From positions 42,842,001 through 42,906,000 of the forward strand of contig OX597837.1 of NCBI GenBank assembly GCA_951406725.2: a DNA stretch of 64,000 bases, written 5' to 3'. Below the pieces are notes generated by a model. It had not been told where the DNA came from and made no database searches. It saw only the letters and a list, made by a program, of their open reading frames with translations. The stretch's first letter is position 1. Each line of letters opens with the position of its first letter. Shown here piece after piece: positions 1 to 64,000 of this stretch. Source of the stretch: Octopus vulgaris. Taxonomy: Eukaryota. The position numbers and the translations under genes were made by a program.

Positions 1-30763: not shown

Positions 30764-31178
30764 GACAGGCTTCTTTCAGTTTCTGTCAATCAAGTGCACT
30801 CACAAGGCTTTAGTCGGCCAGTGTCTATAGTAGAAGACACTTGCCAGATGTGCTACGCAGTGTGACTGAAGCCGGAATCACGTGGTTGGAAAGCAAGCTT
30901 CTTATTTCTTTACTACCCACAATGGGCTAAACACAGAGGGGACAAACAAGGACAGACAAACGGATTAAGTCGATTATATCGATCCCAGTGCGTAACTGGT
31001 ACTTATTTAATCGACCCAGAAAGGATGAAAGGCAAAGTCGACCTCGGCGGAATTTGAACTCAGAACGTAACGGCAGATGAAATACCGCTAAGCATTTCGC
31101 TAACGATTTTACCAATTCGCCACCTTTTTCTTAGCACGTAATCACGCAAGCTTCTTACCACGCAGCCACGCCTGCGCC
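30478..31178 (-). mobile_element. SINE family A interrupted by a family B SINE
   Basis: Tail ...GTTTCAGTCATTTGACTG at about 30495; head ACCACGCAGCCACGCCTGCGCC resumes at about 31157; GCAAGCTTCTTA is duplicated around the insert. Confidence 0.85.
30905..31124 (-). mobile_element. SINE family B (tRNA head, Meta/Sauria-like core)
   Basis: Minus strand has GAGTTCAAATTCC (B box) and GCCTTTCATCCTTTC..GGTCGAT...AAGTACC. Confidence 0.85.
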
Positions 31179-31387
31179 ATGGATGGGAAAGCCTTCCTTT
31201 CTTATATGTCCCTTCATTAGATTATTTTCCTCAGTCACTGCACGGTGACCGCCATAAGCTTTAAGCTTATATAAAAATACTATTATTATTATTTACAGGA
31301 TTGTAAATCACGGCGCCGTAATAAAAAAATATATGTGTGTGTGTGTGTGTGTGTGTGTTTGTGTGTGTGTATGTATACACACAGAAA

Positions 31388-31424
<37 letters not shown>

Positions 31425-31430
<6 letters not shown>

Positions 31431-31585
31431 TCGTGGCTGCATGCTAATGGGCTTGCCTCTCAACTACATGATTCCAAGTTCAGTCCCACTGCGTAGCACC
31501 TTGGGCAAGTGTCTTCTACTATAGCTCCAAGTCGACTAAAGAGTTGTAAGTGGATGGTGGTAGACAGAAACTGAAAGAGCCCGTC

Positions 31586-31587
<2 letters not shown>
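31425..31587 (+). mobile_element. SINE family A head
   Basis: GTTCAGTCCCACTGCGTAGCACCTTGGGCAAGTGTCTTC. Confidence 0.8.
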
Positions 31588-31637
<50 letters not shown>

Positions 31638-31659
31638 GGGGAGAATTCACACACACACA

Positions 31660-31890
31660 CAAAAAATAAAGACCAAGACAGGTGGTGTAGACTACAAACA
31701 GATGTATTAGTTTAACGCTCGGGAAGTGAAAAGTCTTTAACATTTCGAGCCTACGCTCTTCCACAGAAAAGAATACAGAAAGAAACATGGAGAGAAAATA
31801 AAGAATGTGTAGTGGTTAGCGATCTATCATGGTGAATGCCGGACAGAAGGGTCACATAAGAGAGCTAGGAAGAAGGGGAGATAATAAAAT
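31660..31890 (-). mobile_element. Penelope-like pLTR fragment with a hammerhead-like motif
   Basis: Homologous to 63628-63810; minus strand at 31735-31770 reads CTGTGGA-A-GAGC-GTAG-GCTC-GAAATGTT-AAAG; Penelope origin is inference. Confidence 0.6.
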
Positions 31891-32254
31891 AGTGGTGATC
31901 CCAAAACTAATTGATCATTGTTTAAGATCTTCCTTCAAGGCTTCATTCATTGTAGGGTTAGATCGAAGAGTGATTTAGGTGCTATTTCTAGCGGATCAAG
32001 CGGCCGTACAGGATATATCTTTCAAAGGTGTCAATATAATTCTGATCTTTAATCGACGATGATTTATGCAACTAAAAATTTTCTACTATATGTCCAAGTC
32101 AGTATACATCCATGTAATTTTGAATGTATGTATGTATGTATGTATGTACATCCACACATCCACACATCCACACACACAAGGTATATGAGGAATCAGTTAC
32201 AACTTAAGTGTAAACGTGTACAATCTTCAATAAACACAAACACACACATAAACA

Positions 32255-32377
<123 letters not shown>

Positions 32378-32463
32378 ATATATATATATATATATGCATA
32401 TATATATATTTACGAATATTTACGAATGTATGTATATACACATTCACGCATATATACATACAT

Positions 32464-32537
<74 letters not shown>

Positions 32538-32639
32538 GATATATATATATAGATATATACATACATACATATATATATATGTATAAATATATATATATAT
32601 ATATACATATCCACATATGTATGTTATGTATGCATGTCT

Positions 32640-32718
<79 letters not shown>

Positions 32719-33089
32719 CATCACAGGCTATAAAACTACGTCCGCCTTGTAATTTTACCATCTTCAAAGAAACTCTATTCGTTTTACTTCTACTAACGAA
32801 GAACACATACGATACATATTTGTATCAAAATATACATAACATTCGTATCAATGAGTGATACCGAGTACAACATTAATTATAAAGCATGTTTGCTGGTAAA
32901 ACATCCAAACAAGAAGCCTGTTTTTCGTTTACATTATCAACATATTAATTTATCTTATTTCCTTACAAATTTTATTTGTATGCTTTCGTAGTTTCTGTAA
33001 GGCTTTCCGGTTTGCCGTATTACGTTACGTTTCACAACGAATGTCTTACTCATTAGGACGAGTAGTTATGCTGCGTGTTTCTATCTATC

Positions 33090-33208
<119 letters not shown>

Positions 33209-33530
33209 GCCTGCGTACTAAGTGCCTTTGCTTCATTCGTCATGTGTATACGATTCATTGACAGAACATACATACTTTCCCCTTAAAGAGTGCAAAGCTA
33301 GTTTATGAATAACTTGCGTATGTATGTGTATGTTGATATACATACATGCATACGTACATACATACATGCATCCATCCATCCATCAATCCATCCATCCATC
33401 CATCCATCCATCCATCCATCCATCCATCCATACATACATACATACATACATACATGCTCATATATATGCAGATATATATATCTACATCTATGTGTATGTA
33501 TCTATATATATGAATATATATGTATGCATG

Positions 33531-33607
<77 letters not shown>

Positions 33608-34331
33608 CTTTTTTATCTCTCTCTCTCTCTCTCTATCTATCTACACACACATACACACACAAAAATACTGATTGACAGATGGATATAGATAAATAAAAGT
33701 GGAAATGGTTGTGCTAGGTGCCCAACAAAATTTCCATATTGGTTGCAGTTCTTGATAGTATTCAAGTGAAATTCCATCTGCTGTATGATCCGAAAGTGTT
33801 CTATGCGGGCTCTATAGCGTATGGCAAATATTATGAAAGAACTACGAAGTACGGATTTAGTAATCCTTTATTTTATATGTTACATATGTTTCTGTGTTAG
33901 ATAATTCATGATGTCACATCATAATGCGATTTATAAACAGCAATTAATCATAGTTAGCTCGCTTTTTACAGGGTCGGAGTACGAATCGCAAGCATCTTAT
34001 ATAAACACCAGAGATGTATAAAATGACCAGTATGAAGTAGATGAGATGGGAGTAGGTCAGACGAGGTTGTAGAAGTGTCCATTGTGACAAGTGTATACAG
34101 TGGAATTCATAACGATACAAGCTAAATTCATCTTTGATCTTTCTCTCCTCATTCTATTCAGCAACTTAACTAGCATTGCTATCTCTAATTTTAGCAAAGC
34201 ATACTCAAGAAGAAAAAAAAAGCAGATTTTACTGCATTGAAGCTTACGAAAGGTCTAATTTCACCTACAGGTCCTGCGGGGATTTTTTTGAGACATTTTT
34301 TAAGATAAAACGTTTGTCTCATATGTCATCA

Positions 34332-34395
<64 letters not shown>

Positions 34396-34396
<1 letters not shown>

Positions 34397-34658
34397 GTGG
34401 GTAAAGACCCCCTTCGGTCATGAATGACCATGGGATTGCACCTAGAAAGTTACCCTCCTAGACACAAGTCCGGGCAAGGTTGTTTATGGAAGACCAGCAG
34501 TCGCCCATGCATACCAGCCTCCCCTCTCCACGCCACCAGTGTTATCCAAGGCAAAGACAAAAGTCGATATAGCTTGGCACCAGTGACGTCGCAACTCATT
34601 TCTACAGCTGAGTGAACAGGAGCAACGTGAAATAAAGTGCCTTGCTCAAGAACACAAC
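34396..34658 (-). mobile_element. SINE family C, headless copy
   Basis: Homologous to 49710-50037; minus strand GTGTTCTTGAGCAAGGCACTT (V/CORE-like core). Confidence 0.8.
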
Positions 34659-34700
<42 letters not shown>

Positions 34701-34701
34701 A

Positions 34702-35268
34702 TTGGGTTGTCCGGAAAGTTCGTGCCGATTTTTAAAGGAAAGAAAAAGGTCAATAAATACTTGCCATTACATTTTTAATCAACCAAATATGAACCATTTT
34801 GTTGTGCAATGCGTCTCCATCTTTCCTTAAACTTTAAAATAACCCTCTTCCCAGAATTGAGTTGGTTTCATGGCAAAGAATTCATCAAGGTATCTTTTTA
34901 CGTCATCCAAGGAATTGAAATTTTTACCATTAAGACTATTCTGCAGAGGCCTGAATAAGTGGAAATCCGAAGGAGCAATATTTGGTGAATATGGAGGGTG
35001 GGGTAACACATCCCAGCCGAGCTGCAGCAATTTTTGTCTAGTTCCCAAAGCATCAAGTGCCGAAAATGAACTTTCTTATCGTCCATTTTAAAGGCTTACA
35101 GAATTAACACAGGTTATAGGAACACAAATCTTCTTCCACAAAAAGATAGCTTAAACTGTGCCCTAAATGGCAGTGTAGTCAAATCCTATTTTATGGACTC
35201 AACCATGTTCTAAAATAAGTCGAAAGATAAGCTGCTATAAATCAGCACGAACTTTCCGGACAACCCAA
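34702..35268 (-). mobile_element. Internally deleted mariner (567 bp), same family as 19703-20269
   Basis: Same TIR TTGGGTTGTCCGGAAAGTTC, same length and same deletion junction (HFRHLMLW / TRQKL). Confidence 0.92.
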
Positions 35269-35297
35269 AATAGTGGTTTTGTCTCTAATAATAATAA

Positions 35298-35344
<47 letters not shown>

Positions 35345-35346
<2 letters not shown>

Positions 35347-35488
35347 TTTGTACCAAATCCACTCATAAGGCTTCGGTCGGCCCGAGGCTATAGTGGAAGA
35401 CACTTGCCTAAGGTGCCATGCAGTGGGACTTCACCTGGAACCATCTGGTTAGTAAGCAAGTTACTTCCCACGCAGCCATTCCTGCGCC
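35345..35488 (-). mobile_element. SINE family A head
   Basis: Matches the reverse complement of 39327-39470. Confidence 0.8.
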
Positions 35489-35622
35489 TTGCATTTATAT
35501 ATTCTATACTTATATATAAATGTAGCAATATATCGTTATATATAGATGTTTATACGTATGTGTGTGTATATATATACACATATATATATATGTATATTTA
35601 TATGTTTATATATATTTGTATG

Positions 35623-35697
<75 letters not shown>

Positions 35698-35783
35698 ACA
35701 CAAACACACGAAGAGAAACAGATAAATGATAGAAAATGGAACAAACGACATTCTTCATTTAACATATATACATATATACACGC

Positions 35784-35820
<37 letters not shown>

Positions 35821-35831
35821 CATATATATAC

Positions 35832-35862
<31 letters not shown>

Positions 35863-35881
35863 CATATAATTGTGCTTACAG

Positions 35882-35912
<31 letters not shown>

Positions 35913-36319
35913 TATATATTTGTACACAGACATATGCATATACATACATACATGCATGTATATATATATTAATATATACACGCACATATATATTGATATG
36001 ACTAATTAACTTTGAGAGTTTACTAGCAATAAAAAACGGTGTTTATAAGGCTGCGTACAATACTTCAAACACCACAAATTACTTATACATACACACCTAT
36101 ATATACTTATATAATATATAAATATATGTATATATTACGTTATATGTATATTTTGGCAAAAGATGAAGTGACAAGTGAAATACAGTGAATTGGAAAGGCT
36201 ATTAAATATTTAGGATAAGAAAATGAATTTAGACATAGATAAATGAGTCAATTAATTGATAAGAATAAATATATCCAAGGTTTATTTTTTTTTCTTGAAT
36301 TATCACAGACACGAACGCA

Positions 36320-36357
36320 AGTACACACACACACAGAGAAACACATACACGCACAAG

Positions 36358-36420
<63 letters not shown>

Positions 36421-36514
36421 GCACGCACGCACGAACACACACAAACACACACACAAACACACACACACACACACACACACACGCACGAACACACACAAAC
36501 ACGCACGCACGAAC

Positions 36515-36580
<66 letters not shown>

Positions 36581-36891
36581 GCACGCACGAACACACACAA
36601 ACACACACACAAACACACACACACACACACACACACACGCACGAACACACACACACACGCACGCACGAACACACACAAACACACACACAAACACACACAC
36701 ACAAACACAAACACACACACACACACACACACGCACGCACGCACGCACGAACACACACAAACACACACACAAACACACACACACACACACACACGCACGA
36801 ACACACACAAACACGCACGCACGAACACACACAAACACACACACAAACACACACACACAAAACACAAACACACACACACACACACAAAAAC

Positions 36892-36925
<34 letters not shown>

Positions 36926-36946
36926 CACACACACACACACGCACGC
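36320..36946. repeat. (CA)n compound repeat with GCAC/GAAC higher-order units
   Basis: Directly visible. Confidence 0.95.
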
Positions 36947-37105
36947 ATGAGGCGTTGTGCTCGTAAATTCGTAGATATGTGTGTGTGTGTTTTAACTCTT
37001 GGTAATATTAGACGTTTCCCCGTTTTCTTACAACTCGTCATACATTGACAGATGTACTGCTGCTGCTGCTGCTATCATTACTGTTGTTACCACTACCGCC
37101 ACTGC

Positions 37106-37960
37106 CGTGGAGGCGCAATGGCCCAGTGGTTAGGGCAGCGAACTCGCGGTCGTAGGATCGCGGTTTCTATTCCCAGACCAGGGCGTTGTGAGTGTTTATT
37201 GAGCGAAAACACCTAAAAGCTCCATGAGGCTCCAGCAGGGGGTGGTGGTGATCCCTGCTGTGCCCTTTCACCACAACTTTCTCTCACTCTTACTTCCTGT
37301 TTCTGTTGTACCTGTATTTCAAAGGACCGGCCTTGTCACTCTCTGTGTCACGCTGAATATCCCCGAGAACTACGTTAAGGGTACACGTGTCTGTGGAGTG
37401 CTCAGCCGCTTACACGTTAATTTCACGAGCAGGCTGTTCCGTTGTCCGGATCAACCGGAACCCTCATCGTCGTAACCGACGGAGTGCTTCCATCACTCTT
37501 TCACCACAACTTTCTCTCACTCTTACTTCCTGTTTCTGTTGTACCTGTATTTCAAAGGACCGGCCTTGTCACTCTCTGTGTCCCGCTGAATATCCCCGAG
37601 AACTACGTTAAGGGTACACGTGTCTGTGGAGTGCTCAGCCGCTTACACGTTAATTTCACGAGCAGGCTGTTCCGTTGTCCGGATCAACCGGAACCCTCAT
37701 CGTCGTAACCGACGGAGTGCTTCCATCACTCTTTCACCACAACTGTCTCTCACTCTTACTTCCTGTTTCTGTTGTACCTGTATTTCAAAGGGGCCGGCCT
37801 TGTCACTCTCTGTGTCACGCTGAATATCCCCGAGAACTACGTTAAGGGTACACGTGTCTGTGGAGTGCTCAGCCACTTACACGTTAATTTCACGAGCAGG
37901 CTGTTCCGTTGTCCGGATCTACCGGAACCCTCGTCGTCGCAACCGACGGAGTGCTTCCAC
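37106..37960 (+). mobile_element. tRNA-derived SINE family D with its 233-bp body triplicated in tandem
   Basis: A box TGGCCCAGTGG and degenerate B box GGTTTCTATTCC; units start at 37266, 37499 and 37732; 11-bp TSD ACCGCCACTGC at 37095 and 37961. Confidence 0.9.
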
Positions 37961-38082
37961 ACCGCCACTGCTGCTACTGCTGCTCTTTTTGTTTAACCCT
38001 AGGCTTTTCTTCATCCTGGTCACATATTCACCCTGTGATTACTCACTCATTTCTCGCAGACAGACATTACATATTTACACTT

Positions 38083-38494
38083 TTTACTCTTTTGCTTGTT
38101 TCAGTCATTTGACTGTGGCCATGCTGGAGCACCGCCTTTAGTCGAGGAAATACACCACCAGGACTTATTCTTTGTAAGCCTAGTACTTATTCTATCGGTC
38201 TCTTTTGCCGAACCGCTAAGTTACGGGGACGTAAACACACCAGCATCGGTTGTCAAGCGATGTTGGGTGGGAGGGGGCAAACGCAGACACACAAGCACAC
38301 ACATACATATATATACATATATACATATATACGACGGGTGTCTTTCAGTTTCCATCCACCAAATCCACTCACAAGGCTTTGGTCGGCCCGAGTCTATAGT
38401 AGAAAACACTTGCCCAAGATGCCACACAGTGGGACTGAACCCGGAACCATGTTGTTGGTAAGCAAGCTACTTACCACAGAGCCACTCCTGCGCC
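38083..38494 (-). mobile_element. SINE family A, full length
   Basis: Reverse complement of 39327-39748. Confidence 0.9.
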
Positions 38495-39244
38495 TATGTA
38501 TATCTATTTAGAAGACATTCAAACACGCCAAGTGAAGCTATATTTCTGTATTAGAAAATTACTTATTTTTAAATCTCACAACATGAGATATTCAACAACA
38601 GTACTTTGTAGTAAAGATTGTTTGCCAGCATAACATGACAGTCCTGGTTTAGGACTAATGTTGCTGTAATTTAGCCGCAGGAGACATCGTCTCCAGCTGG
38701 CTATACGACACGATATGCGTCCTTATATTTTCGAACAAGGGAATCTAGAACTCCCACTCAGCTCAAAACAATATCTGTATTTCTCGATTTCTGGGTTATT
38801 TCTCTTCATCAGCACAGAATAATTGTTCGGCTAGAGGTGGCGCTGCCAAATTCCTGTTCGAAATATATAGTTTTCAAAGTGACAACTAGTCACTGAATTA
38901 TAAATTAGAAAATTACTATTTTGGAATCTCACAACGTGAGATATTCAGCAACAGTACTTTATAGTAAAGACTGTATGCCAACATATATTTCTGTAGATTG
39001 AAAAGAGAAAAATGATGAGTGGCTTTAATCGGTTTCAACCCTTTTTTGTGTCTCATCAGAGATGTCTAAATCACTTGATGATTCCTAGAGATACAAACAG
39101 CCAATCTGTCTATATACAAAACAAATCATGTAGCTTCAGAGAACTGGAGATACCCTTTTCTTTACCACCAGTGCTTAAGAGAAAAAGAAAAGTGGAAGGA
39201 ACAAAGAAAGTGTGAAGGGGGCTAAAGGAAAGAGTAAGAGTCGT

Positions 39245-39326
<82 letters not shown>

Positions 39327-39328
<2 letters not shown>

Positions 39329-39497
39329 CGCAGGAGTGGCTGTGTGGTAAGTAGCTTGCTAACCAACCACATGGTTCCGGGTTCAGTCCCACTGCGTGGC
39401 ATCTTGGGCAAGTGTCTTCTGCTATAGCCCCGGGCCGACCAATGCCTTGTGAGTGGATTTGGTAGACGGAAACTGAAAGAAGCCTGTCGTATATATG

Positions 39498-39534
<37 letters not shown>

Positions 39535-39747
39535 TTGTGTATCTGTGTTTGTCCCCCTAGCATTGCTTGACAACCAATGCTGGTGTGTTTACCTCCCCGT
39601 CACTGAGCGGTTCGGCAAAAGAGACCGATAGAATAAGTACTGGGCTTACAAAGAATAAGTCCCGGGGTCAATTTGCTCGACTAAAGGCGGTGCTCCAGCA
39701 TGGCCACAGTCAAATGACTGAAACAAGTATAAGAGTAAAGAGAAAGA

Positions 39748-39748
<1 letters not shown>
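39327..39748 (+). mobile_element. SINE family A, full length (tRNA head, CORE-like segment, TA/TG microsatellite, LINE-like tail)
   Basis: TGGCTGTGTGG A box, GGTTCAGTCC B box, CTTGGGCAAGT CORE-like segment, tail GGCGGTGCTCCAGCATGGCCACAGTCAAATGACTGAAAC. Confidence 0.92.
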
Positions 39749-39822
<74 letters not shown>

Positions 39823-40776
39823 CATATATTTGTACTTACAGGAGATCAAAAGTGTACGTACGCCGCTATATGTATATATAAAGAATCAAAACAAAAAATG
39901 GAACAATAACGTAACAGGCGACAAGAAAACATATATGCACACACACATACATACATACATACATACATACGTGTGTGTATGAGTCTGTATGTGTATGTAT
40001 ATGTGTCTTTGTGTTAGACAACCGGTGTTTGCAACCTAGTGATTTGGTAAAAGAGACCAGTAGAGCAAGTACCAGACTTAAACATACGTACTGGGGGGCC
40101 CCTTTCTTCGATTTAAATCCTTCAAGGCGGTGCCGAAGCTGAGCCGCAGTCCAATGTGTGAAACAGTTTAAAAGGCAAATAAATAAGCATACCACTACAT
40201 AGTTTTAGATTGATTTATGCCAACCACTTGAAAGTTTTCCCTGAGTTTTCTTTCTCTCTTCCCGTTTTCTTTTTTGCAGTTAATACTTTAAGATCCAACT
40301 GACAGGATGTTAGGAACTGTTTTAGGATAAATGCCGTTGAAACCTGATATCATCTCCGGAGCTGCTCTTAGTAGCTTTAAGAGATGTGGTTCGGTCATCA
40401 CCGATGTAGTCTTCCTTGTTGGCTCGTGTAATATCATGTTTCGTTTATCAGGTTTGTCATTCAGGATCTGTTGCGAGGAACACGAAACCAAAATGTTGCT
40501 TAATAGCTCTCGTTACCGTATATAAAGGATTTTTTTTCTTTACAAAGTGTAAATACCGTTGAGAACATACGAAAAGATGTATTTTTATTAGTTAAAAGTA
40601 ATTGTTAACAACATACTTAAAACTGTATGTTCATAGGATAAAATCCATCCAGCATGCATGAAAGATATAGTAGTTAAAATCAAGATATTTTTTTCAGGGG
40701 CATTGGTCGGCCTGGGGCTGTAATAGAAGGCGTACTGGCCAGCTCGCTGCTGTAATAGAAAGTGCCGTACGAAAGC

Positions 40777-41085
40777 TGCGAGCTGGCAGAAATGTTAGCA
40801 CGCCGGGGGAAATGCTTAGCGGTATTTCGTCTGCCGTTACGTTCTGAGTTGAAATTCCGAACGAGGTCGACTTTATCTTTCATTCTTTCCAAGTCGATAA
40901 ATTAAGTACCAGCTACGCACTGGGGTCGATGTAATCGACTTAATTCGTTTGTCTGTCATTGTTTGTCCCCTCTATGTTTAGCCCCTTGTGGGCAATAAAG
41001 GAATAAAGAAATATGCATTATATAAGACGGCAATCCTTGTTTGTCCCCTCTATGTGTAGCCCCTTGTGGGCAATAAAGAAATAAG
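40777..41085 (+). mobile_element. SINE family B nested in a family A relic
   Basis: GCGAGCTGGCAGAAATGTTAGCACGCC...; tail duplicated; family A pieces at about 40700-40740 and 41088-41160. Confidence 0.85.
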
Positions 41086-41853
41086 TAAGTGCTGTACAGT
41101 GGGACTGAACACGAAATCTCGTGGTTGCAAAGTGGAATTCTTAATCACGCAGTCATGCCTAAGTCTGGAAATTATGGAAAACAAAATCTAAACGTTTCGC
41201 GTAGAGTTTGTAGTAGTCTATGTAGCTAAATAGTTGAATGAAGTAATCTATGCAAGCTAAGTGGTGGCTTTCATTCATGTGGCGTAGAGAAAAATAGACG
41301 GACATAGCAATGATGGGAATGGCTCTAAGCCTAAGAAGACTAACAAGCGAAGAACAGGGTTAGCAAGCTGTTTTAATTAATGGAACGCTTGACATTCTAG
41401 AAACTTCTAAGAGAAACGCTAAGCTTCTTGAATAATTAAGAATCTCGTTTCATGGCATATGCTTCGAGAAGCTTAGTAAAGGAAGTTTACCCTTTAATCT
41501 TTCTTGCAAGGAAGGTCATTCAACTATTTAGCTACCGCTACACACCCCTCAGGCAAAAGTTGAGCCGGTGTGAAGATGACCATGAGAAGCTGGACTTGCG
41601 GTGGCCAAAACGGTGTAAGCCAGTCACTGAACAAAGCAGGATGTCGAAATGAGCTGGTTACAGTACTTGCGACGAAAAAGGATGTTGAAATATAAGCAAA
41701 TCTGGGATTTGAAGCTTCCATATGTAAATACAGTTCTATATGCCCACGGGCATGTGGCGTAGTGGTTAAGAGCGCGGGCTACTAACCCCAAGATTCCGAG
41801 TTCGATTCCAGGCAGTGACCTGGATAGTAATAATAATAATAATAATAGTAATG

Positions 41854-41885
<32 letters not shown>

Positions 41886-41890
<5 letters not shown>

Positions 41891-42010
41891 GAACACTTTC
41901 AATATAGTAACCATCCGAGCATCACAACAAATCACAGCACATACCCAAGGCACACAGAGCTGCGCTCGGTAGTGAAGTGAAAGCACGCTATAAAAATAAA
42001 ACTACTGAAT
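41886..42010 (+). mobile_element. R4/Dong-like non-LTR 3' end inserted in (AAT)n
   Basis: Begins with an ILRTLSI* ORF end followed by a short UTR, and is bounded by AAT repeats; clade is inference. Confidence 0.5.
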
Positions 42011-42029
42011 AATAATATTATTAATAATG

Positions 42030-42095
<66 letters not shown>

Positions 42096-42096
<1 letters not shown>

Positions 42097-42237
42097 GAGA
42101 TCACCATGTCGCGCACATATGGTTGTGATGCATGTGCCTGGTGTACCCTTATCAGACGGGTAGTCATGATGGGTATATTGGGCTTCGTATATTTTACCCC
42201 AGTGTCACTTTGATGGCATGAACTGCTCTCTCACTCA
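42096..42237 (+). mobile_element. Non-LTR 3' end fragment inserted in (AAT)n
   Basis: Homologous to 45421-45560; both copies end CTCTCTCACTC-(AAT)n. Confidence 0.65.
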
Positions 42238-42299
42238 ATAATAATAATAACATCGAAAAATACCTTAGGAATGAGAACCCACGTTCGAAATTTCCCCGA

Positions 42300-42345
42300 G
42301 ACACCTGATGAAGGCTGGAAAGTATATCAGCCGAAACGTTGTGTT
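42300..42345 (+). ncRNA. Minimal type I hammerhead ribozyme motif
   Basis: Stem I GACAC/GTGTT; core CTGATGA plus an extra A; stem II GGCTG-10 nt-CAGCC; GAAAC-GTT (palindromic ACGT stem III, GUU cleavage triplet, predicted cut after 42340). Confidence 0.8.
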
Positions 42346-42759
42346 AACAACAAACAAGATGAGGACAAATATCCGTCAAATGTAAATAATGTAAATAATG
42401 TAAATAATGTTCCATATGTAAACTTGTTGAAATGTTTCAGGTTGAAAAAATGTTAGTGGTGTTGTTGACGGAGAGAAACAGACGGACATAGGCAATGACG
42501 TGAATGGCTCTAAGTCTAAGAAGACTAACAAGCGAAGAGCAGGGTTAGCAAGCTGTTTTTATTAATGGAACGCTAGACATTCTAGAAACTTCCAAGAGAA
42601 ACGTTAAGCTTACTGAATAATTAAGAATCCCGTCTCATGACACAGGGGCTTCGAGAAACTTAGTAAAGGGAGGTTACTCTATATGCTTTCTTCCAAGGGA
42701 GATCATTCAACTACTTAGTTACATAGACTACTAGTTGTTAGGCACTCAACTGCCTTTGG

Positions 42760-42933
42760 AGTACAACAGAAACAGGAAGAAAGAGTAGAGAGAAAGTTGT
42801 GGTGAAAGAATACAGCAGCGTTCGCCACCACCCCTGCTGGAGCCTCGTGGAGCTTTAGGTGTTTTCGCTCAACAAACACTCACAACGCCCGGTTTGGGAA
42901 TCGAAACCGCGATCCTATGACCGCGAATCCGTC
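42760..42933 (-). mobile_element. SINE family D, 5' part
   Basis: Reverse complement of about 37140-37310. Confidence 0.8.
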
Positions 42934-43010
42934 TCCGCACAAACACACATACACACATACACACACACATATATATAAACATATACATATAAACATACAT
43001 ATACATAAAT

Positions 43011-43045
<35 letters not shown>

Positions 43046-43092
43046 CATACATACATATAAGCACATATAAATACACCTATGTATACACACAA

Positions 43093-43570
43093 GTATGGCT
43101 GCGTGTTTAAGAAGCTAGCTTTGCAGTGACATCATTTCGGGTTCAGTCCTACTGCACTACAGCCCCGGGTCAACCAATGCCTTTTGAGTGAATTTGGTTG
43201 ACATGAACTGTGTGGAAGGCCGTCGTATATGTATGTATATATGTATGTATGTGTGTATGTACGTACGTACGTATGTACTTATCTGTCTGTCTGTCTGTCT
43301 CTGTCTTTCTGTCTGTGTCTCTCTATCCGTATGTGTATGTGTGTGTGTGTGTGTATATGAGTGTTATTGTGTCTGTGTATGCCCTTCTTCCACTTGATAA
43401 CCGTCGTTGGTTTCGTTATTTTCCTCTTGCGAAGCTGCTCGCCAAAAGAGACCGACAACATAGAACCAGCCTTTTCAAAAATAAGTACTGGTTTCAATTT
43501 GTTTGATTGAAAGCCTTCAAGTCGGTGCCCCAGCATGGCCGCAGTCCAATGACTGAAACAAGGAAAAGAT
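43093..43570 (+). mobile_element. SINE family A, diverged
   Basis: Head GGTTCAGTCC; tail CGGTGCCCCAGCATGGCCGCAGTCCAATGACTGAAAC. Confidence 0.8.
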
Positions 43571-44079
43571 GACAAAAATGAACGCTTCTCTGAGTTCCCG
43601 CACGCGGCAGAGCTACTTTGGCCTCCATTTTGATTTGGTGTTTCTTTGTTGCTATCCACGGCAATACAATTTTTCCGGAACACACTAGTCTTTAATGGTC
43701 TCTTTTTATAAATAAAATTAATTATTTTTTGATAACTTGATTTAAAACTTGTCTGAATTCAACTCTAAACATTTTTGCAACCAGTTTCTCTCTCTTTAGA
43801 AATCAATGAGTTGTAATAACATCCGGGTCGTAAGCCCTTTCATAGAGTCTACGATAGAGGGAGCAACATCGGTACAAATACACAAATACCAACGCGCAAC
43901 ATCCATTACAATTCTCATTTTTCAAAGTATTCATTAGATATATAAAAAAAAATGTTTTCACCCTTTGTAGTCTCTGGGCATTTCTTTGCAACAAAGAACT
44001 GATTTACTGTTTGAACTTTCTTCAATAAAACGAATGAATACCAATAACTGTACTCCGTCGGTAATGTCTGCGGAAAACA

Positions 44080-44815
44080 AAATTTGAAAAATTGAAGTTT
44101 ATCGTGGCATAGATTTTCTTCGGCCTCAGTTGACCATTCCGAAACGCGCCTGCAAATTATATAATTCAAGAGAGGAATCTTACTCATATATCTTGTTTCG
44201 CTTCCTTTCCGAGCAATATCTTCGCAAACGGCCTTGCATGCAAGTAACGTTTAAAAGTTGAAGCATGTATTTTCTTCGATATCAGGAAACCATTCCAAAT
44301 TGCTTTTGCGAATTGCAAAATTCGGGAGAAGAATCACATTCTTCTTCTAATTGCAGTTCCTTTCCGAGTATTTTCTTCGATGGAGCTTTCTTGGATGGAA
44401 GTAAAATTAGAAAGCTGAAGTTTATCATAGCATAGATTTTCATTGATCTCAGTTGAAATTCCATAATGTTCTTGCTAATTCTATAACTTGAAAAAGGAAT
44501 CATTCTCTTATTTCTTGTTCTGCGTTCTTAGTATATTCTTCGCAAGCTTCCTTGCATGCAAAGCAAAATTCGAATGCTGAAGTTTATCACAAACTAGAGT
44601 TTCTTCCATCCCAACAGACTGTTCTAAAAAGTTCTTGCGAATTGTATAATTCGAGAGAATAATACCCTTATTTCTTGTTCTGCTTTCTGTCCTCGCATTA
44701 TCTTCGCAAAGTTTCTTGCATGCAAGTAAAATTAGAATTTTGAAGTGTATTACAGCACACTTGTTCTTCGATCTCAGCAGACTATTCGAAATGCGTCTGC
44801 GAATTGTATAATTCT
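44080..44815. repeat. Diverged tandem repeat of about 162 bp, about 4.5 copies
   Basis: GAAGT(T/G)TAT recurs at 44094, 44417, 44579 and 44742; TTGCATGCAA and GCGAATTGTATAATTC recur at similar spacing. Confidence 0.7.
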
Positions 44816-44908
44816 TATTTCTTCTGCTCTTTTGTGAAACCATTTCGGATATTAAAAAAAAGTTGAGAAACCATCGTGATACTTTTGAAAATACTTTACT
44901 GCTTTTAA

Positions 44909-45282
44909 AGCGGTGAGCTGGTAGAAACGTTAGCACGCCGGGCGAAATGCTTAGCGGTATTTCGTTGGCCGCTACGTTCTGAGTTCAAATTCCGCCGAGG
45001 TCGACTTTGCCTTTCATCCTTTCGGGGTCGATTAAATAAGTACCAGTTACGCACTGGGGTCGATATAATCGACTTAATCCGTTTGTCTGTCCTTGTTTAT
45101 CCTCTCTGTGGGTAGTAAAGAAATAGAAATAGGTATTTCGTCTGTCTTTACGTTCTGAATTCCGCCGAGGTCGACTTTGCCTTTCATCCTTTAGGGGTCG
45201 ATAAATTAAGTACCAACCAGTTACCAATCGACTGGCCCCCTCCTCAAATGTTTCGGGCCTTGTGCCTAGAGTAGAAAAGAAT
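44909..45282 (+). mobile_element. SINE family B with partial internal duplication
   Basis: GCGGTGAGCTGGTAGAAACGTTAGC...GAGTTCAAATTCC...GCCTTTCATCCTTTCGGGGTCGAT; core repeated at 45132-45215. Confidence 0.88.
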
Positions 45283-45387
45283 ATGTTTCTGTTTTATTTG
45301 TTTCTCTGGCAAAGGAAATAATTTGAACCTTTTCCTTAAAGATACAAATGTTTATACACGGCCCCAAGAAAATTCTAAATGGGCCCC

Positions 45388-45560
45388 ACCTGCAAGGTCA
45401 TGTGCTGTTTATCTGGATATGAGATCATTATGCCGCACACATATGGTTGTGATGCTTGTACCTGGTGTACCCTTATCAGACGGGTAGTCATGATGGGTAT
45501 ACTGAGCTTCACATATTATACCCCAGTGTCACTTTGATGGCATGCACTCTCTCTCACTCA
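45388..45560 (+). mobile_element. Non-LTR 3' end with (AAT)n tail
   Basis: Homologous to 42096-42237. Confidence 0.65.
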
Positions 45561-45581
45561 ATAATAATAATAATGATAATA

Positions 45582-45639
<58 letters not shown>

Positions 45640-46171
45640 CAACAACAACAGCAACAACAATAATAATAATAAACCAGATGTGGAGATGACAAATCTACGA
45701 ACTTAGAATTCACAAGCAACCAGAGAATTTGAATGTTTGACCTTTGTCGTCGTTTTTGAAGTCAGCATTATAGATCAGCCTCACCTAATCTGCAAAAATA
45801 GAAAAGAAAAACAAAAAAAAAAAACAACAAAACAAAAGCAACAAGCAAAAAACAACAACAAAAGAAAGCAAGTATGCAAACAAATGAATCTTCGATCAGA
45901 ACCATCACAAGAATCCTGTATTGAAAATCAAACATAATTGATCTCTCTGAGTCCTATGCTATAACTCAGTTATAAGAAGAAGAAGAAGAAGAAAAAAAAA
46001 GGACAGAAAGAAAGAAAGAAAAAAAAAATGAAAATAAAGAAGAATAACAAGTAAAAAAAAATGTCAACAAATTTTTACCGAGAAAGAAATCAGAAAAAGC
46101 AAAGAAAATTTTTTGGGGGAAAATAGATTTTTTTTTTATTTAAAAAAAATATGGGTGAAATTATGGGTATA

Positions 46172-46300
46172 AAATAATAATGATGATGATGATGATGATG
46201 ATAATAATAATAATAATAATAATAATGATAATAATAATAATAATATATAATAATAATAATGATAACAATAATAATAATAATAATAATAGGAAGAAGAAGA

Positions 46301-46338
<38 letters not shown>

Positions 46339-46385
46339 TAATAATAATAATAATAATAACAATAATAATATTAATAATAATAATG

Positions 46386-46416
<31 letters not shown>

Positions 46417-46441
46417 TAATAATATTAATAACAATAATAAT

Positions 46442-46487
<46 letters not shown>

Positions 46488-46561
46488 TTAATAATAATAA
46501 TAAGAAGAAGAATAGTAATAATAATAATGATAAAAAGAATAGTAATATTAATAATGATAAT

Positions 46562-46592
<31 letters not shown>

Positions 46593-46618
46593 TTAATAAT
46601 AATAATAATAAATAAATA

Positions 46619-46676
<58 letters not shown>

Positions 46677-46704
46677 TTATAATAATAATAATAATAAATA
46701 AATA

Positions 46705-46769
<65 letters not shown>

Positions 46770-46840
46770 TAATAATATTAATAATAATAATAATAATAAT
46801 ATTGATAATAATAATAATATTAATAAATAATAATAATAAA
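46172..46840. repeat. (AAT)n microsatellite
   Basis: Directly visible. Confidence 0.95.
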
Positions 46841-47243
46841 ACGCCGGGGATATCGCATAGAAATTCAGTATTATTTCCATTTGTTTATTTATTTGTAAAA
46901 CTTGTTAGGGAATAATTATTTGAGGCAAATAAGAAAGAAAACTTTCCTGAAACAAAATAAAATGAAATAAAATAAAATAAAATAAAAATATAATAATAGA
47001 AAAGAAAAAGAATAAAAAACAAACAATAACTTGAAGTCGCTTAAGTGGCGATCATTTTTATAGCCTTCAAGTTTATTGATTTTAGAGTAACTTCGATAGA
47101 AAGGTTAGTACAGCGTGGCCATCGATAATTTGTTTATTAAAGAAAAGAGAGGAGGAAAATAAATAAACATGATAACAGTTGAATTACATAAGACGCCATC
47201 GGCCTTATTTTAAGCAATATGTATTTATGTCTATATATATATA

Positions 47244-47295
<52 letters not shown>

Positions 47296-47299
47296 CATG

Positions 47300-47334
<35 letters not shown>

Positions 47335-48144
47335 GCATGTATATATGTATATATGTGTGTGTATACATGTATATATGCATGTATGTAAATGTATATGCAT
47401 ATGTATATATATATATAGATAGATATAGATAGATATAGATATATACACAAAACACATATACATATTTATACATGTACGTCATATGAATGCATATACACAT
47501 ATGTGTGTATATGTATATATTTATGTATATATATATACATACACATACAGATATATGCATATCTGTATATACTTACACGTACATGAACATACATACGTAC
47601 ATACATATACATACATACACGCACACACACAAACACACATATATATGAATGATATATATATATTATATATATATATATATTATATTATATTATATATATA
47701 TATGTAGGTATATACATTATGTATATTTTATATATATGTATGTATATATGTATGCATATATGAAACATACATATATATGTATATGTTTGATGTATAAATA
47801 TTTATATTCTTAAATTCTATGAAGAAAAAGCAAAACAAAGCCCATCAAAAACACACAAACAAGAAACAAAGAACAATATGATTATTCTAAAACACAACAC
47901 GCTATGGTTGACAACTATTATTAATATTTGGAAATCAAGTTTGATGATGACGTTGTTATTGCGACTATTAATGTTTATGGTGTTGTCTATGTTGTTGTTG
48001 TCACAGTAAATAGTTGTGTAGAAGCAGTCACGTCATGTAATCCTTCCTCTCGTGTGAACGTTAGTTTCGTCTTCATTACTACAGCATAGGTATTGCGGAG
48101 AAGTTTCATATACTGGATCGGGTCTTGTCAACGTCACTTATTAC

Positions 48145-48291
48145 AGGTTTTTCTTGTTTTAGTCATTAGAAGATAACGGTCACGCTGGGGGCAGCGCTTG
48201 GAAGTATTTAATTTTGTTGAATGAATTGGCCGCAGTATTTATTTTTTTTTAGTTACGGAGACATAAACACACCATAAACCGTTAAGTTACG

Positions 48292-48341
<50 letters not shown>

Positions 48342-48650
48342 TATATTATATATGTATATTCTATATATGTGCGTGTATATGTATGCATATATGAAACATA
48401 CATACACCAACATACAAGAAAATACACCAACACCGGTTGTAAAACGGTAGCTGGGGACAAACACATACACAAAAACACATACACACACATACAACAGGTT
48501 TCTTTCAGTTTTCGTCTAGCAAATCCACTCTCAAGACTTTGGTCGATTCAAGGCTATAGAAGAAAATATTTGCTCAAGGTGCCACGCAGTGCGACGTAAC
48601 CCGGAACCATATGGTTGGGAAGGAAGCTTGTTACCACAGAGCCGCTCCTA
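48145..48650 (-). mobile_element. SINE family A, diverged
   Basis: TTTCTTTCAGTTTTCGTCTAGCAAATCCACTC...CCGGAACCAT matches family A on the minus strand. Confidence 0.75.
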
Positions 48651-48756
48651 CGTCACACGTCTCCAGATATATTTTTAGCATTGCACTAAAGCTGAGTGAA
48701 ACATCAACCAAATGCAGCATGTATAGGGTGTTTGCACTTATAACCACCAATTTAGT

Positions 48757-48912
48757 ATGTTCTTTCTCGAGCCATGCCTGGCTCATAAGAGCCGGTTTCC
48801 CGGTTTCCTTGGCCTATAAGTTCCCCACCTGGACGGGACGCCGGTCCGTCGCAGGTGAGCTGCAAGGTGCAGGAGGAAAGAGTGAGAGAAAGTTGTGGCG
48901 AAAGAGTCAGCG
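48757..48912 (-). mobile_element. SINE family D' 3' half
   Basis: Homologous to 53077-53232. Confidence 0.8.
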
Positions 48913-48978
48913 GAACCATGTGGTTAGGTAGCAAAATTATTACCACACAGCCACACAATCACTAACACACACAATCAC

Positions 48979-49021
<43 letters not shown>

Positions 49022-49243
49022 AACACGCAGGTATGTATCTATGCATGTATTAAAATTTTGCAACAATAGAGGTGACAGTGACTTCGAAGCATACACTGTA
49101 GTAAGAGCACTGAGTCGTCCTTCAGTTTATTGAAAAATTGTTCTCATATATAACTTGACATAAAAACATATATATATGTGCGTGTTTCTACGTAACTGAG
49201 TGTGTGTGTGCGTTTCTCTCTCTCTCTCTTTCTCTCTCTCTTT

Positions 49244-49320
<77 letters not shown>

Positions 49321-49557
49321 ATATATATATGTATATATATACGATTAGAGGTTGTGTTAACCTCATGAAGGGATTGTTTCATCCAAGGAAATACCGGTTG
49401 AATAACTAATATTTTTTGGGAATTAATTTCCTTAAAATAATAGGTATATATATAAAAAGAACAACTTATTGTTTAAATTCATTTAAAGAAGAAAAAAGAA
49501 GATGGAGATTGGGAAGATAAATGATTTTTTTAATTATTAACAACAAATCAATCCTCA

Positions 49558-49642
49558 TCCCTTACAGCTGTTTCAATTAATACTTAGTGAATCGAATTAA
49601 ATATTAAATTCATATGACCTGAGGATAATATCGTCAGAGGGA
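49558..49642 (-). ncRNA. Type I hammerhead-like motif with a long, degenerate stem II
   Basis: Minus strand TCCCT-CTGACGA-(56 nt)-GAAAC-AGCT-GTA-AGGGA: perfect 5-bp stem I, palindromic stem III, GUA triplet. Confidence 0.65.
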
Positions 49643-49709
49643 AAGAAAATAAATATTACCTTGAATGTTTTATATGTGTTTATGGATTCATTATGGTAGT
49701 AATAATACT

Positions 49710-50037
49710 AAAGACCCCTTTTGGTCATAAATAACTATGAGATTGAACCCAGAAAGTTACCTTCCGAGGCACAAGTCCGGGCAAGGTTGTTTATGGAAGA
49801 CGAACAATCGCCCGTGCATTCCACCTTCCTCTCTACATGCCACTGATGTTATCCAAGAGAAAGACAAAGGCCGATACAGCTTGGCACACGTGACATCGCA
49901 ACGAATTTCTACAGCTGATTGAACGTGAAGTAAAGTGTCTTGCTCAAGAGCACAACACGCAGCTCGGTCCAGGAATTGAACTCGCTGTCTCATGATTGTC
50001 AGCTCGCCGCTCTAACCACTGAACCATGTGTCTTCAC
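49710..50037 (-). mobile_element. SINE family C (tRNA head, V/CORE-like core)
   Basis: Minus strand TGGTTCAGTGGTTAGAGC...GAGTTCAATTCC...GTGCTCTTGAGCAAGACACTT. Confidence 0.85.
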
Positions 50038-50146
50038 CGTTTTGATAGTATAACATACGTAATGCCAGAGTGAGTCAATCTTGATTGTTTGTCTGAAGTT
50101 TTTTAAGTGTTAAATAGTCCCAATCTGAACTACAGCAGATAGAGAG

Positions 50147-50394
50147 AGGTATCGAGATTGAGAGAATCAACCATTCTAAATGAAATTGTTCATTGTGGTC
50201 TTTTAGATCCCAAATTAATTTACTAAGCCCTGTACTATTACGTTTATTTCTATCTCTAAATTTCTATCCATTACTCAACATTTAGAGATAGGAATAAACG
50301 TAATAGTACCGGTCTCAGCAACCTAATTTGGGATCTAAAAGACCACAATGAACAATTTGATTTAGAATGATTGATTCTCTCAATCTCGATACCT
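50147..50394. mobile_element. Fold-back palindrome (MITE-like), arms about 115 bp
   Basis: AGGTATCGAGATTGAGAGAATCAA...CTATCTCTAAAT, 18-nt spacer, ATTTAGAGATAG...TTGATTCTCTCAATCTCGATACCT. Confidence 0.8.
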
Positions 50395-50835
50395 TATGAC
50401 AAAGGCAAGGAATTCTGTATTCTCTGCAATTCTGAGCTATTTTTCATTATTTTTTCTAAAAATCCCCTAGTAAACACGGTTATAGAGCGAGCATACAGAT
50501 GTAAACATTGGCAAAAACACACATTTAATGCATATAAGTAGTCTCTATCATTATATATAATTTAAACTTTAATTTCCTTTATATTTAACATTCACTATTA
50601 ATATCCCTACTCTTTCTGTAAGCTACTTCTGACGTTATATCATATAACGTTTTTCAAGCATTATTAATAGCGTTCAGTAAATCACTATACAAATCCATCA
50701 TTTTTTTGTTTTTTCACTTTCCTGAAGAGAAGATTGTGTTGTTTTATACCATTTATTCTTTTGAATAGTATCAGTGGAATTTTCGAAACATGTCTCGAAA
50801 GTAAAAATATTTGATTTATACCTGCGTTTAACTCC

Positions 50836-50873
<38 letters not shown>

Positions 50874-50876
50874 GCA

Positions 50877-51015
50877 ATTCAAAGGGCCAGCCTTGTAACA
50901 TTACGCTATGGGTGCGTGCGCCTGTGGAGCCTTCAGCCACTTGCACATTAATTTCACGATAAGGCTGTTCCGTTGATCGGATCAATTGGAACCCTCGTCG
51001 TCGTAACCGACAGAG

Positions 51016-51020
<5 letters not shown>
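50877..51020 (+). mobile_element. SINE family D tail fragment
   Basis: TTAATTTCACGA..AGGCTGTTCCGTTG..CGGATCAA..GGAACCCTCGTCGTCGTAACCGAC matches about 37885-37950. Confidence 0.8.
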
Positions 51021-51072
<52 letters not shown>

Positions 51073-51158
51073 TACATACATCCATACATACACACATACA
51101 CACATACACACACACATATGCACACGTATTTATGCATGTGTGTATATATATTTACATA

Positions 51159-51550
51159 TCTCTCTCTATATAAAGCTGAAGTTGTCTGTGTATGGCAGGT
51201 TTGGTAGCTTTCAACTAACACTATCTCCTCCGAGACCCTGCGGCGCAAGTTGACCAAAATTGAGAGTATGATAGAAGAAGGCTTGCTCTTCATTCCGTAG
51301 AAGAAAAAAATTCAAATCGGATCATGTTAAGACCCAAAAATATTTACATCAAAAAGGTGCTATTTTCTATGAAAATCCCTACTTTTTACAATTTTTTGAC
51401 TGCTGTGTCACGATTTTTAAGTGTATTTCAACCAGAAAAATGTTCACTTAAAGAGAATAACAAGCTACATAATGCAAAAGTTTTACCTTTCAAAAATTTC
51501 AATTCTAAAGGGTCGAACCAAACCCGATCAACGCCGGGCTATACTGCTAA
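51159..51550 (+). mobile_element. Non-autonomous Helitron, apparently complete
   Basis: A|TC start; subterminal hairpin CCCG-ATCAACGC-CGGG at 51523-51538; CTAA|T end (CTRR); no TSD. Confidence 0.75.
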
Positions 51551-51984
51551 TATATATATATATATATATGTATATGTATATGTCCACGCACGTACATATA
51601 CACAGACACTCTCTCACACGCATATATGGAGATAGACAGCTAAACAATATCGAAATGTTTTTATTTTGAGCGATTCCCAAATTGCAATAATTCAAGCGGA
51701 TGTTAGTTATGGCGTCTATGTCACACAATTTGCTCCAACGTTGCACTCTCTTCACATCTTTCTCTCCTTCTCTCTCTCTCTCTCTTCGTTTTCACCTCTC
51801 TCTATGTCTCGTTCTTTCTCTCTCCCTCTCGCTCTCCCACGTCTCTGTCGTTCACTCTTTTTCTACTTTGGCTGCTTCAATTGTTCTTACTGGACGTTGG
51901 ATGTAAAAAGTGTTTAAGCTTGGCACCAAATTCGAGTAGAAAATTACTGCCAAATCTGTAGCAGTTATTCAAAGACATCGGGGA

Positions 51985-52566
51985 GAGGTGAAGGAGGAGG
52001 AGGAGGATGAGAAGGAGGAGAGCAAAGGTGGTTGAAGAGGAAGTAGAGGACGAAGAGGTTGAAAAAATGAGGGGTAGAAGGAGGAGCAAGGTGATAAGGA
52101 CTAAGAGGAGGAAGAGGACAAGGAGAAAGGGATGGAAGAATGATAAGAGGAGGAGGAGGAGGAGAAGAAGGAGAAAGAAGAAGAAGAAAAAGGAGGAAGC
52201 GAAGAAGTAAAAGATGGTAGTGGTAATGGTGGTGGTTGTGGTGGTGGTGGTGGTGGTGGTGGTGGTGATGATAAGGAGAAGAAAAAGTAGATGAAGAAAG
52301 GGGAAGAGGAAGAGGAGGAGGAGGAGGAGGAATAAGAGGAAAGGAGAAAGTAACAGCAGCAGCAGCAGCAGCAGAAGAAGAAGAAGAAGAAGAAGAAGAA
52401 GAAGAAGAAGAAGAAGAAGAAGAAGAAGAAGAAGAAGAAGAAGAAGAAGAAGAAGAAGAAGAAGAAGAAGAAGAAGAAGAAGAAGAAGAAGAAGAAGAAG
52501 AAGAAGAAGAAGAAGAAGAAGAAGAAGAAGAAGAAGAAGAAGAAGAAGAAGAAGAAAAAGAAAGAG
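51985..52566. repeat. (GAG)n/(GGT)n/(GAA)n low-complexity tract
   Basis: Directly visible. Confidence 0.93.
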
Positions 52567-53069
52567 GATGCAGTGTAGCGATGTGAAGTGACGTGAATTT
52601 GCTTATGAAACCATTTCACATTATGATGAATGGAAGAGAAATTACTCAGGGACCCCGTCTAATGCACCAAACATAACAGTTAAGTCAGAGCCCATCACAG
52701 TGAGCGCTGGTTTACACTTCATTTATGTTTCTGATATTCAACGGGATGGAATGAACGCATCAGTATTCTCAGCCTCCCATAATCTGATATTCTCCTTCTA
52801 TTTCGATCGACTGATCTTAATGAAGTTATCTCCCTTGCTAGTGAGAATTTGAGTTCAGTTATGTACACTCCTTGAGGAATTCGTCCACTAATCAATTGGA
52901 TAAGCTTAGACGAGTGAAAATGCTGAGTCTACTCTATTATTATATATGTGAGGTTCTCTAGTGTCTCTATTTAATATGGAGGATGGTTTCTCCGAGGAAT
53001 TTTATCCTTGTACATAATGTTGATGCGTTTCGGTGCCTATCACTTCGATCATTGCCTATCACTTTGATC

Positions 53070-53377
53070 TTTGTTGTTTGTTCCTTCTCGAGCCATGCCT
53101 GGCTCATAAGGGCCGGTTTCCCGGTTTCTTGGCGTAAAGGTTCCCCACCCGGACGGGACGCCGGTCCGTCACAGGTGAGCTGCAAGATGCAGGAGGAAAG
53201 AGTGAGAGAAAGTTGTGGCGAAAGAGTGAGCAGAAGTTCGCCATTACCTTCTGCTGGAGCCGCGTAGAGCTTAGGTGTTTTCGCTCATGAACACACACCT
53301 CGCCCGGCCTGAGATTCGAACCTGCGGTCCCTCGACCGCGAATCCGCAGCTCTAACCACTAGGCCATGTGCCTCCAC
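53070..53377 (-). mobile_element. tRNA-derived SINE family D', full length
   Basis: Minus strand TGGCCTAGTGG (A box) and GGTTCGAATC (B box); head shared with family D, different tail ending in (CAA)n. Confidence 0.88.
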
Positions 53378-53859
53378 ACTTTGATCATTCACAATGGTCT
53401 GTTGTTGCCTCGTGTGACAAGGCCTGAAAACACTCATTTAGTTAGCCAACTAATGAAAACAACGGACATATTTCAGTCTTATTTATCCTTCTCATGAAAC
53501 GACGTATTTTGCATTCGATTCACAAGATTAACCCATTTTAACCCACTGTCCTCGTTTGAGGACAGTTGTATTTGGTTTGTTTACTGCAATAAAGATTAAC
53601 TGGTCGCAAAATTGTGCTTCTTGAATTTACTTAACTATTGTGCTTGGTTCATTTGATGCAATAAAGGTTAACTGGACAGCCACAACACGTCAACAGCGAC
53701 TGGGCATACAACTAAACGCAGCATAAACCCTGTTATAACCAGCACTACTACCAGAACCGCCATGATGACAACTGCCACTACAAAACCATCACAACCGCTA
53801 CCTTCAACATTAGCATCACCACGACGGCCACCATCAGCGCAGCCAACACAATCATCGCA

Positions 53860-54810
53860 ACCACCACCACCCACCACCACCACCACCACCACCACCACCA
53901 CCACCACCACCACCACCACCACCACCACCACCACCACCACCATGAACAACAACAACTACATCAGTAACACCATTAACTACATCAACCGTCACCATCACCA
54001 CTACCACCACCACCACCACTACCATCACCTCTCCCAACATTTTACCAGTACTACCGCCACTACCACCACTATCATCGCGAGTACCACCAGCACCACCATC
54101 AGCACCACCGACAGCGCCACTATCGCCACCATGACCACGACTACCACCAACGCCACCATCATCCGCCACTACCCCTCAACAAAACCACCATTGTCAACAC
54201 AAGTAATACAACCATTACGACCGTCGCCATATATTTCATATATTTCTTTATTACCCACAAGGGGCTAAACAGAGAAGGGACAAACAAGGACAGACAAACG
54301 GATTAAGTCGATTACATCGACCCCAGTGCATTACTGGTACTTATTTAATCGACCCAGAAATGATGAAAGGTAAAGTGGACCTCGGCGGAATTTGAACTCA
54401 GAACGTAACGGCAGACGAAATACGGCTACGCATTTCGCCTAGCGTGCTAACGTTTCTGCCAAACGGCGACGACGATCAGCACCATCACCAGCACCACCAC
54501 CAGAACCACCACCAGCACCAGCACCAGCACCAGTACCGCCACCACCACCACCACCAAAACCCACCACAACCACTAGCACCAGCACCATCACCACCACCAC
54601 CACCACCACCACCACCACCACCACCACCACCACCACCACCACCACCACCACCACCACCACCACCACCACTACCACCACCACCACCACCACTACCACCACC
54701 ACCACCACCACTACCACCACCACCACCACCACCACGACCACGACGACGACGACCACCACCACCAGCACCGCCACCAAAAACCCACCACCACCACCACCAC
54801 CACCAGCCCC
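53860..54810. repeat. (CCA)n tracts flanking a SINE
   Basis: Directly visible. Confidence 0.9.
54243..54462 (-). mobile_element. SINE family B
   Basis: Homologous to 30905-31124. Confidence 0.88.
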
Positions 54811-55409
54811 CCCGCCCTACAACCACATCTACCAGCCATTATCTCATACGACAAATGCAGAAAAATCCAGTTCCGTCTTCCATGTCATATTCTGATCCCA
54901 CCTCCAACATTATTTACATCAATCATCATAAATAAGCTACGTCGTTTCCAAGTTCTAACCAAGATTGCTGTCTCGCGCGTTCCGCCATTTTCTCAAATAT
55001 TGGTCTTGTTCTTGTCGTTGGCACTGTAGTCTTTTTTTGTTGCTGTTGTTGTTTTTGTTGCTTTCTTCCTTTTTATTTCTACCTGTTTCTTGAATTTTTT
55101 TTTTTTTTTTTGCTTTGTTTCGAATTTCGCAGAATTAATCACGCTACCAGTCAACACATTAGGTTTTTATTGGTGTCAGGTTTTGCGGACGAAGAAACTT
55201 ACAAAAACCCGATCCTTGCTGTTCGCCATATTGTGTGTAACTTGTAAGGAAATTAAAATTTAACGAAACGAAGAATTTTTTTTCTTTTTTTAAAATTTAG
55301 AACGATGAGATCTTGAATGTAACATAGAATACAAAACAAACGCTTAAATATTAAAAACAAAATAATGTTATCGTGTTGAAATTAGAAACGATATTTTAAT
55401 TAAGGGAGA

Positions 55410-55433
55410 TGTTAGTAGTAGTAGTAGTAGTAA

Positions 55434-55503
<70 letters not shown>

Positions 55504-56373
55504 CGGAATGATGAGAGAAAGGGATGGAAGGAGTGAAAGACTGAAAGAGAGAGAGAGAGAGAGAGAGAAAGATTTAATAAGGAGGGGAAAATTAATAGGA
55601 TGGAGACAGGAGAGGAAAATCACATGAGAGAGAGAGAGAGAGAGGTGGAGAGAGAGAAAGAGAGTGAGATAGAGTATGTGTGTGTGAGAGAGAGAGGGAG
55701 AAAGAGTAACAAACAAGGGAGAGAGAGAGAGAGATTTTATAAGGAGGTGAAAAGAAAAAGAAAGGAAAGGATAGAGAAGATGAAAGAGAGACGAAAAAGA
55801 GTAAAAAAAACGAAAGAGAGAGAGAGACACACACACTGAATAAAGAAGTGAAAATAGAAAAGAAAAGGAAGAGGAGAGAGATTGGCGAAGGAGTAGGGAC
55901 GAAGAAGGTTGAAAACGGAAAAGAAAGAAGAAAAAAGAGAGTCTACAGATAGAAGGGAAAAAGAGAAAAAGAGAAATAGGGTAGATAAAGGTAGAATAAG
56001 AAAGAGAAGAAATGTTATGGAGGAGAGAATAGAGAATGGGAATTCATAACGTAGGGAGATGATGTGAGAGTACGAAACATAAAGAGAGAAAGCGGGGAAG
56101 GTTGAATGAAAGGTCGACATGTAAAGATAGAAACGCGAGGGAGGTAGAGAAAGAAAGAGGAAGAAAGAGAGACAGATGGACAAGGATATAGAGAGAAAAA
56201 GCTGAGGGTAACATGTTGAGAGCAAGAGAGACATATAAGGAGAATATTGAACGAAGACAAAAGGGAGAGAGAAAGAAAGAAGGTAGATAGATTGACAGAT
56301 ATAAAGAAGGAGGGAGAGAAAAGAAAGAAAGAGAAACACAATCAGAGAGAGAGAGAGAAAGAGAGAGAGAGAA

Positions 56374-56443
<70 letters not shown>

Positions 56444-56653
56444 AGATAGAGAGAAAGAGAGAGAGAAAGAGAGAGATAGAGAGTGAGAGAGAGATACAAA
56501 GAAAGAAACAGGGAGAGAGAAAAGAGGGGGAAAGGTTGAGATGATGAACATATAAGGGGAATATTGAACGACGGAAAGAGGAAGAGAAAAAAAGGCTAGC
56601 TAGCTAGACAGATAAATATACAGGAGAGAGAGAAAGAGAAAGAGAGAGAGAAT

Positions 56654-56691
<38 letters not shown>

Positions 56692-56795
56692 AAGATAGTG
56701 AGAGAGAAAGAGAGCGCGGATGGTCGAAATCAAGATAAGTAGGTTAGAGGAGAGAGGAAGAGAAAATAGAGGGAGGGAAAAATAATGAAAAAGAG

Positions 56796-56858
<63 letters not shown>

Positions 56859-57054
56859 GGAGAGAGAAAATAGAAGGTTAGAAAAAGAAAAGATATATAT
56901 ATATATATATATATATACATAGGGAGAGAGAGAGAGAGAAGGAAAAGAAGAGAGAAAGTTAAGAAAGAAAGAGAGAGATAGATGGAGAGAGAAAAAGGAG
57001 AGAGTAAAAGGTTGAGAGGAAGATGGACATATAAAGGAGAATATTGAACACAAT

Positions 57055-57093
<39 letters not shown>

Positions 57094-57500
57094 AGAAGTT
57101 AGCTTTCTAGTTAGATAGATAGATAGAGAGAGAGAGGGAGAGGGAAAGAGAGAAACACAAAGAGAGAAAGTCATAAAAAAACAGAGACAGAGGCTTTTAT
57201 AGTCAAGATTATTTGTTCAGCTCTGAAAAAAAAAAAAAGAATCGAAAATAAAAATCGCTAACGAATTGGCGGAAGTTTTCATTAAAATTTTACATGCGTT
57301 TTCTTTTTCCCTGACCCATAAATTCCCTCACCTAAATAACACACACACACACACACGCACGTACACATATATAGCCACACACAGACACATATATATACAT
57401 ACATACATACACACATGCATACATACATACATACATACATATACATATATATACATGGGCACAGACATAAAGACACACATACACACGTACACATATATAG

Positions 57501-57540
<40 letters not shown>

Positions 57541-57601
57541 GTATATATATATACATAGAAACAGACATAAAGACACACATACACACGTACACATATATAG
57601 C

Positions 57602-57641
<40 letters not shown>

Positions 57642-57730
57642 CATACACACAGACAGAAAGACACACATACACACGTATACACGTATAGTCGTACAGATAC
57701 ATACACAGACATATAGACACACGTCCGTAC
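55410..57730. repeat. (TAG)n, (GA)n-rich and (CA/TA)n low-complexity block
   Basis: Directly visible. Confidence 0.9.
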
Positions 57731-58423
57731 ATACCCTATTGCCTCATACTGACACACATTTATGTACACTTTCAATCAATCCTACACACAATCAATTTAT
57801 TCTTCATCTTCTGTCTTCAACACGGAGTCTCTGTTTTATAATTCTGTTTTCCTCCTTCCGGAATTCGTCCGTCTCTTCCTCCCTTACGTTTCCTTTATTC
57901 CAACCAAACCAGCTTCTTCTCCATCCTCTTTTGTTTCTTTCACGCATTTTCCATTTCCTCAGACAGCCGCCCATTCTACAAGGTGCTAGCTGGATAATTA
58001 CTGTTTGGCTTTCTACGAAGAGAGATATGCTTCGCTAATAAGACCAGAATACCACAGAAATATGTCCCAGATTGTCTCATACTTGCTAGAAAAACGAAAA
58101 TTACATTAGTAATTTATACAGTGTGAATAGAGTTCTCCGTTGTCAGGCTCCTGCTATTAAATAAAGTGCTAACGTTTACGGTACACAGATTAATAATTTC
58201 AGTTTCCTGTAGAAACTGAATTTGTTGAGTATATATACAGAATGGCAAATAATTTCTCTGGGATTGGTCAAATTGATGTAGACATCTCTGATGAGAAGTC
58301 AATAATATTTGAAAATTGATTAAGGCTATTCATCAGTTTTTTTTAAGTCCGCGGAGAAATAGCTTAATTAACGCTGTTTATCGCTCTACTATTTGGGTTA
58401 CACACACACACACATACACAAAC

Positions 58424-58511
<88 letters not shown>

Positions 58512-58698
58512 GCCTGTCTATCTATCTGTCTGTCTGTCTAGCTATCTTTCTGTCTGTCTGTCTGTCTGCCTGCCTATCTATCTGTCTGTATGTCTGTCTG
58601 TCTATCTATCTGTCTGTTTATCTGTCTGTCTATCTATTTGTCTGTCTGCCTGTCTTTCTATATGTCTGTCTGTTTATCTGTCTGTTTGTCCATGTATG

Positions 58699-58777
<79 letters not shown>

Positions 58778-58779
58778 AT

Positions 58780-59290
58780 ACGATGGGTTTCTTTCAGTTT
58801 CCGTTTACCAAATCCATCCACATGGCTTTGGTCGGTCCGAGGCTATCGTAGAAGACGCTGTGGGACTGAACCCGGTACCTTGTGGTTGGGAAGGAAACCC
58901 TTTGCCATACCATCACACCAATGTTTTATGCCAATTAAATAACTGTTAAGCACAAATTATGAACGATATCGGAAATGTTTGCTTCTCTTTATTCTTTGCA
59001 TGGTTATCAGTGTTTTTGCGACCTTTTCATTCTGTTATTCTTTTACTTGTTTCAGTCATTTGACTACGGCCATGCTGGAGCACCACCTGTGGTCGAACTA
59101 ATCAATCCCAGGACTTATTCTTTGTAAGCCTAGTACTTATTCTATCGGTCTCGTTTTGCCGAATCTCTAACAGAAGACGTAAGCATACCAACATAGGTTG
59201 TCAAGTGATGGTATGGTGGGAACCAACACAGACAGACAGAAACACGCACACATATTTACACGACGGGCTTCTTTCAGTTTCCGTCTAACT
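58780..59290 (-). mobile_element. Two SINE family A fragments
   Basis: 58780-58915 is the head half; 59038-59290 is the tail half (GTTTCAGTCATTTGACT...GGCCATGCTGGAGCACC). Confidence 0.8.
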
Positions 59291-59844
59291 GAAAATGGTT
59301 TTATGTACGCCAGTATACTGCTGTCTTTAGTCGTATCCCGAAACAGACTTTCAGATGACCTGATTTTGTCATATATTGTATAAAATTGTTTTTTACCCTC
59401 TGTACATTCATTTTATTCCTAATGCAGAAATTGGTTCAAATCTTAATATTTATTTTGTAGCTTAGAGATGAACGTTGATAATTTCATCTCCACTGTATTG
59501 ACACTATTTACTAAACTAGGAACCAATTTGTTCATGCCCTGTATTTTCAAATTTAGATAATCGAAATGGCTTGTTACGTGAAGTAAAAACCCCAACTCAA
59601 ACAGTTATTTGTTATTACATGAAAAGGTCTTTTTCTTCCGGCAGCTCATTTTTCATTTTTCTCTTCTCGAAAATTATGAAAGGAATTCTTCAATTTCCAA
59701 AATCGACTCAACTTGTCCTCAAGAAAGCCGGTGTCCCTCATAGTGAAAGGAAAAGTCATTATATTCCAAATCTAACATTTGGTAATATTCACTGAATTTT
59801 CACCCGTTTAATGCTCGTACGCTAATTAAATTTATACATTTTAC

Positions 59845-60165
59845 AGATTGGGCAGGATAAACTGGAAGGATAGAATAACAAATATTGCAGTACAAGAAAA
59901 GCTGAAAGTCTAAAGACACCTCCTGTTGAGAATAAAGTACACTAAGCTATCATATTTTGGACTTACAATGTGCCACGAGTTATTGCCAAGGCAATCCTGA
60001 CAATGTGCAAGAGTCCGTCAAAGACGTTTGTAGAATGACGACATAAAAGAATGGACAAAAAACAAGAGCCTGGCAGATTGCATACATGAAGCACAACGCA
60101 AAAGGAATTGGAGAATCTTGGCCTGCGAGCCCTGGGTACAGGAAACCTGGTGGATGGCTGATGAT
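59845..60165 (+). mobile_element. Old RTE/BovB 3' fragment
   Basis: Translates as LGRINWKDRITN...KLSYFG...DDIKEWT...WR, the RTE C-terminal pattern; short (GAT) tail. Confidence 0.7.
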
Positions 60166-60799
60166 ATCATGCAGTAAGTTTAAAGGATTTATTTTCACAC
60201 ATCGAAGTTTGGTGTAATGTTTTAGAAAATCTCTTTTTATCTTCTAAATTGATTGTCTGCGGTGACATAAGCAATAAGGTGTATCGACATTTACCTTTCT
60301 CATGGGCAACACATGTGATGCGGAAAAGAAAGACTTGCACACATGGTCGACTGCTGGTCTTCAATAAAAAAAATAGATCCTTACTCACTCCTGTGACTGG
60401 TGAACTATCCAGGTCCAGACCCATAACCTCAACAAACATACGGAAGCAACGACTGTTTTAAAGAGGGAAAACGACATATTGGATGATGTAGTTCTAGATA
60501 TTAATTGCTGGTTAGGAGACCGTATTTTGCTGCGCAACCATAATATAATACCAAATAAATTAAAGGCTTACAAGTCAAAACATACTAATTACCAGGAATG
60601 TGTTTAATATGCAAAACTGGTAGAGATCCAATTGCATTACACCGCTATGTTTAGTGGATTTTTAAGCAATGAATTTGTGGATGGTTAAAGAGTTGGATGT
60701 GGTGCTGAGGAGGAGTAAGAACGCCTAAAATATGCATAAACACCCATTATCCTATTTTCTATCTCTGATCGCATTGTTTACATCGATGTATTCGTATAC

Positions 60800-60964
60800 T
60801 GCGCAGGAATGGCTGTGTGGTAAGTAGCTTGCTTACCAACCACATGGTTCCGGGTTCAGTCCCACTGCGTGGCACCTTGGGCAAGGGTCTTCTACTATAG
60901 CCTCGGGCCGACTAAAGCCTTGTGAGTGGATTTCGTAGACGGAAATTAAAAGAAGCCCGTCGTA

Positions 60965-61007
<43 letters not shown>

Positions 61008-61270
61008 ATATATATATATGTGTGTGTGTGTGTGTATCTGTGTCTCTGTGTGTGTGTGTGTGTTTGCGTGTTTGTGTTTGTCTCCAACATCACTTGACAA
61101 CCGATGCTGGTGTGTTTACGTCCCCGTCACTTAGCGGTTCGGCAAAAGTGACCGATAGAATAAGTACTAGGCTTACAAAGGATAAGTCCTGGGGTCAATT
61201 TGCTCGACTAAAGGCGGCGCTCCAGCATGGCCGCAGTCAAATGACTGAAACAAGTAAAAGAGTAAAAGAG
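60800..61270 (+). mobile_element. SINE family A, full length
   Basis: Homologous to 39327-39748; tail (GTAAAAGA)n. Confidence 0.92.
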
Positions 61271-61466
61271 TATACGAAACGTCGTAACTTTCAGTGCAGG
61301 CTCTAATTTCTATAGAAAAATCAGTGAAGATAATTAAAAACTGACTCAGCACATATGCTAGGACACAGCAACCTCCTAAGCAGATATGAGTAGCATATAG
61401 GAACCGGTATTAAGGAAGGCTAGGGAAATATTAGATTTATAAGCCCTAAAATTCACTTCATAATTG

Positions 61467-61952
61467 TCCACGGGCATATGGTATAGTGGTTAAGAGCGCG
61501 GGCTGCTAGCCCCAAGATTCCGAGTTTGATTCCAGGCAGCGACCTACATAATAATAATAATCATATCCTACATAAAATACTTTCAATGTAATCTCAACTT
61601 TTAAAACAAACGTAATTTTCGTATGTTTTTTTTTTTAGACATTCACTAGTACAACACTAAATACAAAACTAAATATATGGCACACTAGGCATAACAACAA
61701 CATGAACTTCCAACCTGTTGTCTCTTGTGGTCTCTGGGTGAGACTTGGAGCCAACTTGTACAAATATAAAGCAAAAGTCAAACATTGAATAACAACAACA
61801 ACAACAACAACATCGAAAAATACCTTAGGAATGAGAACCCAGATTTGAAATTTCCCCAAGACACCTGATGAAGGCTGGAGAGTACATCAGTAGAAACGTT
61901 GTGTTAACAGCAAACAGATATCCGTCAAATATAATAATGTAAATAATGTAAA
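61467..61952 (+). mobile_element. SINE family H, second copy (decayed hammerhead) with an R4/Dong-like insert at 61561-61788
   Basis: Same tRNA head and tail as 41743-42410; CTGATGA and GAAACGTT kept, but stem II is broken (CAGTA); insert begins HILHKILSM*. Confidence 0.85.
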
Positions 61953-63265
61953 AACTGATAGTTCTAGATATACTATGCTTACAATAAATAAAGGTAGGAT
62001 TGTTATGATGACATGTCATTGATCATAGCTCTTCCCCATCAGAAGACAAGCAATAACCTCCTCAAAACAAACTACTGCTACATTTAAAAACATATCTATC
62101 TGATTTCTCGACCTGTTAGAAATAGCAGGGTCTGTCATATCCTCAGGTCCAGAAAGTGCGTCGAACCCTGTCAAAGGTATTATTACTATTTTTGTATGAT
62201 GATGAATAGTAGCCATAATCCATCACCCGGGCTTGACATCACCACCACCACCACCACCACTGCCACCATCATTACCACCTCAACCACAATCATGACCATC
62301 ATCACAGCCACCGCCATGACCATCCACCTCGACTGCTTTTGTAGGAGAATTCTTTCTGTTACTAGCATTTGGACGAGGTTCTCTGATCTGAGGGTAGCTT
62401 CTTCCTCTCCTTTTGCCTCATCAATCGTGGAAGCGCAGAAAGAAAAAGGTCAGGTGTACTTTTCTTCATCTTCTTCTTCTTCTTCTTCTTCTTCTTCTTC
62501 TTGCTCTTGTTGTTGTTATTGTTGTTGTTATTGTTGTTGTTGTTGTTATTGTTGTTGTTGTTGTTCTCCTCCTCCTCCTCCTCCTCCTCTTCCTCCTACA
62601 AAACCGATAAACTAAAACAAAATCGTTTGTAATATTTTTCTCTTTTCACTCAAAAATAAAAACAAAAAAAAACAACAAAAAACAGATCTCTCACCCCACT
62701 CACCTACATTCCACCCCCACATCTCTTCACGTCACATAACCACCCTCCCACCCCCTCCCTCCCTCCCTCCATCACTTCCGATATCTCACATTCCCCACCC
62801 CCTCCTTTCGATTGACATGTCTGCTTACAACCTTTCCCTTCTTTGTCACCTTCAAGTCACGTGTTTCATAATCTGAAAATCTTTTCGTTCTTAAAATTTA
62901 TTCAGATTCGTTCTCCACCCGAGAGCATACCACACCCCACCACACAACACAGCACCACACCGCACCACACCGCACCACACCACACCACACTACACCACAC
63001 CACACCACTCTACACCACTCTACGCCACTCTAACATGCCAGCTGATTATAATGAGCGATGTTCGAGCAAAATTTATGATTTACGATTTACGTCAGCCGAT
63101 ATTTTTGAAATATAATGACCGAAACTACACGATTCTCTCTCCATGTAACTAATCGCAACGATCCGAACAAAGAAGATATTGCAGAGACCATTATTGAACG
63201 TACATGAATACGTGATACATACGCACCATATACGTACATACATACACGCATACACACTCACACAC

Positions 63266-63320
<55 letters not shown>

Positions 63321-63323
<3 letters not shown>

Positions 63324-63466
63324 GGAGTAAACACATAAATGTGAAACAAGGGTGGAAAAAAGAGTACTCAAATACCAGTGGTAGAGTAATATGCTTTATT
63401 TAAAGCAGCAGAAAATTCAACAAAAACTCAGAGTAACAGGTTTTGTTGAATTTTCTGCTGCTTTAA

Positions 63467-63467
<1 letters not shown>
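63321..63467. mobile_element. Repeat fragment ending in a perfect 27-bp inverted repeat (Penelope-like inverted pLTR?)
   Basis: Arms at 63399-63425 and 63441-63467 with a 15-nt spacer; embedded in a TA tract. Confidence 0.55.
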
Positions 63468-63533
<66 letters not shown>

Positions 63534-63627
63534 ATGTATGTATGTATATATGTATATGCTTGTATGTATATATATACACACACACATACATACATATATA
63601 TGTATGTATGTACATATGCATACTAGT

Positions 63628-63810
63628 CGCCATGATTGATCGTTAGCCACTACACACATTTTTTTCTCTACTTGTTTTTTTTTGTGTTCCCTTTCTGTAG
63701 AAGAGCGTAGGCTCGAAACATTAAAGATTTGTGTTATTCCTGAGCGTTATACTAATACATCTGTTTGTTTTGTACACCACCTGTCTTCGTCTTTTGTTTT
63801 TTTTCGTAAA
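63628..63810 (+). mobile_element. Penelope-like pLTR fragment with a hammerhead-like motif
   Basis: CTTT-CTGTAGA-A-GAGC-GTAG-GCTC-GAAACATT-AAAG at 63691-63726; homologous to 31660-31890. Confidence 0.6.
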
Positions 63811-64000
63811 CTCTCTCTTTCTCTCTCTCTATATATACATATGTATACGCATATATATATGCAATGAATTTTTTCTTGTTTACTATAGTTCCTTTTAAAC
63901 AGAGCGGGACGTTTAAAGTAAAGAACGCACACGAGCTAACGTAGTGAATATTTTTGAAATCGATGGTAAAATGTTATTTTCAACTGAAAATCGCAAAGTA

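What the first reader, a model, noticed from the sequence alone, without database searches (positions are those of the whole stretch)
41743..42410. Pol III SINE with a hammerhead ribozyme in its tail: a candidate self-cleaving retroelement family
Seen: a tRNA-like head with A and B boxes, an (AAT)n linker, then a tail with an intact minimal type I hammerhead (GACAC-CTGATGA-A-GGCTG..CAGCC-GAAACGTT-GTGTT). The same head and tail recur at 61467-61952, so this is a family and not a chance juxtaposition. A 13-bp direct repeat flanks copy 1. Known: minimal hammerheads with a palindromic stem III mark Penelope-like pLTRs and cleave as dimers, and tRNA-promoter plus hammerhead elements are known from schistosome Sm-alpha. 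Inference: a cephalopod SINE that acquired a Penelope pLTR and ribozyme, makes self-processed Pol III RNA, and may be mobilised by Penelope RT rather than a LINE. I do not know whether this family has been described.
Basis: partly seen in the sequence, partly recalled or inferred. Interest (0 to 1): 0.8.

Follow-up and report, generated by a model that had tools for sequence, protein, structure and literature searches.

The report
Penelope retrotransposon with tRNA-derived promoter
This repeat, in a genome that is likely an octopus, is the end-repeat of a Penelope-type retrotransposon and carries a tRNA-like promoter and a hammerhead ribozyme motif; its thousands of short mirror-image copies were likely made by the element's own enzyme from RNA that likely starts at that promoter, which would be an unusual case of a protein-coding transposon using RNA polymerase III.

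Summary
Head + (AAT)n + hammerhead tail is the terminal repeat (pLTR) of an autonomous Penelope/Poseidon-type element: 23 of 30 loci picked by its RT motif carry head and/or tail just after the ORF, and the tail encodes the ORF's first 55 codons. Short copies are abundant (8,169 exact 19-mer hits). They show the Penelope signature: 44 of 65 insertions have an inverted arm, 40 of 43 pair one long with one short 3' end, and target duplications flank the pair. Of 34 insertions reaching the head's start, 26 stop there, and the 2.5-kb ORF has no TTTT (P=0.028). So RNA likely starts at the tRNA-Arg-like A/B-box promoter, perhaps as full-length Pol III RNA. Most copies span the ribozyme cut site, so cleavage is not how they are made; 5' ends piling up just after the site hint at minor cleavage. 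Pol III use and cleavage are untested. Nine literature searches found no description; Repbase and the octopus genome paper could not be checked. New variant of a known kind.

The parts
41716..41728 (+). Left target-site duplication TTCCATATGTAAA
   Evidence: family-wide TSDs >=10 bp in 15 of 43 twins vs 0.2 shuffled
41729..41741 (-). 13-nt inverted stub of the tail's long end (second arm of a twin insertion)
   Evidence: reverse complement equals tail positions 174-186
41742..41826 (+). tRNA-Arg-like head with A box (41755-41765) and B box (41800-41808); likely Pol III start at about 41742
   Evidence: 5'-end pile-up
41827..42249 (+). (AAT)n linker, here expanded and holding two nested fragments of other repeats
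41887..42000 (+). Nested 3' fragment of an unrelated AAT-tailed repeat (not part of the family)
   Evidence: longer copies with a different upstream part in L008, L143, L293, L333
42097..42238 (+). Nested 3' fragment of a second unrelated AAT-tailed repeat (also at 45421-45561)
42250..42409 (+). Tail = pLTR part that encodes the start of the Penelope ORF (ATG at 42271, frame open through the ribozyme); ends at the short end
42300..42345 (+). Minimal type I hammerhead motif; predicted cut after 42340
   Evidence: sequence, fold, features as in PMC4209133
42410..42422 (+). Right target-site duplication
61347..61466 (+). Copy 2: decayed 3' end of the Penelope ORF (end of the GIY-YIG domain) and the short spacer before the head
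   Evidence: 84% over 210 nt to a natural element copy; translation WEPVLRK-like
61467..61950 (+). Copy 2: head, interrupted linker, tail with broken hammerhead stem II

Best explanation
The element is the terminal repeat of a Penelope/Poseidon-type retrotransposon, a repeat that contains a tRNA-derived promoter; RNA likely starts at this promoter by Pol III, and the element's own RT-endonuclease likely copies it into short inverted twins. Shown: the full element reads [head-(AAT)n-tail]-2.28 kb body-[head-(AAT)n-tail], with one ORF of about 835 aa that starts in the tail, runs through the hammerhead and stops 24 nt before the head. Inferred from the Anolis Poseidon mechanism (PMC11167929): the protein cuts both strands of AT-rich DNA and starts reverse transcription inside its RNA at two sites, here about ORF +120-130 and +165, one per strand, giving head-to-head arms with one long and one short end inside a 10-13 bp TSD. 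Inferred: starting in the first repeat of the RNA copies only back to the RNA 5' end and gives a 300-bp SINE-like copy; starting in a second, downstream repeat gives ORF-bearing copies. Inferred: the ribozyme is not needed for copying, and cuts at most a minority of RNAs.
For: Partner: RT-motif pattern 119 hits, control 0; 23 of 30 such loci have head and/or tail 0.4-1.4 kb downstream, 13 of 30 an inverted arm upstream; RVT_1 E 4e-9; 9 of 12 long loci end in the head (8 also the tail), 6 of 12 have the tail in front of the body, 3 of these with the head. Majority-rule ORF 835 aa with RT and C-terminal GIY-YIG-type motifs. Twins: 44 of 65 position-ordered insertions; ends long+short 40, short+short 3, long+long 0 of 43; TSD >=10 bp 15 of 43 vs shuffled mean 0.2, max 2; 3' ends bimodal, 74 short / 61 long / 3 between of 138 arms; neighbouring hits 11 head-to-head, 1 tandem, 0 tail-to-tail among the first 100. 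5' ends: of 47 insertions with a head, 26 start at -13..+10 of the head start, 13 inside it, 8 run 23-753 nt upstream; stop rate 0.060/nt at the head start vs 0.007 inside the head and 0.002 upstream. Five of 30 junction loci (4 independent junctions) join ORF sequence directly to head position 0 or 1. No TTTT in the 2,505-nt majority-rule CDS vs 2.9 in synonymous-codon shuffles (P=0.028); three control ORFs have 8 each vs 6.0-8.4 expected; Phe TTT:TTC 6:15 vs about 1:1. Natural copies have 0.45 runs/kb vs 0.65-4.65 in six controls. Same variant alleles in ORF-linked and short copies.
Against: No direct evidence of Pol III transcription. RNA-seq reads lie equally on both strands, 85% run on into unlike flanks, and no ends pile up, so visible RNA is passenger in other transcripts. 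TTTT depletion is modest (P=0.028), compares a majority-rule sequence with natural control copies, and one LINE control is nearly as low (0.65/kb). The head's first 20 nt form a small hairpin that could itself stop RT (copy 1). How uncapped Pol III RNA would be translated is unexplained. All ORF copies seen are broken, so the family may be extinct. The 65-insertion sample was chosen by an exact 19-mer on one chromosome arm, which favours young copies and twins. No tree was built.
Confidence: 0.65

Rival explanations
1. The short copies are ordinary 5'-truncated Penelope insertions from Pol II read-through RNA. The tRNA-like piece is a passenger in the 3' UTR, and RT stalls and folds back at its 5' hairpin.
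For: Penelope insertions are usually 5'-truncated (PMC8557442). Short and long copies share alleles. Many short copies begin with a fold-back palindrome at the head start (6 of 26 head starts scored in the unbiased set). RNA-seq shows only passenger RNA.
Against: The stop rate jumps about 9-fold at the head start and falls about 25-fold beyond it; the native hairpin is only 4-5 bp by inspection; the stop lies about 13 nt before an intact A box; ORF-to-head junctions land at position 0 or 1; the body lacks Pol III terminators.
Confidence: 0.2
2. One reading: an independent SINE lineage with its own source copies, whose Pol III RNA is processed by the hammerhead and mobilised in trans by Penelope RT.
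For: Short copies far outnumber ORF-bearing ones (8 of 47 run upstream). Ribozyme position U7, the tolerant core site, carries a subfamily variant in 22 of 110 arms while other core sites do not. 16 arms start at tail 92-99, just after the cut site, against 1 at 84-91. Some short copies with the long end may have served as templates.
Against: The head is in the autonomous element too, with no diagnostic allele separating short from ORF-linked copies. Copies span the cut site. In the Anolis element RT needs RNA to ORF +172, beyond the copied part, and ribozyme mutants insert normally (PMC11167929). U7 is also a third codon position of the ORF.
Confidence: 0.12
3. A LINE-dependent SINE with a chance or inert hammerhead-like sequence.
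For: An (AAT)n run like LINE-type tails is present; Rfam hammerhead models do not match.
Against: The AAT run is internal; 3' ends are two fixed internal sites, with inverted twins; the tail is 85-96% identical to the repeat of a Penelope element and encodes its N-terminus.
Confidence: 0.02

Closest known systems
Penelope/Poseidon-clade PLEs, e.g. Poseidon of Anolis (PAc; PMC11167929) and Adineta Pen2a (PMC3846280)
   Same: One ORF with RT and C-terminal GIY-YIG-type domain; pLTR holds the ORF start and a minimal hammerhead; inverted 5'-truncated arm; optional 30-40 bp tail on one end; 8-13 bp TSDs.
   Different: The pLTR starts with a tRNA-derived A/B-box head and an (AAT)n run; most copies stop at that head; the body has no TTTT. 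Promoters described for Penelope and Chlamys pLTRs are TATA/Inr-like or intron-linked.
TRIMp3: Cassandra, Helenus, Ajax (PMC10886601)
   Same: Small-RNA-derived Pol III promoter inside a terminal repeat of a retrotransposon.
   Different: Those are non-autonomous LTR elements; the paper states their autonomous partners must use Pol II and are unlikely to share the repeat. Here the protein-coding element itself carries the head, and it is a PLE.
Schistosome Sm-alpha / Sj-alpha (as summarised in PMC2770079)
   Same: tRNA-related, SINE-like, high-copy repeat with a hammerhead.
   Different: No autonomous partner is named in the passages read; canonical rather than minimal hammerhead (PMC4209133). 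Tandem arrangement and Pol III promoter of Sm-alpha are recalled, not from a call. Here copies are head-to-head twins and the partner is identified.
Animal non-LTR retrozymes (bioRxiv 10.64898/2026.07.22.740005) and non-autonomous Chlamys such as MRC1 (PMC8557442)
   Same: Non-coding derivatives of PLE terminal repeats.
   Different: Retrozymes are tandem arrays with a hammerhead in each unit; this family is dispersed, inverted, and has a tRNA head.
Octopus SINEs 'Twin' (Albertin 2015) and OR1/OR2 (tRNA-Arg-derived); both recalled, papers not held
   Same: Abundant octopus SINE-like repeats; the name Twin and a tRNA-Arg origin would fit.
   Different: Could not be compared. The short form may already be catalogued under such a name; I found no account of its Penelope link.

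Membership tests
Penelope/Poseidon PLE | Single ORF with RT and C-terminal GIY-YIG endonuclease | tested here: met
   RVT_1 E 4e-9; motifs at aa 367, 502, 535 (RT) and 728, 799 (EN-type) in an 835-aa majority-rule ORF. The EN was recognised by recalled motifs, not by a profile hit.
Penelope/Poseidon PLE | No CX2-5CxxC linker before the EN (present in Neptune, Nematis, Naiad) | tested here: met
   By inspection of translations (L234, L242, L235); the Neptune-like L211 has it; definition
Penelope/Poseidon PLE | pLTRs formed by partial tandems and holding the ORF start | tested here: met
   (L278, L279, L286, L287)
Penelope/Poseidon PLE | Inverted 5'-truncated arm and 30-40 bp tail on one end only | tested here: met
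   44 of 65; long+short 40 of 43
Penelope/Poseidon PLE | RT phylogeny within the clade | not tested
   no reference Poseidon proteins were in hand; no tree built
minimal PLE-type hammerhead (PMC4209133) | Core CUGANGA / GAAA / UH, bulge between 9 and 10.1, G10.1-C11.1, palindromic 15.2-16.2, 4-5 bp helix I | tested here: met
   copy 1 sequence and fold; 22 of 111 unselected arms structurally intact
minimal PLE-type hammerhead (PMC4209133) | Core more conserved than flanks, covariation | tested here: inconclusive
   4.2% vs 5.3%, P=0.14; only U7 carries a common variant; no covariation analysis run
minimal PLE-type hammerhead (PMC4209133) | Self-cleavage as dimer or with protein | not testable with these tools
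   hint only: 16 arms start at 92-99 vs 1 at 84-91; no read-end pile-up
Rfam hammerhead families | Match to a covariance model | tested here: not met
   none at E<=10 in 41700-42450
tRNA-derived SINE | tRNA-derived head with A and B boxes | tested here: met
   best match among 35 distinct genomic tRNA-like sequences of 7 isotypes is tRNA-Arg, 49-50 of 74 nt
tRNA-derived SINE | Transcribed by Pol III from the head | not testable with these tools
   indirect: 5'-end pile-up
tRNA-derived SINE | Separate non-autonomous lineage; head absent from the autonomous partner | tested here: not met
   head is in the partner; shared alleles
tRNA-derived SINE | 3' end from a LINE, ending in a simple-repeat or A tail | tested here: not met
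   3' part is a PLE ORF start ending at two fixed sites
non-LTR retrozyme | Head-to-tail tandem units each with a hammerhead | tested here: not met
   1 tandem vs 11 head-to-head pairs among the first 100 hits
TRIMp3 (Cassandra/Helenus/Ajax) | Non-autonomous, two LTRs with PBS and PPT | tested here: not met
   repeats flank an RT-EN ORF and integrate as PLE twins; PBS/PPT were not searched for

The most novel reading that the evidence does not exclude
An autonomous, protein-coding retrotransposon that switched to RNA polymerase III: a captured tRNA-Arg promoter in its terminal repeat drives a 2.6-2.9 kb RNA through an ORF purged of TTTT terminators, and the same promoter makes the element spawn its own SINE-like family of tens of thousands of inverted twins, which are ready-made double-stranded RNA substrates for A-to-I editing in octopus.
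Probability: 0.35. Interest if true: 0.88.

Novelty: new variant of a known kind. Interest (0 to 1): 0.74.

Why it matters
It shows a route by which a Penelope-like element, not a LINE, yields a high-copy SINE-like family, and it catches the parent with the tRNA promoter still in its own repeat. A published expectation is that autonomous partners must use Pol II (PMC10886601); a terminator-free 2.5-kb ORF behind an A/B-box head makes the opposite testable. The twins also give a large in vivo record of Penelope integration: 40 of 43 pair one long with one short end, which fits two RT start sites used on opposite strands of one cut, and extends the in vitro result for Anolis Poseidon. The pile-up of 5' ends after the cut site bears on the open question of whether minimal PLE hammerheads cut in vivo. 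As short perfect inverted repeats, the twins may be a notable source of edited dsRNA in octopus transcripts.

Tried and rejected
Whole-window Rfam scan: the 150 listed of 178 hits are microsatellite matches to miRNA/snoRNA models. Whole-window repeat search was swamped by microsatellites. Pfam PF26215 is not in the library. GIY-YIG search of G000 scored 150 of 6,136 candidates; 50 loci examined plus 6 extended regions were mostly Neptune-like and none matched the tail, so they were rejected as partner. A pattern for tails with non-AAT upstream (94 hits) showed no alternative upstream family, explained later because the partner also has head and AAT upstream. My early ideas that the ORF starts at the ATG inside CTGATGA, or that a mini-intron lies in the tail, were dropped: another frame is open from ATG 42271 into the body. 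The search with the 36-aa translation of that wrong frame gave 8 hits; three were looked at and seem spurious translations of this or related repeats, one from Octopus bimaculoides. One search covered the ORF end by a coordinate slip; one search is the intended search. No RNA holder is on record in the run index; this is no evidence on expression. Hydra-1_Obim (2,507 bp, Craig 2021 supplement) has a different hammerhead, and three short motifs of this family do not occur in that supplement's text. Four look-ups of earlier scan findings were empty. No covariance model, tree or structure prediction was made.

Full report
Observation. Copy 1 has the head, A and B boxes, hammerhead and 13-bp direct repeat as described. 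The linker also holds two nested fragments of other AAT-tailed repeats, and a 13-nt inverted stub of the tail sits just inside the left TSD. Copy 2 has a broken stem II and B box and extends upstream to 61347. Rfam gives only a weak tRNA match and no hammerhead; ARAGORN finds no tRNA. Below, T1 is 42250, the predicted cut is after T91 (42340), and H1 is 41743.

Family. G000 is 2.8 Gb in 227 contigs. An octopus host is inferred from this, and from an O. bimaculoides predicted protein that begins with a tail translation. A 19-mer of the ribozyme occurs 8,169 times, reversed control 0. It is intact in 25 of 111 arms not chosen on it, which gives roughly 36,000 arms (rough). 28 of 30 head-picked loci have the tail downstream. 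Arms are about 92% identical to the majority sequence, with CpG decay. Contigs of four runs from four coded organisms are full of the family. The head's best match among 35 distinct genomic tRNA-like sequences of 7 isotypes is tRNA-Arg.

Penelope-type integration. I took the first 70 pattern hits on C1, which merge to 65 insertions (L091-L120 minus 5 loci of the same twin, and L141-L180, five of which hold two or three hits). 44 of 65 have an inverted arm directly upstream, and 47 have a head. Of 43 twins with both 3' ends resolved, 40 pair a long end (T178-186) with a short one (T131-160), 3 are short-short, none long-long. Exact TSDs flank the whole twin: >=10 bp in 15 of 43 (shuffled mean 0.2, max 2) and >=8 bp in 23 of 43 (1.2, max 4). 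3' ends of 138 arms are bimodal. Craig 2021 and Arkhipova 2013 describe exactly this: an adjacent inverted 5'-truncated copy, and a 30-40 bp tail on one end. Frangieh 2024 ties the tail to two internal RT start sites. The sample favours young copies and twins, so 44 of 65 overstates the genome-wide share.

The partner. Fifty GIY-YIG loci, mostly Neptune-like, did not match. A degenerate pattern for a recalled Poseidon RT motif gave 119 hits, control 0. 23 of 30 loci carry head and/or tail 0.4-1.4 kb downstream on the same strand, and 13 of 30 an inverted arm upstream. Twelve long loci show the layout [head-AAT-tail]-2,276 nt-[head-AAT-tail]: 9 end in the head, 6 have the tail in front of the body, 3 of these with the head. 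A majority-rule version of 11 spans has one 835-aa ORF from the ATG at T22 (42271), read through the ribozyme, with RT and C-terminal GIY-YIG-type motifs (RVT_1 E 4e-9). The stop lies 24 nt before the head, and no CX2-5CxxC linker is seen. The short and long ends thus fall at about ORF +120-130 and +165; the Anolis element starts at +111-118 and needs RNA to +172. All copies seen have stops or frameshifts. ORF-linked and short copies share their common variants, for example H69 A in 8 of 24 and 13 of 47, so no separate SINE lineage is visible.

Where copies begin. Of 47 insertions with a head, 26 begin at -13..+10 of H1, 13 inside the head, and 8 run 23-753 nt into element sequence. The stop rate is 0.060 per nt at the head start, 0.007 inside the head and 0.002 upstream. 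Five of 30 loci picked at the tail-ORF junction (4 independent junctions) join ORF sequence straight to H0 or H1. Two of the three long copies with a 5' head begin at H4 and H9. This is what a fixed RNA 5' end about 13 nt before the A box would give, and fits a Pol III start (established knowledge of type 2 promoters). RT arrest at a small hairpin is the rival; fold-back palindromes do occur there.

Terminators. The majority-rule CDS has 0 TTTT runs in 2,505 nt, against 2.9 in synonymous-codon shuffles (P=0.028), and Phe codons are 6 TTT to 15 TTC. Three control ORFs have 8 runs each, as expected, and about 1:1. Natural copies have 11 runs in 24.6 kb (0.45/kb; Markov expectation 33), at 10 sites shared by at most two copies, against 0.65-4.65/kb in six controls. 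This suggests selection for Pol III read-through of the whole element. It is modest evidence, and translation of such RNA is unexplained; protein might come from Pol II read-through.

The ribozyme. It has the features of minimal PLE hammerheads, which cleave poorly and need a dimer (PMC4209133) or the element's protein; ribozyme mutants of the Anolis element insert normally. Copies here span the cut site, so uncut RNA was the main template. The core decays like its flanks (45 of 1,082 vs 378 of 7,191 mismatches, P=0.14), and 22 of 111 arms are structurally intact. Two hints of function among source elements. First, U7, the free core position, is A in 22 of 110 arms and C in 23% and 42% of depth in two runs; it is also a third codon position. 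Second, among 137 arms that begin inside the tail, 16 begin at T92-99 against 1 at T84-91 and 10 at T100-107 (window 92-101 P=0.005, uncorrected; at least one, L240, is an alignment artefact). RT stalling at stem I could also give this.

RNA. Two raw RNA-seq runs of one study gave 8,187 and 6,724 reads from about 6% of each run, equal on both strands, 85% running into unlike flanks, with no pile-up of ends. This is passenger RNA and says little about Pol III RNA. A>G appears at 32-33 places and T>C at 25 (threshold 3%), several at 11-30%, while four contig sets show 2-3 and 1-2 places (threshold 5%, other organisms, kind not on record). A-to-I editing of the twins is likely but lacks matched DNA.

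Literature. Read: PMC4209133 (parts 1-2 of 4), PMC11167929 (parts 1-2 of 4), bioRxiv 10.64898/2026.07.22.740005 (part 1 of 5), PMC10886601 (passages and section 4.2), passages of PMC8557442, PMC3846280, PMC13282606, PMC8967140 and PMC2770079, and term searches in the supplements of PMC8557442 and PMC13282606. Nine searches listed no paper on a PLE with a tRNA-derived repeat or a PLE-mobilised tRNA SINE; I judged most by title and abstract start. Albertin 2015 (a recalled 'Twin' SINE), the OR1/OR2 papers, Repbase and Dfam were not available, so the short form may already have a name.

Verdict. Real, high-copy, and clearly Penelope-made. Best read as a Poseidon-type element whose terminal repeat captured a tRNA-Arg-like promoter and so spawns SINE-like twins (0.65). 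Full-length Pol III transcription is the bold reading (0.35). New variant of a known kind; interest 0.74.

Noticed in passing
family-wide, L002:1405-1690 as reference: RNA reads show A>G and T>C changes at dozens of sites that are rare in genomic copies; the inverted twins are likely A-to-I edited.
   Followed up: partly
window 41887-42000 and 42097-42238; 45421-45561: Two other AAT-tailed repeats, 91-99% alike among most copies, insert into (AAT)n runs, often inside this family's linker.
   Followed up: partly
window 41287-41535 and 42471-42722: An 87% direct repeat of about 250 bp flanks copy 1; probably an older local duplication.
   Followed up: no
window 58282 (+) and 39065 (-): Two related hammerhead-like motifs of another family (CTCTGATGAG...GAAA..GATT), probably ends of a different PLE.
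   Followed up: no
L211, L067, L072 and others (G000): A young Neptune-like family with many intact 781-aa frames, preceded by a further open frame in L211, may be recently active.
   Followed up: partly
L213:1050-1150; L064, L128, L138 3' regions; L181:1410-1460: At least three more hammerhead-like pLTR families occur in this genome.
   Followed up: no
L297, L298: Two loci share the same internal deletion joining ORF start to head, a multiplied non-autonomous tandem derivative.
   Followed up: partly
P0001, P0002 (unnamed ENA records): Tandem-repeat translations resembling this tail's ribozyme region, perhaps retrozyme-like arrays of a related PLE in another organism.
   Followed up: no
window 4562-9688 and 20864-23527: Decayed LINE ORFs (CR1/L2-like and RTE-like by recalled motifs), used only as controls.
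   Followed up: no
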